Shown in pieces: positions 1 through 64,000 of a stretch of 64,000 nucleotides of DNA. The DNA is from Marispirochaeta sp. GTDB lineage: Bacteria > Spirochaetota > Spirochaetia > JC444 > Marispirochaetaceae. The notes below the pieces were generated by a model. The model saw only the letters and a list, made by a program, of their open reading frames with translations, did no database searches and was not told the DNA's origin. Location of the stretch: contig CAXXFF010000002.1 in the NCBI GenBank assembly GCA_963676835.2, positions 96,001 to 160,000 on the forward strand. The letters run 5' to 3'. The position numbers were made by a program, and so were the translations under genes. Numbering within the stretch: the stretch's first letter is position 1; each line of letters opens with the position of its first letter.

Positions 1-896
1 ATAATTCCAAAAACCACCGGCCCTTTCTCGCGGATTCCCCGCATGATACCCTGAAGAAGCTTGTTGAACAGCATGGGAACTCCAAGGAACATGGTAACCC
101 GGGCAGCTTTGAGATCGTGGAGAATCTGTTTGACCACCAGCCGCTTGCCGAATACCGTCTCGGCTCCAACCGAAAAACTCTCGATAAATACCGCCAGCAT
201 ACTGTAGGAGTGGTGAATCGGCAGAAGGGCGTAGAAAACATCGTCCGGACGGATATTGAGGTTAGCCTGGGCGAGAAAACAGTCGGCAACCAGGTTCCGG
301 TGAGTCAGCATTACCCCTTTGGGGTTCCCGGTGGTTCCGGAGGTAAACAGAATGGCCGCGAGAGCTTCATCATCCCGGGCTTCCGGAACAGAAAGCTCCT
401 CCTCTCCGGGCAGGTCCAGATCATAAATATAGCGGTCAGAGCCTGCTGCAGTCAGGCTGATTACTGCTGTCAGTTCCGAATCTATGCTGCTTATCCTGTC
501 GCCGTCGATAAAAAGGAAGCGTGCATCGGCAGCCTGGATTAAATTCTTCACTTCCCGGTCGTGGAGCGCTGCGTCGATGGGAACAACCACACCGCCGGCC
601 CAGAGAATTCCCAGATAGGCTACCGCCCACTCGGGACTGTTAAGTCCGCAGACAGCTGCCCGGTCGCCGGGCTTAAGGCCCTGTTTCTGAAGAAAAAGGG
701 CTGCAGCACGTATACGCTCAAGTGCCTGGGAATAATTAAGACTGACACGCTGGGGACTGTATACGGTAAAGCAGCTGCTTTGAGAGAAGCGGCTGCAGCT
801 TATGGAAAACAGCTCCGGCAGCGACGGCCACTGCCCGGAGAAAAGGGTTCCACGGAACTCTTCGAGAAACTGCCAGGGAACACCGTTACGCTTCAT
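1..896 (-). CDS. Long-chain fatty acid-CoA ligase / AMP-binding enzyme (5' part; runs off the window edge)
   Basis: Not in the ORF track. Manual translation from ATG at 896 gives MKRNGVPWQFLEEF..., with the AMP-binding motif ILFTSGTTGNPKGVMLTH and LLPIHHSY. GAGGT RBS upstream. Confidence 0.9.
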   Translation of the reverse strand, partial: MKRNGVPWQFLEEFRGTLFSGQWPSLPELFSISCSRFSQSSCFTVYSPQRVSLNYSQALERIRAAALFLQKQGLKPGDRAAVCGLNSPEWAVAYLGILWAGGVVVPIDAALHDREVKNLIQAADARFLFIDGDRISSIDSELTAVISLTAAGSDRYIYDLDLPGEEELSVPEARDDEALAAILFTSGTTGNPKGVMLTHRNLVADCFLAQANLNIRPDDVFYALLPIHHSYSMLAVFIESFSVGAETVFGKRLVVKQILHDLKAARVTMFLGVPMLFNKLLQGIMRGIREKGPVVFGI

Positions 897-977
897 ATGT
901 ACCTCACCTTGTTACATTTAAGTCGGTCGAACGACCGATTTAATTCTAAACCCGGAGGTGCGGACTGACAAGTGGCG

Positions 978-2177
978 TCAGCCCTGGAATCCCATACTGA
1001 AAGAGTACTGGCTTATACCGGTCTCGGCATTGAGACCATAACGAATGGAGAGGGCCGGGATGGTTACCTTCTTCAGATAGAGCATGAGACCGCCCCAGGG
1101 ACCGTGATACAACTCCATATCAGCACCGGCGCCGTCGAGAATTCCCGCCTGATAGCCCAGGGGCAGAGCAACAAAGCCCCAGCTAAAGTCGGCGATAACC
1201 GGAGACAGTTTAAATGAAGCCTGAGACTGCTGCAGGGCATGAACTGAATCTGAAAGCAGGGGCGAACGAACTGAAGGGCTTAAAAGCTCATCGCCTGAAA
1301 AGAGCAGAGAATCCGCGGCGGCAGAAAGAAGAATCCGCCGGTGGGGAAGAAAATCATACTGCAGGCCGATGCGCAATTCTCCGCTGGGATTAAACTCCCG
1401 GGAGTAAAAGGTTTGCTCATACTTTACTTCCCCCTTGAGTCCATCCCGGTAAAACTCATTCAGGTGCTGCCCGTCGTACCCGGCACTGATTTCCGGCGCA
1501 ATGTACAATGTCTCGCTGACAACTCCCTCAATTGTCCGGTAACCGCTTTTCAGGTTGAGACCGAATGCAAATGGATCAAAATCAATCCGGGATGTAAGCA
1601 TGCCTCCAAGAGACCATCCCTCATCTGAAAAAACAAGGTTGCCCTCGGTATCTTCCGCTTCCTGCTCCATCTCTGTAAAAACCAATCCCCCTCCCAGCCC
1701 CACAGGAGAATTGAAAACATTCCTATGCATGTAGCTGACACTTAAAAAAGTCATACCGCTGCCGTACATACCGCCAAGAAACATACTGTTTCCGGTTCCC
1801 AGAAGGTTCCCCTCCATAAGAAAGCCACCGGCAGCCAGCTTCCCGTCTGAGTAAGAAAAGAAAGGCAAAGGAATAAGACTGAACCGGTCCTCAAGATTAA
1901 TGAGCAGTATCATTCCTCCGTCCTCAGGAATCAGGGAGACATTTACCGTATCATCAACAAAGAGGCCGGACCGCAGAAGCCGCTGCCGGATTTCTTCGAT
2001 ATCATCGTGAACAATAAGATCTCCCGCCTGGACTTCGATAATCTTCAAAATAGTGGACTCTCTTGTTTTTGTCAGGTCACCCTCTATTCTTATCCCGGAA
2101 ATCTCCTGACTATACAGAGCCATAGTGGAAATAATTAACAACAGCAGGATTGATGCACATCTGATTATAATTCTCAT
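978..2177 (-). CDS. Omp85/BamA-TamA family outer membrane protein with one POTRA domain
   Basis: Signal peptide, POTRA-like [15 protein letters not shown]...RLLRSGLF, beta-strand-rich C-terminus ending FSMGFQG. Confidence 0.7.
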
Positions 2178-2357
2178 ACCTCGAACCTTTCACGAATATA
2201 CTGCCTGAGGCAGTAAAATATCGAACACCTGAATACACTTTTTCTGTTACCCGGGCTACTCTCTTTTACGGCCCTGACCCAGCTATATAGACCCTGACGC
2301 CGGATGTAGAGTATAGTCCCTTCAAACGTCCCGCCCTTTAAGGAAGGATACACATAC

Positions 2358-4190
2358 ATGCCCCATAGAGACGCACGAAACGAAGGCTTACGCAATATAG
2401 CCATAATTGCCCACGTAGACCACGGGAAAACAACCCTTGTAGACGCAATGTTCCGCCAGAGCGGAACCTTCCGGGAAGGAAAGGAAACCGTAGACCGGCT
2501 TATGGACTCCATGGAGCTGGAACGGGAGCGGGGAATTACCATTGCCGCAAAAAATTGTTCTGTCGCATGGCGGGACGTTAAAATCAATATTCTCGACACT
2601 CCGGGACACGCCGATTTCGGCGGTGAAGTAGAACGGGCGCTCTCCATGGTGGACGGCGCAATTCTGCTGGTTGACGCCTCCGAAGGCCCCCTGCCCCAGA
2701 CCCGCTTTGTACTCTCCAAGGCTCTGCAGGCAGGCCTGAAGATTATTGTAGTGGTCAACAAGATCGACCGGAACGATGCCCGTCCCCTTCAGATTGTAGA
2801 TGAAATCTCCGACCTGCTCATCGATCTTGATGCATCGGAAGAGCAGCTTGATTTTCCTCTTTTCTACGCCAACGGCAAAGACGGTATCGCCAAGAAAACC
2901 CTGGAAGAAGATTCAGACAACCTGCAGGTTCTTTTCGACGCTATTGTAGATGAGATTCCTCCTCCCGCCTATGAATCCAAGGCGCCCTTCCAGATGCTGG
3001 TATCCGACCTCTCCTATTCAGACTTCCTCGGCCGCCTTGCCATCGGCAAGGTGATCAACGGCCGGGCAAAGGCGCGGGAGAGCCTTGTCTGCCTGGGAGA
3101 AGGTGGAAAAACACAGCCGGTAAATATCTCCAAGCTGCAGGTTTATTCCGGCCCTGCCCTAAGCGATGCCACCGAGGCCATCGCCGGCGACATAGTAGTT
3201 CTTTCCGGAGTAGACGATGTGCATATCGGAGATACCATCTGCACAAAAAGCGACCCCAAGGCCCTCCCCCGGATATCCGTGGATGAGCCGACAGTCTCCA
3301 TGCGCTTTACCGCCAATACATCACCTTTTTCGGGACAGGAAGGCAAGCTTGTTCAGGGAAGCAAAATAAAAGACCGGCTGGAAAAAGAGACCCTCAAGAA
3401 TGTTTCCCTGCAGATTGAGAACGCCGTTGACGGCGACGGATTTACCGTAAAAGGCCGGGGAGAATTTCAGCTGGCCATCCTTATCGAGACAATGCGCAGG
3501 GAAGGCTTCGAACTCTGTGTCGGCCGCCCGGAGGTAATATACCGTACCGAAAACGGTAAACGCACCGAGCCTATCGAACACCTTGCGGTCGACTGCGAAG
3601 AGACCTTTGCCGGGGTGGTCACAGAAAAACTCTCCAAACGCAAAGGCCGCATGACAAGCTATATCAATCATGAAAGCGGCCGGGTACGCCTCGAATTCAG
3701 CGTTCCATCCCGCGCCCTTATCGGCTACCGGGATGAGTTCCTCACCGACACAAAGGGAACAGGCATTATGAACTCATACCTCACCGGCTACGAAGAGTAC
3801 CGGGGCGACTTTCCCCAGCGTTTTACCGGCTCCCTTGTCTGCGACAGAAAAGGCGATGCCGTTCCCTATGCGATCTTCAACCTGGAACCCCGGGGAACCA
3901 TGTTTGTTGTTCCCGGCGACAAGGTTTATGAGGGTATGATTGTTGGAGAACACAACCGTGACAATGACCTCAATGTAAACCCCTGTAAAGAGAAGAAACT
4001 CTCCAACATGCGGGCATCCGGAAAGGATGACAATGTGATTCTTTCCCCGGTACTGCCCATGACTCTGGAAAGGGCTATCCAGTTTATCCGGGAGGATGAA
4101 ATGGTAGAGGTGACTCCTGTAAGCATCAGGCTCAGAAAAAGGACCCTCTCTGCTCAGGACAGAAAGATTGAGGAGAAAAGGAAGGGGTAA
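2358..4190 (+). CDS. typA: Translational GTPase TypA/BipA
   Basis: [43 protein letters not shown]; BipA C-terminus [11 protein letters not shown]. Confidence 0.98.
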
Positions 4191-4242
4191 AACCCCAGGT
4201 GGAGAAGATTCCCCGGTAAATCCCCATAATTGGTCACAGGTG

Positions 4243-4287
4243 CCCCAGAAGAAGAGACGTTGCAGTGCAACGTCTCTTCTTCTGGGG
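4243..4287. repeat. REP-like palindrome copy 1 (22-bp perfect arms, 1-nt centre), followed by a partial half copy at about 4295-4314
   Basis: CCCCAGAAGAAGAGACGTTGCA-G-TGCAACGTCTCTTCTTCTGGGG read directly. Confidence 0.9.
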
Positions 4288-4321
4288 GCATGACTGCAAC
4301 GTCTCTTCTGGGGGTATTACA

Positions 4322-4873
4322 TCAGGATTTCCCCCATTTCCCTGGATTATCCAAAATATACTGCCTCACATTGTTCACATGATCTTTATTTCTGATAATG
4401 CGGTCATAAAACCGGGTTTGCCATACCTGGAGGCTGCTGTCAAATTCCTTATGAATCATTTTTGTGCATATTGATTTATATGACCGGATTACCGCGGATA
4501 TTGTTCCCGGTTTTGGTGATATTCGGGAATAAAAGGCCTTATCGCATTCCCCCTCTTTCTCCGTTGAGACGTTGCAATGCAACGTCTCAACGGAGAAAGA
4601 GGGGGACACAACCAACAATAACCCATGGATATGATCCGGCATGACAACAAATTGATCCAACCGGATATTTGGAAAATGATCGGGAATCTCCATCCAATAT
4701 CGGTGGGCAATTTTGCCCATTCCGGATAAACACATTTTGCCGTCTTCAATAGCTCCAAACAGGTGTTCCCTGTTTTTTGTACATATGGTGATGAAATAAT
4801 ATCCGGGAGACGAATAATCCCATCCTTGCAAACGGAGGCTCTCTATGAGGTATCTGTTTTTAAACAGGGCCAT
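4322..4873 (-). mobile_element. REP-associated tyrosine transposase (RAYT, IS200/Y1 HUH family); likely start MALFKNRY at 4873
   Basis: RLQGWDYSSPGYYFITICT N-terminus, HUH motif MPDHIHG, WQTRFYDRIIR, catalytic Tyr in QYILDNP; flanked by REP palindromes. Confidence 0.92.
4548..4606. repeat. REP-like palindrome copy 2 (29-bp perfect arms), inside the RAYT coding sequence
   Basis: TCCCCCTCTTTCTCCGTTGAGACGTTGCA-A-TGCAACGTCTCAACGGAGAAAGAGGGGGA. Confidence 0.92.
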
Positions 4874-4911
4874 TGGTATGAAAGGAAACAACCAGCAAAG
4901 TTTCCCTTCCT

Positions 4912-4950
4912 CCTCTGTGAAGATGTTGCAATGCAACATCTCCACAGAGG
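4912..4950. repeat. REP-like palindrome copy 3 (19-bp arms, one mismatch), upstream of the RAYT
   Basis: CCTCTGTGAAGATGTTGCA-A-TGCAACATCTCCACAGAGG. Confidence 0.88.
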
Positions 4951-5211
4951 GGAATTTGATTATTACAAGGGAGATCAGGACAAAAAGAAGGTTGTTTCAC
5001 AGGAACTCCTTACATGAATAACAGTTCTATAGAGTAAGAACCACGAAATAAGAAGTATGCTTCACGGAATCAGCAGGAAATGGGACTGTAGGTACATACC
5101 TCATTGTGCGCCAATCCGGCACCACGTTAAGGCAGATAATAATCGACTTTTATTGATTATATTTCTCATTATCACTACATTCAATACAATAATTTATTAC
5201 TGGAGAGAACT

Positions 5212-5442
5212 ATGGGAACACGCTGCCGCTGGTACGATGCAACATCGGGAATGAAACGGGCATTTGATAAAGGGCTTATCGACCGGTCATGGATAGACGA
5301 CTACTGCATGAATGGAGGGCAGAACTGTATCCGTAAACTCCATTTTGAGAAAGACGGATATGTTTCACCGGACTATGTGCTTCCCGACGGAAGAGAAGAT
5401 AAAAAGCTGAAACAGATTATTATGGAGAAAGGGAATTTCTGA
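5212..5442 (+). CDS. Small Cys-containing hypothetical protein
   Basis: GGAGA RBS; 76 aa with CRWY, WIDDYC, CIR and VLPDG motifs. Confidence 0.7.
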   Translation: MGTRCRWYDATSGMKRAFDKGLIDRSWIDDYCMNGGQNCIRKLHFEKDGYVSPDYVLPDGREDKKLKQIIMEKGNF

Positions 5443-5451
5443 GGACCTAAA

Positions 5452-6534
5452 TCAGTTGATCCGCTTCGCCAGTGCCCGGGCAATAACCGGTCCGAAGATA
5501 ACCAGAGAAACCATCCTGCATACCTGTAGCGACATGATAAACGGAGCGTTCACGGGGCTGGTCATGGCGATTACGGCTACCGTATTGGCACCCCCGGGAC
5601 TGGTCGCAAGATAAGCCGAAAGGGGATCGATGGAGAAACGGCTGCTGACTAAATAGGCCAGGCCGCCGCAGAGGATAATAAGCAGCAGGTTGCTGATGAC
5701 AATACGGGGAAAAACCTTCAGGGAGGACTGCAAAGCCTCCCGGTCAAAACCAAGCCCCACTTCCCAGCCGATGATCAGGTAGCAGAACACTGCAAAAGGT
5801 TCTGGCACCATAATACTGATTACTCCGCTAACGTTAAGCAAAACTCCCAGAAACATGGGCATAAGCAGTGCTGCCGCAGGCAGACGGGTCAAAGCAAAAA
5901 GAACCCCACCCAGGGTTAGAGCTAAAGTTTGAGTCAGCGTTAAGGTATCGGGAAACTGCAGCCAGCCGGAAAAAATATCGGCTCCTGAGCTGATTCCGGG
6001 ATTGCCAATCCAGATAAAGGTGACAAGGGAAGCGGCAAGAATAACCAGAAGAAGCCGGGTGTACTGCATAAGAGCAACCAGCCGGGCGTCAGCATCAAAA
6101 GACTGAGCCATAATAACCATGGCACCGGCGGCTCCCGGAGAAGAGCCCCATATGGCCTCCCGGGGAGGTACCACTTTCAGGAGGGCCAGAATCAATCCCA
6201 GCCCCCAGCTCAGGATCATAACACTGAGAATAACCACCAGAAAAACCGGCCATTCCAGCAGAAGCTCCTGAAGAACATCCATGGTCAGAGCCTGGGCAAT
6301 CAGAACCCCCATCAGAGACTGGGAAAGCCAGGAACTCATTTTGGGCACTTTCAGGCTTATCCCCAGGGCGGAAAAAATTATTCCAACAACAATGGGACCG
6401 AGAAGCCAGCCTGCGGGAAGATGCAGAAGCGTGAGACCAATTGCAGCGAGTCCGGAAAAAAACAAAAGCAGGACCCATAAAAGAGGCCGGGGAAAACTGT
6501 TGCCAATGACGGATATACTCAGATGTTTAGCCAT
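5452..6534 (-). CDS. AbrB-family membrane protein (putative ammonia monooxygenase family)
   Basis: Multi-TM protein with duplicated SPGAAGAM / SPGGANTV repeats and Q..R motifs. Confidence 0.85.
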   Translation of the reverse strand: MAKHLSISVIGNSFPRPLLWVLLLFFSGLAAIGLTLLHLPAGWLLGPIVVGIIFSALGISLKVPKMSSWLSQSLMGVLIAQALTMDVLQELLLEWPVFLVVILSVMILSWGLGLILALLKVVPPREAIWGSSPGAAGAMVIMAQSFDADARLVALMQYTRLLLVILAASLVTFIWIGNPGISSGADIFSGWLQFPDTLTLTQTLALTLGGVLFALTRLPAAALLMPMFLGVLLNVSGVISIMVPEPFAVFCYLIIGWEVGLGFDREALQSSLKVFPRIVISNLLLIILCGGLAYLVSSRFSIDPLSAYLATSPGGANTVAVIAMTSPVNAPFIMSLQVCRMVSLVIFGPVIARALAKRIN

Positions 6535-6624
6535 TTGCTGAAATCATAGACTAAATTCACCGCCGTTCATACTCCATTCACACTTTGTTAGTATTAAGTT
6601 AGGAGTACAAGGAGAAAACAGAAG

Positions 6625-7737
6625 ATGAAACAGAAGAGTACAAAACCGGCCCTTATTTCTCTATTTCTGACCATTGCTGCAGCCAGCTGTATGGCTGAAG
6701 CTGTTCCCCTTTTAAGCAGCGCTGACATGTTTTCCGACCGGGACCTGAGACAAACAGTAGATTCTGCATCCTGGACAGAAAAAGTAATACAGGATAATTC
6801 AGATATACAGATAAACCGTGCAGGAATCTATCATATATCCGGAAATGCCGTAAATTCCACAATAATTATCGACACTGCCGACGACGAGAAGGTTCAGCTT
6901 GTTCTGGAAAATCTTTCCATCCGCAACCGGAACAAGCCCGGTGTATACCTAAAAGAGGCAGACAAGGTTTTTATCACCACCATAGGAACGAACAGCCTGG
7001 CGGTAAGTGGAGACTATGTACCCGACGGCGAGACCAATCTTGATGCGGTTATATTCTCCCGGTCCGACCTGGTTCTCAACGGAACAGGAACCCTCACGGT
7101 TATATCCGCTGAAGGAAACGGGATCACATCAAAAGATGACTTGAAGATAACCGGCGGCAGCCTGGATGTTACCGCAGAAAAAGACGGTCTGGAGGCGAAT
7201 GACTCTATCCGAATTTATGACGGGAATATTTCTGTTGCCAGCCAGAAAGATGCCCTTCACAGCGAGCACGATAATAACCCCCAGAAGGGCTACATCTACA
7301 TCCAGGGAGGAAACCTTGAAATAACCGCCGCAGATGATGCCATCCAGGGAAACAGCGCGGTTCAGATTGACGGCGGGACAATTCAGATTGCAAGCAGCCA
7401 GGAAGGGATTGAATCAACAAGAGTTCAGATAAACGGAGGGACTATAGACATCTACGCCACCGATGACGGAATTAACGCTGCAGAAAAGTCGGATAATCCG
7501 CTTTTTATTGAAGTAAACGGCGGTAATATCAGCATAGAGATGGCAGCCGGCGACACCGACGCCTTTGACTCTAACGGCGACCTCTATATTAACGGGGGCA
7601 TAATTACTATTCAGGCACGTTCTCCTTTTGATGCTGACGGAAAAGCAGAACTTAACGGCGGAACCGTCAAAGTAAACGGCGCGCTTGTTACTGAAATAAC
7701 GACCCAGCACTTCGGCGGACGTCGCCCCAGGTGGTAA
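6625..7737 (+). CDS. Secreted carbohydrate-binding beta-helix protein (Cthe_2159/DUF4353-like)
   Basis: Signal peptide; repeated I.GG.I.I.A..DG(L/I) units; DAVIFSRSDLVLNGTGTL. Confidence 0.85.
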   Translation: MKQKSTKPALISLFLTIAAASCMAEAVPLLSSADMFSDRDLRQTVDSASWTEKVIQDNSDIQINRAGIYHISGNAVNSTIIIDTADDEKVQLVLENLSIRNRNKPGVYLKEADKVFITTIGTNSLAVSGDYVPDGETNLDAVIFSRSDLVLNGTGTLTVISAEGNGITSKDDLKITGGSLDVTAEKDGLEANDSIRIYDGNISVASQKDALHSEHDNNPQKGYIYIQGGNLEITAADDAIQGNSAVQIDGGTIQIASSQEGIESTRVQINGGTIDIYATDDGINAAEKSDNPLFIEVNGGNISIEMAAGDTDAFDSNGDLYINGGIITIQARSPFDADGKAELNGGTVKVNGALVTEITTQHFGGRRPRW

Positions 7738-7826
7738 GTGGAAAACTAAATACCTGTGTACCGAAACTCCCGGATCTGGAGATCCCTTCCTCAGAAGTGA
7801 CAGCTTTTAACGGGGAGCTGTAATAC

Positions 7827-9434
7827 CTACAGCCCCCATATAGCCTGATCCCTGGGATACTCCACAGCAAAACTGAAGGGAATCTCCCGGACGCCTCCAG
7901 GCTCCAGGGTAAATACCCATTCAACCCGGGATTCATCGTTTATACTCAGCTCACTGCTGTTCTGCTTTATCACAGGTGAGAGGGGTTTAACAGAAACTTC
8001 TTTCTCCTGAGAGATGGGAAACTGATCATACACTTTAAGGGATACCTGCTGCTTTTTCTTGTTGCTTATTTTAATCTGGTAATCAAACTGCTCGCTGGTC
8101 CGCTTATCCAGCATTCCTTCATTGCGGCGGAACCGCTTGAGAAAACGGTATTCCACCTGTACCCCCTCATCCACACCCAAGGAGATAGCCGTCTCTTCTC
8201 CGGGCATAACCAGAGGCATTTGAGAGGATGAGACAAAAGAACCGTCGAAAAAGATATTCATTCTACCCGGCAGAAGGGGGAAATCAGAATCGTTTGTCAT
8301 ATCCGCAGTCAGATAGGCGTATTCAGCAAGCTTGGGAACCGTGGTATAGCGGAATGTGGCAGGAAGCTTCCGCCGCATAATCACAACACGGTTGTCGTCC
8401 CCGTCACCGCCGATACTGCTGCCGCCGGGTACGGAAAAAACCACGGAAGCGCCGCCGCTCTCTACTGCTGCTTCTTCTGTACGGATCTCTTCAAAGGATG
8501 CATCCATCATCATGGGAGCCGCTGGTTCAGCTGCGTTATACATCTCGTCATCGTCCATGCTGCGGCTCTTTTTTACCCTGTAGTGACTTATCCGGGGACT
8601 GCTGGTGCTTATTCTCCACGGGGAAAGTTCAGGAACCAGGCCGGAAACATTCACCTTTGCTGTAGAAAGCTTAAGCTCAACTCCCTGCCAGTCCTCACCG
8701 CTTGACTGGGAAACCAGGGCATCATACTCCAGAAGAATTTCCTCGTCCCCGCTGCCGCCGCGAAGATTATAGACAGGCACCCAGTTGGGTCCATAGAGCA
8801 GGTAGGAGAGATCAACTTCTACCTCCCCCTCAGCTTCGGCAAGAAGGTTAACCTTGATTACATTACGGGTACGGGAGCCACTTCCGCCAAGGGCAGCCAG
8901 TCGGGATTCCACCGTTTCCAGTTCCCGGGTCAACTCTCGAATTTTACGCTCCGCTGTAAGCTTGCGTTCTGCGGCATCGGCATGTTTCTGCTGATAAAAC
9001 TGCAGCATACTCTCCCAGGAGCCGGGGTCGGACACCGGCTGCACCGGAGAAGAGGTTCCGGCTTTGACAGGTGTTGTCACAAAAGTCGATACTTTTTCGA
9101 GAAAAACAGAGTCCCGGTTGCAGGCTTCGATTATAAGCTGTTCTTCAGCCATGGAATCACTCAAAGACTCCTGCTGCTTGAGAAGAGATGTACGTCTTTC
9201 ACTGGAATCCTCTGAAAAGTATTCAGTTTCAAAACTGCAATCCCCGAGAACTGCATTACCCTTGCCACTGACCTGAATACTCTCCGCTTCTATGTCCGCG
9301 GACAAATCTGGAAAGACCAGCAGCTGATTGCCCTTCCCAAGGCTTACCCTGGCAGTACGGGTTACCATTGCCCGGCCCGGATAGACCGTAACAGCACTTA
9401 CACTGGATTCAACTTCGGTTTTCTCTATTTCCAT
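7827..9434 (-). CDS. Mucoidy inhibitor MuiA family protein (DUF4140 + DUF4139)
   Basis: VTVYPGRAMVTR start, coiled coil, WVPVYNLR, QSSGEDW, LGVDEGV. Confidence 0.88.
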   Translation of the reverse strand: MEIEKTEVESSVSAVTVYPGRAMVTRTARVSLGKGNQLLVFPDLSADIEAESIQVSGKGNAVLGDCSFETEYFSEDSSERRTSLLKQQESLSDSMAEEQLIIEACNRDSVFLEKVSTFVTTPVKAGTSSPVQPVSDPGSWESMLQFYQQKHADAAERKLTAERKIRELTRELETVESRLAALGGSGSRTRNVIKVNLLAEAEGEVEVDLSYLLYGPNWVPVYNLRGGSGDEEILLEYDALVSQSSGEDWQGVELKLSTAKVNVSGLVPELSPWRISTSSPRISHYRVKKSRSMDDDEMYNAAEPAAPMMMDASFEEIRTEEAAVESGGASVVFSVPGGSSIGGDGDDNRVVIMRRKLPATFRYTTVPKLAEYAYLTADMTNDSDFPLLPGRMNIFFDGSFVSSSQMPLVMPGEETAISLGVDEGVQVEYRFLKRFRRNEGMLDKRTSEQFDYQIKISNKKKQQVSLKVYDQFPISQEKEVSVKPLSPVIKQNSSELSINDESRVEWVFTLEPGGVREIPFSFAVEYPRDQAIWGL

Positions 9435-9492
9435 AATAAGACCAGTATATCACGGGCTCACCAATATCCTGAAGGAAATCATGATCTGCCTA

Positions 9493-9524
9493 TTGACCCT
9501 CCACTTAAGGGGAGGGTTTAGATT
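9493..9524 (+). promoter_or_regulatory. MerR-type promoter with long spacer and operator dyad
   Basis: TTGACC (9493-9498), 20-nt spacer, TAGATT (9519-9524); dyad ACCCTCC-a-CTTAAG-g-GGAGGGT (9496-9517); a MerR gene lies in the same operon. Confidence 0.8.
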
Positions 9525-9541
9525 ATAGACAGGAGGCAGCA

Positions 9542-10165
9542 GTGGAAAAAATTACAAAGGGTAAACTGGACTTGAAGAAAGTATATGTATCCTGCTATAG
9601 AGCGAAACCCTCGGTGGAATTTGTTCAGGTTCCTCCAATCCAGTATCTGACATTTCAGGGAAAAGGGAATCCCAACACATCACCTGAATTTGACGAAGCC
9701 ATGGGCGTTCTCTATGGACTGGTGTATACCGCAAAGTTCATTTCCAAAGACCGGGGACAGGACTTTACTGTTATGCCCCTGGAAGGACAGTGGTGGTCCG
9801 ATCCCCCGGAAGCCTTCTGTTCCATTTCAAAGGATATGTGGATATGGAAGGTTATGATTGCCCTTCCGGATTTTATTACCACGTCATTTATTAAGAATGC
9901 TGAAGAGATTCTCAGGAAGAAAAAAAATCTTCCGGGGCTTGAAAAGGCGAAAATAGAAACCATGGAGGACGGTCTGTCCGCCCAGTTTCTTCATATGGGC
10001 CCCTATGCTGACGAGGCCCCTTTTATTGCTGCCATGCATGCACAGGTTAAAGAACAGGGCTACAAACTGAGGGGGCATCACCGGGAAATCTACCTTAGCG
10101 ATCCCCGTCGCACGGTTACGGAAAAGCTGAAGACCATTATCCGGCACCCGGTGGAAAGAGCCTGA
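9542..10165 (+). CDS. GyrI-like small-molecule-binding protein
   Basis: G.GNPN, VMPLEGQWW, HMGPY..E, HHREIYLSDPRR. Confidence 0.9.
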   Translation: MEKITKGKLDLKKVYVSCYRAKPSVEFVQVPPIQYLTFQGKGNPNTSPEFDEAMGVLYGLVYTAKFISKDRGQDFTVMPLEGQWWSDPPEAFCSISKDMWIWKVMIALPDFITTSFIKNAEEILRKKKNLPGLEKAKIETMEDGLSAQFLHMGPYADEAPFIAAMHAQVKEQGYKLRGHHREIYLSDPRRTVTEKLKTIIRHPVERA

Positions 10166-10221
10166 TCCCCTGTACAGCAGTATCCGATGGAAGATACACT
10201 CCAACAGTACCGGGAGGTTGG

Positions 10222-11052
10222 ATGTTTTCCATCGGAGAGTTTTCACGCGCCACGCAGCTGACAGTAAAAACCCTGCGGTTTTATCATGATCAGGGAATCC
10301 TGATCCCTGCCCGGATCGATCCAGTTTCAGGTTACCGCTACTATGATTCAAACTCATACCACCGGGCACAGCAGATAGAACAGCTGAAAAACCTTGGTTT
10401 TACCATCACAGAAATTTACCGCATTCTTACCGATTTTGACGATGAGCAGGAACTGACCAATCTGATTAAAGAGAAGCTGATTCAGACGCAGACAGAAATA
10501 AACAAGCTGAAAGCACTGGAACGGAATCTTAAACAGGCTGTCAGCTTAACAGCGCAGACAGAGCCCGTTTCCGCAGACGGGGAGATACTGGAAACTGACC
10601 TGGAACTTCCCCTTCTTGCGATAAAGGAAATAACTGGCCGGTATGAGAACCTTGGAGAAGCATACAGAAATCTCTACACAAGCCTTGGAGCAGTCATCAA
10701 AGGAAAACCCTTCGCCTTATATTATGATCTTGATCACAGGGAGAAGGATCTTACCATGGAGGCGGCGATTCCAATAAAAAAGGAGATCCCCGTAAAAGGG
10801 GTAAAAGGTATCACCTACAGACAACCGGAAACCATACACTGCATTAAAACTGAATATTCAGGCCCATACGGGAGGCAGGGGAATACCTACCTGCGTCTCT
10901 TCGCCTTCTGCAGGGAGAGAGGATTACAAATTGAAACGCCGGTTATTGAGCATTACATAAAAGGGCCGGGAATGATTCTCCGGGGGAATCCGGAGAAATA
11001 CCGGACAGAGTGTATTCTTAAAGTCACGGCTCCCGGGCAATCTGAACACTGA
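10222..11052 (+). CDS. MerR-family regulator with C-terminal GyrI-like domain
   Basis: FSIGEFSRATQLTVKTLRFYHDQGIL...SGYRYY HTH; C-terminal GPY...Y and IEHYIKGPG. Confidence 0.93.
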   Translation: MFSIGEFSRATQLTVKTLRFYHDQGILIPARIDPVSGYRYYDSNSYHRAQQIEQLKNLGFTITEIYRILTDFDDEQELTNLIKEKLIQTQTEINKLKALERNLKQAVSLTAQTEPVSADGEILETDLELPLLAIKEITGRYENLGEAYRNLYTSLGAVIKGKPFALYYDLDHREKDLTMEAAIPIKKEIPVKGVKGITYRQPETIHCIKTEYSGPYGRQGNTYLRLFAFCRERGLQIETPVIEHYIKGPGMILRGNPEKYRTECILKVTAPGQSEH

Positions 11053-11812
11053 TTCCCAGCTTCTCAACCTCTTTTAAAATAGCAGCATCCGCAGCTTCAT
11101 CGGTAATAAGTGTATCCACAATATCCAGATCGCAGATATGACTCAAAGCGGTCTGCCCAAGCTTTCCTCCGTCGGCAATAAGCACCACCCGTTTTGCACA
11201 GCCGATCATGCGCTGCTTTACCGAGGCTTCAACCATGGTGTGATCTGTAAGGCCTTTTTCAAGGGAAACTGCTTTAGCTGACAGGAAAAAGATGTCTGCA
11301 TTTACTGAATCAAAGAAACTTTCCGCCGGAGGCCCCACCATGGAGCGGGACGGTCCGTGGACAATTCCACCAGGCAGAATAAGTGTCAGTTCCGGCAGGC
11401 CGGTAAGAACCTGTGCAGCCTCCAGAGAAGGTGTAATAACAGTTATGTGTTCTTTGTCACAGAGCTTGAGGGCAAGCTCATAGGCGGTTGTTCCCGACCC
11501 GATTATAACCGTATCGCCGCTGGTCACCATATCAGCAGCCGATACTGCCAGCAGGCTCTTTGCGTCCCGGTTGCGGTTAAGACGCCGGGAAAAGGTGGCA
11601 CCGGATATACTGGACTGCAGAAGCCCTGCTCCACCCTTTGTGCGGAAACAGATTCCCGCTTCTTCAAGAGAGACCAGGTCCCGGCGGATAGTGTTTTCAG
11701 AGACTCCCAGCTGCTCGCTAAGGTCGGAAACTTTTACCGTATGCCGGCTCGAGAGGAGTTCCTGTATTTTTAAAAACCGCTCAGGTTGAAGAAGCCTGGA
11801 ATCGTCATTCAT
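11024..11812 (-). CDS. DeoR/GlpR-family transcriptional regulator
   Basis: VSENTIRRDL HTH, GSGTT, sugar-phosphate-sensing C-terminal domain. Confidence 0.93.
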   Translation of the reverse strand: MNDDSRLLQPERFLKIQELLSSRHTVKVSDLSEQLGVSENTIRRDLVSLEEAGICFRTKGGAGLLQSSISGATFSRRLNRNRDAKSLLAVSAADMVTSGDTVIIGSGTTAYELALKLCDKEHITVITPSLEAAQVLTGLPELTLILPGGIVHGPSRSMVGPPAESFFDSVNADIFFLSAKAVSLEKGLTDHTMVEASVKQRMIGCAKRVVLIADGGKLGQTALSHICDLDIVDTLITDEAADAAILKEVEKLGISVQIAREP

Positions 11813-12067
11813 GAGGTACCAGTATAAAGGGTGTTTTACGCTCTGAGAAGCATATTCACGGCTTCTTTTATCCAGCTCAAATACCGGCTGCTCTGAGAAA
11901 TGGAGTATTTTTTACAGTACCATTTATATCAGAAACTATCTGAAAACCCACCAGCAATACTGCAGTAAGTTACAGGTAAAAACCTAGCATTGCTTACAGT
12001 GTCACATAGAACAGGTTCATGGATAATAACTCAGATTATTTCAATTATTTTTGGAGAAATTATTTTT

Positions 12068-12811
12068 ATGAATAGAAAACCTGTTCTTCTTTTGTTTCTT
12101 GGAATTGCAGCTATGGCTTTTCTGTCTTCCTGCGAAGACAGCGGGGCAGGTTCATCACCAGCACCGACGGTAACCCCGGTCATAGACTATGACTATACCG
12201 CCTGGACCTTTGACAACACTCTGGAAGAGATGAACGGCAACAGCATGTACCCCCTGACTGCTGAACAAGTGCTGTCGTCATACTCATTTTCCTATGGCAG
12301 TTCCACTAATCCAACTTATGCCAATGCCATGTTTATACGCCTGAAGACAGCAGAGGGGGTGGATTCACCCTTCGGTGACGACAGCACCTGGGCAATATCC
12401 CTCTGGTCAACCACAGGCTATTCGAATGATTCCATCTTTCCCATGTTCACCTGGTATGACGCTTCCGGCACAAGTCTCTTCTCCTTCGAGGAAGGCTGGT
12501 TCTCCCAGCTTTTGTATAATGGCGGCACAGGAACCACGGTTTTTCTTAACGACAATACGTCCGATAACAGAACGATCATGATGAACTGGCACAATACGGT
12601 AATTACCAGCGACGGGACCAATCTCTACTGTTACCTGAACGGAGAACTTAAGAATACCATCAGCACCACTTTTGACCTTTCCGGTTCCGGAAGATTTGTC
12701 TTTGGAGAACTCAGCGGTTCCTCCTTTATGGGCAAAATTGATAATGCAGTTATTTACGAGGACTACAAGGACGCCACCGAAGTAGCGGCAATTTACGCAG
12801 CGGGACGCTGA
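12068..12811 (+). CDS. Lipoprotein with LamG/concanavalin A-like domain
   Basis: Likely start MNRKPV with lipobox FLSSC; W(H)NTVITSDG...YLNGEL...FMGKIDNAVIY resembles LamG_3. Confidence 0.7.
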   Translation: MNRKPVLLLFLGIAAMAFLSSCEDSGAGSSPAPTVTPVIDYDYTAWTFDNTLEEMNGNSMYPLTAEQVLSSYSFSYGSSTNPTYANAMFIRLKTAEGVDSPFGDDSTWAISLWSTTGYSNDSIFPMFTWYDASGTSLFSFEEGWFSQLLYNGGTGTTVFLNDNTSDNRTIMMNWHNTVITSDGTNLYCYLNGELKNTISTTFDLSGSGRFVFGELSGSSFMGKIDNAVIYEDYKDATEVAAIYAAGR

Positions 12812-12844
12812 CAGCAGCAGTATTCTACGTTTCTGCAGGAGAAA

Positions 12845-13663
12845 TTACACAGTGCTCCTGCAGAGCTGTTTATTATTTGTGCTATTGATCGGGCCAACCT
12901 GTTTTGCCGGATAGGGAACAATTAATGGAATTCCGGCATGATCAATGATATCAACCTGTATCCCATACACCTCTTCAAGGTTTTCAGGGGTAATTGTTTC
13001 CTCTCCCCCATAAGCAAAAACTCTGGCATCCTTAAGCAGTACAAAGCGGTCGCAGTAGCGTATGGCAAGGTTCAGATCGTGAATAATAATTGCCACGCAG
13101 GTGTTATGCTCAGCTGCTATGGCTTTTACAATCTGGAGCACCTCATGCTGATTACGGGGATCCAGGTTGCTGGTAGGCTCATCCAGGAGCAGCAGTTTCG
13201 GCTCCTGTGCCAGGGCACGGGCAAGCATGACTTTCTGCACCTCACCGCCGGAAAGCTCGGATATATTGCGGAGCGACATCTCTGCCAGATTCATTTTTTG
13301 CATGATCTCCCAGACAATCGCCCTGTCATCTGATGTTGCATTCCACTTGATATATGGCTTTCTTCCCAAAAGAACAGCATCAAAGACCGTCATATCAACC
13401 GATCCTGTATGTTGCGGAACGTAAGCGATTGTCCGGGCACGCTCATTTCTGGTCATGGAAAACACATTTTCCTGCTCAACACATACCGAACCTTCCTGGA
13501 CAGGACATATGCGGTTGATGCTCTTTAACAAAGTGCTTTTTCCTGCTCCGTTATTACCCAGAATCGCTATACAGCGGTTCTTCTGAATATCAAAACTGAC
13601 CTCGTCCAGAATATTCCGCGAGGTGCGGCTGTATGCAAAACTGATACTGTCTATTTCAACCAT
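12845..13663 (-). CDS. FecE-type ABC transporter ATP-binding protein
   Basis: GNNGAGKST, LSGGE, LLLDEPTSNLD, HDLNLA; start revised to MVEIDS. Confidence 0.93.
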   Translation of the reverse strand: MVEIDSISFAYSRTSRNILDEVSFDIQKNRCIAILGNNGAGKSTLLKSINRICPVQEGSVCVEQENVFSMTRNERARTIAYVPQHTGSVDMTVFDAVLLGRKPYIKWNATSDDRAIVWEIMQKMNLAEMSLRNISELSGGEVQKVMLARALAQEPKLLLLDEPTSNLDPRNQHEVLQIVKAIAAEHNTCVAIIIHDLNLAIRYCDRFVLLKDARVFAYGGEETITPENLEEVYGIQVDIIDHAGIPLIVPYPAKQVGPINSTNNKQLCRSTV

Positions 13664-14735
13664 TGGTTTTACCCCCTTTAAACAGAATAAACAGAAACAA
13701 TGGCGCTCCAAGGAAGGAGGTAATAGCTCCAATGGGCAGGATTACCGGCGCAATAATCAATCTGCCGAAGGTATCCGCCAGAATCAGAAGCAGTCCCCCG
13801 GCTACAGCAGAAGAGGGAATAAGATAGCGGTAATCATTGCCGACAAATCTGCGCATCATATGTGGAGCAACAAGCCCCACAAAACTGATAATCCCCACAA
13901 AAGAAACCGCAACTGCCGAGGTCAGCGAACATATGCTCATACTTACCAGCATGACTGCCCGGGTATTCACACCAAGGCTCTTTGCTGTATCCGCTCCACC
14001 TGCCATTGCGTTGTAGTTCCAGCGGTTCAACGAGAAAAAAAGCATGGCTAAAAACAAAACGATCCCGAGGATTGAAAGTTCCGGCCAGCTTGTTGCCCCA
14101 AGATTCCCGAAGGTCCAGAAAACCACGGTGCTGATCTTTGTTTCATCCGCGAAATACTGAAGCAGCGTACTTCCACCGGCAAAAAGAGAACTCAAGGCAA
14201 CTCCGGCAAGGATAAACCCGCCGGGCCCCAGATCTTTCTTGAGCCCCGACAGGGCGATAACCACAAAAGTGGACAGTGAACCGCAGAGAAATGCGCAGAT
14301 GGTAACAATGTAGGGGTTATTTATTGAAACCGCTGTAGCTGCTGAATCGGAGTTCACCACTCCGCCGCCGAATACAATAATGCCCAGAGCGGCGCCGAAG
14401 GCCGCCCCATGAGAGACACCAAGGGTCGACGCTGAAGCAAGCGGGTTTCGTAAAACACATTGCATAACAGCACCTGAAGCCGCCAGGGCGGCTCCGACTA
14501 TGACAGCAGTAACAACCCGGGGCAGCCGGATATTCATGACAACCGTCTGTGTCCGGGCATTCCCTCCGCCGAAAATGGTGGAAAGTACATCGGTCACAGG
14601 GATCTTCAACGATCCGGCACTGACGGCAAACAGACTGATCAGAACTGTCACAAGTACGGACAATGCAAATACAATGCTTTTCTTCTGCAAAAATGCATCA
14701 TACTGCTTCTGCTGTGCAATGGATTCAACTGCCAT
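13656..14735 (-). CDS. FecCD-family ABC permease
   Basis: IRLPRV, QCVLRNPLAS, ISFVGLVAPH, ADTFGR, LPIGAITS. Confidence 0.95.
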   Translation of the reverse strand: MAVESIAQQKQYDAFLQKKSIVFALSVLVTVLISLFAVSAGSLKIPVTDVLSTIFGGGNARTQTVVMNIRLPRVVTAVIVGAALAASGAVMQCVLRNPLASASTLGVSHGAAFGAALGIIVFGGGVVNSDSAATAVSINNPYIVTICAFLCGSLSTFVVIALSGLKKDLGPGGFILAGVALSSLFAGGSTLLQYFADETKISTVVFWTFGNLGATSWPELSILGIVLFLAMLFFSLNRWNYNAMAGGADTAKSLGVNTRAVMLVSMSICSLTSAVAVSFVGIISFVGLVAPHMMRRFVGNDYRYLIPSSAVAGGLLLILADTFGRLIIAPVILPIGAITSFLGAPLFLFILFKGGKTNG

Positions 14736-14738
14736 TGC

Positions 14739-15842
14739 TTATGCGCCTAAATCGATTTTACAATAACCGTATCCGGCCTCTTCCAGTTTACTCAGATAAT
14801 TATCTGCTCCCAGAAAAAACTTGAAGATTTCATTTGCCTTTTGGGTGAAATCGATATCCTTGAACTGTTCCGGATACAGAATGCTCCCGGCATAGTAACT
14901 GTTCACAATGGGAATCTCGACATTCGAGTAATATGAGGTTGAACTGGGATACTGATACACCGTCCCGCCTTCAACCGCTTGCAGCTGCTTATAAAAATCA
15001 GGGTTCTTTTCATAATCAAGCTCAACAAGATTTACTCCTCCGCTGTCGAGAAAAATAACCTGAGGATTCCATCCGAGAATCTTCTCCTTATCCACAAGCA
15101 CCCCGCCGGATTTCTCCGCAATTCCTGCAGCAACATCATTAGCGGCTATTGCCTGAAATACTGCATATTTTGAATAAACCCCCTCAATTCCGTGCGCCCC
15201 TTTGAAGGTAGCCGCTGCTCCCAGAACCGAAGGTTTATGAGAAGCAGGAACGCCTGCCGTTCTTTCTCCAAGATCCTTAAGAGAATCATGAATAAAGGTT
15301 ATCACCTCATCCGCCCGCTCCGGGACATTGCAGACATCAGCTAAAATACGCAGAGCCTCCTGGTAATCTTTTCCGAAGAGTGTTCCCATCGGCACAGCTA
15401 CTACAGGGATCCCGGTCTTGCTCGTAATCTCGTCCGCCAGTTCCGCATTATAGGAACAGAAAATGACATCAGGATTTACACTGATAATCTGTTCAGGATA
15501 GTAGTTGGTTGCCCCCCTGGCATCGGTACCCACCATAGGCACATTCGACCAGAGTTCTTTTGTCGCATAGGCATAGGCGGTAACAGGACTGATGGTCTCA
15601 GGATCCATCCCACCAACACCGACAACCTTCCCGGCCAATCCGAGGTAAGTAATCATGCGGGGCGTATTCCCAAGGGGAACAAAGCTCTCCACCACCTTCG
15701 GCACCTCAACCTCACGTCCAAGACTGTCAGTGATAATACGTGTTTCCTCCTGCACAGTCTCTGTTGTCGTATTTTTACTACAACCGGTGAAACCCCCGGC
15801 AGCAAGGGCGAAAATCAGCATCGATACGGCAATGTTCTTCAT
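14739..15842 (-). CDS. Metal-chelate ABC substrate-binding lipoprotein (Peripla_BP_2 type)
   Basis: Lipobox FTGC, ITDSLGREVEVP, EQIISVNPDVI, ILYPEQF. Confidence 0.9.
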   Translation of the reverse strand: MKNIAVSMLIFALAAGGFTGCSKNTTTETVQEETRIITDSLGREVEVPKVVESFVPLGNTPRMITYLGLAGKVVGVGGMDPETISPVTAYAYATKELWSNVPMVGTDARGATNYYPEQIISVNPDVIFCSYNAELADEITSKTGIPVVAVPMGTLFGKDYQEALRILADVCNVPERADEVITFIHDSLKDLGERTAGVPASHKPSVLGAAATFKGAHGIEGVYSKYAVFQAIAANDVAAGIAEKSGGVLVDKEKILGWNPQVIFLDSGGVNLVELDYEKNPDFYKQLQAVEGGTVYQYPSSTSYYSNVEIPIVNSYYAGSILYPEQFKDIDFTQKANEIFKFFLGADNYLSKLEEAGYGYCKIDLGA

Positions 15843-15908
15843 TTGACGACTCCTTTCTCTTGTAATGTTCATTTCTTAATAAGCAGAATTGCTCATGCAG
15901 CCTGTAAC

Positions 15909-16438
15909 TCACCAGCCTCTGGTATAACTGGTGAAACAGTCGGCACAGACAGTTTTTCCTTCCTGCAGGTGCATTTTATGTTCAGGAGCCCCTTCGCCGC
16001 AATTTTCACAAATCAGGGTAGTAAAAAGCCGGGCTCTTTCGGGAAGCTCAAAATCCGGTGTGGAAAAGGTAAAAATTTCATCCACCGGAGATGCGAGAAG
16101 CTGCTGCTGCCACGCTGCCCGGTCCATATCTTTCTCTTTCTTCCCGGGAATAAGACAGACCCGTATTTTTTTCCGCTGGTTCGGTCGAAGAACGAGAAGG
16201 CCTGCTTCCCTGTGCCCCGGTACATCAGGTTCCCCTTTCCAAAGGTACAGCTTAAGAGAGCCTGCACCGCATCAACACCGCAGGCATCATTCTCGGTTAC
16301 ACAGACAATCTGTTCATCATCAGATACCCCGATCCCCATCTTTTCCCTGGCCGCCTCACAGGCCTTGAAACCGATGGCAAGTCCGGGACATTCATGGCCG
16401 TGAAAATTCACGGCTTTCTGCCATAATTCGCTTTTCAT
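15909..16438 (-). pseudogene. FmdE-family protein with C-terminal Zn finger, split by a frameshift at an A7 run (16166-16172)
   Basis: First frame carries FHGHECPGLAIG and CGVDAVQ...CTFGKGNL; second frame carries CENCGE...CADC. One extra A joins them as TSGKKIRVCLIPGKKEKDMDRAAW. Confidence 0.85.
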
Positions 16439-16645
16439 ATGTTTTCCTTTTTCTGCTGGTACTGCAGGATTTCTCGAGTATTGATGTTGTTTTATGCACT
16501 ATCTCACCACATATCACATTAATCAACTATTTTTAATCACATTTTTGATTGACAATGGTTTTATATGATGTTTTCATACAGGTGTCACCATGCTATAGAT
16601 CAAGGCCTGTTTTTATCACACATGAAATTACCTGGAGCAGAAGCA

Positions 16646-17881
16646 ATGAAAACCTTAATATACGATCCTTTTTCCGGAATCAGCGGCGATATGCATATGG
16701 GAGCTATGATAGATCTCGGCGTTCCGGAAGAGTACATAATAGAAAGTCTTAAGTGCCTGAATCTGCCGGGATGGAAGGTTCAGTTCACCCGGGACAGCCG
16801 CTGCGGCATTGCAGGAGTACGCGCCGTGGTTCACGCTGAGGGGGAGCACGATCACTCCCACGATCATGGCCACTCCCACGAGCACGATCACTCCCACGAG
16901 CACGATCACTCCCACGAGCATGGCCACTCCCATGTGCATGAACACAGAGGCCTGAAGGAAATTCGCGCCATGATCGAGAACAGCACTCTGTCTGCGGGAG
17001 TAAAAAAAAGGAGCCTGGAAATGTTTCAGGTTATCGCAGAAGCGGAAGCAAAAGTACACGGATCCACGATTAAAGAGGTTCACTTTCATGAGGTGGGGGC
17101 TGTGGACTCAATTGTAGATATCGTCACTGCAGCCGCCGCAATAGAATACCTGAAGCCCGACAGGATACTATCTTTTCCGCCGGAACTGGGAGGTGGTTTT
17201 GTAAACTGCGCTCACGGACGGATTCCGGTGCCCGCACCGGCAACGGTGGAAATTCTCACCAATATCGAATGCCGCAGGGGAGCTGTCGATAAGGAGACAA
17301 CCACTCCGACAGGAGCGGCGATTCTTGCAGCAAATGTGGATGCGTTTATCAGTACCGGCAATTTCTCCATAACAAGCACCGGATATGGACTGGGCAAACG
17401 TGAGCTGCCAATTCCCAATGCCCTCCGGGTATTTCTGGCAGAGACGGATGAAAAAACCACAACCGAGGCCCTGCTTCTGGAATGTAATGTTGATGACATG
17501 AATCCGGAACTCTATGACAATGTTATTACAAGGCTGCTCACCGCTGGAGCGAAGGATGCCTATCTTACACCGGTGCAAATGAAAAAAAACCGTCCAGGCA
17601 CACTGCTTAGCGTAATGACAACCTGTGATAAGCGCGAAGAGATAGCGGATATCATCTTCCGCGAGACCACCACCGGCGGCCTGCGGGAATTTCCGGTTAC
17701 CCAGACCATGCTTGAGCGAAAATTTGAAACCTCCAGAACTCCCTATGGAGATCTGAAACTCAAGAAATTCTTCCATAAGGGAGAATGTGTTTCCTGTAAG
17801 GCTGAATACGAGGAAGTGAAGGATCTGGCTGATAAAAACGGAGTTCCCATGAAAGAGATCTACCGGGAGATTCACTGGTGA
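16646..17881 (+). CDS. larC: Nickel insertase LarC (NPN cofactor biosynthesis)
   Basis: SGISGDM, His-rich insert, VHFHEVGAVDSIVD, CAHG.IPVPAPAT, TPTGAA, ECNVDDM, MKKNRPG. Confidence 0.96.
   Translation: MKTLIYDPFSGISGDMHMGAMIDLGVPEEYIIESLKCLNLPGWKVQFTRDSRCGIAGVRAVVHAEGEHDHSHDHGHSHEHDHSHEHDHSHEHGHSHVHEHRGLKEIRAMIENSTLSAGVKKRSLEMFQVIAEAEAKVHGSTIKEVHFHEVGAVDSIVDIVTAAAAIEYLKPDRILSFPPELGGGFVNCAHGRIPVPAPATVEILTNIECRRGAVDKETTTPTGAAILAANVDAFISTGNFSITSTGYGLGKRELPIPNALRVFLAETDEKTTTEALLLECNVDDMNPELYDNVITRLLTAGAKDAYLTPVQMKKNRPGTLLSVMTTCDKREEIADIIFRETTTGGLREFPVTQTMLERKFETSRTPYGDLKLKKFFHKGECVSCKAEYEEVKDLADKNGVPMKEIYREIHW
16844..16933 (+). repeat. Five 18-bp tandem units encoding the His-rich tract of LarC
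   Basis: GAGCACGATCACTCCCAC x3 exact plus 2 variants, translating as (E/D)H(D/G)HSH. Confidence 0.95.
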
Positions 17882-18678
17882 ACTTCAGGCAGAAGTCAGA
17901 AGATCTGCAACAGCTGCTGCAGGAACTTCCCGAGTTTGCCATTGCTTTTTCAGGAGGCGTTGATTCAGGGCTCCTCGCGGCAGCGGCGGTGAGATCAGGA
18001 AAAACACCACTGCTGATCACTGTGCGTCCCCCATGGGTTCCAGAGCGTGAATACCGTGATGCGTCAGCAACAGCAGACTTCCTGGGGATGGTATGGCACT
18101 GTATTCCAATGAAAATGCCGGATGAGCTGAAGGATAATCCCGATGATCGCTGTTACCTGTGCAAGAAATATATTCTTGAAAACATACGGAATAAAGCCGA
18201 AGAGAACGGCATTCACACCATTCTGGACGGCTCCAATGCTGACGACAGCAAGGACTACAGGCCGGGAAAAAAGGCACTTCATGAGTTTGCTGTACGGAGT
18301 CCGCTGGAAGAGTGCGGATTCACCAAATCCGAAGTCCGCGCCCTGGCCGCACAGTACAGCCTTGCTATCTGGAACAAACCTGCATACTCCTGCCTGCTCA
18401 CCAGATTCCCTCACAATACTACTATCGAAGGCACGGTACTTTCCGCAGTGGAAAAGGGAGAAGATATTCTGATTAACGAAGGATTCCCGGAAGTTCGTCT
18501 CCGCAGCCACGGAAACCTGGCGCGCATAGAGATTTCTCCGGAGGATAGAACCAGGTTCTGTACTCCGGAACGAATGGACCGTATAAACAGCAGCCTAAAA
18601 AACATTGGATTCCGCTATGTTTCCCTTGATCTGGAAGGCTACCGCTGCGGAAAAATGGACAGGACGGACAAAACATGA
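17878..18678 (+). CDS. larE: ATP-dependent sulfur transferase LarE
   Basis: PP-loop SGGVDS, NPDDRCYLCK, DYRPG, SCLLTRFP, VRLRSHG.LARIE. Confidence 0.95.
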   Translation: MNFRQKSEDLQQLLQELPEFAIAFSGGVDSGLLAAAAVRSGKTPLLITVRPPWVPEREYRDASATADFLGMVWHCIPMKMPDELKDNPDDRCYLCKKYILENIRNKAEENGIHTILDGSNADDSKDYRPGKKALHEFAVRSPLEECGFTKSEVRALAAQYSLAIWNKPAYSCLLTRFPHNTTIEGTVLSAVEKGEDILINEGFPEVRLRSHGNLARIEISPEDRTRFCTPERMDRINSSLKNIGFRYVSLDLEGYRCGKMDRTDKT

Positions 18679-19430
18679 GTACCGAACAGAAACTGGAAGA
18701 ACTGCTCAATAGCTTCAAGCAGGGAGAAACTGACCTGTACAGCACCCGGCAGGCGGTGAAGGATCTCTTTTTTACCGACCTGGGGCATACCAGGCTGGAC
18801 ACCAACCGCGCCGAGCGTACCGGCTATCCCGAAGTAATCTACTGTGCCGGAAAAACAGCAGACCAGATCCGACAAATCATGCACCACATGAAAAACCGCG
18901 GAATCAATATCCTGGCCACCAGAATGAGCGAATCGGTATACACGGAACTACAAGCTGAGTTTGGGGAAGGCCGCTACACCGCCGGCCCTGGAATATTTAC
19001 GCTTACACAGAAACCGGTGGAGAAAAACAGCAAAGGAGAAATTGCTGTGGTCAGTGCCGGGACCTCGGACTTTCGTGTAGCCGAGGAAGCAGCCCTTACC
19101 GCCGAGTTTTACGGCCATACCGTTTCCCGCTACAGCGACGTAGGAGTAGCGGGCATTCACCGGCTGCTGGCGTCCATCGAAGATATTCGCAGGGCCAGGG
19201 TTATAGTAGTGGTTGCCGGAATGGAAGGAGCCCTGGCCAGCGTCGTGGCCGGACTGGTTCAGTCCCCGATAATCGCCGTGCCCACAAGTGTGGGTTACGG
19301 GGCAAACTTTCAGGGACTGACCGCACTGCTTTCAATGATCAACAGCTGTTCCGCCGGTATCTCGGTAGTCAACATCGACAATGGATTCGGCGCCGGATTT
19401 CTCGCGGGAATGATTAACTCTCTGGAATAG
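18675..19430 (+). CDS. larB: NaAD carboxylase/hydrolase LarB
   Basis: PEVIYCAGK, AGTSD, DVGVAGIHRL, AGMEGAL, PTSVGYG, VNIDNGFGAG. Confidence 0.96.
   Translation: MSTEQKLEELLNSFKQGETDLYSTRQAVKDLFFTDLGHTRLDTNRAERTGYPEVIYCAGKTADQIRQIMHHMKNRGINILATRMSESVYTELQAEFGEGRYTAGPGIFTLTQKPVEKNSKGEIAVVSAGTSDFRVAEEAALTAEFYGHTVSRYSDVGVAGIHRLLASIEDIRRARVIVVVAGMEGALASVVAGLVQSPIIAVPTSVGYGANFQGLTALLSMINSCSAGISVVNIDNGFGAGFLAGMINSLE
19364..19425 (+). repeat. Direct repeat copy A (3' end of larB)
   Basis: 54/62 identical to 21059-21120 by manual alignment; last 28 bp identical. Confidence 0.92.
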
Positions 19431-19526
19431 GATAAGGGTCCCCTGAAAATTCTCTGATCAGATACTGATTTTTCCATGGATACCGGAGATACACGTTACA
19501 GATTGCTTATCCACCGGTTCAATCTG

Positions 19527-20933
19527 TCAGTTTTCCGGTTCAAGTGAAATTGAATCCCGGCTATCCAGATAATTGTTTAATTTCTCAACTTCAAATAACG
19601 GCAGCCCAATTAGCTTGCTTGTCAACTCTCTACCCGAACCCGGTTCAGGCAATTTATGATTAATACTGGAAACACGCCGTCTTCGTTCCATAAGATCAAA
19701 CTTAACAACATACTTTGGACCTTTATCCTCAATATATTTCCACAATGATTTTATTTTTCCGGTTTTGCCCGCCTTCACTTCTACAGGAAAGATTTCTCCG
19801 CCCCGGGAGTAGATGAAATCAATCTCGGCAGCCCCTTTTCTTTTGTTGTTAAGCCAGTAATAAAGTTCCGGTACCGGGTTTCCCGGATTGGTAAATTTCA
19901 GATGCTGGGCAATAAACTGTTCCGCCATAACACCTTTAGTCAAAAGCTTATCCGAAGAAAGATTAAATAGATCATTCCATCCCGTATCATTCAGCGCATT
20001 GTACAGGCCCACATCCAGGAAGAACAGTTTCACTGTAGACGGATTCGTACCTGCAGATAAGGGTAAACCATTGCAATAGGTAAATGTCGTTCTTATTATG
20101 ACCCCTGCTTTAGCAAGCAGCTCTATAGCTTTTTGAACACTACTGGAATGGGTGTTGGAGACATCGGAAAATACAACCTTTTCTCCAAGATGGCCAACCG
20201 TATATTCAAAAACATCCAGCGCCCGGGAATACTCTTTATTTACTGTGTATTTGGGAATATCATCGCGATACGTTTGTATAATGGAATGATGAATATCCCG
20301 GACTTCCTGATAATCACCTCCTTCGGTCCAACACCTGACTGCTTCGGGCATACCCCCGGTATAGTAATACTCTTTTAACAAAGCAGAGCCATATTCCAGC
20401 CAGGTCTGATCAGTTTCATCTTCCAGAGTCATATCATGGATTCGTTCAAGAAAGATATTCTCTTCTTTTGCCATGAGGAATTCGGTGAATGTCATCGGTC
20501 CCAGCTGATAATACTGCACCCTGCCAACGGGCATGGAAAAACGGGATGAATTCAGAGTAACTTCAAGCAGAGAGCCTGCGGCAATTACTCTCAGCTCAGC
20601 TCTTTTTTCATAAAAATAACGAAGTCGATTAATAACTCTCGGCTGCAGTTGAACCTCATCAAAAAAAATGAGGGATTTTTCAGGAACCACTTTCTTCCCG
20701 GAGATAAGCTCAATTTCCTGTAGTACTTTTTCTATGGAGAAGGATGTGTCATTCTCTATCTGTCTGAGTTTTACTGTTTCAAAATCCAACTCAATCAGGT
20801 CTATATTGTTTTGACTGCAGAAGAGATGAACAAGTGTGGATTTTCCCACCTGACGGGCACCCCTTAAAATAAGGGGCTTCGACGTTCTGTTTTTATACCA
20901 ATTTATTAAGAAATCAAGGGCGGACCGCTTCAT
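19527..20933 (-). CDS. AAA+ ATPase (AAA_14) with DUF4143 and a PD-(D/E)XK-like C-terminus
   Basis: GARQVGKS, FFDEVQ, AAGSLL, PVGRV, GGMPE, EIDF...PVEVKAG. Confidence 0.9.
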   Translation of the reverse strand: MKRSALDFLINWYKNRTSKPLILRGARQVGKSTLVHLFCSQNNIDLIELDFETVKLRQIENDTSFSIEKVLQEIELISGKKVVPEKSLIFFDEVQLQPRVINRLRYFYEKRAELRVIAAGSLLEVTLNSSRFSMPVGRVQYYQLGPMTFTEFLMAKEENIFLERIHDMTLEDETDQTWLEYGSALLKEYYYTGGMPEAVRCWTEGGDYQEVRDIHHSIIQTYRDDIPKYTVNKEYSRALDVFEYTVGHLGEKVVFSDVSNTHSSSVQKAIELLAKAGVIIRTTFTYCNGLPLSAGTNPSTVKLFFLDVGLYNALNDTGWNDLFNLSSDKLLTKGVMAEQFIAQHLKFTNPGNPVPELYYWLNNKRKGAAEIDFIYSRGGEIFPVEVKAGKTGKIKSLWKYIEDKGPKYVVKFDLMERRRRVSSINHKLPEPGSGRELTSKLIGLPLFEVEKLNNYLDSRDSISLEPEN

Positions 20934-21058
20934 ACCATTAATAATAGTACAATATCACCAAATTAGCAACCTGTTTAAGAATACAGATACTATATCTGAG
21001 GCCTGTTTTAGTAAAATCCATCAATCATGTATTGCATCAGATGCTTTTCGAGAGTTTA

Positions 21059-21120
21059 GGTAGTCAACATCAATAACGGCTTCGAAGCAGGTTTTCTCGC
21101 GGGAATGATTAACTCTCTGG
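21059..21120 (+). repeat. Direct repeat copy B: relic of a larB 3' end
   Basis: Translates VVNINNGFEAGFLAGMINSL versus VVNIDNGFGAGFLAGMINSL in larB. Confidence 0.92.
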
Positions 21121-21121
21121 C

Positions 21122-21706
21122 TCAGTCCTTTATCTCAATCCCAAACCCGCTTAAAAGAGACAGCACATCCGGAACTGAGAATACCGCCTGCTTTAATTTG
21201 TTCGAATACGGGTCTATTGCATATCCCTCTGCCTGATAAAACGAGGCTTTCCGCAAATCCGAGGAATCAAACAGGGTGTCCGAAAATTTCGCACCGGTAA
21301 AATCTGCTTCCACCAGATAGCTGTTCTGAAAAGCGCAGCCGGAAATCTCACAATTGCTGAAGTCAGAACCCTTCATGGAAAGATCACTGAAATTGCAGCT
21401 GCGTATAAGACACCCGGGAAAAGACGGGCTGAATGCCATGGGGCTGCATTTATAAAAGCGAAGGCCTAACAGCTTACACTCATTAAACTTTGTATCGATA
21501 AAACTGGTATCATCAATCAGGGTGTTGCTGATATTGCAGCCGGAAAAAGTACAGGATTCAAAACTGCTGCCCGCAAAAGAAGTTTCTATAAAAGTGCAGT
21601 TGTAAAAGCGGCAGCTGTAGAACTCCATACCACTCATGTTATTGGATGAAAAGTCGCGTCCGCGGAACTCTTTATTCTGGTAGTCATCTTCAGTCAGCTC
21701 AAACAT
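21122..21706 (-). CDS. Pentapeptide repeat protein
   Basis: Continuous A/C-x-F/L-x-x five-residue repeats; likely start MFELTEDD. Confidence 0.9.
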   Translation of the reverse strand: MFELTEDDYQNKEFRGRDFSSNNMSGMEFYSCRFYNCTFIETSFAGSSFESCTFSGCNISNTLIDDTSFIDTKFNECKLLGLRFYKCSPMAFSPSFPGCLIRSCNFSDLSMKGSDFSNCEISGCAFQNSYLVEADFTGAKFSDTLFDSSDLRKASFYQAEGYAIDPYSNKLKQAVFSVPDVLSLLSGFGIEIKD

Positions 21707-21923
21707 GGGGAGAATAATACACCTCCATAACATGGTTTCCAATCCCGCAGCGTGAACATCCGGGAAGCACTACATATCCAGGCCCAGTCAGTATTCTGGA
21801 AAGCTCCCTTAAAAATCACTGTTTATAATTTCCCTTCCGGCCTCACAAAGATTACATTATCTGTAATATATAATCCTGCTTTTTCCATGAGAGAATGGAA
21901 ACTGGCAGTACTTTTCCTGGAGA

Positions 21924-22925
21924 TTGAATATGACAGACGCACTGGCTTTGCATAAAGAAGCAATTCTCATAGACGGCCTGAATATCTGTAACTGGGACCG
22001 GGAAATTTTTGAAGAGTATCGGGAAGGCGGCGTAACAGCCGTCTCATGTACAGCAGCAGTATGGGAAAACTTCCAGGACGGTATGCTGGAAGTATCAAAG
22101 TGGCTCCAATGGTTTGAGGAGTTCTCCGACCTGATCATGCCGGTTCACAGCATAGCCGATATTCTGGAAGCAAAGAAACAGAATAAAACCGGCATTATCC
22201 TTAACTGGCAGAATACATCTCCCCTGGAGGACCGCCTGCAGTTTCTCCCGCTCTTTAAAAAACTTGGTGTCGGCATTATGCAGCTGACCTATAACACCCA
22301 GAATTATGCAGGGTCCGGATATCTGGAATCCACCGATTCCGGCCTCAGTGACTGGGGAAAAGAGCTTGTGGATGCCATGAACGAATGGGGTGTTGTGTGC
22401 GACTTGTCCCACGTTGGAGACAAAACTTCGGCAGATGTTATTGAATATTCAAAAAAACCGGTGGCCTATACCCATGTCCTGCCCCGGGGACTGCTGGACC
22501 GCCCGCGGAATAAACCTGACGAGCTTATGAAAGCAGTTGCGGAGAAAGGCGGCATAGTAGGCTTCTCCCTCTTTGCGCCGGGAATGAAAAACGGCAATGA
22601 TTCCACCATTGTCGATGTAGTGGAGGCAATATGCTACATGGTCGATCTCCTTGGTGAGGATCATGTAACCGTAGGAACCGACTTCAGCCTCAAACATCCC
22701 AGGCCCGGTGAATTCCTTGAATGGTGCAACAAGGACAAGGGGGATGCCCGTTTCCTCACCCAGTTCGGCTCCAAGCCGGTGAAAAAGCCCAAGGGCATTG
22801 AGCGAATCCGGGAATTCCCGAATCTGACCGAAGCTCTTCTGAAACAGGGCTTCACCGCTGAACGTATAAAGAAGATTTATGGTGAAAACTGGATGCGGCT
22901 GCTGCAGGCAGTCTGGGAAGAATAA
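21924..22925 (+). CDS. Membrane dipeptidase family (peptidase M19) amidohydrolase
   Basis: QLTYN, GLSDWGKELV..MN, DLSHVG, RNKPDE, HVTVGTDF, GENWMR. Confidence 0.88.
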   Translation: MNMTDALALHKEAILIDGLNICNWDREIFEEYREGGVTAVSCTAAVWENFQDGMLEVSKWLQWFEEFSDLIMPVHSIADILEAKKQNKTGIILNWQNTSPLEDRLQFLPLFKKLGVGIMQLTYNTQNYAGSGYLESTDSGLSDWGKELVDAMNEWGVVCDLSHVGDKTSADVIEYSKKPVAYTHVLPRGLLDRPRNKPDELMKAVAEKGGIVGFSLFAPGMKNGNDSTIVDVVEAICYMVDLLGEDHVTVGTDFSLKHPRPGEFLEWCNKDKGDARFLTQFGSKPVKKPKGIERIREFPNLTEALLKQGFTAERIKKIYGENWMRLLQAVWEE

Positions 22926-23013
22926 AAACGGGTAAAATCTAAAACATTCTCAATCCGGAGAATCATATAAGCTATACAGGTAATATCCCGGCCTTTTATT
23001 GTTGCGGATACAG

Positions 23014-24483
23014 TCAGGTTCCGCAGAAGGTGCGGTATGGTGTATTTGAAGGTTCAGGCGGCTTAAAGTATTCCTCCTGCTCAGCAGAGTGCTTATAGGG
23101 CCGGGAGAGAGCATCCAGAAACCGGTTCATTACATTGTAATCTCCCTTCTCAGCTGCTTTCAGGGCCTCTTCGACCCGGTGATTCCGGGGAATCAGGGCC
23201 GGATTGCTCCTCTTCATCAAATCAAAGGAGGAGCTTTCAGACTCTTCCTGCCCGCTCAATCTGGCCCGCCAGTTTTCATACCAGGCATCGAATTCTGAAA
23301 TCCCGGACATTGCAATCTCATCAGGTCTGTTAAACGTCAGGGCCAGAAAGGTATTGGTATAGTCAGCCTTATTTGTTTCCATCAGGCTTAACAGATCCTG
23401 AATAAGCTCTGCATCGCCATGCTCTTCGTTAAATAATCCCAGCTTTGCCCGCATTCCCGCCAGCCACTGCTCCCGGTATATCAGATAAAAACCTTCCAGC
23501 ACATTTTGTGCAGCTTCTACAGCCTTTTCCTCATTGTCACTTATCAGAGGCAGCAGGGTCTCGGCAAATCTTGCCAGATTCCAGACAGCCATGTGCGGCT
23601 GGTTACCAAAGGCGTATCGGCCGGAATTATCAATGGAACTGAAAACTGTTGCCTCGTCATAGGTATCCAGAAAGGCACAGGGACCATAGTCTATGGTTTC
23701 TCCGCAGATAGACATATTATCCGTGTTCATAACACCGTGGATAAATCCCGCGAGCTGCCATTTGGCAATCAGTTCAGCCTGGCGCCTTACTACCTCTTTC
23801 AACAGAAACAAATAACGGTTGCCAACAGAATCATTTACCGGGAAATGCCGCTGCAGGACATAGTCGGCTAAAATTCTGACATCCTCACCACTTCCCCACT
23901 GGGCAGCATACTGAAATGTTCCGACCCTCAAATGACTTGAAGCGGTCCGGGTCAGAATTGCTCCGGTTTCATAACCCTGGCGAAATACTTTTTCACCTGT
24001 TGTTACAACAGCCAGACTCCGGGTGGTGGGAATACCCAATGCATGCATGGCCTCGCTGATGATATATTCCCTGAGCATGGGACCAAGAACCGCCTTTCCG
24101 TCTCCCCCCCGGGAATAGGGAGTCCTGCCGGAACCCTTAAGCTGTATATCAAAGCGTTTTCCCTTCGGGGTGATCTGCTCTCCAAGCAGCAGCGCCCTTC
24201 CGTCTCCCAGCATGGTAAAATGACCAAACTGATGGCCTGCGTAGGCCTGGGCAAGGGGGTCTGCTCCTTCAGGAAAAACAGCTGCAGACAGCATTCCTGC
24301 CCACTCGTCAGCATGCAGAGCCTCTAAATTCAGACCCAGAGACCCAGCCAGAGAATGATTTACCACAACCAGCTCCGGTGATGGTACCGCCGAATGTCCG
24401 ATCCTTGAATAAAACATTTCAGGGAGGTCCGTATAGCTGTTGTCGAACTTCCATCCTGTTATTGTTGTTTGTGCTGCTGTCAT
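23014..24483 (-). CDS. selO: Protein adenylyltransferase SelO/YdiU
   Basis: [43 protein letters not shown]-terminal TFCGT. Confidence 0.96.
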
Positions 24484-24543
24484 GAAAATCTTAATCTCTG
24501 CCCTCTGATCATATATCGCTTACCTGCGGATAATGCACTTCTA

Positions 24544-25548
24544 TCAATGGACAATCGCCAGGGGATCTGGTTTCATCAGCAGCTTCGCATACTGGGCCCG
24601 TTTGTATGCCCAGTGATCAGATCCATTCTTCCGGCTCATACTGCCCCGGAAGTTTTCCAGAGAGGAATACCCTTTACCATCCATCCAGGAGCTGAGATCA
24701 TTAAGGATCTTCCCTACCTGGGAGATTTTATTTCTGTACAGGGTGCTCACCACCTGAACAGCATCAGCACCGGCAAGAATCATCCTGGCGACATCCTGAC
24801 CATCCATAATTCCGCTGGAAGTACTGATACTTGCAGTAGTCTCTCCGTACAGCAGACCTGCATACCGGAGGGGCAGAAGACTGTCCCCTGGCTGGCTTAA
24901 GGTGAGAGGCAAGGTGGTTTGCTCTTTTACGGGATCGATGTCGGGAAGAAAGAATTTGTTAAAGAGTACCAGCCCTTTAGCCCCCGCTTCCGCGAAAGAT
25001 TTTGCAGCTGACAAAGGTGCGGTATAGAACATACTCATTTTGATGGAGACAGGAATCTTCACGCTCTTTACCACTTCCTTCACGACCGCAATCTGGTCCT
25101 TTTCAATGGAAGCGCCTGCGTCAGCCTGGAGTTCGGGATTGGCAAAAAAGTTCAATTCCAGACCATCTACACCAGTCTCTGCAAGCTTTCCAGCCCATTC
25201 GACCCAGGTATCTCGATTCACCGCATTCAGGCTGGCAATGACCGGAATATCACAGGCCTCCTTTGCTTTACGGACCCACATAAGGTGTTCATCCGGTCCG
25301 GCATGCTCAATATCGGGGAAGACAGTTGTCATTTCTGCATGTATATCGTCGTACTGATGTTTCGCCTCGTCAAACCTGGCTATTTCCAGCTGAATCTGCT
25401 CTTCGAACAGACTCTTGATTACCAGAGCCCCGGCACCGGAGTCTTCAATTTTCCGGATAGAATCCATATTGGATGTAAGTTCAGACGCGCCTGCAATTAC
25501 AGGATTTTTCAGCTCAATACCCATATATTGTGTTTTCAAATCGGCCAT
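24544..25548 (-). CDS. Dihydroorotate dehydrogenase-like flavoprotein
   Basis: YMGIELKNP, KSLFEEQI, PVIASLN, ELN, IPVSIK, LAGADAVQVVS. Confidence 0.88.
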   Translation of the reverse strand: MADLKTQYMGIELKNPVIAGASELTSNMDSIRKIEDSGAGALVIKSLFEEQIQLEIARFDEAKHQYDDIHAEMTTVFPDIEHAGPDEHLMWVRKAKEACDIPVIASLNAVNRDTWVEWAGKLAETGVDGLELNFFANPELQADAGASIEKDQIAVVKEVVKSVKIPVSIKMSMFYTAPLSAAKSFAEAGAKGLVLFNKFFLPDIDPVKEQTTLPLTLSQPGDSLLPLRYAGLLYGETTASISTSSGIMDGQDVARMILAGADAVQVVSTLYRNKISQVGKILNDLSSWMDGKGYSSLENFRGSMSRKNGSDHWAYKRAQYAKLLMKPDPLAIVH

Positions 25549-25677
25549 TCAAGTACCTCCTGTTTACATACATTACTGTAAAGGTAATAAATAGAAGGCT
25601 GCAGGACAAACTAGTTTTATCCGGAGCCGGGAAAACAAGGCATCGCAGTTCATACTGAAAAATGTTCCAAACAAACA

Positions 25678-25716
25678 GGGGTGCAAGTTAGAGTTGACAT
25701 CTCTAACTTGCACCCC
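25678..25716. repeat. Perfect 16-bp inverted repeat with a 7-nt loop (REP-like or mobile-element scar)
   Basis: GGGGTGCAAGTTAGAG-TTGACAT-CTCTAACTTGCACCCC. Confidence 0.9.
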
Positions 25717-25718
25717 AT

Positions 25719-26294
25719 ATATGCGCGGGAAGGACAGGGCAGCTCCTTAACCTCTCCAATCTGGCCGATGATGTTGGCATCAGTTACAAGACAGCAGGTC
25801 ATTGGATCTCACTGCTGGAAACAAGTTTTATTGTATTCAGGGTTCCCCCCTATCATGCAAATATAAACAAGAGATTGATCAAATCAGCGAAACTCTATTT
25901 TTATGACACCGGCCTGGCCGCTCATCTGCTGGGTATTGAGGAGTCTAGACAGATTCCAACACACCCTTTAAGGGGAGCACTTTTTGAAAATATGGTTATT
26001 GCAGAAGCGATGAAATATCGCTACAACCGGGGAAAACGGGAAAACCTCTTGTTCTTCCGCGATGCCAAAGGGCATGAGGTTGATCTCCTGTTAACATCCG
26101 CCAATGATCTGTCGGCAGTGGAAATTAAGGCAGCCCAGACTTTTAAAAACGAGTTCTTCAAAGGATTGGAATATTTCAATACCTACATCAAAAAATGCAC
26201 CCACTCACTGGTAGTCTATAACGGTGAACGTAACGAAAAACGTACAAAAGGAACCGTAACCGATATTCATCACATGTTTGATTGGCTGGAATAA
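25719..26294 (+). pseudogene. 5'-truncated AAA/DUF4143 gene (C-terminal half only)
   Basis: Open frame from about 25719 reads ICAGRTGQLLNLSNLADDVGIS...KLYFYDTGL...GALFEN...EVDL...VEIK; the ATPase domain and a proper start are missing. Confidence 0.85.
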
Positions 26295-26328
26295 TTCACC
26301 ACCCCTGATAATGAGGCAAGTCCTTCGC

Positions 26329-26805
26329 TTACTCCCGCCAGACAAATTTCTGCACCTCCGGACTACTTCCCGGGTTCTCAAAAGCCTTCTCCGGGATAAA
26401 CGATGGATACACCGTCAGCTCCGAAATCTCATCCCGGGAAAACCAGCGAAAAGAGAGTTCCAGTTCTCCATCCCGGCCGGACCACTGCTCTTTCCTTAAC
26501 AGGGAGGAATCCTCCGGCAGGCTGCAGCGGTAGTAGAAGCAGATTTCGTGACAGGGTTTATCCGCCCAGGGATAAAAGTTCTCAACCAGCCAGAGAAGGC
26601 CCCCGGGGATCACCTCCTCACCTGTCTCCTCCCGCATCTCCCGTACCAGGGTATCTTCACTGGCTTCACCGAACTCTATACGGCCTCCGGGAAGAGACCA
26701 GAAACTGTCCCGGTTTGAGGTATGCAGTAAGAGCTTATTCCCGTTAAACAGAACAGCTGCCACCCTGCAGTTGAAGAGGCCTTCTGTATGCGGAAATGTC
26801 AGCAC
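26329..26805 (-). CDS. NUDIX hydrolase
   Basis: Nudix box PGGRIEFGEASEDTLVREMREETG. Confidence 0.93.
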   Translation of the reverse strand: MLTFPHTEGLFNCRVAAVLFNGNKLLLHTSNRDSFWSLPGGRIEFGEASEDTLVREMREETGEEVIPGGLLWLVENFYPWADKPCHEICFYYRCSLPEDSSLLRKEQWSGRDGELELSFRWFSRDEISELTVYPSFIPEKAFENPGSSPEVQKFVWRE

Positions 26806-26817
26806 CCTGTTCTTTCC

Positions 26818-27183
26818 TCACCCTTCCCGGTTTACCCGGTCCGGGGAAAAGGCGGGCACACAGACAGAGACATACTCCGTCTCCTCATCGAAGGGATTGG
26901 AGTACTGAACGGTGGTTCCTGCATGAACCTTTATGGACTGCCCCCCGGTGAGAACAATGGATTCGCCGTTGATCATTATCTCTTTGCGTCCCCGTATTAC
27001 CAGGGTATATTCATCGAATTCCGGGGTCTGAGGCGGTTCGCTCCATCCGGGAGGTGCCACCATGCGGGCAATGCTCACAGAATCCTCACTGGTGGAAGCC
27101 ATACCGAAATGCTCCTCAATGAGCTTTCCGTCAGTGGTAGGTACGATAAACGGATCAACCTGCTTTACATATGCCTTTTTCAT
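26818..27183 (-). CDS. Cupin domain protein
   Basis: IEEHFG, SIARM.APPGWSEPPQTPEFDEYT, C.PAFSP. Confidence 0.88.
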   Translation of the reverse strand: MKKAYVKQVDPFIVPTTDGKLIEEHFGMASTSEDSVSIARMVAPPGWSEPPQTPEFDEYTLVIRGRKEIMINGESIVLTGGQSIKVHAGTTVQYSNPFDEETEYVSVCVPAFSPDRVNREG

Positions 27184-27278
27184 ACTTCCTCCTCTCTGAA
27201 GTGGGGGAAAGCCCTTTGACTTAACCCGGAAAACACTGGTACTCTTGGCGCAGAATCATCTTTTTAAGGACCCTGTTC

Positions 27279-28502
27279 ATGGCCACCATTCGAAGCTTTA
27301 AGGCCCTTCGGCCGCAACCGGACCTGGCAAAAAAAATTGCCAGTGTTCCCTATGATGTAGTCAACACAGAAGAGGCCAGAGAACTGGCGAAGGGAAACGA
27401 ATTGAGTTTCCTCCACGTTGTACGCCCCGACATAGACCTTCCTGACACTATAGACCCCTACGATTCAGCTGTCTACGAGAAAGCAGCGGAGAACTTCAAC
27501 CGCCTCAAAGAGTCAGGGAGCCTGGTAGAGGAAGATTCTCCCTCGCTGTATATCTATCGCCTGACCATGGACGGACGCAGTCAGATCGGAATTGCCGGCT
27601 GCTGCATGGTTGATGAATATAATGACGATACAATAAAGAAACATGAGTTTACCCGTAAGGCCAAAGAGGACGACCGGGTCCGCCATATGCTGACCCTTAA
27701 TGCCCATGCAGGACCGGTGCTGCTCACCTATCGGAGAACCGAAGCTCTGGCGCAGCTGCTGGAAAAAGAGATCAAAGAGACTCCCCTCTTTGATTTCACC
27801 GCCGTTGACGGTGTTCAGCATACCATCTGGCGCTGCACCGACGCGGCAGCCATGGAAACAGCCTTCAAGGAAGTTCCGTCCCTCTACATTGCCGATGGAC
27901 ACCACCGTGCAGCAGGTGCGAGCCGGGTAAAGGCTCACATGGTGGAAAAGAACGGCTCTGCCTCAGGCGATGAGGAGTTCACCAGCTTTCTTACGGTAGT
28001 ATTCCCCTCGGACCAGCTCTCTATTTTTGCCTATAATAAATATATCGCCGACACCAACGGCCTGAGCACTGAAGATCTTCTCAAATCCCTGGAACCGGAA
28101 TTTGAGATTGCAGAAACCACACAGAAAGATCCGGCGTCCAAGGGGAGCTTCAACATGTACCTTGCAGGCCAGTGGTACTCCCTGAAGATAAAAAACCCTG
28201 CCATAGATCCAAATGATCCGGTTACAACTCTTGACCTGGTGCAGTTCCAGATCAAGCTTCTTGAGCCGGTGCTCAATATTATGGATCAGCGCAAATCAGA
28301 CAGGATTGATTTTGAAGGCGGCATTGGTTCCAGTAAAAAACTGCAGGCCCGGGTCGACAGTAAAGGCGGGATTGCCTTCACTTTTTATCCCGTAAGCGTG
28401 GAAGAGCTTATGCAGGTTTCGGACGCGGGAATGGTTATGCCTCCCAAGTCAACCTGGTTTGCCCCTAAGCTCCGGTCCGGACTGCTTGTCCACCAGTTTT
28501 AG
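27279..28502 (+). CDS. DUF1015 family protein
   Basis: PYDV, IKKHEFT, IADGHHR, MPPKSTWF.PKLRSGL. Confidence 0.93.
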   Translation: MATIRSFKALRPQPDLAKKIASVPYDVVNTEEARELAKGNELSFLHVVRPDIDLPDTIDPYDSAVYEKAAENFNRLKESGSLVEEDSPSLYIYRLTMDGRSQIGIAGCCMVDEYNDDTIKKHEFTRKAKEDDRVRHMLTLNAHAGPVLLTYRRTEALAQLLEKEIKETPLFDFTAVDGVQHTIWRCTDAAAMETAFKEVPSLYIADGHHRAAGASRVKAHMVEKNGSASGDEEFTSFLTVVFPSDQLSIFAYNKYIADTNGLSTEDLLKSLEPEFEIAETTQKDPASKGSFNMYLAGQWYSLKIKNPAIDPNDPVTTLDLVQFQIKLLEPVLNIMDQRKSDRIDFEGGIGSSKKLQARVDSKGGIAFTFYPVSVEELMQVSDAGMVMPPKSTWFAPKLRSGLLVHQF

Positions 28503-28528
28503 ATTTACCCGATTACAGGAGGAAGATA

Positions 28529-29611
28529 ATGAGAAAATTCAACTTTTATGCAGGTCCGTCAACTCTTCCCCTTGAGGTTCTGGAAGAACTGAAAGAGGAA
28601 ATCGCCGATTATCACGGAGAAGGGCTCTCCATGATAGAAACCAGCCACCGCAGCCCCATGTACGATTCGGTACACTCGGAAACTGTGGAGATGTTCCACA
28701 AGCTTTTGGGCATTCCATCAAACTATAAGGTTCTTTTTATCGGCGGCGGCGCTTCCATGCAGTTCGGCATGATTCCCATGAACCTGATGAAACCGGGAAA
28801 AACCGCGGAATATGTAAACTCCGGCGCCTGGGCTGGTAAAGCTGTTAAGGATGCACAAAAGGTAGGCGATGTACGGGTAGTCTGGGACGGAAAAGATTCC
28901 AGCTACATGACACTGCCTGAAGCTTCTTCCATAAAACCCGGCAGTGATGCTGCCTATCTGCACATTACCAGCAACGAGACCATCGGCGGCGTTCAGTGGA
29001 AAGCTTTCCCCAAAACCGGCGATGTCCCCCTGGTTGCGGATATGTCCTCAGATATTTTAAGCAGACCGGTTCCCGTAGAGGATTTCGGCCTGATCTATGC
29101 CGGTGCCCAGAAAAACATCGGCCCCGCCGGAGTTACGGTGGTTATCATCCGTGAGGATATTGCAGCGGCATCTCCGGAGAAGCTTCCGGCATATCTCCGC
29201 TACAAAACCCATGCGGACAAAAACTCTCTCTACAATACACCCCCGGTATTCTCCATCTATGCGGTACACAAGGTACTGAAGTGGCTGGAATCCAAAGGCG
29301 GTGTTGAAGGCATCGAAAAAATCAACAAGGACAAAGCTGCTGCCATCTACAACAGCATCAATGCCTTTCCCGAGTTCTTCTCCTGCCCGGTAGATGAAAA
29401 CTATCGCTCCCACATGAATGTGGTATTCCGGCTGCCTTCGGAAGATCTTGAGAAACAGTTTGTTTCCGAAGCAAAAGGCGAAGGTATGCTGGGACTGAAG
29501 GGACACCGGGATGTTGGTGGCTGTCGTGCCTCTATTTACAACGCCCTGCCTCTTGAGGGAGCGAAGGCCCTTGCGTCGTTTATGAAGAACTTTGCTAAAA
29601 AGAACGGATAA
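28529..29611 (+). CDS. serC: Phosphoserine aminotransferase
   Basis: NFYAGPS, SHRS, NETIGG, DMSSD, AGAQKNIGPAG, NTPP, KGHRDVGGCRASIYNA. Confidence 0.97.
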   Translation: MRKFNFYAGPSTLPLEVLEELKEEIADYHGEGLSMIETSHRSPMYDSVHSETVEMFHKLLGIPSNYKVLFIGGGASMQFGMIPMNLMKPGKTAEYVNSGAWAGKAVKDAQKVGDVRVVWDGKDSSYMTLPEASSIKPGSDAAYLHITSNETIGGVQWKAFPKTGDVPLVADMSSDILSRPVPVEDFGLIYAGAQKNIGPAGVTVVIIREDIAAASPEKLPAYLRYKTHADKNSLYNTPPVFSIYAVHKVLKWLESKGGVEGIEKINKDKAAAIYNSINAFPEFFSCPVDENYRSHMNVVFRLPSEDLEKQFVSEAKGEGMLGLKGHRDVGGCRASIYNALPLEGAKALASFMKNFAKKNG

Positions 29612-29643
29612 ACAAGGGACGTATTCAGTTACATTTTAAACAC

Positions 29644-29673
29644 AAGCCTCCCGGTTCAGCGGGAGGTTTTTTT
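29644..29673 (+). terminator. Rho-independent terminator after serC
   Basis: CCTCCCG-gttcag-CGGGAGG followed by T7. Confidence 0.85.
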
Positions 29674-30196
29674 ATGGCAAACTGTACCGCAAACCTGCAA
29701 CAGGCATTATCCGCGGCCCTTTCCAGCCTGAATCCCGCTGCCATTCCCACCAGGGTCCGGCACCGGTGATCAGGCTGTACTGGCCTGTTTTCCCACGATA
29801 ACCCCAAACCAGGACAGCACCGGGGATTATTCCATGGAAGGGATCATCAATAATCGGATCCCAATCCACATATTCTCCCTCAAAGTAGTTGAAGTAGCCC
29901 AGCAGAATACCGACTTCACCATCCAGCTGGAACCTCCGTTCAGCAGCCCTGAAGTGGTAGTATCCTGTCCCACTGTAGGTCATTGTAGCGATACCAAATG
30001 GGCTTGCTCCGAAACTGATCCGTCCTCCCAGAGTCTCATTAAAAGGCAGCGAGAGCCCTGCACGGATGCTGAGGATCTGATCAAAATCCAGCGAAAACCG
30101 TAAGGAGGTGTTGGTATTATCCCCAAAGGTATAGACAGAAACAGCGAAAAACAGAATGAGAACAAAAAACCGTAATAATGGTTTTACCGGTCCCAT
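29672..30196 (-). CDS. Hypothetical exported protein, possibly a small beta-barrel
   Basis: Signal peptide, alternating Gly/aromatic strands, ends AGLRYSLP. Confidence 0.6.
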   Translation of the reverse strand: MGPVKPLLRFFVLILFFAVSVYTFGDNTNTSLRFSLDFDQILSIRAGLSLPFNETLGGRISFGASPFGIATMTYSGTGYYHFRAAERRFQLDGEVGILLGYFNYFEGEYVDWDPIIDDPFHGIIPGAVLVWGYRGKTGQYSLITGAGPWWEWQRDSGWKGPRIMPVAGLRYSLP

Positions 30197-30247
30197 ACTG
30201 TTAAATATACCCCGGTTTAGGGCAAAAAATGATTTGCAGCGAATTAT

Positions 30248-31723
30248 TCAGAAGGAAATTTTTTCAGTATCCCTGCGCAGAACACGGGCAAGGAAAAACG
30301 GAAGCAGGGTCAGAATAAACAGGACAATAAATGCCAGTCTGAAACCTCCTGCTATCTCCAGCATATCCTGCCTATCCACCTGAGCCAATGCACCGTCATA
30401 TACTGCCGCCTTCAGCCGGGGAGAAAGAGTTATAGTAACCGCCATCAGTGAGAGTGCAGTACTTAATACAATACCGATATTAAGCAGCATGGAGCGGATC
30501 CCGTTGGCCATGCCCCGGGTCTCCTTCGGAACGGTGAGCATGATTGACTTTGTGTTCGGGGTCATCAGAAAACCGGTACCGAAGCCGACAAGAAACTGAC
30601 CTGCCACTATCATCAGATAGGATGGCTCAAGATTCATATTTAAAGTGAGTATTAGCATTCCCAAGGAGGTCAGTACAAGTCCGAAGTTTACCAGATGCAG
30701 CGTCCGGTAAAACCGACATAAAAATCCTGCCAGAGGTGAGGCCAGAAGCATACCCAGGGTAATAGGCAGAACCCGAAGGCTTACGGTAAAGGTATTTTCC
30801 TTTGCAATAACCTGATAGAAAAACGCCACCAGAAGCACAACCGAAGACCGGGCAAGGGAATTGAGAAAAACCGTGGATGTGGCGAAAAGAAACTGCGGGT
30901 CCCGAAACAGGCCCAGATCAACAGTCGGAGCTGAAACCCGCTTCTCCCAGACAAGAAAAAGAGCAAAAAAGACGGCAAATAGAATAAAACCAATCAGAAC
31001 CGACGGATCTGTCCAGCCTGCCGTTCCTGCCCTGGTCAAAGCAAAAAGAAGCCCCCCCAGACTGAGAAAAATGGCGATATTTCCAACATAATCTATTCTG
31101 TCTTCTGCAGCATGCCCGCGGGAAGGCTTGAGAACTATAAATCCGAGAAGAAAACTTATAATACACAGGGGCACATTAAACCAGAAAACCCAGCGCCACC
31201 CGAAATGATAGACAAAAAAACCGCCAACTACTGGCCCGAGAAGCAGCGATCCCGAACCGACAAGAACATTTATTCCCAGGGCTGTACCCAGATGTTTTTC
31301 CGGGAAAACATCCGTAATATACGGTGTGGTATTGGTAAGAATAAGGGCACCACCGACGGCCTGCACCACCCGGAGAGCAATAAGCAGCCAGACATGCTCT
31401 ACACATCCCAGGACAAGACTGGCCGCAGTAAAAACAATAATCCCCGCCAGGTACAGCTTGCGTCTGCCGCAGATATCCGCCATTTTCCCGAAGATAAGAA
31501 TGCAGATGGAATTTACCAGCATGTATGAAAGCAGGATCCACCCCGAAGCAAAGGGACTCGCATTAAAATGGTTTGTCAGTACCGGAAGAATGACATTCAG
31601 GCTGCCGATATTCAGATATACTGCAATAACAGTTATACTGGTTACCAGAAGCAGCAGCCAGGGATAGCGGGAATCTTGCATATAACTCCGATGTACAAAC
31701 CTGAGATCAGGCGGGATATACAA
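30248..31723 (-). CDS. MFS transporter, DHA2 (14-TM) type
   Basis: GKMADICGRRK, LRVVQAVGGA, GPVVGG, WRWVFWFNVP. Confidence 0.92.
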   Translation of the reverse strand: MYIPPDLRFVHRSYMQDSRYPWLLLLVTSITVIAVYLNIGSLNVILPVLTNHFNASPFASGWILLSYMLVNSICILIFGKMADICGRRKLYLAGIIVFTAASLVLGCVEHVWLLIALRVVQAVGGALILTNTTPYITDVFPEKHLGTALGINVLVGSGSLLLGPVVGGFFVYHFGWRWVFWFNVPLCIISFLLGFIVLKPSRGHAAEDRIDYVGNIAIFLSLGGLLFALTRAGTAGWTDPSVLIGFILFAVFFALFLVWEKRVSAPTVDLGLFRDPQFLFATSTVFLNSLARSSVVLLVAFFYQVIAKENTFTVSLRVLPITLGMLLASPLAGFLCRFYRTLHLVNFGLVLTSLGMLILTLNMNLEPSYLMIVAGQFLVGFGTGFLMTPNTKSIMLTVPKETRGMANGIRSMLLNIGIVLSTALSLMAVTITLSPRLKAAVYDGALAQVDRQDMLEIAGGFRLAFIVLFILTLLPFFLARVLRRDTEKISF

Positions 31724-31779
31724 TCCTATACTTCATGGAGACATTAGTAAACATGTGCTCGTTTTTTATGTGTCTGCTT

Positions 31780-31795
31780 TGTTGAGTACTCAACA
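31780..31795. promoter_or_regulatory. Perfect 16-bp palindrome, candidate operator upstream of the MFS gene
   Basis: TGTTGAGTACTCAACA in the divergent intergenic region. Confidence 0.6.
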
Positions 31796-31813
31796 TTATC
31801 TCCACATTACAGC

Positions 31814-31842
31814 TTGACGCGGACAACCCCCCGCCGTATGGT
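31814..31842 (+). promoter_or_regulatory. Sigma70-like promoter for tsaC
   Basis: TTGACG-17 nt-TATGGT. Confidence 0.65.
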
Positions 31843-31848
31843 TAGGAT

Positions 31849-33150
31849 ATGAATATGCGCCACAGCACCCCTGAAAAACCGGGTACCGTCTATATAGATA
31901 CTCAAATAAAGTCTGATTATAAACTCAAGCCTTCCATCGCCTCGCTGCGCATACACTGGATCAATATCCGGGAAAACGACCTTTCGGGGTGCTCAGCCGG
32001 AGCACCGGTTATTTCCTGTGATACAGACTTTCTCAGCACTGCGGAAGCTTCCGGATTCCTGCCCCTGCATATTCTGGACAGCACCAGCCTGCGTCACCTT
32101 GACACTATTCCTCCGGACAGGCTCCTCTTTCATTCTCTTCCTTCCGCCCTTGAATGGGCAGGAAATCATCCTTCGGGACTTGCAGATCTTGAGAGCATGA
32201 TAAAACTCGGTGCCGGAGCCCTCAAAGAAGGTGAGCTGACCGCCTTCCCTACAGAAACTGTGTACGGCCTGGGCGCTAATGCCCTGGACTCCCTGGCGGT
32301 GGAAAAAATCTTTACAGCAAAGAAAAGACCAAAATACGACCCTTTGATTCTGCATATTTCGGAAATGGATCAACTGAATCAACTGGTTTCCTCCATTCCA
32401 GACAATGCCCTGAAACTGGCAGAAAAATTCTGGCCCGGGCCGCTGACCATGGTGTTTCCCAAAAGCAGCCTTGTTCCGGATATCTGCACCTCAGGGCATC
32501 CCACGGTAGCAGTCCGCATGCCCTCCAACCCCTGGGCGCGGAAGCTTATTCATCAGGCGGGAGTTCCGGTTGCCGCACCGAGTGCCAATCTTTTCGGGCG
32601 TACCAGCCCCACAACGGCTGCCCATGTAGCGGAGCAGCTTGAGGGAAGCTATTCGGTACTCATTGATGCCGGAGCCTGCAGGGTCGGCGTTGAATCCACT
32701 GTGCTTTCCCTGACCGGCAACAAGCCGCAGCTGCTCAGAGCCGGAGGGATAAGCCGGGAAGCAATAGAGAGGGTTATTGGTCCCATTGAGATTCCGGAGG
32801 CAAAGCATGCGAAAGACTCGGAGAGCCCGGGCATGCTCCCCAATCATTATGCTCCCCGAACCCCTCTCATGATGGTTCCCGATGTCAGGGATTACACGGA
32901 AAACCACGATATCGGGGTAATCCTGTACAAGGAGTATGCAGAAGAGTTTAATGGCCCGGTCCGAAGCATCAGCCGCCGCAGGGATCCACGGGAAATAGCC
33001 CTGGGGATTTATGCTGCCCTGAGAGAACTGGACAATGAAGATATTTCTCTCATTGTAGCAGAATGGTGTCCCGAAGAAGGTATTGGAGCGGCGGTTAACG
33101 ACCGGCTGAAGAAGGCCTCAGCCCCTGCTGTAATCAGTACGGAAAAATAA
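31849..33150 (+). CDS. tsaC: Threonylcarbamoyl-AMP synthase TsaC/Sua5 with an extra N-terminal domain
   Basis: AFPTETVYGLGA, K.RP..DPLILH, WPGPLT, AAPSAN, SPT, GVEST; SUA5 domain PGML..HYAP. Confidence 0.95.
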   Translation: MNMRHSTPEKPGTVYIDTQIKSDYKLKPSIASLRIHWINIRENDLSGCSAGAPVISCDTDFLSTAEASGFLPLHILDSTSLRHLDTIPPDRLLFHSLPSALEWAGNHPSGLADLESMIKLGAGALKEGELTAFPTETVYGLGANALDSLAVEKIFTAKKRPKYDPLILHISEMDQLNQLVSSIPDNALKLAEKFWPGPLTMVFPKSSLVPDICTSGHPTVAVRMPSNPWARKLIHQAGVPVAAPSANLFGRTSPTTAAHVAEQLEGSYSVLIDAGACRVGVESTVLSLTGNKPQLLRAGGISREAIERVIGPIEIPEAKHAKDSESPGMLPNHYAPRTPLMMVPDVRDYTENHDIGVILYKEYAEEFNGPVRSISRRRDPREIALGIYAALRELDNEDISLIVAEWCPEEGIGAAVNDRLKKASAPAVISTEK

Positions 33151-33152
33151 AA

Positions 33153-34499
33153 GTGGAAGAGCAGAATGCCATGGAACCTCACAAACTGAATTTCAGGCTG
33201 AGAATGCTGAAAACCCTGCGCAGCAGTATTCAGAAATATGAAGATCAGATTACTGCCGCCCTTGAAAAGGACCTTGGAAAAAGCTCTTTTGAGGCCTATG
33301 CTACAGAAACCGGCCTTATCTACAATGAGTTAAGTTATGCGATCCGCAGACTCAGACTCTGGGCCCGTCCACGCAGGGTAGGTTCACCGCTGGTGCTCTG
33401 GCCTGCGGTAAGCCGGGTGTATCCCGTCCCCCTGGGCCGGGTGCTGATAATTGCCCCCTGGAACTACCCTTTTCAGCTGCAGATCGCTCCTTTAATAGCT
33501 GCTATTGCAGCCGGTAACCGGGCAATCCTGAAGCCTTCAGAACTTACCCCCGCAACCGCAGATGTTATTCAGAAGATGATTTCGGAATCCTTTCCCCGGG
33601 ACTATATCTCGGTGGTGTGCGGCGAAGGAGCTGTTGTTGTTCCGGATCTTATACAAAATGAAAGCTTTGACCATATTTTCTTCACCGGAGGAACAAGGAC
33701 AGGCGGGAAGATTGCCGCCCAGGCCGCGGAACAGCACATTCCGGTAACCCTGGAACTGGGGGGTAAAAGTCCCGCTATTGTAGACAGCAGTGCAGATATA
33801 GCCAACGCTGCGAAGAGTATTATCTATGGAAAAAGTATCAATGCCGGGCAGTCCTGCATTGCCCCGGATTATCTGCTGATTCATCAATCATTAAAGGATG
33901 AGTTTATAAATGAGGCAAAGAAAACTGTTCAGTCATTCTTTCCTGATGGGGCGCTTTTTTCACCGGACTACGGCCGCATCATCAACCGGTCCCGTTTCGA
34001 TTTTCTCAGCGGACTGCTTAAAGATGGCACAGTACTTATCGGCGGCGGCAGCAGCACTGAAAATCTGAAGATAGAACCTGCGGTAATGGAGAACATCGAT
34101 CCTCAATCTCCGCTGCTGTCGGATGAGATATTCGGCCCCATACTTCCACTTTTTACCTGGGAAACCAGAGAAGAGCTCTCCGACCTTCTCGATCAGAGAC
34201 CGGACCCTCTGGCGCTCTACCTCTTTACCTCGTCAGACAGCCTGCAGGAATATATATTTACCAGACACAGCTTCGGCGGGGGCTGTGTAAATGATACTAT
34301 GCTTCATTTTGCAAATCCGGCCCTTCCCTTCGGCGGTACCGGGAAGTCCGGCCGGGGAAACTATCACGGCAAGGCGGGATTTATAACCATGTCTCATATG
34401 CGTTCCATGGTTCACAGTCCCCGAAGATTCTCCCTGCCCTTCAAGTTTCCTCCCTACACCCGGAGTGCCCACCGTATAGTACGAAGATTCCTGCGCTAA
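33153..34499 (+). CDS. Aldehyde dehydrogenase (class 3-like)
   Basis: PWNYP, KPSE, FFTGG, LELGGKSP, NAGQSCIAPDY, EIFGP, PFGG. Confidence 0.95.
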   Translation: MEEQNAMEPHKLNFRLRMLKTLRSSIQKYEDQITAALEKDLGKSSFEAYATETGLIYNELSYAIRRLRLWARPRRVGSPLVLWPAVSRVYPVPLGRVLIIAPWNYPFQLQIAPLIAAIAAGNRAILKPSELTPATADVIQKMISESFPRDYISVVCGEGAVVVPDLIQNESFDHIFFTGGTRTGGKIAAQAAEQHIPVTLELGGKSPAIVDSSADIANAAKSIIYGKSINAGQSCIAPDYLLIHQSLKDEFINEAKKTVQSFFPDGALFSPDYGRIINRSRFDFLSGLLKDGTVLIGGGSSTENLKIEPAVMENIDPQSPLLSDEIFGPILPLFTWETREELSDLLDQRPDPLALYLFTSSDSLQEYIFTRHSFGGGCVNDTMLHFANPALPFGGTGKSGRGNYHGKAGFITMSHMRSMVHSPRRFSLPFKFPPYTRSAHRIVRRFLR

Positions 34500-34990
34500 T
34501 GGCTGAGAAATTCTTTTATAGCCTTCCAGTCTTCAAGCTTTTTTTCATATGCGACAGCATGTGCAGGACTGGTTGAGGGAAGCCGGAAAAGCTGCATTCC
34601 CTCCGGCAGCTCCACATGGCGCTTGAACAACTGAAAAGATTTGCTGCCGTTACAGAAGACAACGCGTATTGATGGATACAGGGCGAAGAGACCGGCAAAA
34701 TCATTCGGTTCCGGATTTTTAATATTCTGATCAAGACTGCCTTCACGGCTGCAGGCGGAAATAACATCCCACAGGGCAATACCATGCAGGGTAAGCTGCT
34801 GCTTCCTCTTTTCGTATTCAGGCGCCAGATCCTCTTCAAGAAGCTCCCCCATAATTTTCCAGAAGGAGTTCCGGGGATGCCCATAGTACTGCTGAACCCT
34901 CAGGGATTCCACGCCCGGGATAGATCCCAGGATAAGAACCACCGGATTATCTCCGCAGACAGGAGGAAAAGAGTGAATCAGCCCTGCCAT
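34496..34990 (-). CDS. DNA-deoxyinosine glycosylase (UDG superfamily)
   Basis: LILGSIPG..SL..QQYYGHPRNSFW, IALWDV, SLD, LPSTSPAHA. Confidence 0.9.
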   Translation of the reverse strand: MAGLIHSFPPVCGDNPVVLILGSIPGVESLRVQQYYGHPRNSFWKIMGELLEEDLAPEYEKRKQQLTLHGIALWDVISACSREGSLDQNIKNPEPNDFAGLFALYPSIRVVFCNGSKSFQLFKRHVELPEGMQLFRLPSTSPAHAVAYEKKLEDWKAIKEFLSH

Positions 34991-35757
34991 ACCTTCATTG
35001 CGGCTTTCACAGAGCGGGCCATTTCGGCTGCATAGTCTGCGGTATATTTTCTCGCAAAAAGATCCTGCCCATAGTTTTCCCCGCCACTTTCGAAACTGCC
35101 GTCTTTGTAATAACGCTTTTCTACAGGAGCATACAGATCCGCCAGCTCTTCCGAACTCAGACGATGGTAGGTATCTTCAAAAAAGAGTTTTTCCCTGTCA
35201 ACTTTAGGCGTTGGCCGCCGGTTGTAGTAGTCGCCCCGGGAGTAGCCGGCAACCACAAGGGAGAGGGGAAAAACAAAGTCAGGAAGATTGAAAATCTTCC
35301 GGTGTTCTTCATAATTCTCCATGATATCTCCAATATAGCATGAGCCGAGCCCCATGGATTCAGCCGCAAGCACCGAAGTATGAGCAGCAATCATTGCATC
35401 CTGGCAGGCAAGCATAAGAAATCCCTCATCGGGAGTTGCGAACTCTTTGCCGGTTTTAGCGGCATACTCTGCAGCACCTGAATAGTCAAGATAATCATAG
35501 AGGCGCTGACAGTCAGCCAGAAACAGCAGCACCACAGGGGCCTGGGCAATAAAGGGCTGATTGTCGCATGTCTTTGCCAGGGTGTCCTTGAGGTTCTGAT
35601 CTTTTACCCGGATTACCGAGTAGAGAGCCATACTTCCGGCGGTGGGTGCATAACGCACCGCACCGAGGATCATATCTACTTTTTCTTCAGGCACCCTGCG
35701 GTCCGCAAAGGATCGCAGGGATTTGCGGTTATAAAGAAGCTTCAGAGTCTCATTCAT
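34978..35757 (-). CDS. Nitroreductase family flavoprotein (NfsA-like)
   Basis: RKSLRSF, APTAG..., QPFI, AAESMGLGSCYIG. Confidence 0.9.
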   Translation of the reverse strand: MNETLKLLYNRKSLRSFADRRVPEEKVDMILGAVRYAPTAGSMALYSVIRVKDQNLKDTLAKTCDNQPFIAQAPVVLLFLADCQRLYDYLDYSGAAEYAAKTGKEFATPDEGFLMLACQDAMIAAHTSVLAAESMGLGSCYIGDIMENYEEHRKIFNLPDFVFPLSLVVAGYSRGDYYNRRPTPKVDREKLFFEDTYHRLSSEELADLYAPVEKRYYKDGSFESGGENYGQDLFARKYTADYAAEMARSVKAAMKVWQG

Positions 35758-35769
35758 TATTCGGGTATA

Positions 35770-36750
35770 TCAGATAATTCCCTTCTCGCCCAGATAGCGT
35801 TCTGCATCAAGGGCAGCCATACAGCCCGAACCTGCAGCGCTAATCGCCTGGCGGTAGACTTTATCCTTCACGTCGCCGCAGGCAAAAACACCTTCAATTT
35901 CCGTTGCGGTTGAATCAGGCTTGGCCTTAAGATAGCCTGTCTCATCTGTGGGAAGCTGACCGCCGAGGAATTCGGTATTCGGTTTATGGCCGATGGCATA
36001 GAAAAGACCCTTGGCGGGGATTTCAGACTCTTCGCCGGTCTGGTTATTCTTTACCTTTATACCGCCGAGAAACTGCATGCCGAACTTATTCGCCTCACCT
36101 TTCACAGCCTCAACGGCATTGGTGTTCCAGTGGATTTTGATTTTCTCGTTATTGAATACCCGTTCCTGCATGGCCTTGCTTGCCCGGAACACATCCCGGC
36201 GGACCAGCATATGAATGGTAGAGCCGAACTTTGACAGGTAGGTTGCCTCTTCACAGGCGGTATCTCCTCCGCCGATTACAATCAGGGGCTGGTCTCGGTA
36301 CATGGGAAGGGCGCCATCACATACGGCACAGGCGGAAATTCCTTTCTGCCAGAGCTCATCTTCTCCTGTAATATGCAGCCGCTGTGCAGTTGCACCTGTT
36401 GCAATTATCACAGCATGGGCCAGGTAAGTCTCACCGCCGACGACAACCTTTTTCGGTTCGCTTTTCAGGTCCACCGAGTCGACAGTCTTTGTCTCAATCC
36501 TGGCTCCGTATTTAAGAGACTGGGCCCTCATCTGATCCATCAGCTCCGGTCCGCTTATGGCTTCCGGAAACCCCGGGAAATTCTCTATCTCCGTGGTGGT
36601 TGTCAGCTGTCCGCCTGCGGCAACTCCCCCCGCCATAAATCCTTCAAACATAAGGGGTTTGAGTTCTGCCCGGGCTGCATAAATAGCAGCAGTATGCCCT
36701 GCGGGGCCTGATCCTATAATGATTACATTTTCAACAGCTTCAGATGCCAT
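35770..36750 (-). CDS. trxB: Thioredoxin-disulfide reductase
   Basis: IIGSGPAG, GGQL, CAVCDG, GGGDTACEEA, FACGDV...RQAI; start MASEAVE has an AGGAGG RBS. Confidence 0.96.
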   Translation of the reverse strand: MASEAVENVIIIGSGPAGHTAAIYAARAELKPLMFEGFMAGGVAAGGQLTTTTEIENFPGFPEAISGPELMDQMRAQSLKYGARIETKTVDSVDLKSEPKKVVVGGETYLAHAVIIATGATAQRLHITGEDELWQKGISACAVCDGALPMYRDQPLIVIGGGDTACEEATYLSKFGSTIHMLVRRDVFRASKAMQERVFNNEKIKIHWNTNAVEAVKGEANKFGMQFLGGIKVKNNQTGEESEIPAKGLFYAIGHKPNTEFLGGQLPTDETGYLKAKPDSTATEIEGVFACGDVKDKVYRQAISAAGSGCMAALDAERYLGEKGII

Positions 36751-36793
36751 ACAAATCCTCCTGCTCTTAATATATATTTTTTCATATATAGCG

Positions 36794-37288
36794 TCAATAC
36801 AATATTTCTTGTGCGAATTTTTCGCCAGCCCGGTCCATGATACCCTCTTCCCAGATATCAAGCTGTGCATCCGCTGATTCAACTGCAGCCCTGAGCCTTG
36901 AATGGCTGATTTCTACAGATCCTGAAACTCTGGCGGCAAGGGCACCTGTTTTATCCAGAATATCGATATCCAGAACTACCCGGCACTCAAGACTCACAAA
37001 GGCAATACCCGCCTGACGTTTTACATCCTGAATTTCAGCGTTACGTACCATGAGAGCAACACCGTCTTCACTGTAGAGACTATCAAGCCTTAAAGCCCGG
37101 TTCAGAGAACGGATAAAGGTAATATTTCCGGCATCATCCCTGTCGGCATAAAACATACTGCCTTCAGGAAGTGCTCCTTCAAGTACAAGCCCCGAACCGC
37201 TGTGGCTGTTCAGGCCGGCACATCCAGTCAGGAACAACCATACAAGCAAGGCCGTCCCGAAAACAGGAAAAATCCTTCTAATGTTCAT
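36794..37288 (-). CDS. Hypothetical lipoprotein
   Basis: Lipobox LTGC after a hydrophobic stretch. Confidence 0.6.
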   Translation of the reverse strand: MNIRRIFPVFGTALLVWLFLTGCAGLNSHSGSGLVLEGALPEGSMFYADRDDAGNITFIRSLNRALRLDSLYSEDGVALMVRNAEIQDVKRQAGIAFVSLECRVVLDIDILDKTGALAARVSGSVEISHSRLRAAVESADAQLDIWEEGIMDRAGEKFAQEILY

Positions 37289-37323
37289 CTGTTAAAAATA
37301 GCCTATTGATAGTTGCGGAGCAA

Positions 37324-38283
37324 CTATCCGAGGCCGCTGATTTTCAAAACAGTGAGAAAAAGAGAAATGGTAAGAAAACAGGCGGCGGTACTTACCACAA
37401 TAATACTTCCGGCTATATGCCGGTCTCCGCCCATGGCATCGGTCATTGCATAGCTTGCAACAGCTGCAGGCGCTCCGGCGTAGATACTGAGTATGAGCAG
37501 AGGCTCATTGCGTACCCCCATGAGAATACCGAACAGAAGCGCCAGAACCGGCATTACTATCAGCTTGAAAAAACTGCTCGCAGCTGCCACGGGGTATCTG
37601 CCTCCTGTGGAGTAGCGGCCTACAGACCCGCCGATACCGACAAGAGCAAGGGGCAGCGCAAGGTAGCGAAGATACCAGAGAGCGTCTGAAAATACCCTGG
37701 GCAGGGGAATATTGTTAAGGGAGAAGAAAATGCCAAGGAGAATAGACACGGTAAGGGGATTCTGGAAACTCCTGAGAATTACCAGTCCAAGTTTTTTCAG
37801 TGGATGTGATGCTGCAGATGAATCCACCGCACAGGAAGTGAGAATCAGTACACTGGCGACATTATGAATAAGCAGAAAAAACGCCAGCAGAACAGCCCCG
37901 TGAGGAAGCCAGGAGGACCCCAGAACCTGATCGACCACCGCAAGACCTATAATTGCGAAATTTCCACGAACCATTCCCTGAAGAAAGGGACCTTTCCTTG
38001 GAGGATCCAGCTTCAGAATCCGCGCAAAGGCATAACCTGCAACAGTGGTAATAATAATGGCGCCGATAAATGCAAGAACTTCCCGCCAGGGAAGTTCTCC
38101 GGAAAAGTCGGCATTGCTTACACTCAGGAAAACCAGCGCAGGCATGGCAATATAAAAAACCAGCCTGTTGGCACTGATGATAAAGCCGTCATCTATCCAT
38201 TTAGCGGTAAAAGCCACATACCCGAGAAACATCACCAGAAAAATCGGCGTGATCTTGAGAAGAATCAGCAGGAGGACAGTCAA
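37324..38283 (-). CDS. AEC (auxin efflux carrier) family transporter
   Basis: LVFYIAMPALVF, RGNFAIIGL, NP, LPLALVGIG, KLIVMP, PAA. Confidence 0.9.
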   Translation of the reverse strand: MTVLLLILLKITPIFLVMFLGYVAFTAKWIDDGFIISANRLVFYIAMPALVFLSVSNADFSGELPWREVLAFIGAIIITTVAGYAFARILKLDPPRKGPFLQGMVRGNFAIIGLAVVDQVLGSSWLPHGAVLLAFFLLIHNVASVLILTSCAVDSSAASHPLKKLGLVILRSFQNPLTVSILLGIFFSLNNIPLPRVFSDALWYLRYLALPLALVGIGGSVGRYSTGGRYPVAAASSFFKLIVMPVLALLFGILMGVRNEPLLILSIYAGAPAAVASYAMTDAMGGDRHIAGSIIVVSTAACFLTISLFLTVLKISGLG

Positions 38284-38294
38284 GGTATTCTCCC

Positions 38295-39749
38295 CTATCT
38301 ACGCCAGAAAGAGGGAACCAGCAGGATCAGTACGGTATACACCTCAAGACGACCGACCAGCATGGCCAGACTGAGTACCCATTTTATGTAGGGCTCATAA
38401 AAGGCGTAATTCATTGCCGGGCCAACCTTGGCAAAACCGGGACCGATATTTCCCACCGTTGCCAGAGCACTGGAGAAAGAGGTAACCAGATCGTATCCTC
38501 CAAGAGCAACTACTCCCGTGGTTACCAGCAAACAGAGGATGTACAGGAAAAAGAATCCCAGTACGGTATAGACAAAATCCTTGCGCACCGGTTCTCCGTT
38601 AATCCGTACCTGATGTACCCCGTTATGCCGCAGCAGATACTTCATCTCGGTTACCGCCTGTTTAAACAGGGTTACAATACGGATAACCTTGATACCACCC
38701 CCGGTTGACCCGGAACAGCCGCCGACAAACATGAGAAAGAAGAGAACATACTTGGCAAACTCCGGCCAGAGATCAAAATCGGCTGTGGCGTAACCGGTGG
38801 TGGTTATAACTGTGGCCGACTGAAATCCGGCATAGCGGAGACTCTGGGCAAAACTGGGATAGACTACCTTGTTGATGGAAACAGCAATAGCCAGGGTGGT
38901 TATACCGAAGATAAGCAGATAGGCCACAAACTCGGTATTCTTAATCAGATCCCTGAACCGGCCCTGAAGGGCCCGGAAATAGAGGCCGAAATTAAGCCCC
39001 GCAGCAACCATAAAGACAGTAATAACCACATCGATATAGGCGGAATTATAGTGCCCGACACTGGCAGCCTTGGGAGAAAATCCACCGGTTGCGAGGGTTC
39101 CGAAGGTATGGGTCAGGGCATCAAAGAGATTCATACCGCCGAACATCAGCAGCACCGTCTCAATAATTGTCAGCCCGAGATAAATCAGCCACAGAATCTT
39201 GGCAGTCTCTGCAACCTTGGGGGTGATCTTTTCCAGAGTAGGCCCGGGAGATTCAGCCCGCATGAGCTGAGCTCCGCCGACACCGAGAATCGGGAGGATT
39301 GCGACGGTAAGTACAACTATACCCATACCTCCCAGCCAGTGGGTAAGGGAGCGCCAGAAAAGCAGCGCCGGTGACATGGCTTCAATGTCAGTAAGAATGG
39401 AGGCTCCGGTGGTGGTAAAACCGGATATGGTTTCAAAATAGGCGTCAGTATAGAAAGGGATCTCTCCGGAAAGAAAGAAGGGCAGCGCCCCTACACCGGA
39501 AGCGACAATCCAGCTTAAGGTTACCATCAGGAATCCCTCTTTTGCCCGCAGATAGCGGCGGCGGAAGGGCCTGGTGGCAAAATAAACAATAATACAAAGA
39601 ACTATAGCCGGAACAATGGTCTCCAGAAATGCCGCTGTAACCACGCTGTTGTGGTTGTAGACAGCAATCCCGAGAGGAACCAGCATGAAAAGAGAGACAA
39701 TAAAAATCAGCGCCGCCAGTATGTTGAGTATCAGACTGTACTGGATCAT
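38295..39749 (-). CDS. trkH: Trk potassium uptake permease
   Basis: SGFTTTGA, WLGGMG, ATGGFS, TTTGY, GCSGSTGGGIK, GNIGPG, GRLE. Confidence 0.96.
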   Translation of the reverse strand: MIQYSLILNILAALIFIVSLFMLVPLGIAVYNHNSVVTAAFLETIVPAIVLCIIVYFATRPFRRRYLRAKEGFLMVTLSWIVASGVGALPFFLSGEIPFYTDAYFETISGFTTTGASILTDIEAMSPALLFWRSLTHWLGGMGIVVLTVAILPILGVGGAQLMRAESPGPTLEKITPKVAETAKILWLIYLGLTIIETVLLMFGGMNLFDALTHTFGTLATGGFSPKAASVGHYNSAYIDVVITVFMVAAGLNFGLYFRALQGRFRDLIKNTEFVAYLLIFGITTLAIAVSINKVVYPSFAQSLRYAGFQSATVITTTGYATADFDLWPEFAKYVLFFLMFVGGCSGSTGGGIKVIRIVTLFKQAVTEMKYLLRHNGVHQVRINGEPVRKDFVYTVLGFFFLYILCLLVTTGVVALGGYDLVTSFSSALATVGNIGPGFAKVGPAMNYAFYEPYIKWVLSLAMLVGRLEVYTVLILLVPSFWRR

Positions 39750-41149
39750 TGGCCTGAAATCGTCCCTTCAATTTTCTTGATATCGTCGGTGCGGGCAATA
39801 ATCAGAACCCGGTCTCCAAGCTGCAGGGTCACATCACCATGGGGAAGTATATGCTCGTTCTGGCGCACTACAAGCAGAATCAGGCTCTGTTTGGGAAGTT
39901 TAATATCCTTAACGGCCTTACCCACAATCCCGGATCCCTTCTCCAGGGCAAATTCAATAATCTCGAACATACTGTCCGAAATGGTATGCACACTGCGTAT
40001 ATTGCCCCGGCGGATAATCTTCAGAATTGAATTGACCAGAGCATTGTTAAGACTGACCACCACATCGATCCCCAGATCCTGGGCAATGTTCATGTACCCC
40101 TTTTTCTGAACTAGAGCGATGGTACGGTCGATTCCCATCTTCTTGGCATACATGGCGGTGATAATGTTGAGCTCCTGATTACCCGTTGCAGTCAGCAGCA
40201 GATCATAACCTTCAATCTCACCGGACTCAAGAATCCCTTCATCGGAAATATCCGCGTGGGTAACCTGAGACTCAGGGTAGCGGTCGATCAGGGATTTACA
40301 TTTATCATAATCCTGCTCGATAAAATGGACCTGACGGTTTTTACCGGGAATGATCTTTTTGAACATCCGGGTAAAGAAGCTGGCTCCGGGGTTGGAACCC
40401 TGATACAGGTCATCGGCAATATAGCGGCTGATCTTTCCGCCGCCGGCAATGGCAATCCTGTTTATGGCAGCCCGTTTACGGCCGTTTATCTCAAGGATTG
40501 TATCCAGTTCCGGTTCGCTTCCCAGCAGATAGAGCTGGTCGCCGGCATATACAACCGTATCTCCCGAGGGGATAATATAGGAATCGTTCCGGGCCAGAAG
40601 TGCTATAAGAAAAACACTGTCCACTTCGGAACGGATTGTGCGTATGGGCTTGCCGACAAAATCGGAGTCTTCCGGTATAGTCACGTCGCAGAGCTGCAGG
40701 TCTCCCTGATCAAAAAAGAGAATATTGCTCTTTGCTCCCCAGTCAATGGCCCTGACCACCACCCTGGCAGCTTCAATCTCGGGGTTTACCACATGATTAA
40801 TGCCGAATAATGGATGCTCAAGCATACGGGATGCCGAGTAGTCAAGATTTCTGACCCTGGCCACGGTTACTGGTTTGGAAAACTCTGCAGCAACCAGTCC
40901 GCAGGAGATCATGTTGATTTCATCACTGTCTGTTACAGCAACGAAAAAGTCCGCGTCTTCAATTCCGGCTTCCCGGAGAACTGCGGGGCTGTTGCCCTCC
41001 TCGTTGATAACGTGACAGTCCACCGTGTTGGAAAGCTGTTTAGCCTTTGCCGAGTCCTTTTCGATAACCGTAACCTGCTTGTCTTCTCCCACGAGCTGAC
41101 GGGCAAGCTGAAAACCGATGCGGCCGGCGCCAAGTATAATCACCTTCAT
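39746..41149 (-). CDS. trkA: Trk potassium uptake RCK subunit
   Basis: Tandem RCK N/C domains, GAGRIG, VTDSDEIN, NPE. Confidence 0.95.
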   Translation of the reverse strand: MKVIILGAGRIGFQLARQLVGEDKQVTVIEKDSAKAKQLSNTVDCHVINEEGNSPAVLREAGIEDADFFVAVTDSDEINMISCGLVAAEFSKPVTVARVRNLDYSASRMLEHPLFGINHVVNPEIEAARVVVRAIDWGAKSNILFFDQGDLQLCDVTIPEDSDFVGKPIRTIRSEVDSVFLIALLARNDSYIIPSGDTVVYAGDQLYLLGSEPELDTILEINGRKRAAINRIAIAGGGKISRYIADDLYQGSNPGASFFTRMFKKIIPGKNRQVHFIEQDYDKCKSLIDRYPESQVTHADISDEGILESGEIEGYDLLLTATGNQELNIITAMYAKKMGIDRTIALVQKKGYMNIAQDLGIDVVVSLNNALVNSILKIIRRGNIRSVHTISDSMFEIIEFALEKGSGIVGKAVKDIKLPKQSLILLVVRQNEHILPHGDVTLQLGDRVLIIARTDDIKKIEGTISGQ

Positions 41150-41263
41150 TGGAGGATACGTTATGCTATCCTTATTGGCCTGTCAACTGTTATTGCAATG
41201 CAGGAGAGCAATAACTATCTCATCACTCCAAATATTGCTCCGTCTGTAACAGAAAAATCGACT

Positions 41264-41779
41264 TTACCCCTCTATTAGAGGTAAGATTGTACTCAAAATT
41301 CTGTCAACAGCCAAAATTGTATTCTTTTTTGAAGAGGCCATGGTTAATGCATCAATCTCGATATCCTTTTTCTTCCACTTACCTGAGTCTGCGGTGATTA
41401 TCAGGCTGTAAAGGCCCTGATCCTTGCGTTCCCGCAGCAGCATATCGGCCGCTTCTGGAATGTCTCCGGACTCAACGGTGGTAAAGAGCACAATATGATC
41501 CCAATTCTCTTCCACTGGAAGTGATGCTTTAGTTATCTCACCCACGGAAATACGGATACCGGTTCCTGCAGTCCTTTCTGCCAGCCCGGACATTACCTCG
41601 TCTTTGAAACTGCTGCTTTGAGTCAGCACAAGAACAGTCTTGGCGCCGCCTTCTGGATTAAGGGTATAAGGCTCAACGATGCCCTGACTTTTGACAATCC
41701 GATAGGTTAACGCCGATCCGACAAAAAGAACCAGCAGAGAAGCAAGTACAATACCTGTTACCTTGAAAATTTTCTTCAC
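41264..41779 (-). CDS. Hypothetical membrane-anchored protein (flavodoxin-like pattern)
   Basis: N-terminal TM helix, VLVLTQSSSFK; GAGGAGG RBS. Confidence 0.65.
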   Translation of the reverse strand: MKKIFKVTGIVLASLLVLFVGSALTYRIVKSQGIVEPYTLNPEGGAKTVLVLTQSSSFKDEVMSGLAERTAGTGIRISVGEITKASLPVEENWDHIVLFTTVESGDIPEAADMLLRERKDQGLYSLIITADSGKWKKKDIEIDALTMASSKKNTILAVDRILSTILPLIEG

Positions 41780-41790
41780 AGTTTCCTCCT

Positions 41791-41845
41791 CTATTCAATA
41801 TTGAGTAGTATACGACCTCTTTTCCAACTATTCAAGTTTTAATAG
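41791..41845. promoter_or_regulatory. Two related imperfect palindromes, candidate PadR operators
   Basis: CTATTCAATATTGAGTAG (41791-41808) and CTATTCAAGTTTTAATAG (41828-41845), between divergent genes. Confidence 0.65.
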
Positions 41846-41899
41846 TTTATTTTTACTACTTTATATTATATACTCCAGTCTGCAGCCAGGAGGTACATA

Positions 41900-42448
41900 G
41901 TGAATGTTTCAAAATTTCTTGTTCTCGGTGCTCTGGACAGCCTCGGCACCGGAAGCGGTTATGATGTACAGCGGGAGCTTGAACAGAGAAGGGTTACCAA
42001 CTGGACGGGTATTAAAACCGGTTCCATTTACTTCGCTATCCGCCAGCTGGAAAAGGATGCCTGTATTGAGGTAGTCGCAAAGAAACAGTCCGGAGCATTT
42101 CCGGTAAAAAGCATCTACCGGACAACCGAAACAGGAAGAAAAATCTTCGACGAGATGCAGGAGGAAGCATTCCGGGGGCTGTATCCTCAATACTACGGCT
42201 TTAAACTGGCCCTCAAGTTTAATCGCCGCAGGACCGCAGATGAAATTATAGCCTTTACAGGAATTGCCATCGAAAACATCGGGAAAACCTTACGTGCAAT
42301 GGACGAGTATCTTGAGACAGCTGATCCGGAAACTCTGGATGACGACCGCTTCTTTATCCGCCATGATAAGCTCTTACTGGAGGCGGAAAAGCAGTGGATT
42401 AAGGAAGTTCAGCCATTTATCCGTCAGCCAGCCTGCACAAATTCCTGA
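41900..42448 (+). CDS. PadR-family transcriptional regulator
   Basis: LVLGAL...SGYDV...GSIYFAIRQLEK...YRTTETGR. Confidence 0.9.
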   Translation: MNVSKFLVLGALDSLGTGSGYDVQRELEQRRVTNWTGIKTGSIYFAIRQLEKDACIEVVAKKQSGAFPVKSIYRTTETGRKIFDEMQEEAFRGLYPQYYGFKLALKFNRRRTADEIIAFTGIAIENIGKTLRAMDEYLETADPETLDDDRFFIRHDKLLLEAEKQWIKEVQPFIRQPACTNS

Positions 42449-42510
42449 CTTTTTACATCTTCTTTAGCGCTGAAAATTGACATGAGCAAAAATCCGCATA
42501 CTCTTTGTAA

Positions 42511-44124
42511 GTGGAGGAGCTTATGTTTAGAAACTTCAAAATATCATCCCGCCTGATACTGCAAACGGTATTAATTGTTCTTCTCCTTATTGCAGTAAAT
42601 GTGGTCTATATTATCGGTATCGATTATATCCGGGATTTCAGCAGTGCCCAGGGCAGTGAGATTATGCTGGACGGACAAAAGGACAAAATCAAGGTTGCCA
42701 CGGAAAACCTGGCCGAGGGGCTGGGAAACCTGCTGAAAAATGTTCCCCCTTCGGAACAGGATGATTTAATACGCAGCTTTGTCGATCCCATACGCTTCGA
42801 AGAAGATAAATCAGGCTATTTCTTTGTGTACCGCCAGACAGTTACCGTTGCCTTACCTCCACAGCCCGACCTGGTCGGGGAGGACAGAAAGAACATTCAG
42901 GACTCCAAAGGAACCTACCTGCTTCAGGAACTGCATAAAGCTGCGGAAGAAGGGGGTGGATTTGTTGAATACTGGTATGCGAAACCCGGCGCGGGAGAAC
43001 AACCTAAACTTGCCTACTCCGCCATGATTCCCGGTACAGATCTCTGGATTGGAACCGGTGTCTATATAAGCAATGTTGAGGAGATGCGGGGTATCATCGA
43101 CGCCAGAGTACGTACTATCTCAAGAAACCTGGTGCTTATGATTGTAGGAGGAATAAGCCTTCTGCTGCTTATAATATTCCTCCCCTTCACTGTTTTCCTT
43201 TACCGTAGTATTACGCTCCCGCTGCGTAATGCAGTCAACGTCACCGACAGTATTGCCGGCGGCGACCTCAGAGCTCAGATCCGGGACAAGGGAAAAGATG
43301 AAGTTGCCCAGCTGATCCGCTCCATAAACATGATGCAGGTAAAACTGCAGCAGATTGTAGCCAGTGTGAAAACAATAGCCGGAAAACTGTCCACAGGCAG
43401 CCGGGAAATCAGCACCACATCGCAGCAGGTTTCATCGGGTTCAACTCAGCAGGCTGCTGCAACGGAAGAGACCAGTGCATCCATGGAAGAGATGGCCTCC
43501 ACGGTACAGCACACATCGGATAATGCTGTTCAGACTGAAAAGATCGCCCTTGCGGCACAGGAAACCGCCAAACGAGGCAGCCATGCGGTCCATGAAACCA
43601 TCAGTGCCATGGAGAATATTCAGGGACGTACGGAACTTATAGAAGCCATTGCACGGCAGACAAATATGCTTGCCCTGAATGCCGCAATTGAAGCAGCCAG
43701 GGCCGGAGAAGCAGGGAAAGGCTTTGCGGTGGTTGCGGCGGAAGTCCGCAAGCTTGCTGAACGTTCACAGGAAGCTGCTGCTGTAATCACCAAAATCAGC
43801 ACCGAGAGCATGACCGTCTCCCGGGAAGCCGGCAGGGTATTCGACGAGATGCTCCCCGGTATTGAACGGACAGCAGACCTGGTACAGGAGATCAGCGCAG
43901 CCTCACGGGAGCAGTCAACCGGTATCGATCAGGTGACCAATGCCCTTACTCAACTGGATCAGACAGTACAGCACAATGCAGCAATATCCGAAGAGTTATC
44001 CGCCATGGCCAGGGAATTTGCCGACGGTGCTGCAGAGCTTGAAGAGATCATGCAGTATTTCACCGTCTCAGAGACAGAGAATAACCAGGATATTCCTCTT
44101 CTGCTGGACTCCAGCGAAAAGTAA
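42511..44124 (+). CDS. Methyl-accepting chemotaxis protein with Cache sensor and HAMP domain
   Basis: TM-Cache ([21 protein letters not shown])-[46 protein letters not shown]. Confidence 0.96.
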
Positions 44125-44149
44125 ATCCTCTTGCATTCCGGGAACAGCC

Positions 44150-47100
44150 CTATTCCGTTTGGTCTGTTCCCGGAACCAGTTCCTTCATAGAATAAACAAG
44201 ATCTTTGTACTTCTCAGCAGGCTCCCGCCAGCTGTAGACATTCCGGATCATATTATCCCGGGCAGCAGAGAGCTTTTCCGGTGTCTCTTCAGTGAAGATA
44301 CGGTGAAAACGCTGCATGGCATCATACAGAGCGGGAGCAGTGTAATCCGAGAATAGTACTCCGTTACCCTGCAGAGACCTGCCGCTGCGCGCCAGGGACT
44401 TAACGGTATCCTTCAATCCTCCCGTTGCCCGTGCACAGACAAAGGATCCGCAGGCAAATGCCTCCAGCTGGCTGATTCCTCCCGGTTCATGCATGGAGGG
44501 CATCAGGAAAAGATCAGCCCCCAAAAGGGGAATCCGGACATCCTGGTATCCGATGCCCACGGAAACCTGACGGGGAAAGAAATCCGCCAGCTGTAACAGT
44601 CCCCGGGCAAGCTCATCACCCCGTTCATCGCCGCCGGCAACAGCCCCCCCGATAATTCCCTGATAGCCCAATGTGGAAAAAATGCCCCGGGAGGCTTCCA
44701 GAAGCAGCTGGAATCCCTTCTGTTCCGTCAAACGGTGGATCATTACACAAAGAGGCGCATCGGGATCTACCTGCAGCCCCCGGGAGAGCTGAACAAGCAG
44801 CTTGATACGCATCCTCTCAAGGACCTGTCTGCGCCTTCCCGCCTTCATGGTATCAACAGTTTCCGGCTGCAGAAGTTCGGGATATTTTTCTTCAAGCTGA
44901 TCTTTCAGCAAGGAGTCCCTGCTGACCGCATCCTTCAAGCCGGAAAGATTGCGCCGGATAAAATTATCCTCCCGCATTTTATTCATGGCCCGGACACGGA
45001 AATCAGTTCCCACACCGTTGTTTATTCCGGTTACATCGTGGAGAATACGTTCCATGCCGTCGGCCCCTATCTTCAGCTGCTCTGCGTAGCTCGGGGAAAC
45101 AGTGACAATCCTGTCGGCGGAACGGATACCTGCGGCCATGCAGTTTATCCTGCCGGAATCAGACGGGTCTTCAACCCTCCAGTACTCATGATCCCCAAGA
45201 TTAAACAGCCGGTACAGATCCGTGCCTTTTTCGTATCTGTGGTAGGCATCAAAGTACTGCCAGCCTCCGTTGTGGACAATATGAACAAGGCTGGCCCGGT
45301 CAAAGGGCGGATGCCCGGCGTACCCGGGATCACTTCGTATAATGGAGCAGAATATTCCGGTAAAGGCATCGTTGGTAAATACCGCAAGGGGATCAAGTTC
45401 AAAGGTTCTGATAACTTCCGCCGAAGCCCGGGCAAAGGCTGTCCGCCGCCTCAGACGTTCTTCACCGGTAACGCCGAAGTAAAGTCCATCAAAGAACTCA
45501 TGATGGTCAAGAAGATAGTAGTGGATACCATCCACAAGGCCGTAATGTACGCCTATTTCGTACTCCCTGCTCTGGATATAAAAGCGGACAGTCCTGCCGG
45601 TATAACGGATGCCGTAGCGGCGTACGGATTCATCCATCTTTTTACGGACCTTGTCATCTCCCTGCTTGTAATAGGGGGTGATAACAACCGTCTCTTCTCC
45701 CATTACCGAAAGTTCCCGGGGGAGCTCGTAGACAACATTGGCAAGCCCTCCGGATTTCGAGAAGGGGTCCGCTTCGGCGGCAAGAAAAATAAGACTTCCG
45801 CCGCGGAAGGCATTGCTCAGAGAAGCACCGAGGCTGCTTAACGCTTCATCAGCATCAGCCTGCAGGCTTGTAATCAGATACCAGACCGCTGCAGCTGCGT
45901 TCCGGCTTTCCTCCAGCCGGTAAAAATTATACATAAAGCGTTTTACCGCCAGATGATAAGTTTCCCGATGTCCATCCAGAAGGGGCAGCAGGGTATTCAG
46001 CAGAAAATCACGGAACTTGCGATAGGACCCGCTGCGGGCCTTTAATTCCCCGAAAGCAAAATTGGCAAGAAAATAGTTCCTGCCGTTTCCGGAACAGAGA
46101 CGAAAGACCGACTGCTTCAAGACCTCCGGGTAAGCCGCCGCTTTTTTCTCTTCATCCGTCTCTGCCGTAAGATTAAGCAGTTTATACCGGTCGGTATGGG
46201 GAATAATCGCCTCTATCCTGCTTTCTCTCAGCTCCCTGCCGGAATACCATCCGGCCTGGCCGGTTACGGTTGAATACACCGGATCGATAATCTGATAAAA
46301 CGCATCATCATCAATTGGAAGAGAGGGATCATCAAACTGAAGAAAAACACGCTCATCCCGGTCGGCAAAATTAAATGCCCCGAGCACGCCCTTTCTGCCT
46401 GAAAAGCGGACAGCCGCAGCAACCATATTATTATTGGCCCATATAAGATGAGCCCGGCCTTTCTGCCGGCGGTGATTTCCATAAAGATTGGAATAGAACC
46501 CCTGGGTTCCCCGGTTTGCCTCCCGCTCAAAATCATTCCAGTTTACATAGATGTTATCCAGATATACCTTCCAGGATTCCCCTTCCGCACTGCCCTCATA
46601 GTCAAGAATAATACGGCTCAAGAAACCGGTAAGCATGACAGCTGCTTTGAATCCCCGGGCACCGAAGGTATTGAGCGCCCGACGTTCATCATGGTTGCCC
46701 AGGATGCCCAGCAGTTCCGCTCCCGGAGGCAGAATAGAGGGGTAATGCTGCTGGTAGATGTGGTAAATCTCCCGGACATCGGTCTTTCCATGAATAATGT
46801 TTTCACAGATTTTAAAGAGCGCCGAGTTGTAGGGAACCGTTCCGGTTCTGGAAAGATACTGTTCCCTGCCCCAGTAGCACTCTGCCAGGTTTACAAAATA
46901 CTTCTTCCCCAGCCGCAGCAGCAGCCGGTGAATACGCTGGTACAGATAATAATGGAAAGGTACTGCAATGAGTTCCGCACAGGCGGAATCATAATAACCG
47001 GTGGTAACATAATGGTCATACTCACGGTTGTTGTCGATGATTTCTCCTTCCACCAGGGACTCTCTGCTGCGGTAATCACCATGCAGAAAGGGGTAGTTAT

Positions 47101-49072
47101 TGCGCCGCATCATTACCGGGACAGCATGGGAGGAGTCGAAGCGGATTCCATCTATATCGAACTTCTCTATGAGGGTGCAGACTGAATCGGCCAGCCATTC
47201 CCAAACCGCAAATTTCCGGTAATTGAGAAGCTTGCCGTCATTCCAGCTGCCGTAGCGGCCGTCTGTAGAGCCCCGTACTACAAGATTGCCCTGACTGTCG
47301 TAGCAGCGTACTGCCATTTCATCCGGAAGCTCCTCAGAGCGGCGGTTAAGATGGGGAATAATATCAACAATAATCTTTATTCCCAGGCGGTGGGCCTCTT
47401 CGACCAGGCCGAGAAACCCCTCCTCCCCGCCGAGGGCCGGCTCAAGGGCGGTAAGACTCATGGGAGCGAAGGGAGAAGGCGATCTCGCCTCCTCTGCCCA
47501 GTCTTCCCGGTTGCTCCCCCGCTTCTGTATTCCAAGAACATACAGGGCGCTGATGGAATAGCGGGATTTGAGATCCTCCAGATGAGCCCTGATATCACCG
47601 AAGGTACCGGTACGGATGATCTGCCCGGACTCATTGAACACCATCCCGGGATTTTCAGAGCCCCAGTAGAGCCTGGTGTGGCCGTGAATATCGGGAAATA
47701 TCTCGAGGACAAGCTCTCCATCCAGGCTTGGCTGAACATTCAGACGTCCGCCGCTTCCGTCCACCCAGCGGGGCCCGTTCTTCAGATTACGGTAGACCAC
47801 CCAGTCATAGCTCCCCAGGGTACGGAAGATTCTGGAAACCTCCCATATGCCGCTCTCCCGGGAGTAATTGAGGGTGATATCGGTATAATCGAGATTTCCG
47901 TCTACAAAAAGCTTCTCCGCCGATCGGTCCCCGTAGATACGCAGAAAATAACCGGTCTTGCTGCGGGGGAGCTCAAATCTGAAGGTGTGGCTGGTGCCGG
48001 CATCTATGGTGACAAACTGAGTTGCCAGGGGAGCATCAAATTCCTTGGGGGCAAAAACACGTTCAAGAAGGATATTTGCCCGGTTACGGATTTCATGAAT
48101 ATCATGTCCTGAAGCGGCAACAAGCAGTCTCACCACTTCACGGAGGGAAGTGGCATCGTTATGGGTTTTAAACCGCCGGGCCAGTCTTTCCAGCTCATCC
48201 AGCGCTGTCCGGCACTGGTTATAATCGAAGAGACCGGACTCACCGGGAAGCCTGGCATCCAGCTGCTCAAGCAGTGAGTTCCGCTGCTTTTGGGAAAAGG
48301 GCCGTGCTTTGCCTGAAATAGGCGCCGGAGGGGATTCAAATACACCGGCCCGGGTGATTACCCGGTCCAGCAGCAGATCAAACTGCCGTTCCTGCTCCCT
48401 GCTCAGCGGATCGGTGTGGGTGTATCCTGTCTCGACAGCCCGCTCCTCAATTCGGAGAAGGGTAAGAAACATCCCGTATGAATCCTCCAGCCCTTCGGAG
48501 AGATCGGCGTAGACACTGTCAGTCAGATTAAAGCCCAGATAGATCGTGGGCTGCTCTTTTTCCGGCGGGCCTGCATCAACCCAGGCAAGGAGAGAAGTAT
48601 CGGTGGAGATGTGAAAGATGGTAGGACTTGCCGGTCTTTCCCTGACAAAAACAAAACGGCGTCCCGAGAGCAGGGAATGATCAATATCTGAAAGAGCACG
48701 GTGAACCAGAACAAGTCCGTCAAGAAGACGGTCCGCGAGACGTCCCTGACTGGCCACTCTTCTTTTGCCGGACGGTTCATTCTCTGCAGCAGCAGCAAGC
48801 ATCTGATCCCGAAGGGGAATCAGCAGGGAGGAGGCATCACTGGCATTTCCTTCAATCTGAAAGGCCTTGACTGCATTCAGATCCGGATAGAAAGGGAAAC
48901 TCCTGGACTGACGAATAGATTCATCTATTTCATGTTCAATATCCCGGGCACTAAAGAGCTTCCGGTCCTCATCACGGCATCGAATCAGGGCGGAAGGAAA
49001 ATGTACCGAATGGTTCCAGCTCATAGGCACCTCGCTTACGTCCATAGTACCAGCCCCGGGGGTAACAGGCAA
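44150..49072 (-). CDS. Large GH13 alpha-amylase-like + GT5 glycogen/starch synthase fusion (start uncertain)
   Basis: GH13 regions DIIPH, DGIRFDSSH, NLAECYW, LGNHDE; GT5 motifs KSGGL, HNGGWQY, VTVSPSYA, RLTEQKG, PSMHEPGGISQLEA. Confidence 0.88.
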   Translation of the reverse strand: MPVTPGAGTMDVSEVPMSWNHSVHFPSALIRCRDEDRKLFSARDIEHEIDESIRQSRSFPFYPDLNAVKAFQIEGNASDASSLLIPLRDQMLAAAAENEPSGKRRVASQGRLADRLLDGLVLVHRALSDIDHSLLSGRRFVFVRERPASPTIFHISTDTSLLAWVDAGPPEKEQPTIYLGFNLTDSVYADLSEGLEDSYGMFLTLLRIEERAVETGYTHTDPLSREQERQFDLLLDRVITRAGVFESPPAPISGKARPFSQKQRNSLLEQLDARLPGESGLFDYNQCRTALDELERLARRFKTHNDATSLREVVRLLVAASGHDIHEIRNRANILLERVFAPKEFDAPLATQFVTIDAGTSHTFRFELPRSKTGYFLRIYGDRSAEKLFVDGNLDYTDITLNYSRESGIWEVSRIFRTLGSYDWVVYRNLKNGPRWVDGSGGRLNVQPSLDGELVLEIFPDIHGHTRLYWGSENPGMVFNESGQIIRTGTFGDIRAHLEDLKSRYSISALYVLGIQKRGSNREDWAEEARSPSPFAPMSLTALEPALGGEEGFLGLVEEAHRLGIKIIVDIIPHLNRRSEELPDEMAVRCYDSQGNLVVRGSTDGRYGSWNDGKLLNYRKFAVWEWLADSVCTLIEKFDIDGIRFDSSHAVPVMMRRNNYPFLHGDYRSRESLVEGEIIDNNREYDHYVTTGYYDSACAELIAVPFHYYLYQRIHRLLLRLGKKYFVNLAECYWGREQYLSRTGTVPYNSALFKICENIIHGKTDVREIYHIYQQHYPSILPPGAELLGILGNHDERRALNTFGARGFKAAVMLTGFLSRIILDYEGSAEGESWKVYLDNIYVNWNDFEREANRGTQGFYSNLYGNHRRQKGRAHLIWANNNMVAAAVRFSGRKGVLGAFNFADRDERVFLQFDDPSLPIDDDAFYQIIDPVYSTVTGQAGWYSGRELRESRIEAIIPHTDRYKLLNLTAETDEEKKAAAYPEVLKQSVFRLCSGNGRNYFLANFAFGELKARSGSYRKFRDFLLNTLLPLLDGHRETYHLAVKRFMYNFYRLEESRNAAAAVWYLITSLQADADEALSSLGASLSNAFRGGSLIFLAAEADPFSKSGGLANVVYELPRELSVMGEETVVITPYYKQGDDKVRKKMDESVRRYGIRYTGRTVRFYIQSREYEIGVHYGLVDGIHYYLLDHHEFFDGLYFGVTGEERLRRRTAFARASAEVIRTFELDPLAVFTNDAFTGIFCSIIRSDPGYAGHPPFDRASLVHIVHNGGWQYFDAYHRYEKGTDLYRLFNLGDHEYWRVEDPSDSGRINCMAAGIRSADRIVTVSPSYAEQLKIGADGMERILHDVTGINNGVGTDFRVRAMNKMREDNFIRRNLSGLKDAVSRDSLLKDQLEEKYPELLQPETVDTMKAGRRRQVLERMRIKLLVQLSRGLQVDPDAPLCVMIHRLTEQKGFQLLLEASRGIFSTLGYQGIIGGAVAGGDERGDELARGLLQLADFFPRQVSVGIGYQDVRIPLLGADLFLMPSMHEPGGISQLEAFACGSFVCARATGGLKDTVKSLARSGRSLQGNGVLFSDYTAPALYDAMQRFHRIFTEETPEKLSAARDNMIRNVYSWREPAEKYKDLVYSMKELVPGTDQTE

Positions 49073-49217
49073 TTTTTATATGAGGGGATACTCTAAAAAC
49101 GTGGTGTTTTTGTCATTGTCAGGGATAAAAGGTTTTGCATCCCGGGAGGAGCGCGGGAAATCCCGAGGTCGCAGGTTATGGCTGAAAGAGCAGTTTTTAA
49201 AGCTTCCTTGCGAATAA

Positions 49218-50414
49218 TTGGTGTATACTTCCCCCATGGAAAGTTCCAGGGAGATCAGCAGTATAAAAAACAGGTTCCCCGAGAAGATGCTGGGCCATAT
49301 AACAGAATGCATCGACCCCTTCGGCAGCGGTACAACGCTGACAGAAGCAATCAATTTCTTCAACGAGAACCCGGAGTATGGAGCCTGGCCGGTAGAGACA
49401 GAGAAGGGCAGCCTTGGAATAATTCCGCGGGATATTCTCCTGGAAAAAGGCAAGTCTAGGCTGGAGAAAATCCGGAACAGAAAGGCTGCTGATTTTTCTA
49501 TTCCACGGATAAAAAGCTATGAAGCCCGGGATAACTGTCAGGCGGTGGCCGCAAAAATTGTTGAGAATGAAATCCGGACTGATACACTTATTATCTACAG
49601 CAACGGCACCTTTATGGGTATTATTCCGGTAAACCGACTCCTGAAACATGCTGCCCATCTTCGCAGCCGGGAACTCGGCTATGCCAGAGAGATTCAGGAA
49701 TTTCTTCTCAGGCGCTCAAAACCGGAAGAACGAGGTTTTACCTACCGATATCTGCTGAAACAGTCCAACGATATAGGGGGAGACTTTTACCAGGTAATCA
49801 AACTGGGAAACAGGACAGTCCTTGCCTCCTTTGACGTGAGTGGAAAGAATGTTTCTGCATCACTGGCAACATCCATGATAAGTGCGGTACTGGCAACCCT
49901 GGAAGAATCACCGGATCAGCAGCATAACCCTGCAGAGTTTCTCACACTGTTTAATAATATTCTCTGCAAAATCACCCCCCTGGATCTCTTTGTGGCAGGT
50001 CTATTCTACTTCATCAGCCCCGAAAACAGTGAAGTGGAAATTTTTAATTTTGGATATTCCCGGATCTTCATAATTTCCCGGGGGGAAAATAGAACAGGCA
50101 GGATCACTGCCGCAGAACCGCAGCTTCGTCCTCTGGGAATTGATGCAATTGATGATCCGGCGGTGCTGGAAAAGGTTAAACTTGTACTGTCAGGCCAAAA
50201 CAGGCTGACTCTGGTAAGCTGGTCTGACGGACTGGAGGATATGCAGAACCCCATGGGCCGGAAATTCGGAGAGAAACGAATTGAAGATTTTGTACGGAAA
50301 AATTATGCCTTAAGCCCGGAGAGGTTTATAGCTGATCTGGAACAAACCATTGATGAGTTTCGCCGGGACACGCCCCAGCCTGATGACATTACAGCCCTCT
50401 GTCTGAAACTGTAA
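49218..50414 (+). CDS. SpoIIE/PP2C-type phosphatase with N-terminal CBS-like region
   Basis: IGGDFY, DVSGK.VSASL, WSDGLED, PQPDDIT. Confidence 0.9.
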   Translation: MVYTSPMESSREISSIKNRFPEKMLGHITECIDPFGSGTTLTEAINFFNENPEYGAWPVETEKGSLGIIPRDILLEKGKSRLEKIRNRKAADFSIPRIKSYEARDNCQAVAAKIVENEIRTDTLIIYSNGTFMGIIPVNRLLKHAAHLRSRELGYAREIQEFLLRRSKPEERGFTYRYLLKQSNDIGGDFYQVIKLGNRTVLASFDVSGKNVSASLATSMISAVLATLEESPDQQHNPAEFLTLFNNILCKITPLDLFVAGLFYFISPENSEVEIFNFGYSRIFIISRGENRTGRITAAEPQLRPLGIDAIDDPAVLEKVKLVLSGQNRLTLVSWSDGLEDMQNPMGRKFGEKRIEDFVRKNYALSPERFIADLEQTIDEFRRDTPQPDDITALCLKL

Positions 50415-50473
50415 CTTTCTTGGAGATACCCGACAACCGCTTGGTGTGCTTCCGGCTGTCGGGTATCCGGGAG

Positions 50474-50668
50474 CTATTCCTCTTCGTCCCCGATCTCATC
50501 TTCAGAATCCTCGCCGGGAACATAAAACAAATCCCTCAGGGTATCTTCGTCAGCGATCTGACCGCCGTCGGTTTCACCCTCTTTCTTTTTTAATTTCTTC
50601 TCTTCTTTTTTCTTTTTCTTTTCTAGTTCGCGCCGTCTTTTTTCGTAACTGAACTGATTTCTGCCCAC
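50474..50668 (-). CDS. Small basic/acidic hypothetical protein
   Basis: GTG start with AGGAGG RBS; NQFSYEKRRRELEKKKKKEEK followed by an acidic tail. Confidence 0.65.
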   Translation of the reverse strand: MGRNQFSYEKRRRELEKKKKKEEKKLKKKEGETDGGQIADEDTLRDLFYVPGEDSEDEIGDEEE

Positions 50669-50736
50669 TATACCTCCTTCTCTTACTGATCCTTTCAACT
50701 GTGCAGACAATAATTCGAATATGTACTGGTGAAAGG

Positions 50737-50767
50737 AAAAAAGAAAAGCCAGGCTTTACAGCCTGGC
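50737..50767 (-). terminator. Rho-independent terminator of the RNA-binding protein gene
   Basis: GCCAGGCT stem with a T-rich tail on the minus strand. Confidence 0.8.
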
Positions 50768-50787
50768 CTTAACTGTCAACGTTCGGT

Positions 50788-51063
50788 TTAGTACTGAAAC
50801 CGCCGTTCCCGGGGTTTCCGGTCGTTTGCTTCGCTGACCCGAAGTTCTCTTCCGTCGAGTTCCTGACCGTTGAGAGCGGAGATAGCAGCTTCTGCCGCAT
50901 CATCCTCTTCCATCTCAACAAAGCCGAAGCCCTTTGAGCGGTCGGTGTAACGATCGGTGATGATTTTTGCGCTCAGAACCGCACCATACTGTGCGAAAGC
51001 CTGATTCAGCGCATCATCGGTGGTAGAGTAATTGAGATTACCCACATAGATCTTTTTTGCCAT
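50788..51063 (-). CDS. RRM-domain RNA-binding protein
   Basis: RNP2 IYVGNL, RNP1 KGFGFVEM; start MAKKIY with AGGAG RBS. Confidence 0.96.
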   Translation of the reverse strand: MAKKIYVGNLNYSTTDDALNQAFAQYGAVLSAKIITDRYTDRSKGFGFVEMEEDDAAEAAISALNGQELDGRELRVSEANDRKPRERRFQY

Positions 51064-51282
51064 GATTCTACTCCTGTGCACCTGTTCTACAGGTAAACCT
51101 TAATTTATGTAACTTTGTGTTCCTTGCGGATAAAGACCAGTACCAGAAAAAAGGAAGGTGCAATCGAGAGAAGCGCCATAGCGAGAACATAAGGCCGATA
51201 AGCAGTCTAGGACCTTTTAGAGAACCAGTATAGTACAAAGAACAACAGCATACTCTTATGCCGTCATTTGGGTTACCTCTTC

Positions 51283-51311
51283 ATCCTAGCAGAGATAGGT
51301 GGTGACGTCAA
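51283..51311 (-). promoter_or_regulatory. Sigma70-like promoter about 220 nt upstream of the RRM gene
   Basis: TTGACG-17 nt-TAGGAT with TG extension, minus strand. Confidence 0.65.
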
Positions 51312-51316
51312 GCAGA

Positions 51317-52294
51317 TTAATCTGCACCTCTCCAAAGCAGTCCAAGAACCTCTCTGGATGGACTTGATTCGGGAAAATCCGGCCCTTTTACTACCTTACC
51401 GCCCTCAAACAGGCCAGGGATATACTCCTTAACCTGACTTTTAAGCCAGTTTTCCGGTGCATCGGGAGCATTCAGGAGTGTCATAAGGACACCATGCGGA
51501 GCAAGCCATTTCCCCGCCCGGCGCAGAAGTTTGGGATAATCCCGGTTATATTGAAAACTCCGCCCCTGCCGCGAGGGAGGATCGGCAATAATAATATCAA
51601 AGAGTCCCATACGGTCCACCCGGGAGAAGGATTTCATAATATCCAGAGAAAGATACGATACCCTGCATGGTATCCCGTCTCCAAAATTAAGGACATGGTT
51701 CTCCCTGCCCCGGTCAAGAACCGCCTGTTTCATATCGATATTCACCACTTCACCAGCTCCTCCTGCCGCGGCAGCAACGGAAAAGCCGCAGGTGTAGGCA
51801 AACAGGTTCAGAACTCTCATGTCCCGGGAATGCTCCCGCACCCAGCTTCTGGCAGAACGGGCATCAAAGAAAAAGCCGGGGTTTTGTCCCCGCAGGGGTT
51901 CGGCAAAAAATTTCAGACCATCTTCAAGAAAGGTAAGCTTTTCCGGAACCGGAAAACCCGCAGAGGCAACAATTTCAGAGCCGCGGGAACTGCGTTCCTG
52001 AACAATTGCAGATCGGATTTCGTGAAGATCCCGGAATTCATCCAAAAGCCTTTTTAGAATTTTTTCCATATCCCCCCTCTCCTGCCCGGTCAGAGACCGG
52101 TACACCACGATAAAAAGAAGGGAACCATATACATCGGCGGAAAAATCCTCTAGTCCTGCAGCAGTGCCGCCGCGGCCATGAAGAAGCCTTCCGCTGAAAC
52201 CGGAGGGTTTATCGGCAAGCTGCCGGTGAATATACTGAAAAAAATCCTGAGAAAAAAGGGAAACCACGGCGCATGCTATAGGGTCGGACCGCAA
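51317..52294 (-). CDS. Class I SAM-dependent methyltransferase (RlmI-like)
   Basis: [22 protein letters not shown]...N, DIIIADPP. Confidence 0.88.
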
Positions 52295-52374
52295 ATGGTC
52301 AAGTCTGCCACTTCCTATTCGATCCGTTCGATTGTAGACTGTTTTCCAGGAAGCCCATAAGCAAAGGAGTTCTC

Positions 52375-53376
52375 ATGGCGTTTTTCGACCTGCCCCTGGA
52401 GGAACTTGCAATTTACCAGCCCGATGTCAAAGAACCTGATGATTTCGATCAGTTCTGGTCGGATACTCTCTCGGAAAGCCGCAGTTTTGACTTGGATCCC
52501 CGGTTTGAGAAAAAAGATTTCGGTCTTACCCAGATAGAAACCTACGATGTGAGTTTCCGGGGTTTTGCAGGACAGGAGATCAAAGGCTGGTTCCTGCTGC
52601 CCTCCGGAGCCGAGGGCCCTCTTCCGGGGATTGTGCAGTATATCGGCTACGGCGGCGGCCGGGGCTTTGCCACGGACTGGCTGGGCTGGCCTGCCGCTGG
52701 TTACGGCTGTCTGGTAATGGATACCCGGGGCCAGGGATCAAAATGGCGGAGAGGAGATACTCCCGACCTGGAACTCTCCGGCGGCAATCCCCAGTACCCG
52801 GGCTTCATGACCAGGGGTATTCTCAACCGCAATGACTATTACTACCGCAGACTTATTACCGATGCAGTCAGAGCCGTGGAAACAATCCGCAGTCACCATA
52901 AAATTGACGGAGACAGAATTGCCCTTACAGGTATCAGCCAGGGAGGGGGTCTTTCCATTGCCGCTGCCGCCCTGGACGGAAAAGTTACCGCCGCAATGCC
53001 GGATGTTCCCTTTCTCTGCCATTTCCGCCGGGCATGCACCATTACCGATATGCTACCCTATAAGGAGATCGCCGAGTTCTGCCACACCCACCGGGATAAA
53101 GAAGAGATAGTCTTCAACACATTGAACTATTTTGACAACCTCCATTTTGCCAGACGGGCAGAGATGCCCGCGCTCTTTTCCACCGCCCAGATGGACCAGA
53201 TATGCCCTCCTTCAACTGTCTATGCCGCCTATAACAGCTGGCGGGGAAAGAAAGAGATACGGACATATACCTTTAACGGTCACGAAGGGGGAGAAAGCTA
53301 TCAGTTTCTCGAGCAGCTCTCTTTCCTGTCAGGAATGGCAAAAATGACAAAAGCTGCCGGGCCAAACGGACAGTGA
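52375..53376 (+). CDS. Acetyl xylan esterase / cephalosporin C deacetylase (CE7)
   Basis: [28 protein letters not shown] nucleophile elbow, D.ICPPST, HEGG. Confidence 0.93.
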
Positions 53377-53723
53377 CAAAGGACTCTCTTCCGGGACTGC
53401 TGTTTCCGGTACTTACCGTTGCCCTACTGGCGGCAGGTCAGGTTTCCGCAAAATACGGTGCCTCCCTTAAAGCCGCTGGCAGCGGAGGTCTTCTCTATCT
53501 GCTCATTTCATACGGATGCTATATGCTCAGGGGAATTACCTGGGCAGGGACGCTGCGCCGCATGCCGGTAAGCCGGGCATACCCCTTACTGGCCGCTGGA
53601 TATCCTCTTATTCTCATCCTTTCATTTGCGATTTTCCGGGAAGAGTTAAATGCCGTAAAAGCTGTGGGCGCCGCTTTCATTACCCTGGGAGTCATTCTTG
53701 CCGGAGCATCTTCTGATGAATAG
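53373..53723 (+). CDS. Small DMT/EamA-SMR membrane protein, ArnE/F-like flippase subunit
   Basis: 116 aa, 4 [18 protein letters not shown]...GAAFITLGV. Confidence 0.75.
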
Positions 53724-54078
53724 CTGTACAGCCGCCGCAGAAGTAATTCTCACCGGGATAATAACCTCAACAGCACAGATCCTGCTGCGCCAGGCCGCCC
53801 CGAAGATTGTCTTTAACCGGGGACCGGTGAGTTTCATTGCTTCTGTTATCAATCCGCGTCTTGTAATCGGCGTATGTCTTGCCGCCGGGGCGCCACTGCT
53901 TTATTTTCATGCCCTCCAGACCCTTCCACTCTCCCTGGCCTTCGGCCTTTCAGCCCTCTCCTATATATGGGTACCCCTGGGAGGATGTCTCGTTCTCCGG
54001 GAACGCATTAACCGCCGGCGCCTTCTGGGAACTGCCGGCATCATCACCGGACTGCTGATCTGGAGTATCGGGCTTTGA
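53716..54078 (+). CDS. Second small DMT/EamA-SMR membrane protein, ArnE/F-like flippase subunit
   Basis: AQILLR, LPLSLAF..SALSY, LRERI...GTAGIITGL; start MNSCTA. Confidence 0.75.
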   Translation: MNSCTAAAEVILTGIITSTAQILLRQAAPKIVFNRGPVSFIASVINPRLVIGVCLAAGAPLLYFHALQTLPLSLAFGLSALSYIWVPLGGCLVLRERINRRRLLGTAGIITGLLIWSIGL

Positions 54079-54824
54079 AAATTACCCTGGTTATTCCCAC
54101 ATTTAACGGCTCCGAAGAGCTCAAGCGGCTTATGGAACAGGTGGAAGCAGTACTCGAACAGTCAGACTTTGCGGATTACGAAATAGTCCTGGTGGATGAC
54201 GGAAGCTGCGGGGAATACCGGCTCTTTATTGAAGACAAACTGATGCCGGAGCACCCCTGCCTGAGGGTACTCTACCTCCAGGGGAACTATGGGCAACAGC
54301 TTGCAACTATTACCGGACTAGCTCATGCCCGGGGAGATATAATAGCCACCATGGATGATGACCTGGAACACCCCCCGGCACAGCTGACCACATTAATACA
54401 AAGTATCCGGGAAGGCAGCGACCTTGCTTATGGAATTGCCGAAATTTCCTACGGTTCGCTGCTGAGAAAGTGGGGAGCCCTTCTCAGAGACCAGGTGTTT
54501 CGCCGCGTACTCAGGGTCCCTGCGGGGATACGGGTTTCAAGCTTCAGAGCCATGACCCGGGAGCTCGCCCTGGCGGTTATCGCCGGCCCCTGCCCCTGGC
54601 CCTACTTTTCCGCCATGGCCGTACGCCGCCATCCCCGTATTGCAAATATCGCCATGGATTTTCCCCGCAGAACCGACGGCAGGCAGAGAATTCTCCCTCT
54701 TGCCTTACTTCTGCTTAGAATCCTCCTGGCCTATTCTCTCCCGGGAGCAAAAAAGGCTCCACCGGTCAAGCTGCCTCCCCATGCGGAAATATTCTGCTCC
54801 CCCGCAGCGGGAGAGCTGCCGTGA
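54075..54824 (+). CDS. GT2 polyprenyl-phosphate glycosyltransferase (ArnC/GtrB-like)
   Basis: LVIPTFN, VDDGS, NYGQQ.A..GL..ARGD, TMDDDLEHPP, SSFRAM. Confidence 0.88.
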   Translation: MKITLVIPTFNGSEELKRLMEQVEAVLEQSDFADYEIVLVDDGSCGEYRLFIEDKLMPEHPCLRVLYLQGNYGQQLATITGLAHARGDIIATMDDDLEHPPAQLTTLIQSIREGSDLAYGIAEISYGSLLRKWGALLRDQVFRRVLRVPAGIRVSSFRAMTRELALAVIAGPCPWPYFSAMAVRRHPRIANIAMDFPRRTDGRQRILPLALLLLRILLAYSLPGAKKAPPVKLPPHAEIFCSPAAGELP

Positions 54825-56065
54825 GTACAATCCTTGTATTGGGAGGCGGAAGCAGTCAGTTTTCGGGAATCCACCGCTGCCGCGAAATGGGACACCGGGT
54901 TATTGTTGCGGATATAAACGCGAATGCCCCGGGCTGTGCCCTTGCCAATGGCTTTGCGGAAGCCAGTACCTTTGATCCGATAGGGGTTATCCAGGCGGCA
55001 AAAAAACACAGGGCCGACGGGATTCTCACCATGGGAAGCGACCAGCCGGTCCTCACCCAGGCCATTGCAGCGGCCGAGCTGGGACTGCCGTCATTCCTTT
55101 CTCCGGAAGCAGCCCTGGCGGCAACCAATAAAAAAGCGATGAAGCTTCCACTCCGGTCGGCAGGCGTTCCGCTTGCCCCCTTTGATATCCTTTCAGCCGG
55201 AATCCGGCGGGTACCGGAGTCAATTAAACTCCCGGCAGTTATGAAACCCCTGGACAGCCAGGGCCAGCGGGGTATTTTTTACCTTACCCGGAGGGAGATT
55301 CCCCGGGAAAACATAGAGGAAACCCTCTCCTATTCGAGGCAGACGGAATTTATAGTAGAAGAGTTTTATCCCGGAGGAGAGGTTACCCTCTCCGGCTGGC
55401 TCTGCGGGGGAGAACTGCAGGTGTTCAGTATCACCGACCGGGTAACCCGCCACCTGCTGCCCCGGCTGGGGGTTTGTTTTGCCCACCGTTTTCCCAGCAT
55501 GTATGCAGACAGGAGAGCTGATATTACCGCTGTCGCCGAGGACGCACTCAAGACCCTGAACATAACGGAAGGACCGGTTTACATACAGCTTTTTGTCGGC
55601 CCGGAAGGAATCGTTATTAACGAAGTAGCCTGCCGCCTTGGCGGTGCCTACGAGGATGAGTTTATACCTCTTATAACAGGTATAGATATCCTTGATCTGC
55701 TCATCCGGGGCAGCCTGGGTGAAAAAATACTGCCGGAAGAGATTCGCCCTGCAATAACCAGCCCTCCGGCAGTGACTGTACCACTGCTCTTCTGCCGTCC
55801 GGGAAAAATAGATCACTGGCAGGGAACAGCTGAAGCCGCAGCAATTCCAGGGATAGTGAATTATACACCGATTCTGCCGGCAGGCACCGTTATCGGCAAC
55901 ACGGAAAACTCTACCCAGCGGGCAGCCTACGCAATTATCAGCAGCCCCACTCCGGCGGAGGCAAACCTTTCTGTAGAGGAGTTTTTCCGCACCGCAGGCC
56001 CTGTTGATGAAGAAGAAAACCCCATGTTTATCGATTCCCGCCATGAGATGTGCTTTCCTTTTTAG
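54821..56065 (+). CDS. ATP-grasp ligase
   Basis: ILVLGGG, TNK..MK, VMKPLDSQGQRG, IVEEF..G.E, INEVACRLGG. Confidence 0.9.
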   Translation: MSTILVLGGGSSQFSGIHRCREMGHRVIVADINANAPGCALANGFAEASTFDPIGVIQAAKKHRADGILTMGSDQPVLTQAIAAAELGLPSFLSPEAALAATNKKAMKLPLRSAGVPLAPFDILSAGIRRVPESIKLPAVMKPLDSQGQRGIFYLTRREIPRENIEETLSYSRQTEFIVEEFYPGGEVTLSGWLCGGELQVFSITDRVTRHLLPRLGVCFAHRFPSMYADRRADITAVAEDALKTLNITEGPVYIQLFVGPEGIVINEVACRLGGAYEDEFIPLITGIDILDLLIRGSLGEKILPEEIRPAITSPPAVTVPLLFCRPGKIDHWQGTAEAAAIPGIVNYTPILPAGTVIGNTENSTQRAAYAIISSPTPAEANLSVEEFFRTAGPVDEEENPMFIDSRHEMCFPF

Positions 56066-56103
56066 TGTTATTTCTTAACGCCTTTCTCCGATCTCTCCGC
56101 TCT

Positions 56104-56139
56104 CTTCGATCACTTCGATAACTTCGATAACTTCGATCT
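56104..56139 (+). repeat. 9-bp tandem repeat, four copies
   Basis: CTTCGATCA CTTCGATAA CTTCGATAA CTTCGATCT. Confidence 0.9.
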
Positions 56140-56200
56140 TTATGTTTCCGGCCCGGGAACTCTTTACTGCCGCCATGCCGAAAAGGTATTCTGAAGTTCT

Positions 56201-57211
56201 ATGACAGGATTTCCGGGTTTAACCAGCAGCTTTACAAGCTTTACGTCAGGCAAATTATTTCGAATCATTACCTCTGCTCTGATACTTCTTTCAGCAGGAC
56301 TTTTTTTCAGCTGTTCCGGTAAAGACAGCACCCAAACCCTGCGTATCGCAGAGCAGTATGGTCTGGCCTATGCTCCCCTTCAGCTTATCCGCCTGGAGAA
56401 ACAGCTTGAAGAAGCAGGAATAAAGACGGAATGGGTCAAACTGATCAACACCGCCTCCATCCGGGAAGCCATGCTGGCCGGCAGGGTGGATATCGGCTTT
56501 ATGGGGATTCCCCCGTTTCTCATCGGCCGGGATAAAGGTATGGACTGGAAGATTTTCACCGGACTCTGCCGGGCGCCCCTGGGGCTGGTCAGCCGCAACA
56601 GGGAACTCAACAGCCTCGCAGACTTAAGAGCGGAAGACAGAATAGCCCTTCCCCAGCCGGGAAGTATTCAGCATATTCTTCTCTCCATGGCCGCCGAAAG
56701 GGAACTGGGGGACAGCCGCCGCTTCGACTCCAGGCTGGTTACCCTCTCCCACCCCGACGGATTTTCCGCACTCTCGAAGGGCAGCGGCATCAGCGCCCAC
56801 TATACATCGCCCCCCTATCTGTTCGAGGAGCTTAAACTTAAGGGAGCACGACTGCTTTCGGACGGAGAAACAGCCTTCGGCGGCCCTTTTACCTTTATTG
56901 TGGGAGTTGCCCGGGGAAATCTGTCTATGGAAAAACAGAAACTGCTGCGGAACTTCAATCGTATTCTAATAGCAGCCATGGAACGTTTTGAATCAGATCC
57001 TGAAAGCACCATACAAACTCTGAAATCAGAATACGCCATTTCCGAGTCCCTGCTCACTGAGTACCTCCTATCCGAAGGGCTTGAATACACTCCGGAAATT
57101 CTGGGAGTAGAACGGTTTCAGGATTTTATGTACACCTCAGCGTTGATAGAATCTTCTCCGGCGAAAATTGATTCACTTATCCTGAAAGTGGCCGGAGAAG
57201 TACAGCAGTGA
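56201..57211 (+). CDS. ABC substrate-binding lipoprotein, SsuA/NMT1-like
   Basis: Lipobox FFSC, IAEQYGLAYAP, IALPQPGSIQHILL, HPD, SPPY. Confidence 0.85.
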   Translation: MTGFPGLTSSFTSFTSGKLFRIITSALILLSAGLFFSCSGKDSTQTLRIAEQYGLAYAPLQLIRLEKQLEEAGIKTEWVKLINTASIREAMLAGRVDIGFMGIPPFLIGRDKGMDWKIFTGLCRAPLGLVSRNRELNSLADLRAEDRIALPQPGSIQHILLSMAAERELGDSRRFDSRLVTLSHPDGFSALSKGSGISAHYTSPPYLFEELKLKGARLLSDGETAFGGPFTFIVGVARGNLSMEKQKLLRNFNRILIAAMERFESDPESTIQTLKSEYAISESLLTEYLLSEGLEYTPEILGVERFQDFMYTSALIESSPAKIDSLILKVAGEVQQ

Positions 57212-58002
57212 AAATCTCAGGATTTCTTAATTCCCTGAAAAAAACTGCAGTCCGCCTCCTGATTTTCCTGCTGACAGGTCTGATCTGGGAAATCACCCGC
57301 AGGGCAAGCGGAGCACCGGAGGCACTGTTTCCTTCAATACCTGCAATTCTGAACCGACTTGCCATAGCCGTATTCAATGAGGATCTGAAAGAGCAGATAC
57401 TCTTTTCCCTGATACTTATCGGTTCAGGCCTTGCCGCCGGTTCTGTAACCGCCGCCTTTCTGGTTTTCCTTGCAGAACTGCACCCCGTCATGGGAAAGGC
57501 AGTTGATACCGCTGCCGCTGTATTCCACCCCCTGCCGGGGATTGCCCTCCTGCCGGTGGTAATACTCTGGTTCGGCACCGGAATTCCTGCAGTACTTATT
57601 ATAATCGTCCACTCTGTTCTCTGGCCCCTGACGGTGAATCTGAAAAGCGGGTATGAAAACCTGCCAGCCACATGGAGAATGGTGGCGGATATCTTCGGGT
57701 ATTCCCCTGCAGAACGGTTTTTCCGCATAACCCTTCCCGGCTCCTTTCCTTTTGTGCTGTCAGGCCTCAAGATCGCCTGGGCAAGAGCCTGGCGGGCCCT
57801 CATCAGCGCCGAAATGGTTTTTGGTGCCGTAGCCTATGCCGGAGGGATCGGCTGGTTTATTTTTTCCCGGAGGATATTCATGGATACCGCCGGCATCTTT
57901 GCGGGGATTCTGGTGGTAGTCGCCCTGGGACTCATTGTCGAGCAGGGCCTGTTCCGCCCCCTTGAAAAAGCCGCCCGGAAAAGATGGGGAACCCTGCCGT
58001 GA
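57208..58002 (+). CDS. ABC permease (SsuC/TauC-like)
   Basis: PLPGIALLP..ILWFG, WARAWRALISAEM. Confidence 0.9.
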   Translation: MKISGFLNSLKKTAVRLLIFLLTGLIWEITRRASGAPEALFPSIPAILNRLAIAVFNEDLKEQILFSLILIGSGLAAGSVTAAFLVFLAELHPVMGKAVDTAAAVFHPLPGIALLPVVILWFGTGIPAVLIIIVHSVLWPLTVNLKSGYENLPATWRMVADIFGYSPAERFFRITLPGSFPFVLSGLKIAWARAWRALISAEMVFGAVAYAGGIGWFIFSRRIFMDTAGIFAGILVVVALGLIVEQGLFRPLEKAARKRWGTLP

Positions 58003-58736
58003 AGAACCTTCTCTCCTTCAGAAACACCCGTATTGAATATCCCGGAAGCCCTCGGCCGGTACTGCAGAATTTTTCCATGGAGCTTAAACAGGGAGAACTC
58101 CTCTGCGTTCTCGGACCATCGGGCTGCGGAAAATCCACCCTGCTTAAAGCCGCTGCAGGCCTTATCTCTCCCGCAAAGGGCAGTATAACTCTATCACCGT
58201 CATCTCCGGAGAGGCTGTACCCGCGGGTTCTGGTACTTCAGCAGGAGGATCAGCTCTTTCCATGGATGACTGTAGAGGATAATGCCGGCATTCCCTTGAA
58301 AAGAGGGGGAAACAAAAACTGGCGGCAGAAAACACGGGAAATCCTTGCATCCCTTTCCATGGGGGATGCCGCCGGACTCTATCCGCACCAGCTTTCCGGG
58401 GGTATGCGGCAGAGGGCGGTCCTGGCCAGGGCCCTTGCCGCGGAACCGGAACTGCTGATGCTCGATGAACCCTTTGCCCATCTGGATGCCTCGGTGCGCT
58501 CATCCCTGCAGCATCTGGTAACAGATATCTGGCAGCAAAAAGAGAGCATGCCTTCCACGATTCTGTTTGTTACCCACGATATACAGGAAGCCCTGGTTCT
58601 GGCCTCAAGGATTCTGCTGTTTGACAGTAAAGGAAATATCCGGGAAGACAGAATAATAGAACTCCCCCGTCCGCGGGATCCCTTTGACGAAGAACTTGTT
58701 GCCATGGTCAGGGAAATCAGGAATCTCCTGGACTGA
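57984..58736 (+). CDS. ABC ATP-binding protein (SsuB/TauB-like)
   Basis: [34 protein letters not shown]. Confidence 0.93.
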   Translation: MGNPAVKNLLSFRNTRIEYPGSPRPVLQNFSMELKQGELLCVLGPSGCGKSTLLKAAAGLISPAKGSITLSPSSPERLYPRVLVLQQEDQLFPWMTVEDNAGIPLKRGGNKNWRQKTREILASLSMGDAAGLYPHQLSGGMRQRAVLARALAAEPELLMLDEPFAHLDASVRSSLQHLVTDIWQQKESMPSTILFVTHDIQEALVLASRILLFDSKGNIREDRIIELPRPRDPFDEELVAMVREIRNLLD

Positions 58737-60306
58737 AATCGAGCCGGTAGATTCGAACCTTCCACTCTTCCCGGTAGCGGTAGGCAGCAATCCTCATCCC
58801 GTAACCCGGGCTGGAAAACTCTTTTATAAGAGTGCCATCATTTTTCAGCAGCTCCTTCATTTCCGGATACCAGTAGGCAATATTGCCGTACAGTACATTC
58901 CACACCGGTCTGCGGGAATAAATAAAATCCAGCTCATCCGACAGAATTACATACTCTACAGACCGTTCCTTCAGGTACTCATCCAGACTGATTCCCGCAG
59001 AGCGGAGTTCCGCAAGATTTCTCCAGTCATAAAACTGCCCACCCGTCCCGGTCACATATTCGCCATAAAGATTACTCACTACTGTAGAATCCGCAGACAC
59101 CACATCCCGGATCTCTCCCATAAAGGACTGAAAGGACTCGGTCTCCCGGGAAATATCAGACAGGGAAAACCGGATATTTGCGGCCAAAAGAAGAACCGGA
59201 ATCACCAGCAGGAGTTTTTTCAGCATGAAATTCCCCGCAGGAAGAAGCGCACCGTAGATCCCCAGGTAAAAGAAAGGCAGGAGAAAAACGATTGAAGGCT
59301 GACTGTACTTACCAATAAGTGCCACAGCTATTGAAAAGCCCGCAAAGCCTGCCAGGGGCAGAGAATTACGGTTCCGGAAAAAATCGATAGTCAGAACCAG
59401 GGGAAACAGCAGCATCTGCAGCATAATCGGCGGAGTATGATAGGTCCCGCCTATGCGGAAAAACAGCTTTTTATAGAAAGCGGGAAGTCTCAGCCATTTA
59501 ATATCCGCCGGCTCCAGAACACCCAGAGGCCTGCCGTAGGCCAGATAATCAGAAATAAACGATGCATTAAAAAGGAAGCTGAGCAGCACAAAAACCGACG
59601 CAAAAATCCCCGTAGACAGAAGAAAAAGAAGCCCCTCTTTTAGGGTCCGTTTTCTTAACCCGATTGAGACCAAAAGAAAAAGTCCTGCCGGCCAGGCAAT
59701 AATAAAAGCATTGGGATGAAAACCGGCAGCAAGCCCCGTCACCGCCCCGGCAAAAAAGCCGCGCTTACCCGGGGGTAAATCATTTTTTGTCAGAAGAACC
59801 AGAACAGCAGTTTCCAGCAGAAGCAGCAGACTCTCCTGCCTGGCAAAATGGCTGCTGTAGATAAACTGAATATCCGCAGCCATTAGTAGGAGCATAAAAA
59901 TTCGCAGGAATTCTGATCTTCTGTTTTCCGCCTCATTCCGCCCCTCCCCGCCATTGCCGGGAGAGATATTGTGCAGAAGACGCCAGAATAAGAGCAGACT
60001 TACTGTTCCGGCCAGAAGTGAGAGAAGCCGCACAGCAAAAAGGCTGTAGCCGAAGAGCAGAACAAAGGGTATCTGCAGCAGATGGTAGAGTATTTTTATT
60101 GCATGGGGATGCCGGGGATAAAGATCAAAGAAGTCTTCCGTTGCAGCAGGAGATCCGGCATCCATCATGGAGAGGGTAAGCCCGCTCAGCCATGGCTCAT
60201 CGGTATGAACAAAAGGATAGGTATCCAGAAAAAGCAGGTTTACGGCAAACCACGACAGAGCGATAAAAATGACTATATGAGCTTCGCGGAGTTTACAGTC
60301 GACCAT
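58717..60306 (-). CDS. ArnT/PMT-like GT-C membrane glycosyltransferase
   Basis: TM1 followed by acidic HTDEPW loop, LFGYSLFAVRLLS, RQES, many TM helices, soluble C-terminal domain. Confidence 0.8.
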   Translation of the reverse strand: MVDCKLREAHIVIFIALSWFAVNLLFLDTYPFVHTDEPWLSGLTLSMMDAGSPAATEDFFDLYPRHPHAIKILYHLLQIPFVLLFGYSLFAVRLLSLLAGTVSLLLFWRLLHNISPGNGGEGRNEAENRRSEFLRIFMLLLMAADIQFIYSSHFARQESLLLLLETAVLVLLTKNDLPPGKRGFFAGAVTGLAAGFHPNAFIIAWPAGLFLLVSIGLRKRTLKEGLLFLLSTGIFASVFVLLSFLFNASFISDYLAYGRPLGVLEPADIKWLRLPAFYKKLFFRIGGTYHTPPIMLQMLLFPLVLTIDFFRNRNSLPLAGFAGFSIAVALIGKYSQPSIVFLLPFFYLGIYGALLPAGNFMLKKLLLVIPVLLLAANIRFSLSDISRETESFQSFMGEIRDVVSADSTVVSNLYGEYVTGTGGQFYDWRNLAELRSAGISLDEYLKERSVEYVILSDELDFIYSRRPVWNVLYGNIAYWYPEMKELLKNDGTLIKEFSSPGYGMRIAAYRYREEWKVRIYRLDFSPGDS

Positions 60307-60307
60307 A

Positions 60308-61072
60308 TCAGGCCCAGATATACTTGAGAACTTCCTCTCTCAGGGCGACAAACTCAGGTAAAGATTTTATCTCCCGGCTGTCCCGGTCGGAGTAACCGGA
60401 GCTGAACGGCGTCTCCACCTTCTGCAGAATCCGTCCGGGAAGTTCAGACATCACATAAACCTGAGTGGAGAGATAAATAGCTTCTTCAACGCTGTGAGTA
60501 ATGAATAACACAGTTTTCCGGGTTTCCCTCCACAGGCTCAGGAGCTCTTCCTGAAGGTGCTCACGGGTAAGAACATCCAGCGCTCCGAAGGGTTCATCCA
60601 TGAGCAGAATATCCGGATCATTGGCAAGAATCCGGGCAATGGCTACCCGCTGCTGCATTCCCCCCGAAAGCTCATAGGGCTGCATGTGGCCGAAATCCGA
60701 CAAATGAACCCTGCGCAGGTTCTCCTCAACAATTCTCTTCTGCTCCGATCTGGCAACTCCCCGCATTTTCAGCCCGAAGGCGACATTCTGTTCCACATTG
60801 AGCCATGGATAGAGGGAGGGCTTCTGGAATACTATCCCCCGGTCCTTTCCGGGGGCTGTCAGGGGGGCACCCTTTTCCATAATCGTACCCCTGGTCGGGG
60901 GAAGAAACCCGCCGATAACGTTAAGCAGGGTCGACTTTCCGCAGCCCGAAGGGCCGACAATACTGATAAAATCACCCTGATTCACCGTCAGGGAAACATC
61001 CTGTACCGCGGAAAGAGGACCCTTTTTTGTCTCAAAGTCTACGGATATCCCGGAGAGTTCCAGAAGATTCAA
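60308..61072 (-). CDS. tauB: Taurine-type ABC ATP-binding protein
   Basis: [40 protein letters not shown]. Confidence 0.85.
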
Positions 61073-61076
61073 ACTG

Positions 61077-62105
61077 CTACTGCCCCAGAGCCTCTTCTAT
61101 ATACTCAGGATGAAGAGCCGCCTTGAAGGCATCAATATCGGGAGACGAGATAATGGTCTGCTGGGTAACCAGAAAATCCGCAGTTGCCTTCAGCACACCG
61201 GCAAGATCTCCGATCTGCCCCTGTGTTCCCATATACCGGGAGGAGATCTGGTCTTCTCCGGTCAGCAGCACCAGACTTTTCATCTGCCGGGCAGCCTCTG
61301 CCTCGGGAATATCGAACTGACGGCTTACTGCAGCAGCAGCCTCACTGCTGTTTTCATTGTAAAAATCTACAGCACGGATCTCGCTCTTTATATACTTTGT
61401 CACCAGGTCGGGGTATTTTTCGGCGAACCCCTTTCTAACCACGGTAATATCTCCGGTAAGGTATCCGGCCGCTGCCAGTTTTCTGGAGTAGACAACAACC
61501 TTACCGCCACTCTCAACCATTTTTGCAAGAGTGGGCTCCCAGATAAAGCTGCCGTCAATATCTCCCCGGTGCCAGGCTGCCAGGGCATCAGGAGGCTGCA
61601 TATCAAAAATATCAACAGTTTCGGGATCTACCCCTTCAAGCTCCAGGGCTGCCAGCAGATGATAATGAGTGGTTGCACCAAAGGGAACAGCAATCTTCTT
61701 GCCCGCAAGGCTCTTTACATCGGTAATGCCAGAATCGTTTTTAACCACCAGAGCCTCATTGTCTCCGATAATATCGTGTATCCAGATCACATCGAAGGGA
61801 ACCTTGTTGGCAATACCCGCAGCAATTCCACTGCTTCCGGAAAGACCGATATCAATACTTCCCGCGGCAAGGCCAGTATTGAGTTCTGATCCCGAGTTCA
61901 GCTGAACCCATTCCACCAGAATACCGGTCTCCTCTTCGAACCAACCAAAATCCTTGGAGATTATCTGGCCGTTTGGTATGGCCTGAAATCCGATAACGAT
62001 CTTTTCCGGAGCACCGGAAGCGGATTCTTTATTCCCTGCAGCTGCAGCATCAAGTGCAAACAGTGCAAGAAGAGACAGCAGTACGATTCCTTTCTTCATA
62101 GTCAA
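61077..62105 (-). CDS. tauA: Taurine-type ABC substrate-binding protein
   Basis: IGDNEALVV, GKKIAVPFGATTHYHLL, AAWHRGDIDG.FIWEP, resembling TauA. Confidence 0.8.
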   Translation of the reverse strand: MTMKKGIVLLSLLALFALDAAAAGNKESASGAPEKIVIGFQAIPNGQIISKDFGWFEEETGILVEWVQLNSGSELNTGLAAGSIDIGLSGSSGIAAGIANKVPFDVIWIHDIIGDNEALVVKNDSGITDVKSLAGKKIAVPFGATTHYHLLAALELEGVDPETVDIFDMQPPDALAAWHRGDIDGSFIWEPTLAKMVESGGKVVVYSRKLAAAGYLTGDITVVRKGFAEKYPDLVTKYIKSEIRAVDFYNENSSEAAAAVSRQFDIPEAEAARQMKSLVLLTGEDQISSRYMGTQGQIGDLAGVLKATADFLVTQQTIISSPDIDAFKAALHPEYIEEALGQ

Positions 62106-62165
62106 TCCTCTTGTTCTTTATATTTTTCTGCCCTTTATACAAGGCCTCTTATACCTGTTGGATTT

Positions 62166-62957
62166 TTATACTTTCCCTTTCCAGGGAACGATCATCAGCT
62201 CGGCTATCCGGATAATCCTGTCCAGAATTATCCCGGTTATTCCCATAACAATAATCCCCATAAACATCACATCGCCCCGTAAGAATTTTCCCGCATCAAG
62301 CACCATCCAGCCGATACCGGAACGTGCCGCCACAATCTCCGAGGAGACAAGGGTGGTGTAGGTAAATCCTATACTGACCCGCATCCCGGTGAAAATACCC
62401 GGCAGACAGGAGGGAAAAATAACATGTACTAAAGTCTTCCATTTCCCCGCCCCGAGAGACCGGGCAACATGCACTCTCTCCATGGGGACAGAGGCAACAG
62501 CCGCCATGGCATTAATAGACAAAGGAGGAAAAGCAGCCATAAAAAGAAGGGTGATCTTCGATGCATTGCCAATGCCCAGCCATATAACCAGAATAGTGTA
62601 GTACGCCAGAGGCGGAAGGGGCCGGTAGAATTCAACCAGGGGATCAAAAACTGCCTTCACCTTTCTGCTGTAGCCCATAAACATGCCTAAGGGGATGGCC
62701 ACAATACAGGCTAAAAGAAAACCGGAAATAACCCGAAACAGACTGTCCCCTAAATGGTCCAGCAGTGTTCCTCCCCGGTACCCGTTAAGTGCGATATCCT
62801 TGAAGGCCTGAAAGACGCTGGCAGGAGTTGGGATAAAGTACTCGGGGAAAATCTTCAGACCGGCAATAACCGTCCAGGCCAGTAAAATGGCCAGAACCGA
62901 CAGTACCGAGATAATAAATTCACTTATTCTTTCTTTATCGTACTTCTTCATTCCCAT
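62166..62957 (-). CDS. tauC: Taurine-type ABC permease
   Basis: FDPLVEFYRPLPPLAY, IWLGIG, TTLVSSEIVAARSGIG. Confidence 0.85.
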   Translation of the reverse strand: MGMKKYDKERISEFIISVLSVLAILLAWTVIAGLKIFPEYFIPTPASVFQAFKDIALNGYRGGTLLDHLGDSLFRVISGFLLACIVAIPLGMFMGYSRKVKAVFDPLVEFYRPLPPLAYYTILVIWLGIGNASKITLLFMAAFPPLSINAMAAVASVPMERVHVARSLGAGKWKTLVHVIFPSCLPGIFTGMRVSIGFTYTTLVSSEIVAARSGIGWMVLDAGKFLRGDVMFMGIIVMGITGIILDRIIRIAELMIVPWKGKV

Positions 62958-62991
62958 AAGCGTCCAAGTACAGGATATAACCTATAATAAT

Positions 62992-63030
62992 AAAAAAAGG
63001 GGGTCAGTTCACGGAACCGACCCCTTTTTT
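62992..63030. terminator. Bidirectional-type terminator hairpin downstream of the YeeE gene
   Basis: AAAAAAAGGGGGTCAGTTC-ACG-GAACCGACCCCTTTTTT. Confidence 0.8.
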
Positions 63031-63042
63031 CTTGTGCTTAAA

Positions 63043-64000
63043 TCAGTTAACGCAGCTTGCCGCCGTTTTTCTGGCAACCACGTTGCCGATGATTCCTCCG
63101 CCTGTCAGGGCTGCAAGGAAAATCCATCCCGAAAGGGAAAAGTTGGCAATGGGAGTATACAGAGCACCCACGTTGCAGCCGTTGGCAAGACGGGTTCCAA
63201 ATCCCATAAAGAGACCGCCCATGGCGAAGAACACAACCTGCAAAGGCTTAACCTTAAGCTCCGAGGTGAAAGTTGCCTTGAAGGTACCTGCCAGAAGAAG
63301 AGCTATAAGAGTACCAAGCACAATGCCTATGTTCTGCACCGAAACGGGATTAACAAAAATGGATGTTTCAAAAAAGCCTGCCGGCATATGGGTAAATGCT
63401 GCAATGGATTCTGAAGAAACTCCAAAGAGCATCAGAAGCTTGCCAAACCACATACCGTAAACAGTGGAAGCCCCCCACCCTGCTTTTGTAATACCCATAA
63501 GCAGAGAAAAGACCACGGCAATTACAATTGCCCCGGTTCGCATCTGCCAGGGACGGACAAAAAGCATATCATAGGTCTCACTGCTGAAAAGCTTGAAGGG
63601 TTTTGCAGCTCCCCGCTCTTCAAGAAGCCTGTTCTGCTCAAGCTCTGTTCCTACACCGGAAAACCGGTTCGCAGCAATCTGCTTATCTTCATATTTCCTG
63701 GCAAGCCAGGCGACCAGAGCCGCCAGCAGCACAGTAAGAATCACCGCACCAAGGTAACCGCTCATACCGTCCCACATAAACAGATCCGGAAGATAGACAC
63801 CGCCGGCAAGCTGCTCGCCGGTAACGGTGGAAAACCAGGAATCCGTAACCCATGATGCGGTCTTCTGTACAGGAAACCCGATAAAAACTCCAAAAGCGAA
63901 GAACACCAGGGTGGCTGCTGCCCGGGGAAGTCCGGTCACCAGGTCGGTAAGTACTCCCGAAGCACAGCACGAGGAAAAGGTCATACCGAAACCGAAGGAA
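63043..64000 (-). CDS. YeeE/YedE sulfur-compound transporter (5' end outside the window)
   Basis: FGFGM....CCASG and MGFGTRLANGCNVG conserved Cys motifs; multi-TM. Confidence 0.85.
   Translation of the reverse strand, partial: SFGFGMTFSSCCASGVLTDLVTGLPRAAATLVFFAFGVFIGFPVQKTASWVTDSWFSTVTGEQLAGGVYLPDLFMWDGMSGYLGAVILTVLLAALVAWLARKYEDKQIAANRFSGVGTELEQNRLLEERGAAKPFKLFSSETYDMLFVRPWQMRTGAIVIAVVFSLLMGITKAGWGASTVYGMWFGKLLMLFGVSSESIAAFTHMPAGFFETSIFVNPVSVQNIGIVLGTLIALLLAGTFKATFTSELKVKPLQVVFFAMGGLFMGFGTRLANGCNVGALYTPIANFSLSGWIFLAALTGGGIIGNVVARKTAASCVN

Follow-up and report, generated by a model that had tools for sequence, protein, structure and literature searches.

What does a run of genes resembling the Arn pathway, which puts L-Ara4N on lipid A, make in a Marispirochaeta genome, and which molecule receives the product? 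The genes lie in a 64,000-nucleotide stretch of DNA (hereafter, the window), in which the initial annotation had described an Arn-like envelope-modification pathway; its ORF coordinates and its overlaps at 53373 (GTGA), 53716 (8 nt), 54075 (TTGA), and 54821 (GTGA) are all present in the sequence. On the forward strand, a CE7/AXE1 esterase (52375..53376; 382 bits) overlaps by its 3' end the first of two ArnE/F-like SMR proteins, a predicted flippase subunit and spirochaete-specific accessory (SMR protein 1; 53373..53723). The second, assigned by family match (SMR protein 2; 53716..54078), is followed by a short polyprenyl-phosphate-type GT2 of the ArnC/GtrB-like kind without C-terminal membrane helices (54075..54824) and by an ATP-grasp ligase of the L-amino-acid-ligase (LAL)/PurT/PurK group with ATP-grasp_4 and LAL_C2 domains (54821..56065). 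The importer comprises an SsuA/NMT1-type substrate-binding lipoprotein (SBP; 56201..57211), an ABC permease (57208..58002), and an ABC ATPase (57984..58736), all on the forward strand, and converges, as first described, on a GT-C fold glycosyltransferase of its own family (58717..60306, reverse strand), the 3' ends of the ABC ATPase and GT-C genes overlapping by 20 nt (58717-58736).

The GT-C gene is the last of a reverse-strand run that continues with a TauB-like ABC ATPase (60308..61072), belonging to an accessory importer of the full-length-YeeE variant, a TauA-like binding protein (61077..62105; 235 bits, below the cut-off of 304), a TauC-like permease (62166..62957), and a full-length YeeE/YedE sulfur transporter cut by the window end (63043..64000). 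Beyond the window, where extended window coordinates equal L152 positions plus 50000, the whole YeeE gene occupies L152:13043-14326 and is joined on the same strand by a CoA-disulfide-reductase/rhodanese fusion, a predicted persulfide reductase (L152:14345-16045). On the forward strand lie RhoB, a lipoprotein with tandem rhodanese domains, a single active-site Cys, and a flexible tail that ends in Asp-Asn-Ser (L152:16301-17224), and RhoA, an RdlA orthologue with two active-site Cys (L152:17281-18201). This context, in which the genes are closely tied to YeeE, exported rhodaneses, and an NAD(P)H reductase from the window edge onward, was absent from the initial annotation. A promoter scan gave matches at chance level (13 versus 9.8 +/- 3.1), and ESM Atlas matches carried generic names only.

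To what extent these genes belong together was judged from 53 homologous loci of at least 20 kb (long loci) from Spirochaetota and Bacillota, all with GT-C. The ATP-grasp ligase, GT2, and importer recur with the GT-C (49, 49, and 44 of 53, respectively), as the proposed co-occurrence predicted, but SMR protein 1, which had been counted in the same set, was present in only 8 of 53. WecE was encoded in 35 long loci. The genes for the sulfur arm were also frequent companions, with RhoA, the RdlA-type exported rhodanese, in 52 loci, RhoB in 47, and any YeeE in 49; the TauA-like binding protein occurred in 11. The SBP gene lies directly 3' of the ATP-grasp gene in most loci of both phyla, and six of 16 long matches scanned were GT2-ATP-grasp fusion proteins. 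The arrangement of GT2, ATP-grasp, importer, and convergent GT-C is repeated in two phyla, and dN/dS against the nearest relative was 0.08-0.16 for eight genes of the cluster (the ABC ATPase not among them); the cluster is therefore conserved beyond chance. Each phylum formed one group in the ATP-grasp tree (quick tree, SH-aLRT 98), so no transfer donor was inferred. The esterase, by contrast with its suggested role as an ArnD-like deacylase, was found in a single one of the 53 long loci and, beyond that, only in L015 (the loci with it being its own, L015, and L017), and does not belong to the conserved system; as a substitute for ArnD it was discarded because it is not conserved with the cluster.

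The same association emerged at the level of whole genomes, counted by hand at thresholds of E<1e-55 for RhoA, E<1e-40 for RhoB, and E<1e-120 for the ATP-grasp orthologue. Among 251 Spirochaetia genomes, GT-C was found in 54, RhoA in 51, RhoB in 51, and the ATP-grasp orthologue in 53, and each of the latter three overlapped the GT-C set in 50; thus 50 of the 54 genomes with GT-C have RdlA, and 50 of the 51 with RdlA have GT-C. The 11 of 301 Bacillota genomes with a strong GT-C match were exactly the 11 with a strong RhoA match. In one genome (G007) GT-C and RhoA are both broken while the importer ORFs remain, and in another (G168) GT-C and the ATP-grasp orthologue are absent while the entire sulfur arm is kept, as is RhoB with its D-x-S tail. 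These data indicate that the genes very probably form part of a conserved sulfur-transfer island, of which they make up the glycosylation arm.

We compared the sulfur arm with RdlA of Halanaerobium congolense, which was reportedly described by Ravot et al. in 2005. RhoA is an exported rhodanese of about 300 aa with two active-site cysteines (Cys121 and Cys260, invariant in 61 sequences) and is orthologous to the H. congolense protein. Locus L051, from H. congolense DSM 11287, encodes a RhoA of 300 aa whose N-terminus is identical to that of the sequence labelled as H. congolense rhodanese Q6Q1E1 in Data Set S2 of PMC5497025, from which we infer that Q6Q1E1 is RdlA. In the sections of the RdlA literature covered (PMC5497025, PMC3035371), the rhodanese stands alone, with glycosylation genes, importer, and RhoB tail unmentioned. 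The island also resembles the YeeE/YeeD (TsuA/TsuB) system and the YTD cluster (YedE, TusA, DsrE, Chp1/2) in its split or whole YeeE, TusA, and conserved cysteines (Cys120, Cys121, and Cys384 of YeeE are invariant), but YeeE scores below the TsuA cut-offs, and DsrE is absent among the conserved neighbours here, its place being taken by exported rhodaneses, an NAD(P)H reductase, and the sugar arm. RdlA, RhoB, and YeeE, together with either TusA and a TrxR-Trx fusion or the CoADR-rhodanese, may take sulfane sulfur off thiosulfate or polysulfide in the cell's surroundings; the sulfur would then be passed inward and reduced to sulfide with NAD(P)H.

It is very unlikely, in our estimation, that the island is instead selenium-specific, or that its two arms are mere neighbours, the sugar arm being a stand-alone envelope modification. 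The best NCBIfam models of LysR and YeeE are selenium-associated, all below cut-off, an MnmH/SelU gene adjoins 5 of the 53 long loci, and SelD occurs in 43 of 65 carriers; against this, the present genome (97% complete) and 21 further carriers gave no SelD match, and a selenium-specific role as a requirement was rejected on that ground. Mere adjacency is at odds with the co-occurrence of the two arms, which is approximately one-to-one in two phyla and persists through several rearrangements.

Next, we focused on how far the likeness to the Arn pathway extends. Shared elements are an ArnB-family aminotransferase (WecE, 35 of 53), a polyprenyl-phosphate GT2, an SMR pair, and a GT-C fold with a DE motif; the added ones are the ATP-grasp ligase, the importer, and the rhodanese/YeeE arm. 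All scores lie below the Arn cut-offs (ArnC 73/529 bits for the GT2, for which it was the best model; ArnF 45/99 and ArnE 37/92 bits for the SMR proteins, in each case again the best model), and the GT-C, 12% identical to ArnT, gave no match to the ArnT model (28/567 bits for a homologue). The initial annotation had noted the absence of ArnA, ArnB, and ArnD: the ArnA family is indeed absent among the conserved neighbours of 142 loci, and the cluster has no conserved ArnD-type deacylase, but the lack of an ArnB-type enzyme is local to this lineage. The ATP-grasp ligase consequently does not take the place of ArnB, as had been suggested, since WecE scores over cut-off in 35 of the 53 long loci (518/375 and 456/435 bits for the protein of L067). 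The lipid-carrier logic itself holds, in company with the GT2-ATP-grasp fusions, and we consider a lipid-carrier pathway probable.

The chemistry of RmlA, RmlB, and WecE is taken from knowledge of their families. Where their genes lie in the cluster, as in some relatives, a nucleotide-linked 4-amino-4,6-dideoxyhexose would be made first. WecE is not encoded in the present genome (170 bits at best), in which an unlinked CapD/DegT pair may perform this step; because WecE-type genes occur in 8 of 53 GT-C-bearing Spirochaetia and are missing here, the donor sugar in this genome is a putative one. The presence of WecE in 35 of 53 long loci implies that the sugar supplies the amine and that its partner must be a carboxylate. 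The ATP-grasp ligase would couple the sugar amine to this carboxylate, which is probably an anion taken up through the SsuA-type importer. The predicted structure of the ligase (pLDDT 95.6) showed the amide-ligase fold with conserved nucleotide/Mg residues; LALs were the closest characterised folds (TM 0.78 to the LAL BL00235). Residues D74, K104, K142, E180, E187, H222, Q256, E268, R272, and R367 are invariant, and C219 is near-invariant. We take Cys219 to stand at the position of BacD Glu273; the aligned ligases, BacD not among them, showed no clear Glu at this position. ArnC and GtrB have two C-terminal membrane helices. The GT2 (~245 aa), which has GT-A motifs and best matches to ArnC/PgfS models, lacks them (19-residue hydropathy >1.8 in 1 of 80 sequences); it may load the acylated sugar onto polyprenyl phosphate, the SMR pair may flip it, and the GT-C may transfer it at the outer face.

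PurT and PurK are also among the close folds of the ATP-grasp ligase, which leaves it conceivable, and in our judgement unlikely, that the enzyme is a PurT-like formate (or acetate) ligase replacing ArnA or WecD, that its product, simply an amino sugar with an N-formyl or N-acetyl group, serves to stabilise or shield the rhodaneses that are exported, and that the importer serves separate sulfur uptake. The importer is SsuA-like (73 bits to SsuA_fam, below the SsuA/TauA sulfonate-importer cut-off of 163.5), is absent from 9 of the 53 long loci, in some cases while the ATP-grasp gene stays, gives way to a DASS transporter in 6 loci, and outlasts the decayed GT-C and RhoA of G007. However, the closest characterised folds and the LAL_C2 domain point to L-amino acid ligases, the SBP gene sits right behind the ATP-grasp gene in most loci of both phyla, and formylation does not account for the near-invariant Cys219 with His222.

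With acylation by an imported carboxylate retained as the preferred reading, we considered the acceptor. Lipid A, put forward initially within a generic envelope modification, was excluded because this genome and three of four other carriers (G258, G259, and G261, but not G257, where it was found) yielded no lpxC. The predicted GT-C structure (pLDDT 94) has an acidic motif in a luminal loop, as in the GT-C superfamily; its motifs are H34-x-D36-E37-x-W39 (D36 and E37 invariant), R156-Q157, H197-P198, and RPxWNxLYGN, with a weak PMT_2 match. Its fold is matched within one Z unit by ArnT (Z 25.4, rmsd 4.4, 433 aligned) and the protein O-mannosyltransferase Pmt4 (Z 25.3, rmsd 3.6, 350 aligned), followed by STT3 (Z 23.3). 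The pathway may decorate exported rhodaneses rather than lipid A. Among these, the tail of RhoB is a candidate acceptor that we put forward tentatively: Ser is last in 78 of 80 distinct tails, with Asp at position -3 in 76 of 80 and a variable linker before it, and in L072, where RhoB is absent, a second RhoA copy bears the same D-x-S tail. Such an ending is shared by 17 of ~3835 ORFs in this genome. Precedent for a C-terminal Ser/Thr acceptor comes from TfpO and TfpM, which attach a lipid-linked sugar at this residue of a co-encoded exported protein, as described in PMC9829042; there O-antigen units are placed on pilins, whereas here a dedicated donor pathway is present and the element observed is the conserved tail. 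An N-acylated amino-6-deoxysugar might accordingly be lipid-carried, flipped, and attached to RhoB, most probably at the serine of the tail end, which we regard as a real possibility rather than a settled assignment.

Several observations suggest that the GT-C could instead act on a membrane lipid or other small outer-face acceptor and place the acylated amino sugar there, so that RdlA and YeeE would be served by a sulfur carrier or cofactor anchored in the membrane, with the RhoB tail as a docking motif only; we consider this somewhat improbable. ArnT, a lipid-modifying enzyme, ties for the best fold match, and G168 keeps the RhoB tail without GT-C. No RhoB turned up in G105, G563, and G564 or in 3 of the 11 Bacillota genomes with GT-C (draft genomes), and the checked loci of GT-C genomes without RhoB held no D-x-S-tailed ORF; RhoA tracks the Bacillota GT-C better (11/11) than RhoB does (8/11). 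Distance correlations with GT-C over 35 loci (L031, with two RhoB paralogues, left out) did not single out RhoB (r=0.66) from RhoA (0.68), the ATP-grasp ligase being the best correlate (0.77). The Halanaerobium WG8 proteome contains the ATP-grasp ligase, SBP, WecE, RmlB, RhoA, RhoB, and YeeE, and in the supplement of PMC5497025 sugar-arm proteins, with counts of about 15-27, far exceed RhoB (0-2) and are unchanged by thiosulfate, a pattern expected of an abundant product, for example a lipid, more than of a single scarce protein. On the other hand, carriers exist both with and without lpxC, so a lipid acceptor would have to be a common phospholipid or glycolipid, and the strict terminal Ser with its free end and the RhoA tail of L072 are left unexplained. 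Points counted against RhoB as acceptor were the RhoB-less GT-C genomes, the G168 tail, the correlations, the WG8 counts, the putative donor sugar, and the importer missing from 9 of 53 long loci.

SoxY carries sulfur on a cysteine swinging arm, and in L168 and L170, which lack GT-C, a neighbouring rhodanese lipoprotein ends in Gly-Gly-Cys; like these, RhoB is the partner of an RdlA-like enzyme and bears a flexible arm at its C-terminus, but it has no Cys in its last six residues (0/104) and could carry sulfur only if modified. An imported thiol-bearing acid joined to the amino sugar and grafted by the GT-C onto the terminal Ser of RhoB would provide a swinging arm, added after translation, that takes sulfane sulfur from RdlA and hands it to YeeE in fermenting anaerobes with H2S production from thiosulfate, a proposal that we think unlikely as it stands. 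It can be likened to the SoxY cysteine arm, phosphopantetheine, and lipoyl arms. RhoB missing from some GT-C genomes and Halanaerobium proteins not induced by thiosulfate speak against it.

Independently of the Dsr pathway, fermenting anaerobes such as Halanaerobium convert thiosulfate to sulfide, and these organisms sour gas wells (PMC5497025). In the literature searched, which lay outside subscription journals, we found no match for a link of lipid-carrier glycosylation genes with an RdlA-type rhodanese island. The sole named marker for this conversion in such anaerobes, the RdlA rhodanese, is now placed in an island of ~15 genes that include those for a membrane channel, a reductase, and a dedicated pathway of glycosylation, carried by about a fifth of the Spirochaetia sampled (54/251) and by 11 of 301 Bacillota, namely anaerobic spirochaetes and clostridia-type bacteria. 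If the proposed functions are true, the GT-C family and an ATP-grasp ligase acylating a nucleotide sugar would both add new enzymology, and a sulfur arm carried on a sugar would represent a prosthetic group of a new class.

All nine open reading frames of the initial annotation (window 52375–60306) were found at their positions in the sequence, together with the stop/start overlaps at 53373, 53716, 54075, and 54821, and the 3′ ends of the ABC ATPase and GT-C genes overlap tail-to-tail by 20 nt. Family scans agreed with the family names assigned there, although the Arn-type matches all fell far below curated cut-offs. The nearest named record was a Marispirochaeta MAG (L017; GT-C 66% identical), indicating a free-living anaerobic-type spirochaete as the host, and dN/dS against this relative was 0.08–0.16 for the eight genes tested. 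Five degenerate 9-nt tandem units lie between the ATP-grasp and substrate-binding protein (SBP) genes (window 56077–56138). Window 44150–49072 encodes a 1640-aa protein that, read by eye, is an apparent fusion of alpha-amylase-like and glycogen-synthase-like domains.

When an alignment of 63 GT-C homologues was used as the query, genome contigs yielded 438 relatives and metagenome contigs 333, and the best 80 of each gave 71 and 64 loci, respectively, for comparison, including some near-duplicates. Of the 53 loci spanning 20 kb or more, 52 had the exported rhodanese RhoA, 47 the tandem-rhodanese lipoprotein RhoB, and 49 any YeeE. GT2 and ATP-grasp genes were each found in 49 of these loci, the SBP and permease in 44, TusA and LysR each in 39, a reductase in 38, WecE in 35, RmlB in 18, and the SMR pair in 8; CE7 family members were limited to our locus, L015, and L017. 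The ATP-grasp operon converged on GT-C in 41 of 49 loci, and the rhodanese genes diverged from it in 45 of 52. In our genome, GT-C ends a run of CoADR-rhodanese, YeeE, and Tau-like importer genes that is divergent from rhoB-rhoA, located 2–4 kb beyond the window end. All 12 long loci with a four-rhodanese-domain RhoA (e.g., L032, L036, L040, L057, and L075), spread over three or more branches of the ATP-grasp tree, lacked the GT-C-adjacent ABC ATPase, and 8 of them also lacked the SBP; this ATPase was kept in 37 of 40 loci with a two-domain RhoA. An MnmH/SelU gene lay directly 3′ of RhoA in L040 (over cut-off), L057, L060, L070, and L081, where no ABC importer was seen.

The association extended to whole genomes. 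Among 251 Spirochaetia genomes, GT-C was found in 54, full-length RhoA in 51 (E<1e-55), RhoB in 51 (E<1e-40), and the ATP-grasp orthologue in 53 (E<1e-120), as counted by hand at thresholds with clear score gaps; each of the latter three sets overlapped the GT-C set in 50 genomes. Among 301 Bacillota genomes, strong GT-C matches occurred in 11, strong RhoA matches in exactly those 11, and RhoB in 8 of the 11. This co-occurrence was seen in two phyla and was patchy inside families and genera, related genomes not being independent; GT-C and RhoA were both broken in G007. No RhoB was detected in six draft genomes that carry GT-C (G105, G276, G303, G481, G563, and G564), and RhoB was kept at another site in G199, G251, G526, and G562. 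G168 had the sulfur arm and RhoB tail and lacked both GT-C and ATP-grasp. Distance correlations favoured no rhodanese over ATP-grasp as the GT-C partner. Distant RdlA homologues without GT-C adjoined, as read by eye, multiheme cytochrome, molybdoenzyme-like, or Sel-like genes: multiheme cytochrome c genes in L165, L166, L169, and L171–L174, usually accompanied by ResB/CcsA-like genes, with SelA/SelB-like genes also present in L165 and L166. In L178:3843–9449, a distant GT-C (E 4e-32) accompanied GT2, WecE, and RmlA/B without rhodanese or ATP-grasp, possibly an ancestral-type polysaccharide context.

RhoA is a two-domain rhodanese with one invariant Cys per domain, and RhoB has a single active-site Cys plus an invariant Cys in its lipobox. 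The whole island is held by Halanaerobium congolense DSM 11287 (L051), whose RhoA (300 aa) has the same N-terminus as the sequence labelled H. congolense rhodanese Q6Q1E1 in the available part of PMC5497025 Data Set S2; we infer that this protein is RdlA. Both PMC5497025 and PMC3035371 cite the RdlA paper. YeeE imports thiosulfate (PMC7449682 and PMC11073785, in the parts available), and thiosulfate induces Thermotoga yeeE expression (PMC9431562, likewise in part). As far as the available text of PMC9751629 describes it, the YTD cluster shares only YedE and TusA with the island. Two interchangeable inner modules were found, one with a split YeeE, TusA, and a TrxR-thioredoxin fusion and the other with a whole YeeE and a CoADR-rhodanese fusion, and their two reductases never shared a locus. 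Of 21 full-length YeeE members, 6 terminate in Cys-Val-Asn, among them the protein of our locus (window 63043–63060). A selenophosphate requirement was ruled out, because SelD was not found in our genome or in 21 further carriers among the 65 searched.

In the sugar arm, Bacillota clusters encoded RmlA, RmlB, and WecE over cut-off, enzymes that together produce dTDP-4-amino-4,6-dideoxygalactose. The predicted ATP-grasp structure (pLDDT 95.6) most resembled an uncharacterised Anaerococcus protein and L-amino acid ligases, followed by PurT, PurK, and biotin carboxylase, and GT2–ATP-grasp fusions accounted for 6 of 16 long matches scanned. The conserved neighbour genes of the compared loci included no acetyltransferase or deacylase. 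Taken together, these features suggest that the sugar would provide the amine and the ATP-grasp ligase would add a carboxylate. Among 53 GT-C-bearing Spirochaetia, just 8 had WecE-type genes; none was found in our genome, where the candidate sugar source is a CapD/DegT pair on contig C4, and L030 has such a pair near the cluster. No locus combined an SMR pair (15 loci) with WecE (63 loci), a pattern confounded with phylum. The SBP and a DASS transporter (6 loci) never shared a locus, suggesting an anionic SBP ligand. Together, the ATP-grasps of our locus and L017 form a long branch, with 1.64 changes per column. The nearest relatives of the donor-making and the GT-C/rhodanese genes differed (L015 versus L018), which points to recombination at the convergent junction. 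A longer ATP-grasp paralogue lies in an operon with cytidylyltransferase-like genes (G000:C3:269877–276458), and most of the 251 Spirochaetia genomes have weaker ATP-grasp matches of this type, 175 giving some match at E≤1e-30.

The predicted GT-C structure (pLDDT 94) adopted a GT-C fold with 8–15% identity to all solved members, ArnT and Pmt4 being tied as fold match. Lipid A was excluded as the acceptor, because lpxC was not found in our genome or in three of four other carriers. The proposed acceptor is the RhoB C-terminus, where a variable linker of ~20 residues precedes Asp-x-Ser; the terminal Ser was present in 78 of 80 distinct tails (of the other two, one is a paralogue fragment and one a truncated copy), and in L072 the tail sits on a duplicated RhoA instead. 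TfpO and TfpM attach glycans at a C-terminal Ser/Thr (PMC9829042, in the part available). In two GT-C-less loci, a rhodanese-fold lipoprotein flanked by an RdlA homologue and a molybdoenzyme/NrfD-like operon ends in Gly-Gly-Cys (L168:9543–10130 and L170:6857–7468), suggesting that the serine tail may be an arm that gains its thiol through modification. Counted against a RhoB-tail acceptor are the six GT-C-bearing genomes without RhoB, the tail of G168 in the absence of GT-C, the distance correlations, and the Halanaerobium WG8 proteome table (available part of PMC5497025, supplement 7; unit of counts unlabelled), which compares glucose with glucose plus thiosulfate. Counts were 18/23/23 versus 20/22/23 for ATP-grasp, 21/18/19 versus 15/17/17 for the SBP, 22/27/23 versus 20/23/26 for WecE, 5/5/5 versus 6/6/4 for RhoA, and 0–2 under both conditions for RhoB. 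In these data, the sugar-arm pathway is expressed, is not induced by thiosulfate, and exceeds RhoB.

We found no relevant paper on this gene combination in the full-text literature, and subscription journals or supplements outside its coverage may hold one. The island is a real, widespread, and apparently undescribed variant of predicted lipid-carrier glycosylation tied to extracytoplasmic sulfur transfer.
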